A stretch of DNA of 62,859 nucleotides, filler included, from Dicyema japonicum (GCA_011109175.1; 6 parts of 6 records of this genome joined end to end with filler, not necessarily neighbours in it), one strand, 5' to 3'. Shown: positions 1 through 62,859, counted from the whole stretch's first letter. The notes: generated by a model from the sequence alone, not told the origin. Numbers and translations: made by a program.

Positions 1-130
1 ATTCAGCTAGAATAGACTGCAGAAAGACTTATGAAATAACTAATCACGTGATTCAGACATGCTGCAACAGTGACCTCATCTTGGTCTAATGTTCCTTCCC
101 CAAAACCAGACAGCACTTATAGGACGTAAA
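1..130 (-). mobile_element. 3' UTR remnant of an I/Jockey-group LINE family
   Basis: The minus strand reads aagatgaggtcactgttgcagcatgtctgaatcacgtgattag, similar to the element end at 255-300 (aaataaggtctctgttagaatgcatcgggatcacgtgataattag). Confidence 0.3.
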
Positions 131-224
131 ATTGGATATCCATAGTTGCACAGGCACGTCCCTCGGTTCTCACCGATTAGTAATCAGTAGGCCAACTAAT
201 TGCAATAAATTTAAATTTTTATTT

Positions 225-830
225 ATTTAACCCAAGACCACGGTAAAACCAAACTAATTATCACGTGATCCCGATGCATTCTAACAGAGACCTTATTTTT
301 GCCCGGTATTCTTCCTTCGTGCCTACGCGTGAAAGTACAGGACAGCTGCCTGAATTTTCAAGGTCACCTTCCGTGATCTAGAGTCTAGTCTCATAAGGGC
401 CTCCAGAGGCGTAGGTCCGGTTCGGTGATCTTCACAACTTTAACGCTCCGTTACTCTGAAAGGCCTATTGCATTTCCTCGATCTTCCTCATATTTGTCCA
501 AGATATGGGCGGTCTCCACACGGAGCATGCATATGAGAAACATGGCTCGATGTACTGTTTGTACACGTTCATCAAGACTGGGTGAGTACCATTCTTCCAT
601 ATTCCCGATAAACTTTTCAATACGTTCGGTTTCTTCATGCATTTCAATAGAATGTTTTCTACATGTGGTGTCAAACAGAGATGCACATCATTTGTCACAC
701 TCAAGATCTTATGACATCTGTTGAGGGGGATGCCGACCTTGTTTAACTTCAAGGTGACTGTCTTCCTTCCTAATCTTTTGTCAGAGGTAAAGTATTAACT
801 CTGTTTTTTTTTGAATTGATCTTCAAAGAC
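225..830 (-). mobile_element. I/Jockey-group LINE, 3' fragment (RT C-terminus and 3' UTR)
   Basis: ORF 465..752 has LMNVYKQYIEPCFSYACSVW..IEEMQ, the post-thumb LINE motif (LYKxxIRPxLEYAxxVW). It ends in a ggggttaaataaataaa tail near 225 and is homologous to 4830-5130 and 61240-61680. Confidence 0.6.
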
Positions 831-859
831 CACCTCTCCAGAACCGTTTTGGCTTTATC

Positions 860-2460
860 TACTGCATTTCTTAGTACCTCCACATCCTCATACACAAAAT
901 CGATGTCATCAGCATATATTAATTCCACAAAATGATCATTTAGTGACCCAATTCTTTTCTAACGTCCCTCAACGCAGCTTCCACATAGATTGCAAAGAGA
1001 ACTGGCTAAGCGAGTCCCTTTGCGGAATACCAATCCCGGTCGTGAATTTTTCCTAATAGTCCTCCCCCACTTTCACTATGAGGCTCGTGTCAGCCAGCAA
1101 AAAACGCACAATCCTCAAACAGTCCTCATCAATTATGTTTTGAGAACTTGCAGTAGTTTATCTCGGCAGACACAGTCGAATGCTTTCGATAAGTCGACTC
1201 CCAGAATATACATTGTTTTTCTGTACTTCTGACATATTTCCGTAAGCCACCGATGACTCCATACTATATCAGCGGTCGATCTCCTGGTCTGAATCTGCTT
1301 TGACTTGGTGACAAGTATTGGTCAACTGAATTTGATATTCGATTCAATTTGTAATCGACAATGTTTTTTGCAAAGTGCTCAAAAGCACGATCGACCGGAG
1401 ATTTTTAATTGGATCTGCAGTTTGCCATGTTTTTGTAAAGGAAGTAGAACTCCCATCGCGATGTCAATTAAACAATGAGTCCTGAATATCTCGTTGAATA
1501 TAAAAGTTATCTTTTCTGCTAGCTGGGTTTGTGCGTATTTTAACAACTCCCACAAATATTGTCATAGCCAGCTGCTCTGTTATTATTCAGGCGAAGGAGT
1601 GCTCCGCGAATCTCGGAATCCGTAAACACATTATTGGTTGAACGAGGCTGTCCTCGAATTGTGTGAGGGGTAAAATATTTCTCAATTGAACTGCTTGATA
1701 AAGTGTTGGGCTATAAGTCTACCAGAACGTTTGCCGTCCTATACAAAGTGACCGAACTCATCTTGAATTTTTAAATTGGTTTTATCTGACCCGCGTTGAG
1801 TAAACGCACATCCATAAACATTTTTACACCTGAATGTAATCTTACCACTTCCAATACTCGTTGGTCCAAAAAGTCCGACCATGATCGGAGCACATTCTAC
1901 TTAATTTCGTGTTGGATTGTATTTCGCAATTTTTTAATTCGGATTTTCGTTCAGGATCACAAGCTTCAATTTGAAGTCTTATATCTCGTTGACGGATAGA
2001 CAATTCATTGACGTCGAGTTATATGCTCCTTTATATTTTCCTTTTATAGTATTTTCGCGAATCCCAACTGTTTCTTCGGTAGCCGTCATTATGGCATCAG
2101 AGATTCTTTTCCACACGATGTGGGGTAGACTATCCATAGAAATATTGGATAGATTCTGATCCATTCGCTACTGGTATCTCGTGAGGAGTGCAGGATTATT
2201 TAGTAATTCTTCTCCCGCTATCATCTGTGTTTTTCTGGGACGTGCATAATTCGCATATAACACTCCATAAAACTTGCTAAGATTCAACCGACAGACAACG
2301 ATCTTGTGATCGCTATTTGTCAATGCTCCTCCATACAATCGAGAGTCCATTAATAATCTCTTGTGCGACTGCTTGCACAAATATAATCTATTTGATTGAA
2401 TATTTTTTGTTCCTTCCATTTTTGTTGTTCTACAACCTACCCAGGTGGTCTTGTGTCGGG
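860..2460 (-). mobile_element. Degenerate RTE-like LINE (APE end and RT)
   Basis: Minus-strand translation gives SDHKIVVCRL (end of APE), WKRISDAIMTATEETVG, ILGVDLSKAFDCVCRDKLL and GIGIPQRDSLS (RT motifs), with many stops and frameshifts. Confidence 0.75.
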
Positions 2461-2689
2461 CGGCGAGGTTGTCCTATTTTCTTTTGAAATACTCGAAAGT
2501 TCAAGCAGCCTCCCCAGCTTTCAACGCTGACTCTGAAAGTCTCGACTGGGAAAAGGTTTGATGTACGCCCCATTCCAAATCAAGCAGCGCTTCACAACCC
2601 CGTTGATGGCGGCATTGATGAGACGGCTAGAGAGCGGATGAAATCTCTTTAACATTACTATGGTTATTATGGGGGCGATAAATTATTGA

Positions 2690-2744
2690 CAGGGGCGAAA
2701 TTTTTTTCATACGGGGGATACGAAAGAAAAGTTAAGAAACACTG
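2690..2744 (+). mobile_element. Right end of a hAT (Charlie/Buster-type) element
   Basis: It ends aagttaagaaacactg, the reverse complement of a CAGTGTTTCTTAAC TIR, followed by gtctagat, which fits the NTCTAGAN target consensus. No left end was found. Confidence 0.45.
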
Positions 2745-3049
2745 GTCTAGATTGATGAGTAGTCCCCATGTATCGTTCAAGACAAAATTGCGGCTGTACA
2801 ACGCGTTTGTCCTACCTGTGCGTCAGTAAAAGTCGGGAACAGTAACAAAGAGAACAGTCACAAAGTTGTGTTTATCATAATAATAAAAAATGAATCCCTT
2901 AGGTTGGCAGGCTCAGTGTTCTAGATGAATCCTTAGCTGGACTCACAAAGAATTATGAATATGGCAATTTAAGTGCTATAATGCTAGATTTTTTTATCAT
3001 TTTAAACGAAATTTTATTAATCAAAAATATGTAAAGGTAATTCTTTAAT

Positions 3050-3440
3050 AACGCCCGTCTAACTCAATCTTCTCTTCTTGAGGCCAACTCCTATTGCCTT
3101 TATAGGCGTGTTCACGTCGCCGCATACCCCACATTCAGAGACTACTCTAGTTTAACACTCCATGCCGTCTTCCTCATCAACAGGCATCAATACTTTATGC
3201 TTCTCCTCAGCTTGCATACTCTCCAAAGTCTTCCGTAACACTAGCGTCTGTATATAAGCTTTGACCCTTCTCCACCTTGGGGGCATCCAGGTAGCCTTTG
3301 AAGAATATGGAGACAATTCCATCCAATGTGATGACCACAGGGATTATTTTCACTTTTGCACGATGGATAATCTCAAGTTCGTTCGCCAGTAGGTCATACT
3401 AGTGAAACTTTCTACCTCGTCCTGCTTGAGGCAGTTTTGT
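3050..3440 (-). mobile_element. R4-like REL retrotransposon, 3' fragment
   Basis: The minus strand encodes YDLLANELEIIHRAKVKIIPVVITLDGIVS..AYIQTLVLRKTLES, matching the C-terminus of the 10600-12006 element. Confidence 0.7.
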
Positions 3441-3559
3441 GAAGTGATCCCAATTTCAATATCATTTTATATTATTATGAAAATAAGATAAAAGTGATTT
3501 TTATCATTTTTATTAATGAAATGCCTGCACATTCTGTCACCATGACGGAAGTCCTGAAA

Positions 3560-4080
3560 CCAAAACACCCTGATCCCAATCCTCTGTTTTTTGAGTAGCC
3601 CGGACAAACTCGAAGAGAGAGTAAATCGTACCTATTTGAAGGCGACGTCCGAGCGACGTTGTGCGTCGTTGCCAGTAACGATGCTGTTCTGGCTGAAAAG
3701 TCTGAAGTGATCGAACAGCTCAGACGAAAACATCCATGTCCCCTGGCAGATTACCGCCAATTCGTGCTCCCAGGAAATGTGCCAAGTACGACCGTCACCG
3801 AAGGCAAGGTGCGGTGCGGCATTTCATCGTTTGTGGCGAGTAGCAGTGGAGGTCTCAATGGCTTGCGGTCAGGTCACATCAAGGATTTCACGGCGAGGGC
3901 TACTGCAGAAGCTGGTTGCAATCTTTTCAAATCAATTACAGAACTGGTTATGCGTATTTTGAACGGAAATATTCCTCCTCACGCATGGGAGCTTCTTTTC
4001 AGCGCACATCTACTGGCCTTCAAAAAAATTCGAAGGCTCCATCGCGATCGGCAACTTTTTCAGAAGGCTGACAGCTAAAA
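3560..4080 (+). mobile_element. CRE-clade retrotransposon, internal fragment
   Basis: High nucleotide similarity to 52080-52600. ORF 3659..4078 has SSGGLNGLRSGHIKD..LFSAHLLAFKK (pre-RT region). Confidence 0.85.
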
Positions 4081-4329
4081 TGTCCAAAACGAGATCGAAC
4101 TGCAGCTTGTTTGAGTGGAGTTCAGAAATTTCTTTGATTGAACTCGACCCAGTATCAAAGTCACCTCCAGAAGTTAGTGCAGCTGAACATCATTTGACCT
4201 TCCAATGAGTGTATTGACCTACACAATTTTCAGTATCGCAATCCAAGAATCCAGGCTTACATCAAATTCAGAATCCACATTTCATGAACTACTAATTTAT
4301 CTGTCCCTACCGTGCTTCTACCACAGATG

Positions 4330-7000
4330 GGGGTAGTTTACTTATTGTTAATGCACCTTCGCTTCCATGATCTTGGAAAGTCATGTGCAACTTGAGAAAC
4401 TAACATCGTCTTCCTGCGAGCAAGGTCCATCTAAGCTCTCTCTCTAAGACGTCTCCCTATTTTTTTGAGATCGTCGTTTAGTATACTTCCGTTCAGATGA
4501 GAGGTGGATTGCCCTCTTCTGTTTTCATCATACGTCTTACAGTCGCGGACATCACTACATTCTTAGGCGGAAGGTAATCTTCATCAGTGGATTTGGTCAG
4601 GAGATGGTATGAAGATCCCCTTCAACAACCGTGTCGTGCCAGAAGGGATTTTTCTGACGAGAATTAACCTTCGCTAAAAAGTTTATATTTCTGGTTTGAA
4701 CCAACGACAATCAGATTTGATTTCATCAGAAGTTACTCTATTTTTAGTTTAACATCCAAGAACAAGGACCTCATCTTTGCCGGTATCTCACCTCGTCGTG
4801 CATGACAGGACTGCTCACTGAATTTAGGGGGCCGCATTCTGGAATCTAGTCTCATAAGGATTTCCATAGGCGTCGATCCGGTTCGGTGTTCCCCATAAAT
4901 CCAACGCTATTTTACTCTGAAAGTCCTCTTTTTCATTTCCTCGATCTTCCTCATATTTTTCCAAGATATGGACTTTTTCCACGTGGCGCATAAATATGAG
5001 AAACATGGCTCAATATACTGTCCATACGCGTTCATCAGGACCGGGTGAGCACCAATCTTCCATACTCCCCATAACATTTTAATACGTTCATTAATAATCC
5101 AAAAATCACCAGGTAAAACACTCATTAAAAGGAAAAGGCTATCAGGTGATCCAAGAAGCCCAATTAATAATCATCTATAGAATTCCTTAGTCAGGCGCCA
5201 CATTTCCCTCCAAATCCTGCGATAGAACAACTTCCCAGGCAGAACACGCATATACCCCAATGGAAGGAGTACTGTTATGATCAATATGGAAGCAAATGAT
5301 ATCTTCTCATATGCTAATATTAATGATGGTGGTAATCCCCACTGTCCTCATTTCCCCCATTGCCTATTTTTTGCACAATTTGGGTACATGTTACCACAGT
5401 GACAATGTCCTTTACTGTTCTGTAACATTTTGCCAAACCAGTACCCCATGTTTCCCGCAGTTCGCTGGGGGTCGAGTATTCACATATTCCCGACTTTTAC
5501 AGTTCTAAGTATTAACATTCGACAAACTCGGTACGTGCATGTGTGGATGTTTTAGTACCTTACGTCTACTGGACACAGATTGCTTTTATTGGTAATGCTC
5601 AGTCAAGTCACACACAACAACGGCGTGTTGACAAATGACTCCACTTCCCTTTAGCTAGTGGAGTCTTTTGAGAGAGACAACCTTGCAGGTGGTCATACCA
5701 CAACACTTCCCCTCCCATATTCACTCCGGTAATAGAAGTTGCACATTCGTTGGTTACAACAGATAGATTTACATTCCGAAAGAATCTCCCAGTCGCAATC
5801 CTCCCCACCCTCGACATTGTATCCCCCACAGATTGCCATTTCGAAGTGAGGTCGATTTCCTGTGCATTTCCGTCTCTTTTTCCGCAGGACCTTTATCGAG
5901 CAGTTCGAGAGTTTAAAGTTGCTGAATAATACAGAGCTCACGTGCCATAATTGTTAATCTCCATCAGACAGCTATGATTGCATCCACATTCTATGCCCAC
6001 GTGTTCAAGACCAAGGTTGTGACCCAAATCATGCCCTATGACCACGTGAGGAAGTTTATGTTTTTAGAGTCTTAAAAGCAATTTTAGCGCATATTTACTG
6101 AGAGGACTCCTTGGCTCACAGAAACACAATTGGGATTGCAAAGATCATTCAAATAGCCGACTCCATTACTAATCGAATTACCACTAAACTCGATTAGCAC
6201 GGAAGAGTCACGTGCCACATCAGTCCTAGTTAACATGTATTCCTTAAAGCGCCCAAATCTGTCGGCTGTGTTGCCCTTCAAATCGATCCTGTCTTTCTCC
6301 AGCTATACTTCAAGGGTTATTAACGACCACGTGGATGTTTACTACCCGATAGGTCTACGAATTAGACTCCAACTCTACAGATGCCACTCCCTTGTAAACG
6401 TTCGCCACCTGGGTCTGTATTTTAGAAACATTCTTGTTTAATTCTCTCACCTGAATAAATTAACGAATAACCGAGCTTTTGCCGATCACTACGAACATCT
6501 CCACTATCATCCTTGGAGGTTCATACAAATCGATTTTCCTGGACTTTGCCCTTGAATTCTTGATTTGAGAGAATGCTTTACGTTGATTGGATCTGTGCTG
6601 GTCGTATTGAACAGTATAAGTTTTAGGTAGACTGTATTGCCTTCAGAGTGGACCAGAAAGTTTCTTTTTCGAGGGAGAATCGACCTCTCGTGAAATAGCA
6701 AGCACAATAATCGATTCCATCACAAAAATAGAAAGCTGCTGGAAGATGATGTCGACCAGCCACGTGGTCAAAGTAGTGACACCATTTTTCGACCTAAACT
6801 ATTTAAAGTAATACCTCATAGACATCCTTGTGGAAAATTTGAGGTCGGTTACCAGTATGGATCTCCTCACGGAAGTCTTCGTGTATAAGATTATCGTTAT
6901 GGAAGACCTCAAATTCAACCTCCTCTTCATTGGTGAGCCTTAAGAAAATTCCGCCCATAAAATTTGCCAATTTCTTAAAGCCTGATTCACTAGTCACAGG
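4330..7000 (-). mobile_element. Degenerate, internally deleted I/Jockey-group LINE
   Basis: 4907..5125 has LMNAYGQYIEPCFSYLCATW (same family as 465..752). An APE-start-like NINFLTW..NVDAIIAV lies near 6060 and an ORF1-like GGIFLRLTNEEEVE at 6803..6997. Boundaries are approximate. Confidence 0.5.
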
Positions 7001-7219
7001 GACCTCATTTATATAGGGGAAGACGACCTCTCCAGGCTGGAATGCGCCAACTAAAACTACCTCTCAGCAATGAACTCTACTTGCCATTATGAAAATATTT
7101 CCGTTAACAAAATTCGCAATTTTGTGATATAAGCACAAATTACTCATTTTATAAAAAATACGTAAAAACCTCGAAATTTGTTATTGGCGTACATAATAGT
7201 ATTATCGGAGACCATCTTC

Positions 7220-8870
7220 CGATTTACTTTGAGCTCTTTTCATGGGTATTTTATTGTTTACTGCTTAGGTTCTTTGGACTTATTAAGTAACTAGAATTTC
7301 CACGGGGGACATGTTCTCACAGATTCTTGGACGCCCAAGGATCACTCTCCCGAGGGTGCTGGATGAAAACCTCCAAAAGATTGGGAGGCGACTCACGGAG
7401 AGGACTTAGATTGACTACGGGAGCTTGATTGTGATAGGATTAAATGGAGGAGGATCACGTTGTTGAATATTCTCGGGTTACATGGGCTTTGTCATTACCA
7501 TGGCATAATGAAAATATGTACTTGTGACTCTGGTCTTCACGTGGGTCACCTCTCGTGGAGAAAACGCTTACATGCGTAGCCAATCGACCCAACCTTTCCA
7601 AGTTCTGATTACAGAGGGAGGAGACTTAGAAATGGGCAAATAAATACAATATTCAAAGTAACAGGCGATGGTGTCCAAATTTCAGGCATGCAAGTTGTCT
7701 TCATGTCCTTTATTTGTGTATAGCTTATCGTCCCCATTCTTAATGGACTCAGTGGACTCTCGTAAATGGGGATTCCTCTCAGTCTTATTAAGTGACAGGA
7801 GGACTATTGAGAGTACAACAAATGGACGTGTACAATAAAATGTCTCGTAGTAGTGATTAGCCAACCATGTGGTGCTTGCTAATATGGTAAATGATTATTG
7901 ATTTTTAATGTCGTGGTTTAATTGAGTTAATTACAGGTAAGGATGGATTTTGAGAGAGCCATCAAGTCTAGACTCAATTACTGATGCAATTCATTCGACC
8001 ATCCTTAAGAAGACTCCAACGATTAGGACTCCCTCATGCACAAACGATTGGTGCTTTATAAAGTCTAAATGTCCTCACTTTAAGGAGATATTGCGAGTTA
8101 TTGGTTAGGAAGTTACCCCGTAAGGTCCCAGTCAATAGTTTACACTTGAAGTAATGAAAATAAGCACATGTGGCTGGATTATTACTATCATATAGAAATT
8201 TCCAGACGTTCTTAGAAAACTGACCTGTCGAATCATCACGTGTGTGAAGATCATTGGGGACCGAAGCCAAATCGAATGTAAAGTTACTATTTGCGTTTAA
8301 TTAGGACTGTTCAGCCACCCAAGTGAACGGAACAACTGAGAGGGATAGGAACTACTCATGTGATGTATCCTTTCAAGTTTCCGCCTGTTATGTGGACCTC
8401 CCTTTTTATTTGGGACCAAGCATTGGGTGTCCCCAAGTTGGGTGATCCAATGACGTCTTTAAGAATTGAAAAAAGGCAAAGAACATAGAGGAAATCCTTG
8501 CTCGCAGTAGATTATATAAATTCTCAATCAGTATTTCCCCCAGATTATTAGTGGTTGGTCCCGTGGAGACGTCCGAATCACTGTCTCTTTATAATACCTC
8601 CAGAAATGACTCAAACTCAGCAGTCACGGAAAAGTCAGGAAAGTTTGAGTGGATACTTATGGTCTCACAAGGAAGACTTTTATGAATATTTGAGAACTCC
8701 CAGTTTGATTTGGTCGGTTGTAGAACTGTCACGAGTTTATTGAAATTTCCAAAAAATTTTATTTGACGTTGGGGATAGCTGAATAGTCTTTATAGACGAG
8801 GTAGGTTACAATGTCTCCCAGCGTGTCCGGGAGATCTGGAAGAGGTATTCGTGCGTGTATTAGTGTTCCA
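7220..8870 (-). mobile_element. Highly decayed LINE RT remnant
   Basis: ORF 7682..7864 has YYETFYCTRPFVVLSIVLLSL, resembling the LINE post-thumb motif. The rest is higher-GC sequence with no long ORF. Confidence 0.3.
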
Positions 8871-8874
8871 CAGG

Positions 8875-8974
8875 NNNNNNNNNNNNNNNNNNNNNNNNNN
8901 NNNNNNNNNNNNNNNNNNTTAATTAATTAANNNNNNNNNNNNNNNNNNNNNNNNNNNNNNNNNNNNNNNNNNNN
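8875..8974. other. Artificial contig-join linker
   Basis: 44 N + TTAATTAATTAA (stops in all six frames) + 44 N. Confidence 0.97.
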
Positions 8975-10095
8975 CCAATGTAAAATTTTTAGATTTACAA
9001 TTTGACTCGAACAAATTTCAACCTTTATGAGGTCTACCTGGTTATTTGTAAACTTCTAGATTTAATATATAATACATTCGGTCATTTAACTTTAACAAGG
9101 GCCTGAATAGACACATCTTCGTCGTTTATATCACTGGTTCCCATATAAACACAACCTGAAGTCGATCTATTTATAGTAAAATACTGTTACACCGTATTAT
9201 AAACATATAATTAATGTCTTGGCGCATCGAAATAATTAATTTATTATTTTCACTATCAATTCCTAGCAAATTCACGTGATACTAACATATTTAATATACA
9301 CTCAAAATACTGATTTGAAAAAATGTTTTTTCGTAATAAGAAGACAACAAACATTCGGCCAAATTCCATTCGATTTTAATAGAGTCAATCCCATGAATAA
9401 TCTTTGAAATGCTAAAATCCCACTGCGCGGATTCTTAAATTGTGTAATAGACACTATTAGAAACTCACTTTAAAAGTATTCAAATTTTTATTTCCAATTT
9501 TAAATAAAGATTCAGTCGAAGTATTAAAAAATCCAATTTGACCAGTTTTTGAATGACTGTCCTACAGCATAGAAATAAAAATCACTTTTTTATCGATTCC
9601 AACTTTTGGAAATGAATTTTTAAATGACGTGAATTTTTTATTTTAAGAAATGCATTTTTAGATTCTTTGATAAAATTCATTTCTTAAAATAAAATAATGT
9701 ATAGATTTACTTTTCCTGAAATATTCAATTTGTTCAGTCGGTTCAGTATTATTTGTAATCTCATTCATTGGATTTTTAAAAAATTGCTTTTCTATTTTCC
9801 AAAAACACCTACATTATATTAAATTCATAGTTCAACTTAATCTTATTAAACCTAAAAGTAATTAAAAGCTTCAATCATATATTTTTACTTATTAGATTCG
9901 ACTTTTTTCATAATCAAATATTTAAAGTTTGACTAATCAAAAAAATTCCAATACTAATCACCGCAAAGATTTTCTATTTATAAATTGAATAATCAGATTA
10001 ATAACATAACGTAATAAACTTTAATCAGATTATGTGACAGGTAAGAGGCGGAACCAAAGAAAATTTTGTTGTTATTTATTATTATTAACAGCACT

Positions 10096-10300
10096 TTAAC
10101 AGAACCAAAGAACGTTATGTTGACTAAGGTCCCGTTTGTGCCAATGAAAGTACTCCTCTTTCTCGAGCAGTATGGAATTTGTTCTATTTCCGTTCGAGAC
10201 GAGTGGTGTCATCGCTGAGAAGGCATAGCCACTTTTAAAGGAGATCGGAAGCATGATTTTAAAACATACACGGGAGAGGAGGGAGAACATATTGCTTTTC
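10096..10300 (-). mobile_element. Possible hAT transposase C-terminal (dimerisation domain) remnant
   Basis: LLSRVCFKIMLPISFKSGYAFSAMT resembles the hAT C-terminal YPxLSxxAxKILxPFSTSYLCESxFSxM motif. Confidence 0.35.
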
Positions 10301-10474
10301 CAGAGGATCCGTGGCGATCAGGAGAGAAAACTATTTGGCTGTCCACGGCACGACCTATTCTCACTACTGGAAAGAAATCACTATTCAAGGTCATTGGTTA
10401 GTAAGTGCAGGTCATTATTAGAATAATCAAGTTCATAGTGTCAAATTTTTTAATAAAACATAGCTTATTATTTA

Positions 10475-10580
10475 TTTATTAACCCCCAGGTTGCACATCA
10501 TGGTGGCAAACCCAGCACAAACAACAATCACAACTAACTAATCGAATGAAAAGACTGTAGGAAGGAATTGTTTGTTTGTG
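10475..10580 (-). mobile_element. 3' tail of an I-group LINE
   Basis: The minus strand ends gggggttaataaataaata. Its acaactaactaatc segment recurs at 46313-46380. Confidence 0.4.
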
Positions 10581-10599
10581 CCGAACAATTTTTTGGTTT

Positions 10600-12006
10600 A
10601 TACTTAATTACACAATTAGTTTTAACTTATGCACGGAACTTATTTTATGCTTGAACGAGTACGCGATTTCACTGCTATCGAATTCGAGCCGAGTGAGCAC
10701 GATGAAATGGACCTTATTGTCCGAAGAGTACTCCGAGAGAATCACGTCCACGTGTTGGCAAGCAATAAGGAGAGATTATACTTGTCTCGCGGACAGCTAG
10801 GACGTGGACTGAGTAACATCGTACACTTAAGTGAGCGAATTCTGACTAAGATGCACGACACCTTGTGGAGTGGGTCAAATGTATCCCAAAGGAAGGCTGC
10901 CATCCTTGCTGTTGAAAAAGCGCGTGGTACACACCTAGGGACCATACAATGCTATGTGTCGGCTAAGTATGGTTTAGGTGCTACCCAAGTTAATGTGAAG
11001 GAGTTGATCAAAGTTCAAAGGGAATCACTAATTAAAAAGATCAACTTAAAAGTCCTTCACAAGACTCTCTTTAGCAGCCTGGACAACCCGCACATTGACG
11101 TATCGTCGTCATCAACGTGGCTGAAGTATGGGAATAACTCTCCCCGATCAGAAGGGTTATTCTCATACTTGCAGGATAGAATTTTTTCAATGGTCAACGG
11201 AGACAGTGTAACCACTGTAAAAGAAGGCAATGACCGTTGACCATTAGCCACGAAGTGCGGGAGTATGCTTTACCATGATTACACATGGAGGCATAACGAG
11301 GTGGTGAGGTCCCTCCATCTTCTGCTCTGCAATAAGTATGGCTTGAGGCGGTCCAGAAAGTTGCGAACCCATCGAGTTCAATCGGTGTGTGAGAACTCGA
11401 AGGTGTGCATTAAGGTGGATACCCCAATACGCACCTCGATTGTTGTCCAGCACAACAGACCCGATATTGTGGTCCACGATAAGATCACCGGGGAGATTGT
11501 TATCGTGGAGGTGGGCATCACGTGCCTAGATCGTTTGCAGACAGTGGAAGTGGAGAAGAGGAGGAAGTACGACCTTCTTGCAAACGAGTTAGGACTGATG
11601 CACCAGTGTAAAGTCCATGTCATTCCGTGTGTGATGACATGGGATGGACTGGTCACCAAATACCACAAGGGGTACTTAAAACAGTTGGGTGTAGATAAGT
11701 CTCTACAGGCTTATATGCAGTCAACTGTTCTTAAGAGGACTCTGGAGAGTATCTCGTTTGATGCTCGCCGATCCAGTCCTTTCCTGACATTTAGTCAGCG
11801 AGAGGCGCTGGACTGCACCTTCTCGGAGGTCTACAGAGCCAGAGAAGAGGAGGAAGAAGGAGGAGGTGCGTGGAGTGCCATCCTCTGTTCACTTCGAAGG
11901 CTCAGGACTTAGTTAGGCCATTAATTAGTTAATTATTTTCTTTTTTAACTTAATTGATTTCTCTTTCTTTAATTAATATATCGTTGTGATCATTAAAAAA
12001 AAAAAA
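10600..12006 (+). mobile_element. R4/Dong-like non-LTR retrotransposon, 5'-truncated (RT C-terminus, CCHC, restriction-like endonuclease)
   Basis: ORFs 10629..11240 and 11265..11912. Motifs: frameshifted C-x2-C..H..C, RHNEVV, NRPDIVV, EVGITC, EKRRKYDLLANEL. Poly-A at 11995-12006. Confidence 0.9.
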
Positions 12007-12034
12007 TGTTTTAACTTTAATATATTTTTTCAAA

Positions 12035-12064
12035 ATTCCTCGGGACCACGGTTGAGAACCGCTG
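12035..12064 (+). mobile_element. Right end of a hAT non-autonomous element
   Basis: gggaccacggttgagaaccgctg is a typical hAT/Charlie 3' terminus, followed by ctccagaa. Confidence 0.4.
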
Positions 12065-12618
12065 CTCCAGAATCTCAATTCTAGATTCTACTTCGCACAG
12101 TAGATTTACATCTGCATTTATAAATGCGCAAACAATTTATTTTTAAATTTAATGTCGCATTTATCGCTTATATTTGATAGAAAGATTATTTGCAGGTTGA
12201 TTAATGGTACTTAGCTTTTCCAAATTATTTTTTAGAACTTGTTCTTGTTAAAAGAATATTTTAAAATGAATTTAAAATACAGGTTTATCATTCCAGACCA
12301 TTCTCATAATAATTTGGGTCTCTTCTGTTCATTTAAATGAATAATATACCCTAATAATATAAATAATTGTAAATAATGCTGGAGGAATTCCATAATTAGT
12401 TCTAACCATAATCAAACCGCACAATTCATCAAAAGAAATGTGGTTAATTTGAATTAAAAGAAGTAATTAAATAATCACGTTGATGAGAAAGAAAACACAT
12501 AATCCAGATGATATAAAGTTTCCCGAAGTATTCGACATTCTCAGAGAAACCAACGTATAAGGCATATTTACTGTTACAAAAGAGAAGAAAATCAAAATAT
12601 TTAGTAAAAAAGTCACAT

Positions 12619-13686
12619 TCAACTTTTCTTACGCTGAGTAAGGACTACCACCGCCACTATAATTCCAATAGCGAGCAGTAAAATGACGATGCAAATAATC
12701 TTTTTCTGAGGAATTAATGAAGAAAAGAAACCCTTCGAGCACTTATTTGAAAATGCGACTGCTTGCTTAGTATTTTCCTTGGCGGTTGCAACATAGTTGA
12801 CAGTTGCATCCAAGTGGTGGCTAATTAAATCGATCACTTCGCCCTACTCGTAAAAACTCGCCAATAAAACCTGGTCCTCAATTAGCTGAGCAATGTCGGA
12901 GAAAAGCACAGCCATTTCATTTATGCTCTTTTCTAATCGGAGAATCTCATTCTGACGGGCTATCACAGAATTGAGGTATATTTGGTCTCTGTCCATTACA
13001 ATCCCCTGAGAGAAGAGCATTGGACTGCCCGACTGGATCATTTCTTCGAGTACTTCCTCGCTTACAGTTTTCCCGGCTATGTTTATTATACAGGACACAC
13101 TTATTTGAAGTTGTCGTTGGATCTGCTTTTTGCACTTGTCACGATACTCAACCTGCGCCGCGTTATACGAGTTCATCAAATCAAGGAAGTGGTTGGACGT
13201 GGAGAAATGCTACTTCGCTGTAGGGAAACACCAACTTGAGTCTTCTTAATGCGAAAGTTGGTCGAAGTAGGATTCTTCGACTCTTCTTCCTGCACTTGCG
13301 CAGACATGGCTAAAATAGTCAATATTCACTACTGTTAAGACTGTTCTTGACTTTATTGGCTATGCATTTTACTTCGGTCATCATTTCCTCTAGTCTGGGC
13401 GCGCTTTCTTTCCAAATTAATCAACCTCGGAAACCTCCATCCTTTTCACTCGAGGTTAATATCTCTTTATGAAACTTTTAATTTTCTCAATGGAAGCTTC
13501 CATCCTGTCCAGCAGATCTCGACATGTCTTCAGCTTGAGACATAATATGTTGTAATCAAACCTCTGCAAAAAATTCTTTCATTTCCGGAGTTGTCTCTGG
13601 TTCTGCCGCTTGCATGAATGGATTTTTAGATTCCTGCGATAAATTTTAACAAATACATTCAAGTCGTGAAGTCTATCTCTCCCCAT
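12619..13686 (-). CDS. STX1: Syntaxin-1-like plasma-membrane Qa-SNARE, 9 exons, about 287 aa
   Basis: Spliced model: MGRDRLHDLN|ESK..MKEFFAE|LKTCRDLLDRM..ANKVKNSLN|T..FRIKKTQ|HF..YRDKCKKQIQRQLQI|TGKTVSEEVLEEM..IEDQ|GEVIDLI..ARR|KKIICIVILLLAIGIIVAVVVL (TM anchor). GT-AG introns: 13634-13656, 13534-13561, 13408-13434, 13310-13332, 13210-13235, 13077-13100, 12844-12870, 12706-12731. They match syntaxin-1 intron positions and phases as I recall them. The model needs two single-base homopolymer corrections (13476-13479 and 12750-12753). Confidence 0.92.
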
Positions 13687-14334
13687 TCAAATTGGATCAC
13701 CTCAATGTAAATTTAAATACTATTTTTATTTTACAAAAATTTAGTTATATTTTGTTATCATTAGAGTATAGATTATAATTATTTTTAAAGAAAATTAAAT
13801 AATACATTTAATTTACAAAAATATTTGTAATTATTTTTGTTGAAGTCAGTCGCTATCTGTTTTCTCGGGTTAACCAACTAAAAGTGATTTTAATACCCGG
13901 GTATGAAAATGCTCCTCTGAAAAAAATTGGATATTCTTGGAAGTTTTTTTTTGGCACTGAAGATCAATCATAAATACTCAAACTAATTTTTTGGAAGAAG
14001 CTTAAACTCCTCGATAAAGAAATACCTTAACATAGAAAAGCCTTAACACAGAAGACCAAACTACGTACAGTCTTCCCTCTATTGCTCGCCATTTTTGGGA
14101 CCAAGCCAAAATTGGCGACTAAGAGAATTTGGCGAGTAAGAGAAATAATCAATATCCTATCTTCTATCAAAAAGAAAATTTTCTATAATTTTTAATTTGA
14201 GTGATTCTAAACATTTAAATAAATATCTGAAACATTTGTTGAAAAAAACCAAGATTTTAAGTAAAGTAATCATTAATAGTTTTTTTTGACTGATCTTTTC
14301 TCTATATTTTTTGCATTTTTATTAAACTTTCAAG

Positions 14335-16986
14335 AGTCCATAATTAAAATATCATCTGCGTAAATGATCATCTCCATGTTAGGGAGATCCACTTGAGGAA
14401 TGTCGCACATCACACAATTAAATAAAAGTGGACTGATGACAGATCCCTGTGGAACTCCTCTCTTAAGCAGAATTCTCTTCGACAATTGGTTTCCAACCCG
14501 TACAAACGATTCTCTTCTCGATAGGAAACTCCTTATCCAAACCAAGGCTGTCTTTCCAACGTTAAAATTGTATAAAGTTCGTAATAGCCCGGCATGCCAG
14601 ACGCTATCAAATGCTTTTGATATGTCTAGACAAGCAGCCGTAAGATATTCTTTTTTCCTTTGTGCTGTAAATATAGCCTCCTTTAGCAGGGAAAAGCAAT
14701 TTCCAGTGCCCCGGTTACGCCGAAATCCCAATTGTTCTTGCAAGAGATACTGTTTATCCTCAATATAATTTGATAGTCTTTTAAAGACAATTCTTTCCAT
14801 GATTTTTGAGATAGAACATATGAGGCTGATTGGCCTGTAATTTGCAGGATCAGAACTCGGTTTTCCTTTTTTCGGAATCATGCGAACAATTGTCCTCTTC
14901 CATGTTTGAGGCACGTGTCCGATCATCCACGAAGAGTTAAATAACTGCCATAGTCCGCATAATAAATGGCATTTCCGCCTTTTTGAAGACAATCATCGGC
15001 ATGTAGTCCCAACCAGGGGATTTATTTTTGCATCCGCGTATCGCTAACTTGACTTCTTCATAGAAATAGCTCCACATAATGGCCCCTCCGTAACCGATGG
15101 CAGATCCCAAAACACGTACAATTTTGTACAGCCTGTGGGATCATCGACAACGGATCCACTTCTTGATCCTAGCTAGCTGCTCCTTTAACTTCTCAGGTAT
15201 TTCCTCCTTGGAATCAGATTGCCTTCAGTGGACTTGAGTTTTATCTCCCCACCCTTTTTATCAGAACTCATCTTCGAGAAAATTTTCCAAAAGTTCGGAT
15301 TTTTAGGGGAGAGTTTAGAGCATTCTTTTTTCCAGCTCTCCTCTACTATATTCTTAGATAATTCCTCTGCCAAATTATTAATCGATTTGATTCTTTGTTT
15401 GAGGAAGATCGCGTCTTGCGGATCCCAACACCGCTTTAATTTACTCTCCAAGTTTCTTTTTTCGCAAAGTAGTTCAGATTGCTCTTCATTTATCAATCGG
15501 TTTTTGTACGAGAAGAGAAACCTCTTTTTTCCATAGTCCTCCAAGTAACTTAGAATAATATTTCTCATTCTCTCATCCAAATGATTATCTCGTCGAGATT
15601 TAGTATTTTAGATTCTTGAGTATTTGCCAATTTTATAGACATATAAAAATTGAAGTGATCCCAATCAATGTTGCTTATATTATAACCAAGAAATACATCC
15701 TCAGTGGGAACTGTTTCCGTTCGTAATTTCATCGTTTGCGGAAGATGGTCACTCCCCACATCATTTTCAACATAAGGCCGGTCACACAGACCACTTAAGG
15801 CAGGGGTGGCCAACCAGTCGATCGCGATCGACTGGTCGATCTCGGCGCATTTCTTGGTCGATCGCCTTCGAATTAATTTTTTATTTATTTCGCATTTTGA
15901 TCGCGGTGCATTTCTTGGTCGATCGATCGCCTTCGATGTATAAATTGCTAATTATATTTTTGTATTTAGAAAGATTTTTGACGTTTAACCAAGAAAAATT
16001 GAAATAGAAATTATAAATCTAAAAAATGACCTCATTTTAAAATCGCGGCAACGCACACTGCGTCCTTGCCGCTGGGCATGTAAATTAATTCACGTTTTTC
16101 TTTTATTTGTTTCATCTTTTAAAATCATATTCAAATGTCAACATGTGGAGATTTTATGTCTCTAGAAAAATATCCAATTTTGATTGATTTGTATCAACGA
16201 ATTCTTTCATGCTTTGGAAGCACATATTTATTCTGAAAATCATTTTCAAGAATGAAAATGATAAAATTTCAATACAGGACCCGTTTAACGGATGACCATC
16301 TTGGGGATTGCATGAGAATAGCAATAAGCTCATACGAGCCAGAATTCTAAATAATCGCAAGATAATTACAATGCCAAAAATCCCATTAACTTTTAATTAT
16401 AAAATAAAAATTTTGTTATTAAAATATATAAGTCGATCGCCAAAAAATCGCAATATAAAAAGTAGCTCGCCGGTGAAAAAGGTTGGCCACCCCTGGCTTA
16501 GGCATTTGCAACAATAAACAATCCTAATCGATCACCACTTTGCTGCTGAAAGTGGTTGAGCTCTTCAGACGTAAAGACTTGAAAGTTTGAAGATTTTTTA
16601 ATCTCGAATAAACAATTTCCGTCCTGATTTGACTTTACACACCCATATGCAGTATGCTTAGCGTTCAAGTCTCCAACGAGAATTGGATGTTCACATCCTT
16701 CCATAAAATTTTTGACAATCGACGAATAGTCTTTCAACCTTTTGGAGTAAATACCCCCAACGGTTATCCATCCAATAGAAGTTTTTAGATCAATTGATGC
16801 TAATTCACATACATTCTGTTCAATTATTTTTGGATTCCGAGTATCAATAGACTTTTTGTAAAATATTGATGTTCCTGTGCCAGCGTTAGCACCAGGATAC
16901 CAAGGAATATCAATTGAGCTGTATCCAGGAATAGTGATACTTCCAACCTTCTTCATTTTCGTCTCGTTGATGATAAATACATCCAT
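14335..16986 (-). pseudogene. LINE ORF2 (APE endonuclease and reverse transcriptase), disrupted
   Basis: DVFIINETK, VGDLNAKH, GSDHLP (APE); NYRPISL, LDISKAFDSVWH, GVPQGSVISPLLFN, YADD (RT). Disrupted by frameshifts and a MITE. Confidence 0.92.
15801..16495. mobile_element. Non-autonomous hAT element (MITE), 695 bp
   Basis: Perfect 15-bp TIRs CAGGGGTGGCCAACC / GGTTGGCCACCCCTG. Degenerate 8-bp TSD acttaagg (15793-15800) versus gctta-gg (16496-16502). GTCGATCG subterminal repeats. Removing it restores the ORF2 frame (ANALSGLC). Confidence 0.92.
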
Positions 16987-17044
16987 CTGAACTGTGCTGA
17001 TAAGAGCTATCAGCTCTGCTGCCCGCTTTCGAAGAGAACGGGCA

Positions 17045-18016
17045 TTAACCAGGGTAATCCTGGTTACATTTGTTTATTTGGTGGCTGCTTCCCTCTTTTA
17101 GGAGAGCCACCAAACCGAGTAAAAGCTTGGCATCCTTTTTAGTTCTGGTCACATCCTTAATAGACCTTTCGAGCTCACTGATTAAATCAGCTCGAGGTCG
17201 ACACGTCATTGACCCATCTCCTGAAGTCGACAAAGTCTGCACAGCCGAGTGAGATATAGTCGTTTCCTCGGTCTGTATTCCAATTTCTGCTGTTTTCCTA
17301 ACTCTTGGAACGTTCCATCCTTCTCATGGCTTCACGGCTGAATTTTCCATGTCTGTTTGGTCGGATTTGTCATTCTCCGAAGCTTCTTTTAACAGTTTCT
17401 GCGCCAATATTTTCTTATTCTTTAGCTTTGAAGCTTCTTTAGCTTTTTCACAGCCCCGATAATTTGCCAAGTGGTCCGGAGAACCGCAGTTGACACATTT
17501 TTTCATGTCAGCTTCCTTGCAATCTGTTCCAGCATGTGTGCCCGAGCAGAATAGACATTTCTCCTGATTTTTACAGAAGCGTGCTATGTGCCCAAACCCT
17601 TGGCATCGATAGCACTGAACTTCCGGTTTTCTGTACCACTCGACCTTTACATTTGAAAAGCCGATCTTTAGCCCCAATCGTACAAGCGATTGAGCTTCTC
17701 CATGATCAAAAGTTACCATTTTAATGATAGGCAGTCTCACTCCCCTTCTTTCAAAGCGTTCGAGAGTCGTTTTTCCTTTCACTTTGCCCTTCAGGAAGTC
17801 TTCGAGTTCCTCAATTTCGATCCAAGTTGGGACATTCTTTAGAATTATTGCCACTGGCCCAAATTTCTTATTTTGGAGAGAATGGCCTTCCTCTCCAAAA
17901 GGTTTGCTTTCTTCTAATTCATTTCGAAAGGTTTCCACATCTTTTTCGATTTTGAAATTCAGTAGAAACTCTCCTGACTGTCGGCGAGAAACTCGTGCCT
18001 TTTTGATCGATTTCAT
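17045..18016 (-). CDS. LINE ORF1 (gag-like nucleic-acid-binding protein), probably 5'-truncated and frameshifted
   Basis: CYRCQGFGHIARFC, CLFCSGTHAGTDC and CVNCGSPDHLANYRGC knuckles after an RRM-like IILKNVP region. The frame is open up to the inversion junction. Confidence 0.85.
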
Positions 18017-18027
18017 GTTGCATAACG

Positions 18028-18566
18028 TATTTTAATTATGGACTCTTCTATGAGCAAGTCAATATCATGGAAAAGAACTCATTGTCATATTGAAAAAATT
18101 GCCAAGTGGTGCAAGGATAAAGGCTTGTCCTTATCCTATGAAAAAAGTACTGTTTTGCTGGATTGGCAAGAACCGGAGGAAACATGGCCTTTGTATTAAC
18201 ACTGGAGTTATAAAATCCATGGAAAATCTAAAATATCTCGGAGTAGTAGTGGATGCATCTGGATCATTTAAAACTCATATAATCAACAGAAAGAACAAAG
18301 CTACTGCAATGCTGAAAGCTCTCACACGATTTCGGTTGAAACCGGAAACGTTCCTATACGTATACTCTGCGTGTATAGAGCCTTTTCTGGTCTATGGTTT
18401 TCAAGGATGGTTCGAAAGCTGTGAAGGAAAGAAACACGTTCAACTTTTGGATAAAACGCGGAGATATGCCATTAAATTGGCGCATGGCTTGGATCTAAAA
18501 TCCAAACTAACCCAGAGCTGGAGGGATCTGTACGATCCATTGAAAAATGTTGCACCACTTAAATAA
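18028..18566 (+). pseudogene. 3' part of LINE ORF2 (RT thumb), forward arm
   Basis: LIMDSSM..KWCKDKGLSLSYEK, one frameshift, then LKYLGVVVD..LYVYSACIEPFLVYG. Confidence 0.85.
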
Positions 18567-20045
18567 ATAGTGGTGCAAGGGGTCATCATTTCGTAGAAGG
18601 GACATCTGGTGTCCCATTACAGTAGACCCCAATCAGCAAACAAACTCGGTTCTCTCTTCCCCTTGGTCGCGTTCGGCTCTTCTCCTTCTCCTCCTCTCTT
18701 AATTTAGTGACGAGTTTGTTATATGGAAAATAAAAAATTCTATTCTATTATTCTATTCTTTAACTTTCAAGCATATTCACATTAAAATGATCGTCATGGG
18801 AAAAATATTTTTGAGGTCCGAAACACTTTTTATCGCGTCTCGATGTGTAATACATTTGTTTCTTTCACAATTGAACTGTCTAAATTGTCATTTTCATCGT
18901 TATTGTTTTGTAGAAATTCATGAAGTTCGTCATTTTCAGAGTACGTAAAGTCTATAAACTCCTCTTCTTTTATGGATCTGAGATCATTAATTTATCTAAT
19001 AATTTGTTCAAAATTTTTTATTTTATGGTCTCCCTTAATAGGTTCTTCAATGCTTTTTTCCCATTTGGCGTGCTGAAAACATTTTGATATTGTATCCACC
19101 GACACATTTTTCCAGGCAAGATAAGAAAATAAGACTCCATCTTTAGCGTTAATTTTTTATAGCATTCAATATTTGCTTCACTTAATTTATTTTTTATTAT
19201 ATGTTTAAATTTAAATTTGTTGAAATGGATTTGAATGATCTAATGATTCCTTGATCCATCGGTTGAAGCACAGTAGTCGTGTTTTTTGGCAAATATAAAA
19301 CTTCTATCATACTTAATTCGATTGCTATTTTATGAGAAGGACAATGGTCTACAACCAAAAGTATCTTTCTTTGTTTTGTTTGAGAGTTTTATTCCAATTA
19401 TACAACCATTCATTAAATATTTCTGTTCATCCAAGCCTTTGAAGAATTGTGGTATTGTAAATACTCATCAACGTTCAAGTTTTTGAAACACCTTGGTTTC
19501 TTAACTTTCCGATCATCAATGGGGTTCTTTTATCAGATCCAGTCATATTTGCCCAAAGCATTAATGAAAATCTGAAATTGGCTAAAAAATGTTAAACCTA
19601 TCTTTAAGTAATTTTTGTCCTGGTCGGTGTTTCCTGCAGACACTTTTTGATGGAATGTTCTTGTAAAAACGCCTGTTTCGTCGGCATTATAAACATTTTC
19701 GGACCGTATTCATTTATTTTTGAAGATAATTTTTTTTAAGTCTTCGATTCCGTCTTTGAACTCATCCACAGTATATCCCAATTCACCATGAAAAATTCTA
19801 GTTTTATATTGTGCCTTTTTTAACTTTTCAAGCCATCCTTTACTGGATTTAAATTCAGAGACCGTTTAACGCAGCAAATTCAGCTGCTTTTGAGTTTCGA
19901 AAAACGAGAACTTCTCCCATAAATTGGATTAATTCCAAGAATCTTCTGTTTGTTCAATTTAAGATCGTTAATTGCACGTCTCAAAATTGATTTTTTGAAA
20001 CGCGACGAAAAAATTTCTGAAACACGTCTTAAACTCAGAGAAGAG

Positions 20046-20489
20046 TTATTTATTTATTTACCCCCCGGGCCCTTCAATTGAAGGAAACCGGTGGCTAACA
20101 AGAACGTTAATGCCAATGTCGGACGCTCCCAGAGATCCCGATCGTGATCCGGTGTTCCGAGGAAGCAGAAGGCGGGCCTGGACAGGAGAAAAGGTCACTG
20201 AGGGAATAGGAAGGGATGGATTCAGCAAGACCGATTTTTTGACGATAATTGTGTAGGCCAATATGATGGCCACAGCGGAGACGAGCCAAGTTCACTCGGG
20301 CTTCTCTCGAGAGGGAGGATTCGACGTTGTTAATTGGCGGCGGAAGGCGTCCCAGAAGCTTGTTTATTCCAAGACATCTGATTGCCCTCGTAGCTACCAA
20401 GTCGTGAATTCTCTTCTGGTTTATGTCCGGAGGAAATGGTATAAGCATGCGGATTTTGTCCGCGAGGGTCGGAATTATTCTCCTGTTAT
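20046..20489 (-). mobile_element. I/Ingi/Nimb-like LINE 3' end, cut by a contig join
   Basis: LSREARVNLARLRCGHH..Y..KIG..DLFSCP is a typical I-group C-terminus. The tail is ggggggtaaataaataaataa. Confidence 0.75.
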
Positions 20490-20589
20490 NNNNNNNNNNN
20501 NNNNNNNNNNNNNNNNNNNNNNNNNNNNNNNNNTTAATTAATTAANNNNNNNNNNNNNNNNNNNNNNNNNNNNNNNNNNNNNNNNNNNN
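20490..20589. other. Artificial contig-join linker
   Basis: 44 N + TTAATTAATTAA + 44 N. Confidence 0.97.
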
Positions 20590-20599
20590 TAGTTTTACA

Positions 20600-21090
20600 G
20601 TTTTAATCAATCTCCATAAAAAGGAAGGTTTCTCCGTACAACCACGATGGGAGGATATTGGGGAGTGTTTAAAAGCTTTGAGAAGTCCAATTTAAGTTTT
20701 GATACTAGAGATTACCAAGTCCACTTGATGTGTGAATAAAAGGTGGGGATCCAGAATGACTCCCAAGATTAAAAATGTCTTCTTAATGGGAATCAGTAAT
20801 CGTATAATTTTACTGTAATGTTGTCCGTCAAAATATCGGGAATAACTAAGGAATTTGATCTTCACAAAGTACACAGTAATTCAAAATCAGAGATTCTATC
20901 AGGATTGACTCAATTTATCCCTGTGTGTGGGTTCCGCAACGTGTATTGTTAAAAATTCGAAAAGGAAAAAGTACTGTGATATTGGAGGTCGGTTCACCTT
21001 CAGCATATCTCCGTTGAGATGTCTGGTGTGCTTGTCCCTAGCACAACAAAGTTTATCGAGCGGGTTGCATAGTTAAGGAAGGGGGAGCTA
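20600..21090 (-). mobile_element. Decayed LINE RT fragment
   Basis: FLILGVILDPHLLFTHQV (ORF 20692..20874) resembles the KYLGVILD thumb motif. Confidence 0.5.
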
Positions 21091-21492
21091 AAGTTGGGCT
21101 CGTAATCATGAGAGGTAACTCCTATTACGTGCTCAATGCCTGCAGCCCATAATGGAGACCTAAATGGCGACCGAAATGAGAAAAAATATAATAATACTCT
21201 CTACTTTAGTTAAACTGACAGCTCAGGAGATTAAAACTATGAAACTATTCTTAATTGTCTTGTCGGATATGTCTTCCAAAATCATTTTTACAAAAAAAAG
21301 ATCGTATCGTTAAGTCAACTTTTGCAAGAATTGTATAGTGAGATATTATGAGTTTCCAATAAGTCTGTCAAATAAAGAAGCTTGCGTCAAGTAAAATGAG
21401 TCTTGATAGAATTTATAATGGCAATATCCATGGGTTAAAGGAAACACGTATTATTTTTAGAAAGAAACAATATTTTGATACATTCTGTGCAG

Positions 21493-21700
21493 ACGAGTGA
21501 CGCCGTCATCAGTGGATACTCACTGCGGAACTGGATTGTCTAGAAAGGACACTCACACAAGAAAAGAAAAAAAATGTGAAGATCATTCCTTGTTCTACGT
21601 TTAGTTAAAATTAACTGTTCTTTACTTGAATAAAATGTGTGTCCTGCCTATGCGGAGCTATAAATATTATGGCTCTCGTGAAAAGGCTATTATTATTATT
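21493..21700 (+). mobile_element. SINE family A, 5'-truncated copy
   Basis: Near-identical to the 3' two-thirds of 25070-25406. (ATT)n tail. TSD attctgtgcag at 21482-21492 and 21698-21708. Confidence 0.88.
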
Positions 21701-22330
21701 CTGTGCAGAGCAGTAATCAACCTACTAAAAAATTGATTATTCGATAAGATTCCTCTAGAATCTATCTCCATCCATTTGGCCTATCATCCAAGCTGTTCAT
21801 GATCATAATATGATCTATAGTCATAATTTCAAAAACATCTATCATTTCAATCAGCTAACTGTTGTCACAAAATAGCATCATTTTCTTTATAATTTACAAT
21901 TTGAGTTTTTTATTGATAGTAAGGTGAGTATAGCGTCCACGAAAAGCATTGGAAGACATGGGTTAATAAAATTATTATTAAAAATTAAATCTTCGATCCA
22001 TATAAAAACTACAGATAACAAAATTTGAAGTGAATTGTATTATCTGTTTATTATAAACTTATTTTACTCAAGTGCACATGAGAACTTAATAAATGTCTAA
22101 ACAGAAGACTTGCCTGACCGTTTCTTGTTTATATATGGTAGAAGAGTACACAGTGAGCGTCGTCCTGAGTGACCTTACTGAGCATCTGTGCATCGTTGGA
22201 AAGTATAAGGGCAATAAACTTGTTAATGCATATAATTTCATAAAAAAATAATTAAATATTTAATTAAAGAATTCATATTTTGGATTCAAAGTGTGAGTTG
22301 GCATGGGACATTCAGCTAAAATTTTAAAAA

Positions 22331-22468
22331 CTCCAGTGGAGTAGGGGAGAGCAAATGATCCTTTTTCGTGCCGGCCTGGCACTGGGCACCACCTAGAAAG
22401 GTGGATCACATGACTCCACTCTAATAGGAAGAGAGGGGAGAAACAGACAAGCAAACAGAAAACTTCAG
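22331..22468 (-). repeat. Repeat family B, partial copy
   Basis: Reverse-complement match to 22785-22915 and 48578-48715. Confidence 0.85.
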
Positions 22469-22767
22469 CACGATAACATTGAATAAGCAAATGAAAATAT
22501 TTAAATTTATAAAATTACATTACGAATAGATTTAACTATTATAACTCACTCAATAAGTTTTTTATAATTATTTTATTTTTAAATTCAAATCATATGATTT
22601 CTATTGGAGGTAGTGAAGATTTGGACTTTTCTGTATTTATTGCTATAAAATAGTGTATACCCGAAAGTGATAATCTTTTTGACTCTTATATGGAAGTAAA
22701 AGCTTATATCATTTACTAGATCGTGAATAATACATTTCCTGAACTATTAAGTCTTTAATCAATTAGC

Positions 22768-23059
22768 TACGTGGTTAATCGGTTGAAGTTTTCTGCTTGC
22801 TTGTCTTTTCACATTAGAGTGGCGTCATGTGATCCACCTGTCTAGGTGACGCCCAGTGCCAGGCCGGCACGAAAAAGGATCATTTGCTCTTCCCCACTCC
22901 ACTGGAGGGGTTTCCACAACTGCATGTAATGGACCTCTTACCTTTTATGCTCATTCCGGATGGACTCTGTTTCTGTAGAAGTGGAAACTGGATACACTTA
23001 ATTAGTTGTTTACTTTAACTTCTTTCTCGGTGTATCCGGGGTTAATAAATAAATAAATT
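22768..23059 (+). repeat. Repeat family B (short non-coding retroposon-like element)
   Basis: About 290 bp, closely similar to 48563-48860. It ends ggggttaataaataaataaa and has no tRNA B box. Confidence 0.85.
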
Positions 23060-23399
23060 AAGTAACGTTGAAAATTTGATAGAACAAAAAACGTCCAACG
23101 AAGAGTTTGAATTTGACTTTCCGAGAGAAAAGCTGCCTATAATACAATATTAATTTAAACTGTTTGCCATGCTTTATATTTTCAAGCAATTCCTTGAAAG
23201 CTGACTACTCCGTTCATATTGAAAAACACACGTGTTTTAACCGTCATTGGATTATGTTCAATCGATGGTTGGTTTGATTGTATATTCAAGTATTACCATC
23301 AGATTTGATATCATTGGTGATATTTCTAAATTTTTTAAAAATCCACGCCAAATCTCAGTCACTTGGTCATTCGTGGACGAATTAGTAGTTGGAAGGGAG

Positions 23400-24000
23400 A
23401 TTTGACTGGTATCATCACTCAGAAGATATAGCATTGTGTTTATAAAAATAATTTTTAATTCAATAATCCCCTTGTGTCAGCCAGATGAAGAGTACCCAAA
23501 GATCTGAGTGCGATTTGGCCGTTGGTTTTCGTTTTAGTTAAAGTCACGTGGGATTGATCTTAGTGAGAATTATTAATAAAAATTCCTAGAATTGAAGAGA
23601 TAAATTTGAAGAGTTTCTCTAGCCTAATCACTGCGGCTTCCGGACAGAAAATCTACATGCCTAACTAACAATTCTGTGACTTGGGGCATTTTTGAGAGTG
23701 AGCTAGAAAAACTGAAATCTCCAATGAAATCAACTCCGACAAGTGTTTAGAATTCTTTACCAAAGAAAATCAACAACTCAAAACTATATGATATTGCACA
23801 TTGCCAGAAATTATCTACATATATAAAAGTGGATGGAAATTGTCACATTCTACGCTTGGAAAATTGATTCCCGGCAAATGATAAATACGTACTTTAATTG
23901 CTGTGGAATTGGTGGTTTCCGTGAAAGACTGACAACTAAATTACCCATAGTTCAGAATAAGAACATCTCAAACTTGGTCTGAGGTCGGAGAACGATTTAG
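23400..24000 (-). mobile_element. Possible decayed APE endonuclease fragment of a LINE
   Basis: Minus-strand IGDFSF and IPRDFN-like pieces only, with many stops. Confidence 0.3.
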
Positions 24001-24691
24001 ATTCACTAAGGACTAAGGCAAGGAATAGAAATCACTGGATCGTTTAGCATAGTTGTTAACAAATGAACACACCACAAGAGAAAACTATAACTATTGTTTT
24101 TTAACTGTGCTATTATAAGCTTATTTATTAAAATTTAAATCGATTTCAGATTCGAAATCCACAAATCATGTTGAACTTAACATATTGCTACCACCTTTAT
24201 TCCGTAGACATACTATTGCATATTGGAAGATTATTATACAAATAACAACTTAGAATTTCATCATATATATTTCTAGATGTAAGAAAGACACCTATCATGG
24301 ATGTGTGTCGTAGTGTGTAATAAGACAAGAATGGAACTAAAATCAGTCGTCTTAAATAAAAGTTCGTTGATTAAAATCCACATGTATTGGTCTCGTTATT
24401 CTTCAAACAATTCAGTGACATGAACTAGTCCACATATGTCTGAGACCTTCAGCTGTTTGTAGTTCAAAATTTCTGAAGAGTATTAAAATGCACTCAAATC
24501 GCTATTGTTTTTAACATACCTTGACTACAATTCGGATTGACTTTCGAACTTTAGATGGAATTCTTTTTTCTTTTTTTTGATTATTTTAATATCTTAAAAA
24601 GTTAATTCTAATTAAAATGTTCTCTATCCAATTCTACGCTCATACTATTCACTTAAATTTCTTCATACTTAGACCGAGAGTAAATATTTTT

Positions 24692-24964
24692 TTATCCCTT
24701 CATTAAGTTTATCATAACGCCACGAACGTCGACTTCGTTCCTATATGATACAATCATACTCTCCAAAGTCTTTTTGATTACCAGAGATTGAACATACGCA
24801 TACGTTTTTTCACTTATATTCAAAAATCTGGCATACCTCCACGAATGTGAAGTCACTAGACCATCCCAAGTGAGTACAATCGGGACAATCTTGACCTCTG
24901 AGTGGTGTATCAACTCTAGATTTTTGGAATGAAGGTCATACTTACTCAGCTTTTTGCATTCCAC
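24692..24964 (-). mobile_element. R4-like REL retrotransposon, 3' fragment
   Basis: KYDLHSKNLELIHHSEVKIVPIVLTWDGLVT..AYVQSLVIKKTLES. Confidence 0.8.
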
Positions 24965-25018
24965 CTGTTGTAGATTTTGGGAAGGAACTCCATTTGCTCA
25001 AAAAAGAAAGAAAGTCAA

Positions 25019-25680
25019 TTATCGCAGAAGATTCTTGTATTTTTTACTCGAAAAGATTTGAACTAGAATAATAATAATAATAATAATAAAGCCTTTTCAC
25101 GAGAGCCATAGTATTTTATAGCTCCGCATAGGCAGGACACACACTTTATTTAAGTAAAGAACAGTTAATTTTAACTAATCGTAGAACCAAGGAATGATCT
25201 TCACTTCTTTTTTTTTCTTTTCTTGTGTGAGTGTCCTTTCTAGACAATCCAGTTCCGCAGTGAGTATTCACTGATGACGGCGTCACTCGTCAAACCATTT
25301 TCTGCATCGTAGATGCGTGGAACCTTCCACCAGGTGAACAGCAGCGAGATTCGAACCCGTAGCCTAAGCCACTTAAGCCCGACACCTAACCACTAAGCCA
25401 CCCGCTCTAGAATCCTAGGCGTATATGAACATTTTCTTTGCTCTAAACCTCAAAAGCATCACTTAGTCCATGCCACGATACAATACAAGGACTTATATCC
25501 ATTCTGAAATAAGTAGAAATTTCATAAACCTTACAACTAATAACCATTTGGTTAACAAAAGGGTGAACTAAAAATAACGCATTGGCTTTTCCAGAAGATT
25601 GGACTCGCGATCATGAGAGGTAACTCCCATTTGTGCTCAAAACCTACAGGCAATAATGGAGACCGGTCATGACAACTATT
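25019..25680 (+). repeat. Repeat family C (unclassified), copy carrying a SINE insertion
   Basis: With 25070-25406 and one TSD removed it matches the reverse complement of 39303-39624. Partial copies lie near 21095-21175 and 33995-34065. Confidence 0.8.
25070..25406 (-). mobile_element. SINE family A, full-length tRNA-headed copy (337 bp)
   Basis: A box TGGCTTAGTGG and B box GGTTCGAATCTC, an internal A-rich linker and an (ATT)n tail. 7-bp TSD ctagaat at 25063-25069 and 25407-25413. Confidence 0.92.
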
Positions 25681-25689
25681 CTTTCTAAA

Positions 25690-26180
25690 TTAAGAATTTT
25701 GATTCAAAACACGAATATGTAAATATTTTGTTTACATTTCAACAACAACTAAGAATCTTGTTATTTATGTTTCCGGCATGTCTCTGTTTTTTATATCGTT
25801 ATAGTTATTTTTAGTATTTTGGTAAATTTAATTTCTCGGATCATTATTTTATTTTCATTAACAAATAAAAACGTATTAAATGTGGATGCCAATAAGTAAT
25901 CCATATTTTGATTATTTTTATCATTTGTGAGAAAATATGATTAAATTCCGCACCTATCAAAAGTGAATCAATATGTATAGTTGTAAAACTGCAAATTCAA
26001 ATCTGGATGAAACATGATTGTAAAGCATTCGATTTTTATTTAAAACATAAATAAAGAACTGTATTCTGCTATATTGCATTTTTTCGATTGGTATTATTAT
26101 TTATTTATCCTTCGTTTCAACATCTCCCTTGCCTACAATAAAAAATATTGAATTGTTTAAGACATTAAAGCTAAAACCTA
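25690..26180 (-). repeat. Repeat family D (paralogue of 35650-36130), possibly a decayed gene
   Basis: Alignable by eye, in inverted orientation, with 35650-36130. Shares an HIDSLLIGA reading. Confidence 0.6.
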
Positions 26181-26889
26181 ATCAATCCAATTTTGAGATC
26201 CTTTTTTGTGTAACACTACATTATCTCAATTTTACTTTTTATGAAAACCGTGCTTTTTTCTTCCTTCGTTAAGAATGAGTTTAATATAGAATTTTCTAAT
26301 GCAAAATAACGATGCAATATCGTAGAGCAACTTATATCATTATCCTTGCTTACTAATCATTTATGTATGAGAAATTATTTTTTCTCACTCTTCGCGAAAT
26401 TATCCTCTACTTTTTGTATTTCTTCGTCCGAGACTCATCATTTCCTTCTAAAATAGAATTGAAAAACATGTTAAAATCTGTTAAATGTCTGTAACAATCG
26501 ATTTTCCACAACATTTGATTCATTTACTTTACTTATGGTTTAAAATCTATCAGATTTCTTTTATTTCTTTCAACATAATTTTCTAGATGGTTAAGTATAG
26601 GTTAATTCATTTGGGAATTTAGAAATTCCTCATTTAATGTCCTTTCTTAGATCTAGGTATGATCTTCCATTGAAAATATAGTAATCTCATCTAAGTTTAA
26701 CTTTTCTGTGATAAAATTAAGAGTTTTTTGATTTAAGAAATTCTACTATAAACATAAGAAAACGGTTCATTCGCTGGGAATGTTAAAATATTAAACTGAA
26801 AGTACGCTGAAATTCTCCTTAATTGACGTTTATTCTCTCGCAAAGAGAGCTCAGGGGTTTTTGAACATTTTTTATGCTTCCTCAATAGA

Positions 26890-27560
26890 CTTGTTAATTT
26901 ATTTCAGCAGGGTCAGGAACGATTATGTATTCAGAGTTTTTATATTTTTTGCACTTCATGACAGACACAAGACCAACCACCATGATCTTTAAGAGGATGC
27001 ACTCATCAGGTGAGTTACTGCAGACAACTCCCGGCTGAATTCCACACGTAGTTAATAATGCCTCTCTTTTATTCGCAGATCGGACATGTACGCGTAGTCC
27101 TCTATACTTGTCAAGCCATAAAATCAATGGCATCTTACTTACACGACTCAAGGTCGATTCTCCTCATAATTGACGAGTACGTTCGAATTGAACATTGATG
27201 AGTCTGCAAATCAGACAGGCAGATCACAAGAGCAGGGTGACATACTTTCTCCTTAGTAACCTCAGCAAAATTATCTTTGTTTTCGAACATTCCACAAGAT
27301 TCAGTCATCAAGGGTCTGGTTGCACCAAGAACAGATTAATCCTCGCTCTCCTTTACATGTTTTATGCGCACTTCAAAGTGAAAAACATCTTAACATCTCG
27401 CTAGGTACCAACGTTCCACTAGTATTATTCAATTCTGCGATTATACCCAAAAGATTGTTTTTTAAATTGCGAATAACCTTGAGCCAAAGTGATGAATTTT
27501 TTATATAGCGCACTGGTGTCATCTTCAACCTTGGCCCTGGTAAACTGTACTTCAACTTTT
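26890..27560 (-). mobile_element. Decayed LINE RT fragment
   Basis: YRGLRVHVRSANKREALLTTCGIQPG resembles the region leading to the GxPQG motif. Confidence 0.4.
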
Positions 27561-28504
27561 CAAGATGTATCTTCTCTAATAATTATAACAACAGAGATCA
27601 CGTTTACACAGAGACAGAGATCACTAATCACGTGATCCCAGCACGCTCTTGAAAGGATTTCATCTTCCGATGCTTTTCCCTGATTATTGTGAGAGGAAAC
27701 ACTGTTCAATTATAGATAGAAATATTAATTAATTTATTTTATTTGTTTTTAAAAATTGTTTTACAATATGGCGAACCTACTGATACATTATTGGTTTATT
27801 TGGCGTGTAGTTTGACACGTTGTTGTGGTCCCTTTGTTTGTTTCACATTTATCGTCTTTTCCTGTTTATTGTAATATATTTTCTTATATATTAGATTAAT
27901 GGATAATCAAATAGTGTTGAAGACAGTTATCAAAATATCTAAATATATATATTTCGGTAACCTATAAATATGGATTATTCTCCACTATTTGATTTTTCTA
28001 TACTTATTGTGCAATTATTTTTTGGAATTTTATTGTAATATTTTGGAAAATGATCATTATTACGAAAACTTTGATTATTTAGAAAAGAAATATTGTAGTT
28101 TTGGATGAATCGTGCTTTTATTTGACCAAGCCATAGCTAAAGAGCAATTAATCAATCAATTTTTATTCAATCATTATTCGTAATTGATTGTGTAATTTGA
28201 AAAGCAATGTTTTGAATTATATAAACTCAATATGAATGACAGAAAAGAACGTCCATATTGACTTATCTATCAGGTTTTGAGTAAACTAACATTCAGATTT
28301 ATTTACGTACAATTTGAATGGAAAATTGAGGCCTATACCTCCCTGACTGTTATCAATCAAATTGCAACACGAAGGATGTTTTAAGCGCATAGCTGAATGT
28401 AAAAATAGATCCCAACCCTTTCGAAACTAACAAGAATATACTGCCAAACCTCTCCAAAATATCAAGGATTCTGACGGACCAGGAAATTCCGTAATAATAC
28501 CAAG

Positions 28505-29700
28505 TTATCGGAAACAGATCAATTCTATTTGCTTTACTTCATTGATTTGTGTTCTTGGCGAAACATTTTCATGTATGACTTCAAATGAACCTTTTTTTCC
28601 ATTTTGTCCGGTGAAAAAAGATCACATGAATCTTATTTCTGATTCGTGTTACCAGAAGAAATACCACCCAGATATTTTCCATGCTAAGTAACAGAAGATA
28701 TATGTAGCCATTCCTATAGTAGTCTCAACAGGGGACTTATTCTGAAGACGACATTTATTCAGTCTACTTGACGAGGAGTGAATTACAGGCTAGACTCGAT
28801 TTTGTAAACAGTTTAGACTTTTTTAATTTCTAGTTGTCATTTTGATTATGCAAATTATCCATCATTTTTGGAATGAAGAAGTCGAGTCCCTGATGGGAGC
28901 TCTAAAGAACCCAGTTCTAGGGATCTCTGAACTGAATGTCAATTTGGGGAAATTTTACATGGAATTTATTCCTAATGATAGAGGAAATTTTGGATAAACC
29001 CGCCGATTATCTGAATCGAATCGATTAATTGTCCATTAGTTTTTGGATGTAACTGAGAATTCAATCACAACTCTCATAGTTTCTATTCCCCAGTTTCCTG
29101 AATGATGGCATTTACTCTATCAACAAAAAATTTCATTCTAATTTATTTTTAATAAAATCAATGGATTTTTGGTTTATTTTCACTTTTTAATGGTTTTATT
29201 AGTCAATTAGACAAAGGTAACAAATCAAAGACCAGTTGTAAGAAAAGCCAGACATTTTCGTTTACAACAATTTCAAAAATGAAATAACGCTAATTGAAGT
29301 GGTATTACGTCTAGGATCATTGAGATCGAGAAGTGCGACTCACGATTGTTAAGTAAAGATTATGACCTGGGATGGAGTTGTGTCGAAATGCTTAATAATT
29401 ATATGGATAAGCTATCATCCATTGAAGGAGCAACGAGGACTTATATCCATCAGTTGTGTTGAAAAGGAATCTCGAAAGCATGCAAATAGAAGACAAGCAC
29501 GTGATGAACCTATGCTTTTGATCAGCTTGTAGAGTGGCTTGAGCTTGTAGAGTGGTTATCGGAAACAGATCAATTCTATTCGCTTTACTTCATTGATTTG
29601 TCTTCTTGGTGAAACGTTTTCATCTATGACTTCAAATGATCCTTTTTTCCATTTTGTCCTGTGACAAAAAGATCACATGAATCTTATGTCTGATTCATTT
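28505..29700. repeat. Two diverged direct copies of about 140 bp (28505-28645 and 29556-29700)
   Basis: Shared ttatcggaaacagatcaattctatt..gatcacatgaatcttat; probably a LINE fragment. Confidence 0.7.
29310..29460 (+). mobile_element. R4-like REL retrotransposon, small fragment
   Basis: VKIMTWDGVVSK matches the IPxVMTWDGxVTK motif of the family. Confidence 0.45.
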
Positions 29701-30404
29701 TTTGTCGTTGGTTGTTAGTTTTAGTTATAGTTACGTGCGATGGATCTTTAGTAGGATTATTAATGGTAATTTTTAGAATTGAAGAGATCCCATATATAAA
29801 ATTCGAAATAAATGATAGTTTTTGCATCAAATCAGGGTTCAGGAGGACAAGTTTTATATATATATATCAGAAAAGGCTTTGGTCCAGATCAATCATAAGT
29901 GAAATAAAGGTTGTTGACGAACTCTAATGCACTAATTGTACTTATATCCGTTTGGCAGTTATAACCTTTTTTCTCGCATAACCAGTATGACCAAATCAGG
30001 GGAACGTTTAACCAAAGAAACTGCTAGTACGTAAACATTTTGGATATAGTCTTTGAAGAAATAAACATTCAACATTGATGCGGAACACTGAATATTAATC
30101 AGATTATTATTTAATAAAATTGATTAATCAATGTCATCATATATTTGCATCTTATAACAGATGGTTCTCTGAGTTATGTAATTCTCGCTGGAAGGATTCG
30201 AAATTGGATCCTATGAATATTCAAGACTTCTCTAGATCTTTTATGGGATTTTGGCTTCAAATTTTTAACTTATTTATAAATAAAAAAATCTATTTTTAGT
30301 GGAACATATAATTTATTTTTACTATCAATAGTTTGAAATCCGGGTTTTATTCTGTCAGCCTCTTTTTCCTACAATTAAAATTTGGCTGAACACTTTCTAT
30401 TATT

Positions 30405-30950
30405 TTCAATTGGTCTACTTCTGGATCAGGATGGTTTTCAAATCGGTCTTCCGTTCGTCTCGGGGTCGACCTGTGCCAGCCTCATCCCTGCAGATGTGGA
30501 TATGTTGTCAACCGCAAAGGGCTTCACCCCTTCTCTCTTCGACGCAGCAGTGGCCTGGTTCCTGAAGCACGCTGCCATTAACGGGGCCGTGAAACGATTT
30601 CATGAGGAACAGGTGGATCTGAATCGTGGTGATGGAAATCGTCCTGACGGGATCACAAAGTCCTTTTTTTCCTCTCTCTCTCTCTCTCTCTCTCGAGGAA
30701 ATGCCTTATTTCGGATGGAGCAGAAAAAATCTTTTTTCAAGTCAATATTTTTTTAGATTTTGCGTTGAAATCAGGGCGGCAGCACAAGCATCTGAAAATT
30801 CTAAAATAAAAAATACGTCACAGATTCATGTGCAGCCGGTTGTCGTCGAGAAGAATGGAATCTTAGAGATTAAGGAGGCCTTTTTAATTTGATCGCTTGG
30901 GTCAATGATATCGAAAGTGACCAATGAGTGTCGGGAAGCCGAATGGCTGT
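30405..30950 (+). mobile_element. CRE-clade retrotransposon, decayed endonuclease region
   Basis: RLGVDLCQPHPCRCG, HAAIN, DGNRPDGIT and QPVVVE match 58475..59128. A (CT)n microsatellite lies at about 30672-30694. Confidence 0.75.
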
Positions 30951-31007
30951 TCCAAATGATTTCTCTGTCTATTTTCAGTGGAAATAACCACTCCATTCTT
31001 TCAGTAA

Positions 31008-31218
31008 TTTATTATTATTAACCCCAGATAAAGCGAGAAAGAAGTTAAACAACCAATTAGGTGTATCCAGTTCCCGGTGTTCTTCCAATGTCACAAATTC
31101 TATCCAGAACCAACATAAAAGCAAAAGACGTTCATTCCTTGCGGTTTTAGAAACCCCTGCCGTGGAGTAGGGAAAGCAAATGATCTTTTTCCCCTTTTGA
31201 CACTGGATCAAATTACGC
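31008..31218 (-). repeat. Repeat family B, diverged copy
   Basis: Reverse complement has agagtggcgtaatttgatcc..gatcatttgc..ccctactccacgg..ggatacac..ggggttaataataataaat. The core of the structured segment is deleted. Confidence 0.65.
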
Positions 31219-32559
31219 CACTCTAGTAGAAAGGGACGTTTGCAGGGTCCCCTGGTCCAGACGAATTATATGTCCAAACAGCCTCCAACTATCCTCCAGA
31301 TCTTGTAAGAAATAATGGTGATCCTCGTTATCTTATAAATAATGTCAGACGACAGTTTAAGTGAACGATAATACCACCCACGTTTGGTGAAAACGATGTC
31401 TGTTTAAGAGAAATAAACTTTAAAAAAAACAGAAAGAGAAAACCAAAACTAAAACAAAAAATGTATCTGTTCCGTCTAGAGCTTTAAAGGAGTCAAAGTT
31501 TCTTGAGGATATGGTTGTATACAGACGAGGTGATGAGAACGAAGGCTGCTCGAAGAAGACGAGTAAATAAAGCTGTCAGATCTCCATCGAATTAAACATG
31601 GGCAAAAAACGTACAAAAATCATGGTTGTTATAAGAAAAACTGGGGTGGACGGAACTTGAAGCTCTTTTTCGGAACCATGATTTAAAGTTCTCACACCGA
31701 AAGAAATAGTTAGTGTTTGTGGGAATATATTTTCATGAGGACATATCTACTAATATATGCGAAGAGATATTTTCAAAGAACAATAAAAGAATTGCGCCAT
31801 CAATAGGTATTAAATTGAATCGTGAGAGGAACCGAGTAATGGCGAAGTGCAGACGTTTTATTGAGGGAATATATATAGAGGCTGTCTTCTAAAGGATTTC
31901 TATAATCATACGGCTATTAATAAAATATGGAAAGCTATTTAGGAAAAGAAAAGGATGCATAAGCCACAAAGGTCGATGTCAGAAATCTATCATTCTTGAG
32001 TAGTTATAGGAAACTTTTATGTCCTAGGACAGGTGCGGAAAAAGTATTTACTGAGAAACCGGATGGTAGTTTCTACATAATAGAGAAAACTCCAATAAAC
32101 CTAATTCCTGCCGACATGAAAAAAATTCGAATGGATTTAATCAAATATTGTAAAGATGACTTAAAAACATTGAAGAAGTGGTTACCAAATGGTAAATTAA
32201 AATAGCGATCAAGGAATGAAAAGTAAACGCGCCGGGACAAGATGATGTAACTATGATCATTTTCAAAGAAGCCGGACGTATTGTTTAATGTACCACAAAA
32301 ACAGTTTATTGTAAGCCTGAGGCATTTTTATATTTTCTTCCTGTTGAATTCAGAAATTCTAACAGCCAAAGCCATTTGAACCTGTTTATACCTGGATATT
32401 TCCATGGCTTTTAACGGTGTTGGTATGCTGGCTCAGCTTATGTCGACGGATATTCAGAAATACCATTTAGTTGAATAAGAAATTTCTTAACGGCTAGTCT
32501 TTCATGAAAGTTGGAGATTTTTCTCAATGGATTTTGAACAGAAGACTGCATTACTAATT

Positions 32560-33000
32560 ATTATATCATTGAAGATTGGTGTAACATGAGAGAGTTAAAA
32601 CTCTCAAGTGAGAAGTTCAACGCAAGTGAAAAATGTGCATTTTCTACGTAATTTGGGGGTGAATATTGACCGTAGCGGAGTGTACATGGAATAAATAAAA
32701 GTGGGGAAAAAGAAAGCACTGCAACCATTTCTATGTATACATAAGCTACGCATCAACGGAGACAATTATCTTCTGTGAATAATTCTCCCAAATTAGCTTT
32801 AGGATGTGAAGGGTGGTTTCTCTCAACGAAGAAAGACAGAATCATATACCTAATAGAAAGGACTAGGAGGGCAGCCATTAAATTGGATTTTGGAAGAAGA
32901 CTAAAGGATGAAAGATCCGAGGAAGAAGAAACTCCTGAAGTCAATTAATGTGTTATAGCGAAGAGGATCCATGAGAACCAAAGTTCGAAACTCGTACATA
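32560..33000 (+). mobile_element. LINE 3' fragment related to the 18028-18566 arm
   Basis: LALGCEGWF..LIERTRRAAIKL versus LVYGFQGWF..LLDKTRRYAIKL. Confidence 0.5.
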
Positions 33001-33479
33001 CAAATGAGGCTTAACTAAAAAAAGAGGGAAATTGGAAAAAACCTAATAGCTGGGCTAGAAAACTATACACCTCAAATAACTCCTAATTTCTTGTTAATAA
33101 TAAAAATTTCATGATTTAGTCTGGAGTGTCTCCAAGAGGAAACAAAATATTGTGAAGCTGGTCTCTGTGATAATAGTTCAGCTTTCCAAGCTCCTGTCAA
33201 TTGCAAGCCTAAGTGCCCTCGTTATACAAGAATGTGGCGTTGTACATGTGGACTCTTATATCCACATCGAGCCCGTTACGGGAAAACCGCGTTTACCTAA
33301 TTTATGCAGTGCAATATCTGCTAATGTTTTTCTTTTTATATCTTCGCTGTCTCCGAAAAAAGAACCCAACTTTTTTGGTTTTGTACAATACTTTGCTGTC
33401 CTCACTTCTTGTTCTCTGAGTTCTGTGACTGTCCGAGTTTACCTTTAGTAACCATTCAGCCAAATTACCTCCAATAAAG

Positions 33480-33850
33480 CAGTAAGTGCTTCTTTATCAT
33501 TTGAAATAAAGTCCACATCGTCTACCTATGCTATTGTGCTCATTTCCCCATCAAAGAAAAACTCTAGGTCCCGAATGGATCTCATTGAGGTGTTTAAGGT
33601 CGTCTCGAATCGTCTTGATAGGACTCCCTCGATACTCACATTCAGATTCAAGTCCATTATGAATTTTCTAGTCAGCATGACTGTATAACTATCAAGGAAG
33701 TTCTCCATAACTTGTAACAATTTATGTTTATTAAACGAATCAAAAGCTTTCGACATGTCAATCCAAGAATAGTCGTTGTCACTTTGAATCTATGGAATGG
33801 TGCACACATTCAATTATGGCTCCACACAAAATCCGAGGTCGATCTTCCCT
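33480..33850 (-). mobile_element. RTE-like RT fragment
   Basis: GRSTSDFVWSH..LDMSKAFDSFNKHKLLQVM, the same type as 860-2460. Confidence 0.7.
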
Positions 33851-35649
33851 TAGGAAATTCGCTATGGTAAGTTGACAAATATGAGTCTAACCGAATATCA
33901 ATTCTCTGTAGGGTTATATGGACAATATCTTTTAAAGTGTGTTCATCAGAACAACGGCCTGAAGGTTGTCTACATTAGTCCTTTGTTTGTGAACTTTCTG
34001 AAAGGGGTATCATGGTTAACCAAAAATGACGCATTGCCTTTTCCAGAAGATTGGACTCGCGATAGTTTCTTTCCAATATATGCTTTTTGATAACTGTTTT
34101 CTTTTTTTTCCATTTGTCAAAGAGATGGATAGGTACCGCGATGTTGTAGTCGCTATTTATTGTGGGTTCGAGTCCCACACCGTTACAAAATAAGTATTGT
34201 TAATAATATATAAATATTTGATTTATCTTCCGGCAAATTAACCACTCTCCAGAAGGGATTTCTGTCGACCTGAATGCCCTCTTTCTTTTAAAGACTTACG
34301 GAATCCACTATCTTTACTAATCTTTTTCATAAAACTTTGTACTCAATAACACAAACTGACAGACATTAATAAGATTCGTTATATTTTTTTAAATCTAGTT
34401 TAGGAGAATGAGAGAAAACTCTAAGTATAAGCATATCAAAATGATTATTTTTCGATGATTATGAATCATCCACTTGCACAATTTGAGGACGTAAGAGTTT
34501 TTCATATTCTAAAATAAAATTATTCTAAAGACCAGGGGTAAAACAAAACTAACAAATCCCGTGAACCAGTAGACCTCTTATCTAGGAACAGTGATTCAGA
34601 GGACATTGTGAGGAAGTTGAGGTCAATGCCAGAAAAATAGTTTTCCGGTGAAATAAATATATTTTTAATTACTGGCAAAGAATTATGCGTTTCCTGTGTT
34701 ATGTCGATCAGATGACACCACTAGAAAGAAGAAAGAGAAATCTTCAACCAAGTACCACACGGCATCATACGGGAGCACGCAGCCAAATGCATTTGTAAAT
34801 TATTGTAATAAACTTCGTTATTGGTCAACTTTACATATTTAAATTAAATTAAATTTTGAGAGATTTTTCCTTCATGAATACATTTATTATTTTTATTTAT
34901 TCATGAATATATAAAAACTGATTATACTGAATTTGGTTAACTTAAAGGAATCGCTCACTAACATGGACCAGTTAGCCTAGTTGTTAATTGGTCTGAAGGT
35001 TGATCTGGTGACGTAGCTCTGAAGTTTTAGTTTATGGTTTACTTAGTTTCTTCATTTTGATGTGAAGTCATATTCCCATTCATGGATTTAGGAGACATTG
35101 GCAACATAGCTCTGATACTCTAATTCTGGTTCAAGTAGTGTCCTCATTTCAATCTGGATGTAATCTCTCATTCCTCTTCAAAAACCTGGGAGCCATCGGA
35201 ACTTTTAAATAAGGTAGTATTGGATGAATCAAAGTCCGAATTCGATTCTCATCTACAAGTTAGAAATACGCTACTTCAGAATGTTAAAATTAATTTTTTA
35301 CAGACACGGTTAATTCTAATCAGATTCAAGCTTTAGTTATGAAGTTTGTCAGATTTGAAAAATACATTACAATATTACGAGTTACCATTGTCTAAGTGAA
35401 ATGCAATTTTTAGAAACATTCTGTCCATCCATATCTATCATTATGATAACACAGAGAATTTGAAAAAAAGCAAAAGCCCTTTTGTATGCCGTCCAACCAG
35501 AGGTCGTCTAATTTAATGTGGATTCCATGACGACTATTAGGAATAGAGCAATTAATGAAGAAAATAGAAGAAATGGTCTATTATTACTGAGACTATTATT
35601 ATTATAAAGTATTTCTGTGGGACTTTACGATTTGGTTTGTTCGCTTTAT

Positions 35650-36130
35650 AGTCTTAAAAGCTATTAATTCACTCAGTCTGATATTTTATTGTAGACAAAA
35701 GAGGTGTTGGAATGAAAGGATAAAATATATGCAAATTAAATAACGAAGAGAAATACGGCCTAATACGTGTAGAAATATAGCCAAACATAGTAACTTATTC
35801 ATGTTTTGAAACAATTCGAATGCTTTACAATCAAGTTTTAGTCAGATTTGAATTTGCAGTTCTACAAATGTACATATTGATTCTCTCTTGATTGGTGCTG
35901 TACGTAATCTAATTTTCTCTCTAATAATAAAAATAATCAAAAGACATCTAATACGTTTTATTTGCTAGTGAAATATAAAATAATGATCCGAGAAATTATA
36001 TTTACCAAAATAGTGAGGATGACTATAACGAAGAGACACGTGGAAGTATAAATCATTAGATTCTAAGTTGCCGGTAAAATATAATCAAATATAGTTACGT
36101 ATTCGTGTTTTGAGGATAAGTTTTAAGTTT
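35650..36130 (+). repeat. Repeat family D, second copy
   Basis: Inverted paralogue of 25690-26180. Confidence 0.6.
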
Positions 36131-36728
36131 AATTCTGATCTAATTTAGACTTTTCTAGAAATGAAAGACAGAAAAGTTGAAATCTGGTTGGAGTGGGACT
36201 AACTACACAAGAAGAGTTAACAATAAAAGCAATCAAGATTACTGATCTGAAAAAGTTTGATAAGGTTTAGCACGAAAATAGAATAACCTTGAATTCCATT
36301 TTGAGACGTCATCGAGTACAAGTTATGGAAAGAGAACTCCGATTTCTGACTCGTATATGCGAGTGCAAGAGGAGTATTAAGAGTAACAAAATAGCAGTGG
36401 AGAGTCAAAGCTTAAGGTAAGATTCAAGAAATAAAACTACTGCTAGACATGTTCCTCAATATTTAACTGTCTCTAAAATTCAACCTAACTTACTTAAACT
36501 TGATCAATATTTAATGTTTATTTGTAAAACAAAATTGGTCGACTGGCCGAGGGGTTGGTTGATCACGTTTTAGCACATCAATGAAGGTCCATAAAAGGAA
36601 AAAGGACCGATTTTTTTACATGACTTCAATTTTTTTAGTTGTCATCATTACTTTTGATACCATCAATGGTTATGGTTTTTTTTTTACTTTTTTTGATAAA
36701 TTTGATTTATCAACCATTATATGAAGAG

Positions 36729-36814
36729 TCAACAGAAATGTGCTGCATCTGGATTCGAACTAGCGACAGTTTTCATTCAATACGACAATCATTAACCACT
36801 TGACGATGTTTGCC
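36729..36814 (-). mobile_element. tRNA-like SINE head, 3'-truncated
   Basis: A-box-like tcaagtggtt and B box AGTTCGAATCC, followed by gcacatttctgttga, similar to gcacattttggttga in the 47104 copy. The acceptor and T stems do not pair, so it is not a functional tRNA. Confidence 0.5.
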
Positions 36815-36999
36815 TTTATAAATTAAGGTTTTTAGTTTTATTGAAGATAAATTTTTTTTTAAATGCAAAAGTACGTAATTTATAAAGTAAAATCGTTCTA
36901 AAGTCCAGTGGATATGATCGAGTGGCTGTTACCTCTGACTACTGCCAGGGATATCCTTTGGAAAAGCCACTCGGTTTCCCGAAGCAGAAGATAAATTAT

Positions 37000-37345
37000 A
37001 TTTAAACGCATAAATAATTATTAATAAATTTACACAGCCATCCATCCAAAGTGGTCCCCGTGGTTTTTAATGTAGCTAGGCGTCTGAATTTCTTTAGGAA
37101 GCGAAGCGATTTTCCACTTATTCTTCTAGTTGTTTTGACCACAATGGGATATAACGCGAATCGGTCGCGCAACGCTTTTTTTTTCTTCTTTTTTTCCCTC
37201 ATCGTTTTTTCCGCGGCATGGAGTGTGTCTACCGAGCTCCCGACGAAGTTGGATAGACAAAGTGGGTCGACACAAATTGCATCTCAGACCAAGGGTTTCC
37301 CTTCTTCGAATGGGAAAATTTTGATCCTGTCAAGACGTTTTCGTC
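37000..37345 (-). mobile_element. CRE-clade retrotransposon, 3' fragment
   Basis: IFPFEEGKPLV*DAICVD..HAAEK..LRDRFALYPIVVKT matches LFPWDAGKYLAWDATCVD..SAAEK..FEPVAVET. Confidence 0.7.
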
Positions 37346-37448
37346 GGGATATTTCGCAGTATTAATTATTTGCTAAATTATATTAATATTTTTTAACAAA
37401 ATTTAAATTTAGCGAATTATTTAATTAACAATGAAAAGTTAATAATTA

Positions 37449-37745
37449 TTAATCAACAACCTCCTCGCCTGCCTGTTCGCCAGCCGCTTCAGACAGGTTC
37501 GATTCTGGTTGCTGAAACAACTCCGAGAGCGCCTTGTCTAATTGAACCCTCTGCCCATATGGAATTTCCGGGATCTGCTTCCTATACTCTAGGGTCAGGC
37601 TCTCTAGGGTCCGCTTTAATACAGTAGACTGTAGATAGGCCTGGAGCTTCCTATCTACCCCCAACTGCTTCAGATAACCCTTGTGGTACTCTTTGCAACG
37701 AAGCATCTGCCCCATCTCGTTTGCAAGCAAGTCATACTTCCTTAG
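37449..37745 (-). mobile_element. R4-like REL retrotransposon, 3' fragment
   Basis: KYDLLANEMG..YHKGYLKQLGVDRKLQAYLQSTVLKRTLES is nearly identical to 11265..11912, with an internal deletion. Confidence 0.85.
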
Positions 37746-38284
37746 CGAATTATAAAATTAATATTAAAAATTGGAAAAACGTGTATAAAAATTATTTCAG
37801 CGTTATTGTCAGATCTATCATCTCGACTCTTTTTAGATTGTAAAATTATTCTTGTGACTAAATTATATGATTTCTAATAAGTTGGGCAATTTTCGCCATA
37901 AAATGCCATTTTCTAGGGAACGGTCATTTTTTATTACTGAGTTAAATCATATAAAAAAATATTAGAAATGTTTTATTTATAGATGCCAATTGTGATTTTA
38001 AATGTCATAATTCATTTTAGTTTCCATAAATGTCATTTTTACTTTTAAATTAATTGTTTAATAAAAAAGTAAAATATTAAACACGTGTAAGATTACAATT
38101 CCTTGCTATTCCACGTTGGAAATCACCACAATTTACATTAAAAAATATAAGAATTTTGTGTTATTTCGATCAGGTTAACAATTGTTTAGCTTATTCGTTA
38201 AAACTATATTTTTGAAATTTTATTATGTAATTGGGCTCTACATTTTTTTAGTCTTATTCTTTTTAATTATCGGAAGCACATAAA

Positions 38285-38574
38285 AGCAAGGTGGCATAGT
38301 GGTTAGATGTCGGGCTAAAGTGACTTAGGTTACGGGTTCGATTCTCGCTGCTGTTCATCTGGTGGAAGGTTCCACGCATCTACGATGCCAAAAGGGTTTA
38401 ACGAGTGACGACGTCATCAGTGGATACTCACTGCGGAACTGGATTGTCTAGAAAGGACCCACCACACACAAGAAAAAAATGAAGATAATTCCTTGGTTCT
38501 ACGATTAGCTAAAATAAACTATTCTTTACTTAAATAAAGTGTGTCCTGCCTATGCGGAGCTATAAATATTATGG
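38285..38574 (+). mobile_element. SINE family A copy, tail missing
   Basis: A box TGGCATAGTGG and B box GGTTCGATTCTC. The body matches 25070-25406. Confidence 0.9.
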
Positions 38575-38840
38575 ATAATATAAACTTTGACAAATGCCAA
38601 AAAGAAAACAGTTATCAAAAAAGCATATATTGGAAAAAAACTACTGCCACTAAAAACACGTGATGAACCTTAAAATAAGTCATTAATAATTTGAAGCACT
38701 TATTTCTAATTAATAAACCTTTACCCGAAAATAAAATTAATCCTAATTTTATTATAACATCAATTTTAAGTGTCTTTATTTGAATTATCTGCACAGTAAT
38801 TTTGAAAAAATTTGATTAGCAAATATGCGCTTTACCACTA

Positions 38841-39070
38841 CAGTCCGACCCCGTTTCGAGGCACACCCCGACGGTGGGGCACCCCGCATTTTTCATTTGG
38901 AGTCTATTTTCCAGCATTAATTTCCAAATTTGGAAATTTTCTTGAGCCCCAAACCGGGGCACAAAGTATTTGAAATATTCCAGAAACTCAGAGAACATAA
39001 TTTTCCAATTTCAGGGCCGATCATTAAAAAAATAGGCTTTATTGTTGCATCACAAATTGGATTACAGTAC
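38841..39070 (+). mobile_element. pogo/Tigger-type remnant (CENP-B-like HTH)
   Basis: TA-CAGT start, and FEIFQKLREHNFPISGPIIKKIG matching the WF..R...PISGPII..KA motif. Confidence 0.55.
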
Positions 39071-39302
39071 TTCTATGCAATTATAAGGACAGTACTCTTA
39101 TGTTGCAATTATCATTAAGATCATCTGGAATCAAACAACCATATCTATAGTGAGATTTTGCAGATTTTATGTTAGTTAACTCCATAAAACTGTAATATTC
39201 TTCATGCTATAAGTGTTTTATGTTAATTACAGTACTTCTATGTTGCAATTATACATTAAGATCAGTTTACCAAATGAATCTTTTTTATCAAATATTGTTA
39301 AA

Positions 39303-39624
39303 TATAGTTGTCATGACCGGTCTCCATTATTGCCTGTAGGTTTTGAGCACGAATAGGAGTTAGCTCTCATGATCGCGAGTCCAATCTTCTGGAAAAGCCA
39401 ATGCGTCATTTTGGTTCACCCTTTTGTTAACCAATTGGTTATTAGTAGTAAGGTTCATGAAATGTCAATTACTTTTCAAAATGGATATAAGTCCTTGTAT
39501 TGTTATCGTGGGCATGGACGAAGTGATGATCTTTAGATGTTTATACCAAAGAATGTGTCTTATACGTCTAGGATTCTAGTTTAAATTTTTTCGAGTTAAA
39601 AATACAAGAATCTTCTGCGATAAT
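39303..39624 (-). repeat. Repeat family C, copy without the SINE
   Basis: Inverted match to 25019-25069 plus 25414-25680, with a single attctag at 39573-39579. Confidence 0.85.
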
Positions 39625-41238
39625 CGGATCTTCTTCCGGTCGTTAAATAAATAAAATAAATCCCACTTTTTACTGTTAAGTGTCATGTCCAATACCATGT
39701 CAAGGTCCTCCTCGTCTCTGAGACGTCTCTCGGTTTCTTTAAAGTCTTCACCCAGGACGACCAGTAGGGTTACTTTGGTCGACCATGAAAAGGCGGAGGG
39801 TTCAAAACCAAGTAGTCCTCCATTTCTATGTTTAGGTCTTTAAGTCCAAACAAAATATATGTCCAAACAGCCTTAATTTCGCTTCAGGATCTTGTAGGAT
39901 TTCACTGTGCTCCTCAAGCTCTTATAAAGATTGTTGAACGGCAATTTAGAGTGCTTCCAAGAGGAAAAAATATGTTGAAGCAGATCTACGTTATAAGAAC
40001 TCACCCTTTTAATTCTTTCCTATTGCAGGCCAAGTAACTACATTGTATAGGTGTACGGGTTTCATTAGAAAGATTTGACAAATAGATCATCATTTGTAAA
40101 AGAATTGTGGTTTGTAAAATTCGAAAGAACATTTAAAAATGTTCTTCGCCTGATCTCGTGACCACAGCCGATTTCTTCCTCCATAAAACATATATATATA
40201 AGTAAATAAATGTCTTCTTATTACTTGATGTTCAAAAAATAAAGGGCGAAAGAAATATGCCGAACTTTCCAAACTAAAAATATCGTCCAATTCAACGCTA
40301 AGTCCCTTGTATACCCAAATTATTGTATTAACGATCAGTTATGGTTGTGCCGCTTGTGGAACAAACCAAGTAAGATTAAAAGTTGAGAGAAGTAGTTGTA
40401 CCAGGATGTCAAGACCATATTTTAACTCACATGAGTTATTCAAAAATTGCATTAAATATAATTTAATAAAAGTTCGATAAATAATAAAGTAGTGAGTGAT
40501 AATTAATTTTAGTTATATTTTTTTAGTTTAAATTGCAATTTTTTGCGAAAGCTCATCCTCAGTTGCAAGAGTGAAAATTCTTTAAAAAAAGCTAAAAACT
40601 TTAAACCTGAAACATTTAAAGTAAAAAATTAATATTTAATTTCGTATTAAAATTAATAAAAAAAATATTTAAAATCTGTTTGCAACACGATTTTAAAGCA
40701 TTCGGAGTATATGTCACATTTTCTATCACAAAAGAATTCGTCTTCTGACGCAACATACGAATTGTTAACATATTTAACATCAATAGAGAGTTTCTGAATA
40801 TTCCGTGAATCGGTCATAACCGGTCTCCTAGTATAGTCAATATCCATCGATCAAGTGGTCCACTATATTTCAATTCATATGCCGCTTCTGAGCTCATTCG
40901 ACACTAATATGGTCATCAACTTCTACTTCAAATACTTAAAAGACTCAGTCATCAAGGGTCATGTTGCACCTAGAACAGATCAAGCAATAAACAAATAATC
41001 AATCAGATTATGATGATTGAAAGCTTCAAAGGAGAATGGAAAGTTATATGAGGCCAAAAATGGTTAATAGACAAAGAAAATATACCAAATGTAATACCCA
41101 CTGTAAATTTTGTTGAATAAAATAATAAAAATGAGATGAAAGAAGTTATTTTTCATCAAAAGAAGGCGTTATGTGCTTCAAGAGTTTTAAACAATTCCAT
41201 GATGAGTCGGGACTAGTCGACCATTCTCCTCAAACTAT

Positions 41239-41338
41239 NNNNNNNNNNNNNNNNNNNNNNNNNNNNNNNNNNNNNNNNNNNNTTAATTAATTAANNNNNN
41301 NNNNNNNNNNNNNNNNNNNNNNNNNNNNNNNNNNNNNN
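41239..41338. other. Artificial contig-join linker
   Basis: 44 N + TTAATTAATTAA + 44 N. Confidence 0.97.
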
Positions 41339-41470
41339 AACATTGATTTATATAATTATATCGGATTTATGCTGTTCTCTCAATATACAACAGTTAATCC
41401 CCCGAATTAGTATAAAATACAGAAAATCCATAATTTCGCTGCTATTTTCAATTTAGGCTGTTTTGAGAAA

Positions 41471-41944
41471 ATGGAAAACAATGAGAAGGAAAAGCACAGT
41501 TTATTGAAACAGAGCTTCCATAAAAAGATTGGATCTAAGAATTTCGCCGAATCTCAATTACTAGGAAAACAGCTTCAAAAAATAGAAAAAGACAGGAATA
41601 GTTTTTTGCTACGACATTGCAGAAGGGTCAATAACATCAAAACGAGTCTGGATGAACTACCAAAGTTGAATGAAAATCGTCGTAGCTTGATTTTCACGAA
41701 CTCTAATATTTCCAACGATGATCGAATCTCGGAAAATTCTCGGAATATTTTTGAGTCAAAAAAGCACTTCTTTTTCGGGCATTCCAAGAATGAAACTCAA
41801 AATTCGTCAAAAACCAGATTTTCTCACTCACATTCAAGGGACTCGGTTCCCTATGCTTCCAGAGAGCGAAAACCGTCATTTATGGTCTTGCAGGCGAGGA
41901 AATTTATAAACGATGGAAAATTTAATTTAAACAGGACAATGTGA
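41471..41944 (+). CDS. Hypothetical protein, 157 aa, intronless
   Basis: ATG-started ORF that is long for this AT content, with a coiled-coil-like N-terminal half and a basic/Ser-rich C-terminal half. No transposon motif and no family recognised. Confidence 0.5.
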   Translation: MENNEKEKHSLLKQSFHKKIGSKNFAESQLLGKQLQKIEKDRNSFLLRHCRRVNNIKTSLDELPKLNENRRSLIFTNSNISNDDRISENSRNIFESKKHFFFGHSKNETQNSSKTRFSHSHSRDSVPYASRERKPSFMVLQARKFINDGKFNLNRTM

Positions 41945-42633
41945 TTGTTAACAGCTTAATAAATCATAAAATATTTATTTGAAAGGTGCTACTATGAATA
42001 TTTAGCTAAAAGGTCAAAAGCTTAGAGATGACGTGCTCTGTTATGGTCAAGTATACTTAATCTCTTCAAGGTGGAATGGATTCTTGTCCCCAAATCTTAA
42101 TGAAATCAAGAGACCACGCATGTGTGAAGTTATCAAAATAGGAAAGCATCAGCTCAACCATATCTGAGATTGAATCTGTTCTGGTGCAAATTGGAAGGGA
42201 CATGATAAGACCACTTCATGACAAATGGAAAATACCAAGGTAGTCCGTGTACAAATGCCATCAGTTCTGGACAACGATTTTAACCCTATTAACTTGAAAC
42301 GGCAGATGATCTTGATGTGCTAAGAAACGTACATACAACACGGAGAGTTGGTAGAGAATCACTCAGGACTCTTTATCAACGTTAATATGGTTTAGGAGAC
42401 AAGAGGTTAGGTAGATCCTGAAGTTAAAGACATTTAGTGTATTACTCCAAATCAGGACTCTTTATCCACCGTTAATATGGTTTAGGAGACAAGAGGTTAG
42501 GTAGATCCTGAAGTTAAAGACATTTAGTGTATTACTCCTATTTGCGTCAGACTAAGGTACTTGTCTTAAACTTGGTTAAGGGCAAGCAACGTCGAAATAA
42601 TAATTAAAATAGAAATTCAAATTGACAAAACAT

Positions 42634-45553
42634 CTACAAGCAGTTCAACAGTTTACGAGCGTGGGCACACAATTCCAAATTTTCCCGATCATTACCAATC
42701 TCAAAGACATATGACAACACAAAGACAAGCTCATCCCTTGTCATCTCACCCATTCCCTCAACAACAGCTAATGTATCCCTAACATCTAAGTAAGAAATCA
42801 ATCTTACCACTCGTCTCATCCACAGTCTGTCTGATCTGCTCACAACACACCTCCATACGCATCACAAACTCAACTTCGGGTTTCCAACCGACCTCAGGTA
42901 CTGGTTCCTTGACTTCCTCCTCGGATCTTGAAGGACTCGATGATGGGCTACGATAAGGCACAGAAATCCTAAAATTCCGGGGAAGAGGACCACTCCGTCT
43001 TTTAGCAAGCTTCATTTCACCGAGAACTCCCGCCATACTTTCATCAGCCTCGTCGACCATACTCTATAAGTCACCCCCAAGTTAAAACGCTCATAAGTTT
43101 GAAGGGATTACCGAAAGGATGAAGTCTTGGAGGTTCTGGATCAACCTTCCTAAGGGGCTGAGACTTAATAGATGTCTGGTAGTGGTGAAAGTTCCCCATT
43201 TGAGATATCGGCTTGCAATGCTTAGATTCTGAAAGTAACATAACTAAATACCTACATCACCCGTGGTTAATTTGCCAGAAAGAACGGCCATTACATTGGC
43301 GCGCATTTTCGGCAGTTCCTCACATAGTTTAGTGGGAGGAATTTGATAAAAATCTCTAAAAACTCATAAATCAATTCTGAAAGTAACATAACTAAATACC
43401 TACATCACCCGTGGTTAATTTGCCAGAAAGAACGGCCATTACATTGGCGCGCATTTTCGGCAGTTCCTCACATAGTTTAGTGGGAGGAATTTGATAAAAA
43501 TCTCTAAAAACTCATAAATCAAAATACAAATATTCGTGAGATGGTTCTACGTTACTGACTGTTAGCATTCTGGGTTGGATTGGTTCAGCATTTCTTCTAT
43601 TTTCAATAGCTGCAGCTGTTTCATCAAATTCAGCTTTGGCCTGTTCGTAAATATAAAAGCTACCATTAACCTAATTCTCCGTAGAGAATAGGCAAGAGAA
43701 GAGGAAATACAGTTTTCAATGCTTTCAGACAAAAAGTTAATTCCAAGTTTATCCAATACTCTTCGAAAGCACTATTAACAGATAATAAATTAAATTAAAA
43801 AAAATAATTTAAATTTAAAAATAAATAAAATTATAAAAAGTTTAATGCAAAATAAAGTAAAAATACAGGAATATAATAGCAAGGCAGTCTGTACAAATAG
43901 GAGAGCAAATCAGTGGTCCTCGTAATTCCACGACTATGATCAGATAAAAAATCATCTAAACTAACAAACCAAATAACCCAGAAAAGAGAATGACTCTGGA
44001 TAGTTGAAAGGTGCTATCACTAAAAAGACAACAGTCATAGCTGTATTCGTTCTCAAAAACCCAAAAGGCGGCAATTGTCGTCGATTCAGAGCACTCCCAG
44101 AAACTGAGACAGGCCAGCAACCGTCTGGCCTTGCATTTTGTAGCAGAAATCTTGTTAAAGGGGACGCCTCCAACTCATAACAATCCACAGGAATGCGGTC
44201 ATCCCATATTGGAAGAGCGGTCTGCTCAACTGAAAACTTTAAATTAGGAAAAGCGTTTCTTGGCGGCTAAAAACAATCATTTCAATGACAACCAAATTAA
44301 TCAAGCCTTTATCAAGCCAAAATGACTCAGGAATAGGCCAATTGCCTTCCACGAACTTATTATTGACTCTTGGAACAAACATAAAGTTTATAATAGAGTC
44401 ATATAGCTCGTTATGAGGGTCATTTCCATGTGTGATTGCCTGAAATTGCAGGTTGACGCCTCCAAAGTATCTCTGAGCAAGTAATTCGAGGCTTTGAATG
44501 AGACCCTTCTGCGAGAAGACAGTAAGAGCTTTCCCTGAGAGTGCTGAATTAAGTAAACCTCCAGTTGACTCACAAAGTTTGGCGGCATTTTCCGGTGGTT
44601 GTCCAAAGTGTTCTTTTGGCTCTTCTCTGAGCAAGTAATTCGAGGCTTTGAATGAGACCCTTCTGCGAGAAGACAGTAAGAGCTTTCCCTGAGAGTGCTG
44701 AATTAAGTAAACCTCCAGTTGACTCACAAAGTTTGGCGGCATTTTCCGGTGGTTGTCCAAAGTGTTCTTTTGGCTCTTCATAGGGAGGAATATTAACGAT
44801 AAAAGTAAAGATTTTTTGATCCCATCGGTAAGGCTCAATGGTAAGTTCTCTGCCCGGAATTTTATGGGAAGCCAAATTAATCTAATTTAATTATTTAAAC
44901 ATCGATTATTAATAAATTTAAATTTTTAAATAATTTTTATTATTTAGAAAAATACTTGTTTGTTATGTTGTGCAACATCAATGCCCGTCCAGTCAGTGAT
45001 GCAAATTATCACGGCGGGCTCTAAACTGAATGGAAATCGGCCCATTGCATAGTTATCAACTCCACTTTTAGCTCTGTTAACATTCAGTAGTTCTAGGGCA
45101 CGTCTGAGTGATTTGTCTAGGGTGCTAACCCCTGTGGTTTGCATATTCCGTAATTCCGTAATAAAAGAAGCGTAGTTTTCCTTCCAGGCAGACTAAACTG
45201 ATATTTGGGAAAACTTTTATGTTGTTTGGAGGATCATCAAAAGTCATGAGAATGTACCGGTCTCCTCTGCCATCTGGATTCTTTTGGCGGAATTTGTAAA
45301 ACATTTCCACTCCAATGCGAGCTACATCCAAATGGGAGATCCCAACTTTAGTTCGTATGCTCATTGAGGGTGTGTTGTCGATTAGAACAAAAGTCATGAG
45401 AATGTACCGGTCTCCTCTGCCATCTGGATTCTTTTGGCGGAATTTGTAAAACATTTCCACTCCAATGCGAGCTACATCCAAATGGGAGATCCCAACTTTA
45501 GTTCGTATGCTCATTGAGGGTGTGTTGTCGATTAGAAACAATATTATTGTCAT
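42634..45553 (-). CDS. INTS6: Integrator complex subunit 6 (VWA-domain INTS6/DDX26), 12 exons, about 695 aa after removing three apparent assembly duplications
   Basis: MTIILFLIDNTPSM, RGDRYILMTFDDPP, SAWKENYASF, GVDNYAMGRFPFSLEPAVIICITD, EPYRWDQKIF, NWPIPESFW, YELEASPLT, PFGFL, ISQMGNF, HPFGNPFKL and MVDEADE all match the INTS6 family. Introns: 45193-45214, 44882-44955, 44689-44712, 44267-44292, 43956-43977, 43771-43866, 43641-43663, 43504-43527, 43377-43399, 43064-43088, 42786-42807. One extra G is needed at the 43771 acceptor. Confidence 0.93.
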
Positions 45554-47072
45554 TTGAATAATTAAGTCCACGAGAATATAAGTTCGGGATATTTTAAATT
45601 TATTTATATAATTTTTGCGTCTAATATAATTAAAATAAATAATTTTTAATTTAAATTTGCAATAATGGCTTTTCTTATTATCAACCCCAGGCATACCATT
45701 GTAAGCCCAGAGCTCAAATTAATTAAACTAACTGATTTTTTTATATGACACGGTAACAACTATGCTACTTCCCTGAAAAGACAACGAAGCATTTTCTTGT
45801 CTGTTGAAGGTCTTCTTTCTATCTTAAGCTTCCATGTCTGGAAATCCTATAGGAAAATTCATTACTAAGTTGCTAGCTTTCTTCAAATCATTTCACGCTG
45901 GCCATTATAACCCATGTATTAAATTAAAAAAAATAATAATTAATATTACAGAATGGTAACTTATTTTTTATTAACAAAATAGTTAGAGTTCTTTTAATTG
46001 TATCGTCTTTTTTAAGTCAAATTTATTCAAACCCTCAGGTTTTTCGTAGTAAAAGTTTGGACTGTCTTAGTTTTCTTTTCTCAAATTCTTCCTTCTACCT
46101 ATCTCAGAAAAAACACCTTCCAATATCATGTACTCCNACAATATTATTGTCATTTGAATAATTAAGTCCACAAGAATTTCAGTTCGGGATATTTTAAATT
46201 TATTTATATAATTTTTACGTCTAATATAATTAAAATAAATAATTTTTAATTTAAATTTGCAATAATGGCTTTTCTTATTATTATCAATCCCAAACATACC
46301 ATTGTAAGCCCAACACAAACAGTCATAACTAACTAATCAAAGGAAGGAACCAAAGGGAGAACTTCTGCTTGTGCCGACCAAATCCATCTTCCAATACTTC
46401 ATTACAAACTTCCGGTTCCGAAGAGAGGTAGGGAAGTAGGTCCGCCCTTTTCCATTTTTGTCCCACGTCCTATCGTCGCGGACATCATTTCATTTTTTAG
46501 TGGAATGGTTTTCATAATGCAATCTTCATCAGAGGATTTGGTAAGAGAGATTAATAATAATGGCTTTTCTTAAATTAGAAAACTGTAGAACGGATAGCAA
46601 GTGCTTATGGCTATAATTATTCATGTGCTTGTGGGTAATGCTGGAGAGCTCAAATTAATTAAACTAACTGATTTTTTTCTATGACACAGAAACAACTATG
46701 CTACTTCCCTGAAAAGACAACGAAGCATTTACTTGTCTGTTGAAGGTCTTCTTTTTATCTTAAGCTTCCATGTCTGGAAATCCTATAGGAAAATCCATTA
46801 CTAAGTTGCTAGCTTTCTTCGAATTCATTTCACGCTGGCCATTATAACCCATGTATTAAATTAAAAAAATAATAATTAATATTACGGAATAATAACTTAT
46901 TTTTTATTAACAGAATATTTAGAGTTCTTCTAATTGTATCGTCTTTTTTAAGTCAAATTTATTCAAACCCTCAGGTTCTTCGTAGTAAAAGTTTGGACTG
47001 TCTTAGTTTTCTTTTCTCAAATTCTTCCTTCTACCTATCTCAGAAACAACACCTTCCAATATCATGTACTCC
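45538..47072. repeat. Two diverged versions of the INTS6 upstream region placed in tandem (probable haplotigs)
   Basis: 45538-45707 matches 46138-46312 and 45708-46135 matches 46644-47072. A single n marks the junction at about 46137. Confidence 0.75.
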
Positions 47073-47103
47073 GTTGATTATTTCAATATCAATATCAATT
47101 TTT

Positions 47104-47426
47104 AGGGGTAGCGCAGTGTGACAGTTACCGTCAAGAGGCCTGACGTTGTTAGTTCGAATCCCCATACTGCACATTTTGGTTGAAGGTTCCACGCATCAAT
47201 ATGCTTTGGCTTGACGAGTGACGCCGTCATCCATGAACTTCACTACGGTACCGGATCGTCTATAAAGGACATACACCCAGGAAAAGAAAAACAAAGAACT
47301 GAAGAACATTTGTTGATCCTCCCTCGATTAGCTATTATAACTGTTCTTTGCTTAAAATAAAGTTTGTGTTCTGCCTGAGGGGAGAGACAACTGATATTGC
47401 TCTTCGGAATATGCGAATATTATTAT
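47104..47426 (+). mobile_element. SINE family A2 (related body, different head and tail)
   Basis: A box TAGCGCAGTGT and B box AGTTCGAATCC. It shares gaaggttccacgcatc..ttgacgagtgacgccgtcatc..taactgttcttt..aaataaagt with family A. Confidence 0.8.
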
Positions 47427-48562
47427 ATCAGTTTTCATAGCCGTCTGGTGTGACCAACGAATATTTATGTTTACCCACATACTCTTGAGAATTTTCTTGA
47501 TCACAAGGCATCTACAAAATATTCTTACTAATTGACATTTTTAAAACAAGGGTTGGCATTAAATACGTGAGGATTACTTTTCATAACAACACGGAGAGGA
47601 GCCACTGGCATTCACGACGCCATAACTTTTAAGTGTAGCCAGCCGTCTCAAGCATTTGAGAAAAGATAAAGACTTTCTGCTTAGTCCCACAGTTTCTCGA
47701 CAATAATGTTCGATGAGCCATTAGTATTTCTTCCTTTTAGACTTCTCTTCCTTTTCGCTGCTGGTAACTCCCAATAGAGCTGATTGGAAAAAAATCCAAA
47801 ACCAGTTGCTTACTCATTTCGAACTATTATTTGCCTCCAAATTGTTAGGATTTATAAATCTTGGTGAACCTGGCATTGATAGCATTTTTTGAGATCAAAT
47901 TGAGGTTGTTTTTCAAAACCCAAAAATTTAACAGAATCTTCAATTTTTCGTATGTCTAATTTTACAAGCAGACCTTCTGCCAGCACAATTTAAATCCAAA
48001 ACAAGTGATCCACAAAACGACCTGTTAAGAAATTTATTATTTTCTTTGGAGATTGACTTAGTCGCTTTCGCAATCGGCATTCTGCTTAACGTTGATCTCT
48101 AGACCAGGAATATAAAAAATGCGGCCCTTTGCAAACAGGTGTGCAGTCTGCACAAATGCTTGTTATATGGTCGACGACAATGGATGCCTATTCTCTTGTC
48201 ATTAATATGACTCCACCTGAGAAAAGCAGTGGATTTCTGTAAATGGCGCCAAATTGATAGGCGCAGTGATAAGCGTTCTACGTTGTCATAAGACGTTCGT
48301 ACACTTAAACTTTATGCTCGCCCTTATATACGAACACTCCCAGAACAGCTATACAGTCCTACATGTACGAACTTCCACATTTTTATCAGAGCACTGGGCG
48401 CTCACGTAAATTACATGAATTGAAATTGTTTCCCGATAATCACAATTTTAACAAATTTTAAAACAATAATAAATAAAATATAATTAAAATATAAAAAATA
48501 AACAAAAAATAATAAATTGTATCTTGTGGAATTATGATATCCGCGTGGCGCCATGTGGTGCT

Positions 48563-48860
48563 GCGTGGTTAATTGGTTGAGGTTTTCTGCTTGCTTGTCT
48601 GTTCCTCCTCTCTCTTCCTATTAGAATGGCGTCATGTGATCCACCTGTCTAGGTGACGCCCAGTGCCAGGCCGGCACGAAAAAGGATCATTTGCTCTCCC
48701 CCACTCCACTGGAGGGGTTTCCACAACTGCATGTAGTGGACGTCTTACCTTTTATGCTGATTCCGGATGGACTGTTTCTGTAGAAGTGGAAACTGGATAC
48801 ACTTAATTAGTAGTTTACTTTAACTTCTTTCTCGGTGTATCCGGGGTTAATAAATAAATT
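48563..48860 (+). repeat. Repeat family B, full copy
   Basis: Matches 22768-23059 and has a (TAAA)n tail. Confidence 0.85.
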
Positions 48861-48865
48861 AAGAA

Positions 48866-49520
48866 TGAATTTTTCAGCTAAAGAAGAGGAAGCTAGAAAA
48901 ATTACCGTTATTTCAAGAAAAACAGGAACTACAGTTTTTGTTTGTATAATGAATAATGCATATATACATTGCTTAATTTGCAATAACTGCATTGCTACAC
49001 CGAAACAGTCAGCCTAAAAAAACATTATGAAACTAACCATCCATCTTCCGATAAATGCGAGGGTTTAATAGGTGTTTCAAGACTCAAAGAATTGAAGGAT
49101 AAGTTGACACAGAGCAGGTCAATGTCGCTTCTGTTACTGCAAGCTATGAACTCAGTAGAATGATCAACATGGGTGGCAAATCTTACGGTAAAGGAGATTT
49201 CATAAAGCATTGCATGGTAAGAACGACTGATATTGTGTACCCGCAGAAAGCAGTTATTTACTGACATTTCAATAACCAGGAACACTGTTGCTGGACGGAT
49301 TAGTGAAATGGCTGATGATTTGAAACAACAGTTGAAGACTGTATCATCTAAATTTGAACACTTTTTTATTGCTATTAATGAGACCGTTGACATCCCTGGA
49401 ATAGCACAGCTTGCAGTTTTCATCAAAGCCTGTGACAGTGAATTTAATATGTAGAGCTGATTGAACTGATTCCAATGCATGACATTACAACGAGCCAAAA
49501 AATGTTTGAAAAATCGAATA
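48866..49520 (+). mobile_element. hAT transposase fragment (SPIN/Charlie, GTF2IRD2-like), N-terminal half
   Basis: CLICNNCIA, KHYETNHP, SYELSRMI, GDFIKHCM, SITRNTVAGRISEMADDLKQQL and IAINETVDIPGIAQLAVFI, spread over frameshifts. Confidence 0.85.
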
Positions 49521-51199
49521 GATTCTTCATGACTATGATAAGGCTATCAACGATATCTCCTTTTCCTTAGAATATCCATCACAAATACTGAGAACGCCAT
49601 TTTATCTACCCTTCTACCAAAATGAAAATCTCACTCTCTTACGAAAAAAGAATGATTCCTCAACGTTTTCGTGCATAATATCACTTTTCATGAAAAAAAC
49701 ATAATTTTCACCGAACATCGCCTTTTTTCGTCAATGCGGAATGCCTTGTGTTGGGTGATAAATGAAGTAACTCATAGACAACTCAAGCTGCTTAATATGC
49801 TGTACACCTGCAGCGAACTGACAGCCTAAACAAAATGTATAACTTTTTTTCACAAAATAGTTGGAAATTACCATTGGAAGGGCACTTGTGTCGATAGATT
49901 CAGCTTTTCCGTCTACGATTACGATTATTAATCCAGGATGGGCTAAAACTAAAAATTTTACCATGTGTTCGAAAGCTTCTCGTTGTAATTATACAAGGCT
50001 TAATTGTTTCCAAAAACTCGAAATTTTGAGATATAAAGATGAGAATANGTAAGACCCAGTGGCTTCTCCAGTTGATCTATGTTGCAATTGTGCGAAGCAA
50101 CATCGTTTGTGATACCTGTCCCGTCAAAGAGAAAATGCATTTTAATGGTATGGATCACTTAATTAGACGATAAATTTTATCCTCTTTCTGGTGATTTCGG
50201 GGTTAATAAATTAAATTTTTAATTAAGCAATTGAAAATAAAAATTCAATTTATAAAAATTGACTCATCTCCTTTCGACCAACCCTTTGTCAATAATAATG
50301 TTATTTTATAATTGTTAGCTGTAAATTTTGTCATCTTTTTCACGTGAATTATGCACCCATTTATCTCAAAATCTATTTTTACACTTTTTAAAATTTTCTC
50401 CAAATTGGAGTCAGTCATTTCTTTTCTGACGTCCACATTGACACATGTCACCTCAACTCGACAAGTTGGTTCAATACAGATATAAAATCTTTATTGAAAC
50501 CTCAACCCCGAGCTTGTGCTCAACCACAATACTGTATAAGTTTTTTTAAGATGTAAGTTCTCGTAGTTTCTTGGATGGATAGCCTACCTCGGACCTATTA
50601 CATGTATCTAAGCACGCGAGGTTCGGAAGAGAAGAAAGTAACAAAGCATTTTGAAAGATCACTTGCTTGTACATTTACTATTGTTACGTCAGAACTACCT
50701 GGTCCACATGCGGAAAACGCTTCGAGCTATCTTCAGATGCAATCCAACTCGCTAGATTAAGTGCTGTTTAATTTTCACTAATAAAATAAAAATATTTCTT
50801 CAAAAAATTGAAAAGGTTAAATTTGTTTTTAAGAGTGCTAATTTGTCCACGTGATGCCAAGTGACTAATTAATTGACGATTTGTATTCCTTTTTTCTAGT
50901 GAGATCTGCGAGTCTCCCTAATTCAGAAAATTGTACTATAATTGACGGAAAGGTTTATCTCAAAGTTGCTGACAGACTCCACAAGCTAGCATAAGCACAG
51001 AAAAAATGCGGTTTTTCTTGGATATATGTAGAACAAGGGAAAATATCCGGAATGTGATAAATAGAGCAAGTATTTAGAGATTGAAAAATTAAAAAATTAG
51101 AAAATAGAAGAAAGTCTATAATATTCGTGAGGAAATTGAAGGAATAAAAGAATCTGTTTATTTAAACACTCTTCTTACAAAGCAATAATAAAATATTTA

Positions 51200-53637
51200 T
51201 TTCAAATCTCCTAAGTGGTCTGTTGTGAGTAATTGCATCATCATGGAGCGTCGATCATACAATGGAGCAACACACATTACACCCAAGAGATTGGACACTA
51301 CATGCTCTACATGCAATTTTGCCAATGCACGCAAATATGGACTTTTCTGCTTGTCTTGCCGTGACTTTTTCTACCTTGGATGCATAAAGATGTCTCAGCG
51401 GGCTGCGTGCTCACTCTGCCTGTGGAACTGCAGTATCTGCATGGGAACTGATTGGAAAACCCAGAGGATCATTCCAAACGATCATGTTGAACCAAATAAG
51501 CCTGTAGACTTCAATGATATGGACAACCTCTTGCTCTTCTTGTCGGATCTAAGGAAAGCCAGGAAGATCCCAATNGATATGGACAACCTCTTGCTCTTCT
51601 TGTCGGATCTAAGGAAAGCCAGGAAGATCCCGATCAGGATCCCAAGACCCGTCCGGATCCCCGCGGCTACATGCCTGGCCTCTGCAATTGACGATGCTCT
51701 CACGTCCGTCGACCAGGAGGCCTGGCTAAAACTTCTCAGTTTTGCCCCGATGGCACTTGGAATTCCATTTATCGACTCAAAAGGAGATCAACAGAATACA
51801 GAAGAAAGTACGACACTTGGGAACTCCCTTTCCTCAAAAATGAAGAACATCCAGGTTTTCTATGTGCTTTCTCTCACCAAGACGGAAGTCAAGAAATCAA
51901 GACATTCTGATTCCAATTCTCCGGTTTATTTGAATGGCCCGGAAAAACTTAAAGAGAGTGAACCGCAAACTATTCGAAGGCGACGTCCGAGCGGCGTTGC
52001 GCGTCGTCGCCAGCGACGAAGCTGTTATGGCTGCGACGCCTGAGATGCTAGAACTAACCAGACATAAACATCCNTTCTGATTCCAATCCTCCGGTTTATT
52101 TGAATGGCCCGGAAAAACTTAAAGAGAGTGAACCGCAAACTATTCGAAGGCGACGTCCGAGCGGCGTTGCGCGTCGTCGCCAGCGACGAAACTGTTATGG
52201 CTGCGACACCTGAGATGCTAGAACTACTCAGACATAAACATCCATGTGCTCCGGAAGATTACCGCCCATTCGTGCTTCCGGGAAATTTGTCAAGGATGAC
52301 CTTCACCGAAGGCGAAGTGCGACGTGGCATTTCGTCGTTTGCAGCGAGTAGCAGTGTAGGTATCGATGGCTTGCAGCCGGGTCACATCAAGGATCTTACG
52401 GCGGAGGCTACTGCAGAAGCAGGCTGAAACCTTGTCAAATCAATTACAAAACTGGTTATGCGTATTTTGAACGAAAATATTCCTCATCACGCAAGGGAGC
52501 TCCTTTTCAGTGGACATTTATTGGCATTCAAAAAACCTGAAGGTGGGGTCCGCCCCTTCGCAGTCGGCAACTATTTCAGAAGACTGACAGCGAAAATCCC
52601 ATGCAGCATTGTCTGTCCAAAAATATCTGAAGAATTTTCCCCCCTCCAACTGGGGGTTGGTATAAGGAACGGATGCGAAGCGGCAGTGCATGCTGCGAGG
52701 TGTTTATTTGGACAGAAAAACGAACAAAACCTACACATTGGGGTCAAGCTGGACATCTGCAATGCCTTCAATTCATTGAGGAAGGATCAAATTTTCGAAA
52801 CTACATGCAAACGAGCCCCGGAACTTATTCCACATGTCTTCCTCGCTTATGGAAACAATTCTTCATTGGTTTTTGGGCGCAAGATTATCTGTTCGGAGAC
52901 CGGAATTTAACAAGGGGACCCACTTGGTCCACTACTCTTCGCTCTGGCCATCGATGAAATTGTCCGCTCTATAAACACACAACTAAACCTTTGGTATCTC
53001 GATGACGCCACAATTGGAGGGCCGTGGAGAAAAGTACACGACGTTTGTCACATGCCGTGCCGGTACTACGAAACCTCGGACTTGAGATAAACATAAAGAA
53101 ATCGGAGCTAATAAATGTTACATACTCGGAGAGTGATTTCATCAACGTGGTCGAGTCTTTCAACTCAGTACTACCTGGAATCACTGTCGTACTCAGGGAG
53201 CGGAGATACTTTCTTGGGTGCCCACTTGACGAAAAGGAACTGCGGAGCCACCTACAAACAAAAGAGGATGAACTCTCTAGAGTCACGGAGAAACCCTCCT
53301 TACTCGATGCTCATACAGCGTTCTTCTTTTTGAAGAATAGCATCGGCTTGCCCAAACTCCTATATGCTCTCCGATGTTCTCCCTGCTTCAAACATCGTGA
53401 CATCCTCCTGTCACTGGATAGGACATTGAGAAAATCAGCTGAATTGCTTCTAAACATCCACTTTGATGTGCCGAGTTGGAACCAATGCAAGCTTCCTACA
53501 CGCCTCGGAGGAACGGGTCTCAGGTCGGCGCTGGAGATCGCCTTTCCAGCATATGTGGCATCGCTCTCAAGTGGAAGCCTTTTGGTCCAAGATATCCTAC
53601 GTTTTCCAACCGGACTTTCTTGGGAAAAAGTCTTCGA
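51200..53637 (+). mobile_element. CRE-clade non-LTR retrotransposon A (PHD finger and RT), 3' end in the gap
   Basis: PHD-like C4(H>Y)C3 at 51303-51440, then LFEGDVRAAL, GIDGLQPGHIKD, GGVRPFAVG, QLGVG..GCEAAVHA, LDICNAFNS, QGDPLGPLLF and WYLDD. In-frame stops lie near 52425 and 52908. Confidence 0.92.
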
Positions 53638-54588
53638 NNNNNNNNNNNNNNNNNNNNNNNNNNNNNNNNNNNNNNNNNNNNNNNNNNNNNNNNNNNNNNN
53701 NNNNNNNNNNNNNNNNNNNNNNNNNNNNNNNNNNNNNNNNNNNNNNNNNNNNNNNNNNNNNNNNNNNNNNNNNNNNNNNNNNNNNNNNNNNNNNNNNNNN
53801 NNNNNNNNNNNNNNNNNNNNNNNNNNNNNNNNNNNNNNNNNNNNNNNNNNNNNNNNNNNNNNNNNNNNNNNNNNNNNNNNNNNNNNNNNNNNNNNNNNNN
53901 NNNNNNNNNNNNNNNNNNNNNNNNNNNNNNNNNNNNNNNNNNNNNNNNNNNNNNNNNNNNNNNNNNNNNNNNNNNNNNNNNNNNNNNNNNNNNNNNNNNN
54001 NNNNNNNNNNNNNNNNNNNNNNNNNNNNNNNNNNNNNNNNNNNNNNNNNNNNNNNNNNNNNNNNNNNNNNNNNNNNNNNNNNNNNNNNNNNNNNNNNNNN
54101 NNNNNNNNNNNNNNNNNNNNNNNNNNNNNNNNNNNNNNNNNNNNNNNNNNNNNNNNNNNNNNNNNNNNNNNNNNNNNNNNNNNNNNNNNNNNNNNNNNNN
54201 NNNNNNNNNNNNNNNNNNNNNNNNNNNNNNNNNNNNNNNNNNNNNNNNNNNNNNNNNNNNNNNNNNNNNNNNNNNNNNNNNNNNNNNNNNNNNNNNNNNN
54301 NNNNNNNNNNNNNNNNNNNNNNNNNNNNNNNNNNNNNNNNNNNNNNNNNNNNNNNNNNNNNNNNNNNNNNNNNNNNNNNNNNNNNNNNNNNNNNNNNNNN
54401 NNNNNNNNNNNNNNNNNNNNNNNNNNNNNNNNNNNNNNNNNNNNNNNNNNNNNNNNNNNNNNNNNNNNNNNNNNNNNNNNNNNNNNNNNNNNNNNNNNNN
54501 NNNNNNNNNNNNNNNNNNNNNNNNNNNNNNNNNNNNNNNNNNNNNNNNNNNNNNNNNNNNNNNNNNNNNNNNNNNNNNNNNNNNNNNN
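53638..54588. other. Scaffold gap (951 N)
   Basis: Run of N without the linker motif. Confidence 0.98.
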
Positions 54589-55180
54589 AAAAATGTTGTA
54601 AATGAAGACGACTCTGTGAATGATAGTAACAAAATCAACAATTCATTAGAAATTATGGACATTACTCCAACTCGTTGTCTCTTTCAAGTAACTCCACAGG
54701 AATATTTTGGATAAAGAATATACTACATGTCATAATCTTGTCGAATAGATAAACAAATATTTTGATAACTGCGACGCCATCATGCTGAATTTACCGATGA
54801 AGCCGAGTCTTCTATTATTACCACATATAAAAATAACCGACAAGCAAGACATATCTGAAAGTTTTTGAAGTTAACAATCTTTTCGTTTGTTTTTTGCTAT
54901 AATTTATTATATGACCGATCATGAAGTCTGGGTGGCCCCAGTATATTAAGACCTATATCCATCATATTGATGAGTAACGGAGGTATGATCCGTTCGACTT
55001 AGTAAAAGGCGTAGAGTTTTATCACGTAAAAGCTGATTTGTCCAACCAATCAATCTTCTACTGAGTAGGGACTTGATGTTGCACGGACAATAATATTGAT
55101 CTCGACTTCTGATGATCAATCCTGTTTCACTTGTATATTTACTTTGTCTTTATTTTTCAATTGGCTTTGAGACGTTTTTT

Positions 55181-55280
55181 NNNNNNNNNNNNNNNNNNNN
55201 NNNNNNNNNNNNNNNNNNNNNNNNTTAATTAATTAANNNNNNNNNNNNNNNNNNNNNNNNNNNNNNNNNNNNNNNNNNNN
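55181..55280. other. Artificial contig-join linker
   Basis: 44 N + TTAATTAATTAA + 44 N. Confidence 0.97.
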
Positions 55281-56139
55281 ATGGTCGAAGCTGACGGAAG
55301 AGGGATAATTAGGAATACAAAGGAAACTTAAGTAATTTTATGTTTTCTCGGGAGTTTAATAATAATACCTTTCATATCCCCATTTACCGAAATATAACTG
55401 ATCTTTTCAAAATCTGCATAACTTGTTTGGATTGAATACTGAGAGTTTTGCAATTTTTCTAAATTAGCTTTTAGCCATTGATATTTGATAGTTTCAAGGA
55501 GTCATGAAACAAATTTTAATTCATTATTAATTGCTTCACATTCGCAAACAATACTCCCATCGTCTTCAAAATTGTTTTACTTTGTATTTTATTGCAACGA
55601 GGTTTTCGAAATAATAAAATGCTGCTTCTAATAAACTCCCCCATTTATGATTATTACATCTGGAGGTAATTTAATCTCATCAAAAGTAGCTCTGCACTTT
55701 ATTAATTTTGAAGGAGAAAATTTTATTTTTTTTCTATTAAGTGCTGCCGGATATTTTAACATTATTTTCATTTACAATTTTGTAGCAAATGAAAAAAACA
55801 AGTAATATGAAAATTTTTATTATTTTCATTTTTCAGTATCTTCACAATATAAGCAGCATCGCTAATAAATAAAATCAAATTGTAAAATTTAAAGAGAATT
55901 TATATGAAACATTTTTTTTTTTGATTTATAACATTTGAATTCGAATGTACAGAATTTATAGCTAATTTCACAATGTAAAAAGTCTCTGGAATAAAAATTG
56001 TCTCGGCAAATATATTTAATATTATTTTCCCGTTAATGTTATTTTCATCAATAATTAACTAAAAGAATTGTTCGTTTAAAAATGATTTGTGTAGATGAGA
56101 ATACACTTAAAAAACAATTTATAACATATAGAGCGTATT

Positions 56140-59100
56140 TCCCCTGGTGTTGTGGTGTATTAGCCGTTCTACTTTTTGGATTGAACATGACAATGGAAAA
56201 GGATCCGAAACCAACACCGAAACCCAAAGAGCATATTTCTCGCACGTCTATCCCCTGCATTATCTGTGGAGAGGCAAACAAGAGGAAATATAGTATCCAA
56301 TGTTCCCGTTGCCCAAATTTTGGACACCTTGGGTGCAACAAGCTGACAAGACGGACTGCTCAGTGTCTCCCAAGTTGGTCATGCCCCACATGCCTTGGGA
56401 ACCCCACAAGGCAAAAGGAACCGCTCTCTGGTTCAGTCCTGGACCTATTAACACGGACGAATGTTTACGCCGCCTGAACCGGCTTGTATCAGAGAGGGTT
56501 ATCCCACTCAGAATCCCAAAGTCGGTGCGCCTAGCAGCTGCCACGTGTCTCTCAAAACTAATCACCAAAGCAGTCAGTGACAACACCCAAGAAGCTTGGA
56601 TGCGCCTTCTCTGCTTTGCACCTCTGTCCTCGGATCACATCCGACCGAACTGAAGGAACGGAATGTCAAGTCAATCATCAAAAGGAACGTTTCTAAATAC
56701 GAAAGTATCAACCTGGCGGATACACTGGAAAGCATTTCGACTCTGTTGACTCACCCTCTTCATCCAGAACCAAGAAAAGGGATCTTCGCAGAGAAATAAA
56801 CAAGAAGATCATGGTCGGGGACATTCGGGGAGCCCTACGTACACTCTCCAGCAGCGACAAGGTTCTTTCACCAAGCAAAGAAACCTTAGACCAGTTAGTC
56901 CAGAAACATCCGCCCGCACCAGCTGATCTACGTGACACGAAAATTCAAAAGGATGTCCCACAACTAAATGCCACCCCTGATGATATTAAATGGGCTATTC
57001 GTGCATTCCCTGGAAGCAGCGGCGCCGGTCTGGACGGCCTACGACCAAGCCACATAAAAGACCTCACCTCTGTAACAACCCGTCGACNCACTCTCCAGCA
57101 GCGACAAGGTTCTTTCACCAAGCAAAGAAACCTTAGACCAGTTAGTCCAGAAACATGTTTCTGGACCAGCTGATCTACGTGACACGAAAATTCAAAAGGA
57201 ATGTCCCACAACTAAATGCCACTCCTGATGATATTAAATGGGCTATTCGTGCATTCCCTGGAAGCAGCGGCGCCGGTCTGGACGGCCTACGACCAAGCCA
57301 TATAAAAGACCTCATCTCTGTAACAACCGTCGACACAGGGGACTCCCTCATCGCCTCATTGAATGCTCTCACGAACCACGTTCTTCGGGCAGATATCTCG
57401 GAGTATGCTCGAGAACTCCTCTTCGCTTCGAGGTTGGTAGCCTTTAAGAAGCCTTGCGGCGGATAAGACCCATCGCCATTGGTAACGTCCTTAGGCGCCT
57501 ATCGTCGAAGATCGCTGCCAGAGCAGCCAGCAAGACTTTGAGTGCCGAACTTAGTCCTGTCCAACTCGGAGTTGGAGTCCAACAAGGAGACCCACTTGGC
57601 CCTCTACTCTTTGCTTTGGGAATCGACTGTGTATCATCTGCGATCAAAACTCCCTTGAGCTTATGGTACCTTGATGACGCGACCATTGGGGGGTGTTGGG
57701 AAATTGTTGTGGAAGAAGTTAAACGCGTCATCCCTCCCCTCGCGGCACTCGGACTGGAGCCGAATCCATCGAAGTGCGAAGTTATTAACGTGACCTGTGG
57801 AGAGGACACCTTTGAACGCGCAATAACGACCATTTCTACTTGCCTTCAGGACATCAAAGTCACCCGACTAGAAAAGGCAATTTTCCTTGGATCTCCTCTG
57901 TATGACATGTCAACTGTCCTGGAGGAGAAGAGTGAATCCGTACAGCTGCTTACGCATAATCTAAAGGTTTTGGACTCCTACATTTCTCTTTTCATCCTCA
58001 AGAATTTTCACTTTACACCACGACTCCTTTTTTTTACGGACATCCCCATGTTTCACATACATAGATTTCTTGAGAGTTATCGATGAGAAGCTGAGGACCT
58101 CTGTTGAAGAAACACTTAACATTTCTCTGGATAAAGCATGGTGGACCAAATGCAAGTTACCACTTCGTTATGGAGGAATTGGGATAAGCTCGCAACTTGA
58201 ACTCGCACTCCCACCCTTTCTGTCTTCGACGTATGCTTCCCGTGGTCTAGTTCACCAGATCCTAAGCTACATTAACGGATCGGACACTGAACCAATGGCA
58301 TGCATGGCTCACGATGTTTGGATTGGACTTAATTTGGGACTCCCGAAGAACTTCAACAAACAACGAGACTGGAACGAACTTGTATGTTCGAGGACCATCG
58401 ATGAGCTAAAACCACAACTCGACCAGCATCGTCTGGCTTGTCTGGCTACCGCATCACACAAACGTTAGCGGTGCATGGCTCAAAGCATTCCGTGCATTTC
58501 ACTCGGAACTTTTCTGGACGATGACTCCACGAGGATTGGGGTTTGCGTCCGCCTCGGAATCGATGTTTGCGCAATCCATCGCTGTAGATGTGGAGGAAAG
58601 TCGACGCGAAAAGGACTCCACGCACTTTCCTGCCGAAGGAGCGCTGGAAGGAGCCTGAGACATAGTGCAATCAACAAGGTTATTGCGTGGGGACTAGAAG
58701 CTGCCGGATTCCCTGTCCAGATGGAGCCCCTAGGACTTGCCACGGCAAACAGAAGGCCGGATGGAGCGACTCTGTTCCCGTGGGATGCTGGGAAGTACCT
58801 GGCCTGGGATGCCACCTGCGTAGATAGCTTCTCCCCTTCCAATATTACAATGAGTGCGACAAATCCAGGTTCAGCTGCAGAGAAAGCAGAAATACTTAAA
58901 GCAAAGAAGTACACATGCCTCGGCGAGCAGTACACATTTGAACCAGTCGCAGTCGAAACTTCGGGAGTCATAGGAAGCAGGTCGTTAGCCCTGCTCAACA
59001 AAATTGGATCGTTAGTCGCTAAAAGGAAGAGGGATGTCAGAGAAAAGGGCTGGCTCATTGAGCGCATCTCCTTACAGATCGTAAGGGGAAATGCGCTCTC

Positions 59101-59174
59101 AATCCTGAGAGCAGCCAGTAGCCTTTAACTATTTGGTTTTATTCTTCAATAAATTGTTATTGATCAAAAAAAAA
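56140..59174 (+). mobile_element. CRE-clade non-LTR retrotransposon B, near full length but disrupted (PHD, RT, CCHC, restriction-like endonuclease)
   Basis: C4HC3 PHD at 56256-56393; RT motifs QGDPLGPLLF and WYLDD; CRC..HALSC, LRHSAIN, RRPDG, WDATCVD, KAKKY and FEPVAVETSG. Poly-A at 59166-59174. Several frameshifts and an RT deletion. The 5' boundary is approximate. Confidence 0.93.
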
Positions 59175-59344
59175 TAGAACAATTAAACACTAAAGAAAGT
59201 GTCTATGCGGTTCATTAAATATATACAAATTCCAGTTCAATTCTGACACTTTTTTATATCTATTTTGACTTCAAGTGAATAAAATTTCCAAATACGATTT
59301 GTGATTTATTTTATATTTCTTGATTCGTTGTTCTTGTACCAATT

Positions 59345-59960
59345 TTATGTCAAGAAAAAATTCAAGAATATCAGAAGCTACGAGAAAAGCACTTATAAAT
59401 AAGGATGAAGAAGGTGGCGATTAGATACAGCTTGCTCGAGATCTTGGAGTTAAAAGGACAACAGCTATAGCCATCGTAAAAAGTGAAAATCCGTATGTTT
59501 GTAAACGTGGAGGTAGAAGGGATGCTTGATTAAACTTACGGATGATGATATGAATTTGATAATTGAAAAAATTGAGAATAATCCATCGATAACATTGAAG
59601 GAAATACGAACATTGGTAAATAATAAAGTTTGTATTGCGACAATATATAACCACCGACTTGATGGCCGATTGATTACCTACAAAATGCTGCAAAGAGAAC
59701 AATTTCCAGGAATAGTCTGGAAAATATAGAAAAAAAATATTTTCATTGGATTATCAAAGTAATAGAAAAATACATTTGGACGAAAAAAATTTCAATCTTT
59801 TTACATTAAAAAAATCTGGCCGATCCATATAGGATCACGTGCGATAGTTCCAGTAAGGGCAAGCAAAGGGGTGAATCTCAACGTTATTTTATCAGTTGAT
59901 GACAACGGAACAATTGTGAAAATTGAATCACACATTGGATCTATAAAATCGAAATTTATC
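59345..59960 (+). mobile_element. Tc1/IS630-type transposase remnant
   Basis: LARDLGVKRTTA (HTH), KRGGRR..KL, IENNPSITLKEIR, LDGRLITYK, a DE.NFNLF-like motif and ASKGVNLNVIL, across frameshifts. Confidence 0.7.
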
Positions 59961-60614
59961 AATACATGGAGAGGAAGTTAACAAAACAAGGTTTTTGACA
60001 ATGAAATCAACACAAATCAAAACGTTCTTAACGACGAAGAAGCGAGATAGTTGGAGAAATTAGCCTTTTTATTACCTTGCCGAGGATGGAGTGCAGATAT
60101 CGACGATAGCTTAATGAATGTTGTTTATGGTTGATAAAGGTCAATTCTGTATGAGTGGACTGTTGAAGTGTAGAGAAGCTCTAGACTGTGAAAGGCAAGT
60201 CTCTTGAATAAGTGTAATTTCGATATTTTGGGAACTCGAGAACTAAGATAATTAATCAGATTTTCTGTATTGTCTGCAGAAAATGCAAAAGATTTGTGAG
60301 GGATTTAATCTCAGCCCTAATTAGGGAGTACCCAGCGGGGAATGAAGTGGGGGGTTTTTTCGTCATTATGTTAGACATAATAAAGTGAGCCATAACGAAG
60401 GAATGTTGTTATCCAATTTGTGTAAATGAAATGTGGTAGTTTCGATGATATCCCGTTGTATGAGAGAACATGAAAAACGATTTACTTGGATGCGGAGAGG
60501 GATAAGGATGAGTTGGAAGTTAACTCTTCTAATTATTATTATATTATTATTATTTAATTTAAATATATTTAAATAGATTGGCGCCTACAGTAGACTATCT
60601 AAACGTCATCAGTG

Positions 60615-60806
60615 ATGCAAGTTTCTTCAGTTGATTTCGATCCCAATAATATTGATTCTGTTGAGTCCTTAGGACAAATAGAGATTGAAGAAGATGTTGT
60701 ATTAGCAGACGATCTCAATCCACAAAGCCGCTTCATAATCGACTATCTAGTAGTGGAAAATTTCAAATCCTACGCTGGAGTCAACCGACTGGGTCCATTC
60801 CACAAT
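60615..60806 (+). CDS. SMC4: SMC4 (condensin subunit), first exon; the rest is lost at a contig join
   Basis: RFIIDYLVVENFKSYAGVNRLGPFHN matches the SMC4 N-terminal motif (RLMI..I...NFKSYAG...LGPFHK). A GT donor follows at 60807, the expected position before the Walker A exon. Confidence 0.85.
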
Positions 60807-60821
60807 GTATTTTTATTTTTT

Positions 60822-60921
60822 NNNNNNNNNNNNNNNNNNNNNNNNNNNNNNNNNNNNNNNNNNNNTTAATTAATTAANNNNNNNNNNNNNNNNNNNNNNN
60901 NNNNNNNNNNNNNNNNNNNNN
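60822..60921. other. Artificial contig-join linker
   Basis: 44 N + TTAATTAATTAA + 44 N. Confidence 0.97.
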
Positions 60922-61239
60922 TTTTTTGGCGGGAAGGTTTTAAGGACCTCATCATGTGAGTCGGGGACATGCTTGTTGTTCATTTTAACCAAAATACAGA
61001 AAAAATTTTTTTAATTTTTTTTGGCGGGAAGGTTTAAAGGACCTCATCATCGAGGATATTCTTGATATGTTAGATTTTTGGGTGGAAGATTTTTTTGGAG
61101 ACGTCATCATTTTGGACTTGTTCCCCATTATTGGCTAATCATAAGGGGAAAGGATTTTGACAATTTATCTGTATTTTGCTAATTTGAAGTTGGTGTGCAC
61201 AGACACACAGACACACACCATACCATTTTATTATTAAGA

Positions 61240-61682
61240 TATACAAAACTATCATGGCTGGAGAGTTTGCTATGGATGTTGGATTACGGCCGTCGTGGGT
61301 CCGAATCCGAAGGAGGCTACTTTCCAGCTGGGGGTCAAGTCTCGTCAACGTTCCCTTTCCCGTGAGGCGACGAGTCCTTCTGGCACGACACAGTTGTAGA
61401 ATGGGGATCTCCCACCTTCCGGATCTTTCGTGGCGTTATGGGCCCACCAAGTCAGTTGGAACTTTCAATTGGATTTGGAAACGCTCAGGGGGCACCTAAT
61501 GCCCACAGAAAAAGGACCTCTAGAACTCTGACCCCGGGGATATCGTCGTCCCAGGACGATCACTTTGCGCAGGATCGAACCTTTCCGGAGGTTCTCCGTC
61601 GCTTGCGAAGTGCATCGGGGATCACGGGGATTTTAATTAACTGGTTTACCCTGGTCCTTTGGTCAACTAAATAAATAAATCA
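61240..61682 (+). mobile_element. I/Jockey-group LINE 3' end
   Basis: ccttctggcacgacac is shared with 4630-4650 (minus). The gcatcggggatcac..tggtttaccctggtc..taaataaataaat end matches 225-280 (minus). Confidence 0.55.
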
Positions 61683-62064
61683 TGCCAAAACGTTTTCCTA
61701 ATATACGGGTCGATGCAACAATACAACAAAGCTAAAAATACAATATGACGAGCATGCAATATGGATCATTGATGCGGATTTCATCTTAAGAGATAATCTT
61801 TGGAATTAGAATTAATTCACAGAACGAATATTGTACTGATTGTTCTTACCTGGAATTTCTCCACATTATTCAAGAAGTGCCTTCTTAAAACCAAAGAAAT
61901 TGTTCTGTCATATATTCAGACAACAGCATTAATAGAGCTTTGGAAAACAGTTTATAATCACTGATAATTAAAGGCTAGAAGACGATCTCATAACCTCCTA
62001 ACCTCTTAAAAGCAGTGTTTTTATAAGTGGAGAAGGATATGATTGCAAAATAAAAAATTGGATG

Positions 62065-62423
62065 AAATTTTGGTACTTATATGATTCATACACCCCACTT
62101 TTTAGTGTTGAATTAAATTAATGAAATTTTTTAAAATTAATTCATAAAATTGGTTATAGCTACCATGCGGATTTAAATAATTTAATTATCAAAATAACAC
62201 AATAGTACCAATAAATATTTCAAATGCAGTCATTTGATGCCTCTTAGGGCACTGCTTTTCTGGAGGAATGATTCCAACTGATTGTAGAAAGATAACTGCG
62301 TCTTCCTCGGACACGGTAGTTCATAATCTTTTAGTGTTGAATGCGCGCGACTCATACTAGTAATCACTAGGTTGCAAAAATATTTCTGAGTGGGTGTATG
62401 AATCATACAAGTACCGAAATTTT
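62065..62423. repeat. About 35-bp imperfect inverted repeat pair (62065-62099 and 62389-62423)
   Basis: aaattttggtacttatatgattcatacaccccact versus the reverse complement aaatttcggtacttgtatgattcatacacccact. Confidence 0.7.
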
Positions 62424-62859
62424 TTTGCTATGTATAAAAATGAATCAGTGTCTACGTGGTTGATGCACTTGGAAATTGACGATAACCTTAAATATCGTCT
62501 TTCAAAACTCAGAAATCTCAGGTTTCTTCAACCGATATTTGCGAAAAACCATTTTATATGCTGAATATGTAAGGCTGAATATATAAAAGGATGATCATTT
62601 TAAGACAAATGATTCAAACTTAATATAATACTATCTTTTAAAATGCACTAAAAACCAAACTAGAATTACTACAAGATTTTTACATACACAAGTATAATAA
62701 AATTTGTTAGGTACAAAAGAGATTATACTCACGTCCAAACGTTATGGAGACCTATTATTGATAAATTCCTGATTTTATGTTTGTCGCAATAGCATGGAAT
62801 TAATGACATTAATCAAAAAATCCACTTAATTTAAATTAAAATACGATTTCGTCGGTTGC

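Follow-up and report, generated by a model that had tools for sequence, protein, structure and literature searches.

A 5'-inverted copy of a Jockey-like octopus LINE, probably produced by twin priming

The window (the whole stretch of DNA that was analysed, 62,859 nucleotides with filler included) contains a LINE copy whose two arms lie on opposite strands, belong to one element and are enclosed by a single 10-bp target-site duplication, AACTTTCAAG, at 14325-14334 and 18762-18771. Judged from its sequence, this copy probably arose when a Jockey-like octopus LINE retrotransposed once and the insertion was resolved by twin priming. The reading is built on the architecture itself, an empty site, normal collinear copies, the lack of a native inverted repeat and a second inverted copy, which are shown by the sequences. 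Among human L1 insertions approximately 20% are 5'-inverted, for which twin priming is the textbook explanation. For mammalian L1, such inversions are attributed to the twin priming of Ostertag & Kazazian (2001), as described in PMC2912911, PMC2837659 and bioRxiv 10.1101/2024.08.27.596794. Read from left to right, the product consists of one duplication copy, the inverted 5' arm, the direct 3' arm, the tail and the other duplication copy, and its parts, compared with related copies in L001 (Octopus sinensis), are the following:

14325 to 14334, no strand: left copy of the target-site duplication AACTTTCAAG; present as a single copy in the empty-site contig of organism A
14335 to 18027, minus strand: inverted 5' arm, corresponding by blastn to element nucleotides ~143 to ~3107 of the collinear L001 copy 10001-13805
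18028 to 18761, plus strand: direct 3' arm with the remaining RT, the 3' UTR and the tail, from blastn against L001 and translation
18762 to 18771, no strand: right copy of the target-site duplication AACTTTCAAG; the paralogous empty-site joint 14271->18762 of organism B resumes exactly there
14335 to 14351, minus strand: inverted-arm copy of the 17-nt internal duplication, 20 nt with the AAG at 14332-14334
18028 to 18044, plus strand: direct-arm copy of the 17-nt internal duplication, TATTTTAATTATGGACT, 20 nt with the CTT at 18045-18047
15798 to 16499, no strand: nested MITE-like element of ~702 bp with 18-20-nt terminal inverted repeats (TIRs), ..AGGCAGGGGTGGCCAACC and GGTTGGCCACCCCTGGCT..

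All the sequence statements of the first-pass annotation (duplication, 20-mer, arm frames, AAG and tail) proved correct on rechecking, among them that one duplication pair encloses both arms and that the same 20-mer stands in both, with the AAG match at the internal breakpoint, at exactly these positions.

The inverted arm carries ORF1 with its CCHC knuckles, the AP endonuclease and the RT up to YADDILIMDS. Its outer end is this internal position of the element and has no tail, so that it cannot have arisen by an independent target-primed insertion. At its other end the arm begins 11 nt upstream of the first ORF1 ATG in the window, ~142 nt short of the 5' end that is present in both L001 copies. 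An inversion of about 3.7 kb had been proposed, which holds for the arm as it is today (3,693 bp) but not for the insertion, when the arm measured only ~2.99 kb, the ~702 bp of the nested element having been added later. Indeed, the nested element, which lies in the endonuclease region with boundaries ambiguous by ~5 nt, is missing from L001 and from the other family copies in all four read runs (joint 15797->16500), and is therefore a later insertion into the LINE. With it subtracted, the arms measure 3.0 kb (inverted) and 0.73 kb (direct), the former four times longer.

Where the arms meet in element coordinates they overlap by 17 nt exactly, plus 3 nt (AAG) that are also part of the target-site duplication. 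The window has exactly two occurrences of the resulting 20-mer, TATTTTAATTATGGACTCTT, one on the minus strand at 14332-14351 and one on the plus strand at 18028-18047, and none of 100 shuffles contained it, even with up to 3 mismatches allowed. The reading frames follow the same break: the minus-strand frame terminates ...MEMIIYADDILIMDS at 14333, its TGA stop codon falling inside the target-site duplication, and the plus-strand frame opens RILIMDSSMSKSISWK at 18026. Within the 17-nt overlap, which could be mapped on the collinear L001 copy, both arms show the same subfamily variant, GGACT, as against GGATT in the L001 copies. The AAG that ends the left duplication belongs to the 20-mer and is the complement of the CUU that the element RNA carries where internal priming took place on this reading; in 5'-inverted L1, microhomology is typical at this junction (PMC2912911).

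That both arms stem from a single insertion event, as had been claimed, is supported by the empty site, by collinear copies and by the lack of a native inverted repeat. A contig of run X1 (organism A, a related organism) reads ...AACTTTC, with a loose end at 14331, and then TAGCATATTCACATCAAAATTATCGTCATG, which matches the right flank of the window from 18769 at 27/30 positions. This empty site, either the orthologous locus or another, paralogous member of the host repeat, holds one copy of the duplication (AACTTTCTAG) with the right flank contiguous, and the 17-mer is missing from it. Additionally, paralogous empty-site joints that resume at 18762 were found in runs X3, X4 and X5 (organism B). 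An empty site with a single duplication copy places both arms between one duplication pair. As for the element, natural family copies were compared pairwise, three in all. Copy 1 of L001 (10001-13805) runs collinear straight across the break, and an X1 contig joins 14337->18043 on opposite strands, with 15 nt that fit either side. In blastn against L001, 14337-15802 corresponds to 13105-11667 at 89% and 16500-18039 to 11671-10131 at 92%, whilst in the direct arm 18031-18749 corresponds to 13094-13806 at 84%. In the collinear L001 copy the break is free of any native inverted repeat, and the 5' region of this copy is unlike the 20-mer; the suggestion that the 20-mer might be an inverted repeat native to the family thus does not hold. 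A native inverted repeat at the 5' end was hinted at by the blastn alignment, which runs 12 nt past the junction (to 18039), and was rejected, given that the comparison at the real 5' region (ATATTTTTAACA against ATAATTAAAATA) yields only 8/12 AT-rich matches.

Twin priming that leaves a short internal duplication would give this layout, and the insertion could have proceeded as follows. The element endonuclease would nick the bottom strand at the left-hand boundary of AACTTTCAAG, and the 3' end at this nick would prime reverse transcription at the (AUUCU)n tail, giving the direct arm (cDNA 1). With cDNA 1 still unfinished, the top strand would be cut 10 nt downstream, and its freed 3' end (...CAAG-3') could pair through AAG with CUU in the RT-coding RNA of the same or a sister molecule. 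A second cDNA, primed there, would extend ~3 kb toward the 5' end of the RNA and halt ~142 nt short of it, while cDNA 1 would pass the internal priming site by 17 nt, leaving the 17-nt internal duplication. Finally, joining of the two cDNA ends, at a microhomology of 0-1 nt, and gap filling would complete the insertion. In L1 twin priming, internal duplications accompany 17% of events, with a median of 22 bp, and are explained by cDNA 1 running beyond the site of internal priming (bioRxiv 10.1101/2024.08.27.596794). An internal duplication such as the 17 nt found here, and a microhomology such as the 3 nt, are typical details of L1 twin priming (bioRxiv 10.1101/2024.08.27.596794; PMC2912911). 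Two features count against twin priming. The inverted arm is here the longer one, the opposite of the average in human L1, where the direct arm is 2.6 times longer than the inverted arm (bioRxiv 10.1101/2024.08.27.596794), and a 3-nt AAG/CTT microhomology has a chance expectation of 1 in 64.

L001 holds a second, independent 5'-inverted copy, with its inverted arm at 13826-15746 and its direct arm at 15770-16762, flanked by its own 9-bp duplication (TTTTAAACG) and with breakpoints unlike those of the window copy. A second duplication-flanked copy at another locus shows that 5' inversion recurs within this LINE family; of the three copies seen, two are inverted, one of them met with no selection for inversion. 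When the RT piece and the C-terminal piece were used as protein queries, no further octopus proteins came up, the ORF1 search gave one match only (P0001), and an exact-protein look-up of the 220-aa RT ORF and the 230-aa ORF1 ORF of the window gave no record.

Alternatively, a collinear, slightly 5'-truncated copy might have had its 5' 3 kb flipped after insertion, by two breaks and end joining of the staggered-break, FoSTeS or MMBIR type, with 17 nt duplicated at one breakpoint. Staggered-break inversions can leave short inverted duplications at their ends, and the copy is old enough to have gathered other lesions (frameshifts, the nested TIR element). Yet one break would have to fall 0-3 nt from the boundary between element and duplication, homologous recombination is excluded by an empty site without the 17-mer and a collinear element without an inverted repeat, and the second locus presents a structure of the same class that again ends exactly at a duplication of its own. 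We consider an inversion of this kind very unlikely.

It is very unlikely, too, that the locus is collinear in the animal and that the assembler misoriented a 3.7-kb segment. The LINE is a high-copy repeat with a read depth in the thousands, and repeats are the commonest source of assembly errors; moreover, no independent read of the junctions was seen: among the contigs listed none from the source organism bridges 14334/14335 or 18027/18028, which also counts against the twin-priming reading. A 62-nt query centred on 18027/18028 listed no run, a result from only 2 sampled words that is uninformative either way. Against a misassembly, a simple flip makes no second 17-mer, an assembler would not be misled by a repeat as short as 20 nt, the junctions lack the palindrome of a missed-adapter chimera, the left junction falls exactly at the end of the duplication, and L001 has the same architecture with other breakpoints.

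A variant of twin priming on two RNAs, in which the top-strand end is primed on a second RNA of the same subfamily, predicts an identical architecture and would make the 17-nt overlap easier to obtain, the polymerases copying different molecules. For L1, twin and dual priming are indistinguishable from sequence data (PMC2837659). Here nothing separates the two-RNA variant from the single-RNA form either, and the overlap has the same GGACT variant in both arms; we regard the variant as very unlikely. That the arms are separate insertions, made independently in opposite orientations at adjacent sites and later trimmed by deletions, is extremely improbable even for a family that re-uses target sites (the two L001 copies share the same bottom-strand nick site), given that the minus arm lacks the 3' 0.7 kb and the tail, which is impossible by target-primed insertion, that a single duplication pair encloses both arms over a precise empty site, that chance trimming would not make the arms meet at one element position with exactly 17 nt of overlap, and that no tail remnant or second duplication pair is seen inside the structure.

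A single LINE insertion, probably formed by twin priming, is thus the preferred reading. As for the identity of the element, its coding parts and tail are the following:

17327 to 18016, minus strand: ORF1 fragment, 230 aa from ATG to a premature stop, with CCHC knuckles, CYRCQGFGHIARFC and two more
16501 to 17073, minus strand: ORF2 AP endonuclease, N-terminal part, with Pfam matches to Exo_endo_phos (5.6e-08) and Exo_endo_phos_2 (1.9e-06)
14333 to 14992, minus strand: the RT as far as YADDILIMDS (fingers and palm), matched by Pfam RVT_1 at 2.1e-33 over positions 1-159 of the 205 in the profile
18737 to 18761, plus strand: 3' tail, a degenerate (ATTCT)n and not poly(A), TRF period 5 with ~5 copies (18737-18759)

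Pfam finds zf-CCHC in 17327-18031 (minus), in which three C-X2-C-X4-H-X4-C motifs are visible, and the ORF1 fragment is 91% identical to O. sinensis LOC115228143. In the direct arm the RT continues from ILIMDSSMSK... to ...NVAPLK, with one frameshift and a stop at 18564-18566, and ORF2 ends ~180 aa past YADD; in the C-terminal RT pieces of this arm Pfam found no RNase H or other domain. The L001 copies have tails of (TTCAA)n-like repeats. The window copy is old and broken: the ORF1 nonsense mutation (the premature stop is W in copy 2 of L001), several frameshifts in ORF2 and the nested 702-bp TIR element are post-insertion lesions.

The first-pass annotation had called the element a non-L1 LINE of the I/Jockey group, a candidate placement that is reasonably supported by its nearest proteins, its architecture and its non-poly(A) tail. 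The AF2 model of the RT piece has a pLDDT of 94.8, and among reviewed RTs (Foldseek, Swiss-Prot) the nearest to it are BS, jockey and the X-element at 33-36% identity, with L1 and Tx1 RTs ranking 7-10 at 23-27%. The tail is neither poly(A) nor A-rich and the RT is not closest to those of the L1 clade, while its CCHC ORF1 and its ORF2 of AP endonuclease and RT without RNase H agree with the Jockey clade or superfamily. The pentanucleotide tail speaks against a strict-sense Jockey element but is compatible with the wider superfamily. The closest RTs among 1.8 billion protein representatives are 40-45% identical, several of them with RNase H, and the clade placement is therefore only tentative. 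Assignment through solved structures was dropped as uninformative, since a PDB profile search scored L1 ORF2p (~1e-34) and R2 (~1e-30) alike and did not separate them.

The signature of twin priming, earlier documented almost only for mammalian L1, now has a natural example in a mollusc with a jockey-near RT. In the one systematic comparison of LINE clades, inversions were found almost only for L1 in human cells, apart from a single Nimb insert, with none for the L2-clade ZfL2-1, and its authors concluded that inversions depend on both the host and the LINE species; it was proposed that they need a long 3' overhang and particular host factors (PMC4245944). Duplications of 9-12 bp are consistent with the long-overhang idea (PMC4245944), and a second example in the family, with both duplications at 9-10 bp, points to a wider phylogenetic range of the mechanism and fits the role of overhang length. 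We put forward only tentatively that 5' inversion may be a frequent intrinsic outcome in this cephalopod Jockey-like LINE, and that, if so, top-strand cutting before first-strand completion, followed by internal priming, may be general for AP-endonuclease LINEs with ~10-bp duplications and not, contrary to the conclusion of PMC4245944, peculiar to L1 in human cells. For repeat annotation, standard pipelines split such copies into two fragments on opposite strands, and inversion rates of non-mammalian LINEs are therefore probably under-counted.

Compared with mammalian L1, the copy shares the one duplication pair, the inverted 5' arm and direct, tailed 3' arm, the internal outer end, the microhomology at the duplication end, a short internal duplication (17 nt against an L1 median of 22 bp) and the 5' truncation of the inverted arm. 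Unlike L1, it has a CCHC ORF1, an (ATTCT)n tail, an RT nearer to jockey, BS and X, and a cephalopod host; its inverted arm is fourfold longer than the direct one, where in L1 the direct arm is on average the longer, and its duplication is 10 bp where L1 peaks near 15 bp. Nimb-2_DR in chicken DT40 cells (PMC4245944) is likewise a non-L1 AP-endonuclease LINE on the I/Jockey side, with ~12-bp duplications against 9-12 bp here, although it represents a single 5'-inverted insert that a zebrafish element made de novo in heterologous cells, against two fixed copies in a native host. Finally, Drosophila jockey (P21328), BS (Q95SX7) and the X-element (Q9NBX4) resemble the octopus element in their RT (33-36% identity, TM 0.86, rmsd ~2), in their CCHC ORF1 and in an ORF2 of AP endonuclease and RT without RNase H, whereas the identity of only ~35% and a pentanucleotide tail in place of poly(A) set it apart from these Jockey-clade elements.

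A degraded LINE with two arms of opposite orientation lies in the piece at 8975-20489, with the following features:

14325-14334 and 18762-18771: two copies of the target-site duplication AACTTTCAAG
18016 down to 14333, minus strand: ORF1 fragment with CCHC knuckles, AP endonuclease and RT, by translation
18737-18759, plus strand: (ATTCT)~5 tail, which follows the 3' UTR downstream of the stop at 18564-18566

Pfam matches on the minus arm are zf-CCHC, Exo_endo_phos, Exo_endo_phos_2 and RVT_1 (profile positions 1-159 of 205), and the RT frame on this strand terminates in ...NMEMIIYADDILIMDS. The plus-strand frame from 18026 reads RILIMDSSMSKSISWK... and, after one frameshift, ends in ...DPLKNVAPLK at the stop (18564-18566). 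The window has just two occurrences of the 20-mer TATTTTAATTATGGACTCTT, one on the plus strand (18028-18047) and one on the minus strand (14332-14351), and it had no match in 100 shuffles of the sequence. Translation, Pfam and sequence search therefore bear out the opposite arms, the duplication and the shared 20-mer of the first-pass annotation.

With 91% identity, P0001 (LOC115228143), an Octopus sinensis protein that is uncharacterized, matches the ORF1 fragment; therefore, the window sequence is octopus. The closest RTs among 1.84 billion protein representatives reach just 40-45% identity, and their proteins pair the RT with an AP endonuclease and, in some cases, RNase H. When the RT piece was modelled with AlphaFold (pLDDT 94.8) and the model compared to reviewed proteins, the polymerases of Drosophila BS, jockey and X-element came first (33-36% identity, TM 0.86), while L1, Tx1 and R1 ranked below them (23-27% identity). 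Given the CCHC ORF1, the RNase H-less ORF2, the pentanucleotide rather than poly(A) tail and an RT nearest to the jockey group, it is reasonable to call the element a non-L1, Jockey-like LINE, in line with the initial assignment to the I/Jockey group, "Jockey-like" denoting the nearest reviewed RTs and these features rather than an exact clade.

Both arms together (4,437 bp) fill one target site. One contig of organism A (read run X1) aligns as far as 14331 (..AACTTTC) and continues with TAGCATATTCACATCAAAATTATCGTCATG, which matches the window from 18769 at 27/30 positions; the contig is an empty site with a single copy of the 10-mer. Contigs of organism B (runs X3, X4 and X5) have the joint 14271->18762, resuming exactly at the right duplication. 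The empty site and these joints place the two arms in one target site, and the single insertion enclosed by one duplication, as proposed earlier, is supported. Since a high-copy repeat with depth in the thousands makes up both flanks (13988-14334 and 18772 onward), the empty sites may represent paralogues of this host repeat, yet even so they set the insertion boundaries equally well.

In both organisms, reads cover the host repeat (13988-14334 and 18772-19400) to a depth in the thousands. Left of 13988 the sequence is single-copy, with a depth of ~48 in X3 and 0 in X1. For an ORF fragment at 12844-13176 (minus strand), Pfam reports the Syntaxin domain (C-terminal part, 1.2e-10), and the LINE is probably located in or beside a syntaxin gene. 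Further left, the plus strand has two ORFs (203 and 215 aa, at 10629-11912) with no Pfam match, and an acidic GAAGAGGAG repeat is found at 11843-11866.

The locus encoding P0001 (L001, O. sinensis VCDQ01005136.1:43468-64247) holds a collinear copy of the family. The two arms of the window are mapped on this copy below, with element positions given as L001 coordinates minus 10000:

L001 10001-13805: copy 1, collinear LINE
Element nt ~143 to ~3107: inverted arm
Element nt ~3091: start of the direct arm
17 nt: internal duplication
3 further nt, CTT/AAG: microhomology with the target-site duplication
0-1 nt: microhomology at the inversion junction
~142 nt: 5' end absent from the inverted arm
Window ~15798-16499, ~702 bp: nested MITE-like element in the LINE endonuclease region, with 18-20-nt terminal inverted repeats (AGGCAGGGGTGGCCAACC...)

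Copy 1 continues ...TACGCAGATGATATTTAATTATGGATTTCTCTATGAGC... uninterrupted across the break position of the window. The same collinear state is found in an organism-A contig that connects window position 14337 with 18043 on the other strand, with 15 nt fitting either side. The 20-mer is not a native inverted repeat, a possibility raised by the first-pass annotation, as none is present at the break site of copy 1. A native 5' inverted repeat, considered because blastn took the 5' arm alignment to 18039, was rejected: against the true 5' region only 8/12 AT-rich positions match. The missing ~142-nt region is common to both L001 copies (99% identity).

The nested element is absent from L001 and from other copies of the LINE family in all four runs (joint 15797->16500). 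The inverted arm was therefore ~2.99 kb at insertion and not about 3.7 kb, the earlier figure, which is its present length with these ~702 bp. The target duplication of the nested element is possibly TTA, with ambiguous boundaries, and in reads this element is very abundant (depth 15,000-20,000 in X3).

Directly behind copy 1, L001 carries a second, 5'-inverted copy:

L001 13826-15746: inverted arm, matching copy 1 11927->10001 (98%)
23 nt: filler or 5' extension
L001 15770-16762: direct arm, matching copy 1 12812-13805 (96.8%)
L001 13816-13824 and 16765-16773: 9-bp duplication, TTTTAAACG
L001 9966-9977 and 13816-13827: duplication flanking copy 1, TTTTAAACGTAG

Copy 2 has an internal deletion of ~884 nt, and its breakpoints are unlike those of the window, hence it is an independent event. 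The trailing TAG of TTTTAAACGTAG consists of an extra T at 13825 and the first two nucleotides of the copy 2 inverted arm; because it reaches into this arm, copy 1 inserted after copy 2. From these overlaps, the same bottom-strand nick site was apparently used twice, by copy 2 and then by copy 1. L001 was chosen by its ORF1 and not by any inversion, and one of its two copies is inverted, which, in so tiny a sample, suggests that 5' inversion recurs in this LINE family. Across L001 9966-16773, three TTTTAAACG copies bracket the collinear and 5'-inverted copies. The readable top-strand cut sites (..CAAG^CATATT in the window, ..AACG^CATTTT in L001) have G^CAT in common, perhaps by chance.

How else could the two arms have arisen? 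A later inversion by end joining with a staggered break is improbable: one break must coincide with the element boundary, and twice over, in the window and in L001. Slightly less credible still is a simple assembly flip of the segment. A flip could not give rise to the second 17-mer, and neither junction is palindromic. The main weakness of the twin-priming reading is that, among the matches listed, no independent reads bridge the window junctions. Twin priming with two RNAs cannot be distinguished from the single-RNA form, and we give it a small chance. Two independent insertions are very improbable, as they could not result in a minus arm that lacks its tail and 3' part and has an exact overlap with the plus arm. 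Later inversion through homologous recombination is excluded, the left 17-mer being absent from both the empty site and the collinear element.

Read depth at 16898-17091 reaches ~28,600 in X3 and 1,150-2,040 in X4 and X5, with no spike in X1 (~1,240); adjoining bins have ~1,500-4,000. This sub-segment at the ORF1/ORF2 boundary seems to be separately amplified in organism B. Across 14348-17908, contigs of 200-500 nt from the small runs X4 and X5 match the window copy with 0-2 differences; the L001 copies, by contrast, differ from it by 8-11%. The near-identical contigs reflect either a very young subfamily or a transcribed locus.

For LINEs other than L1, the searchable literature reports 5' inversion in one Nimb-2_DR insert, recovered in DT40 cells; for ZfL2-1 none was found, and the authors concluded that inversions are governed by LINE species, host species and overhang length (PMC4245944). 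The two natural copies described here, with 9-10 bp duplications in a Jockey-like LINE of a cephalopod, broaden the range of a mechanism already known. The layout in the window is that of twin priming as defined for L1, in which duplications flank two mutually inverted fragments of a single element, the top-strand overhang anneals within the RNA and the 5' junction shows microhomologies (PMC2912911, PMC2837659). The duplication, the opposite arms, the 3-nt microhomology and the 17-nt internal duplication uphold the twin-priming architecture first proposed; the order of steps would follow that of L1, as inferred from the fit to its pattern. Internal duplications, attributed in L1 to tail-primed cDNA passing the internal primer site, were found in 17% of 1,703 5'-inverted insertions, and their median length of 22 bp (bioRxiv 10.1101/2024.08.27.596794) is a figure that the 17 nt seen here fit. 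In contrast, the inverted arm in the window is 4x longer than the direct arm, whereas the average L1 case has a direct arm 2.6 times longer than the inverted one (bioRxiv 10.1101/2024.08.27.596794).
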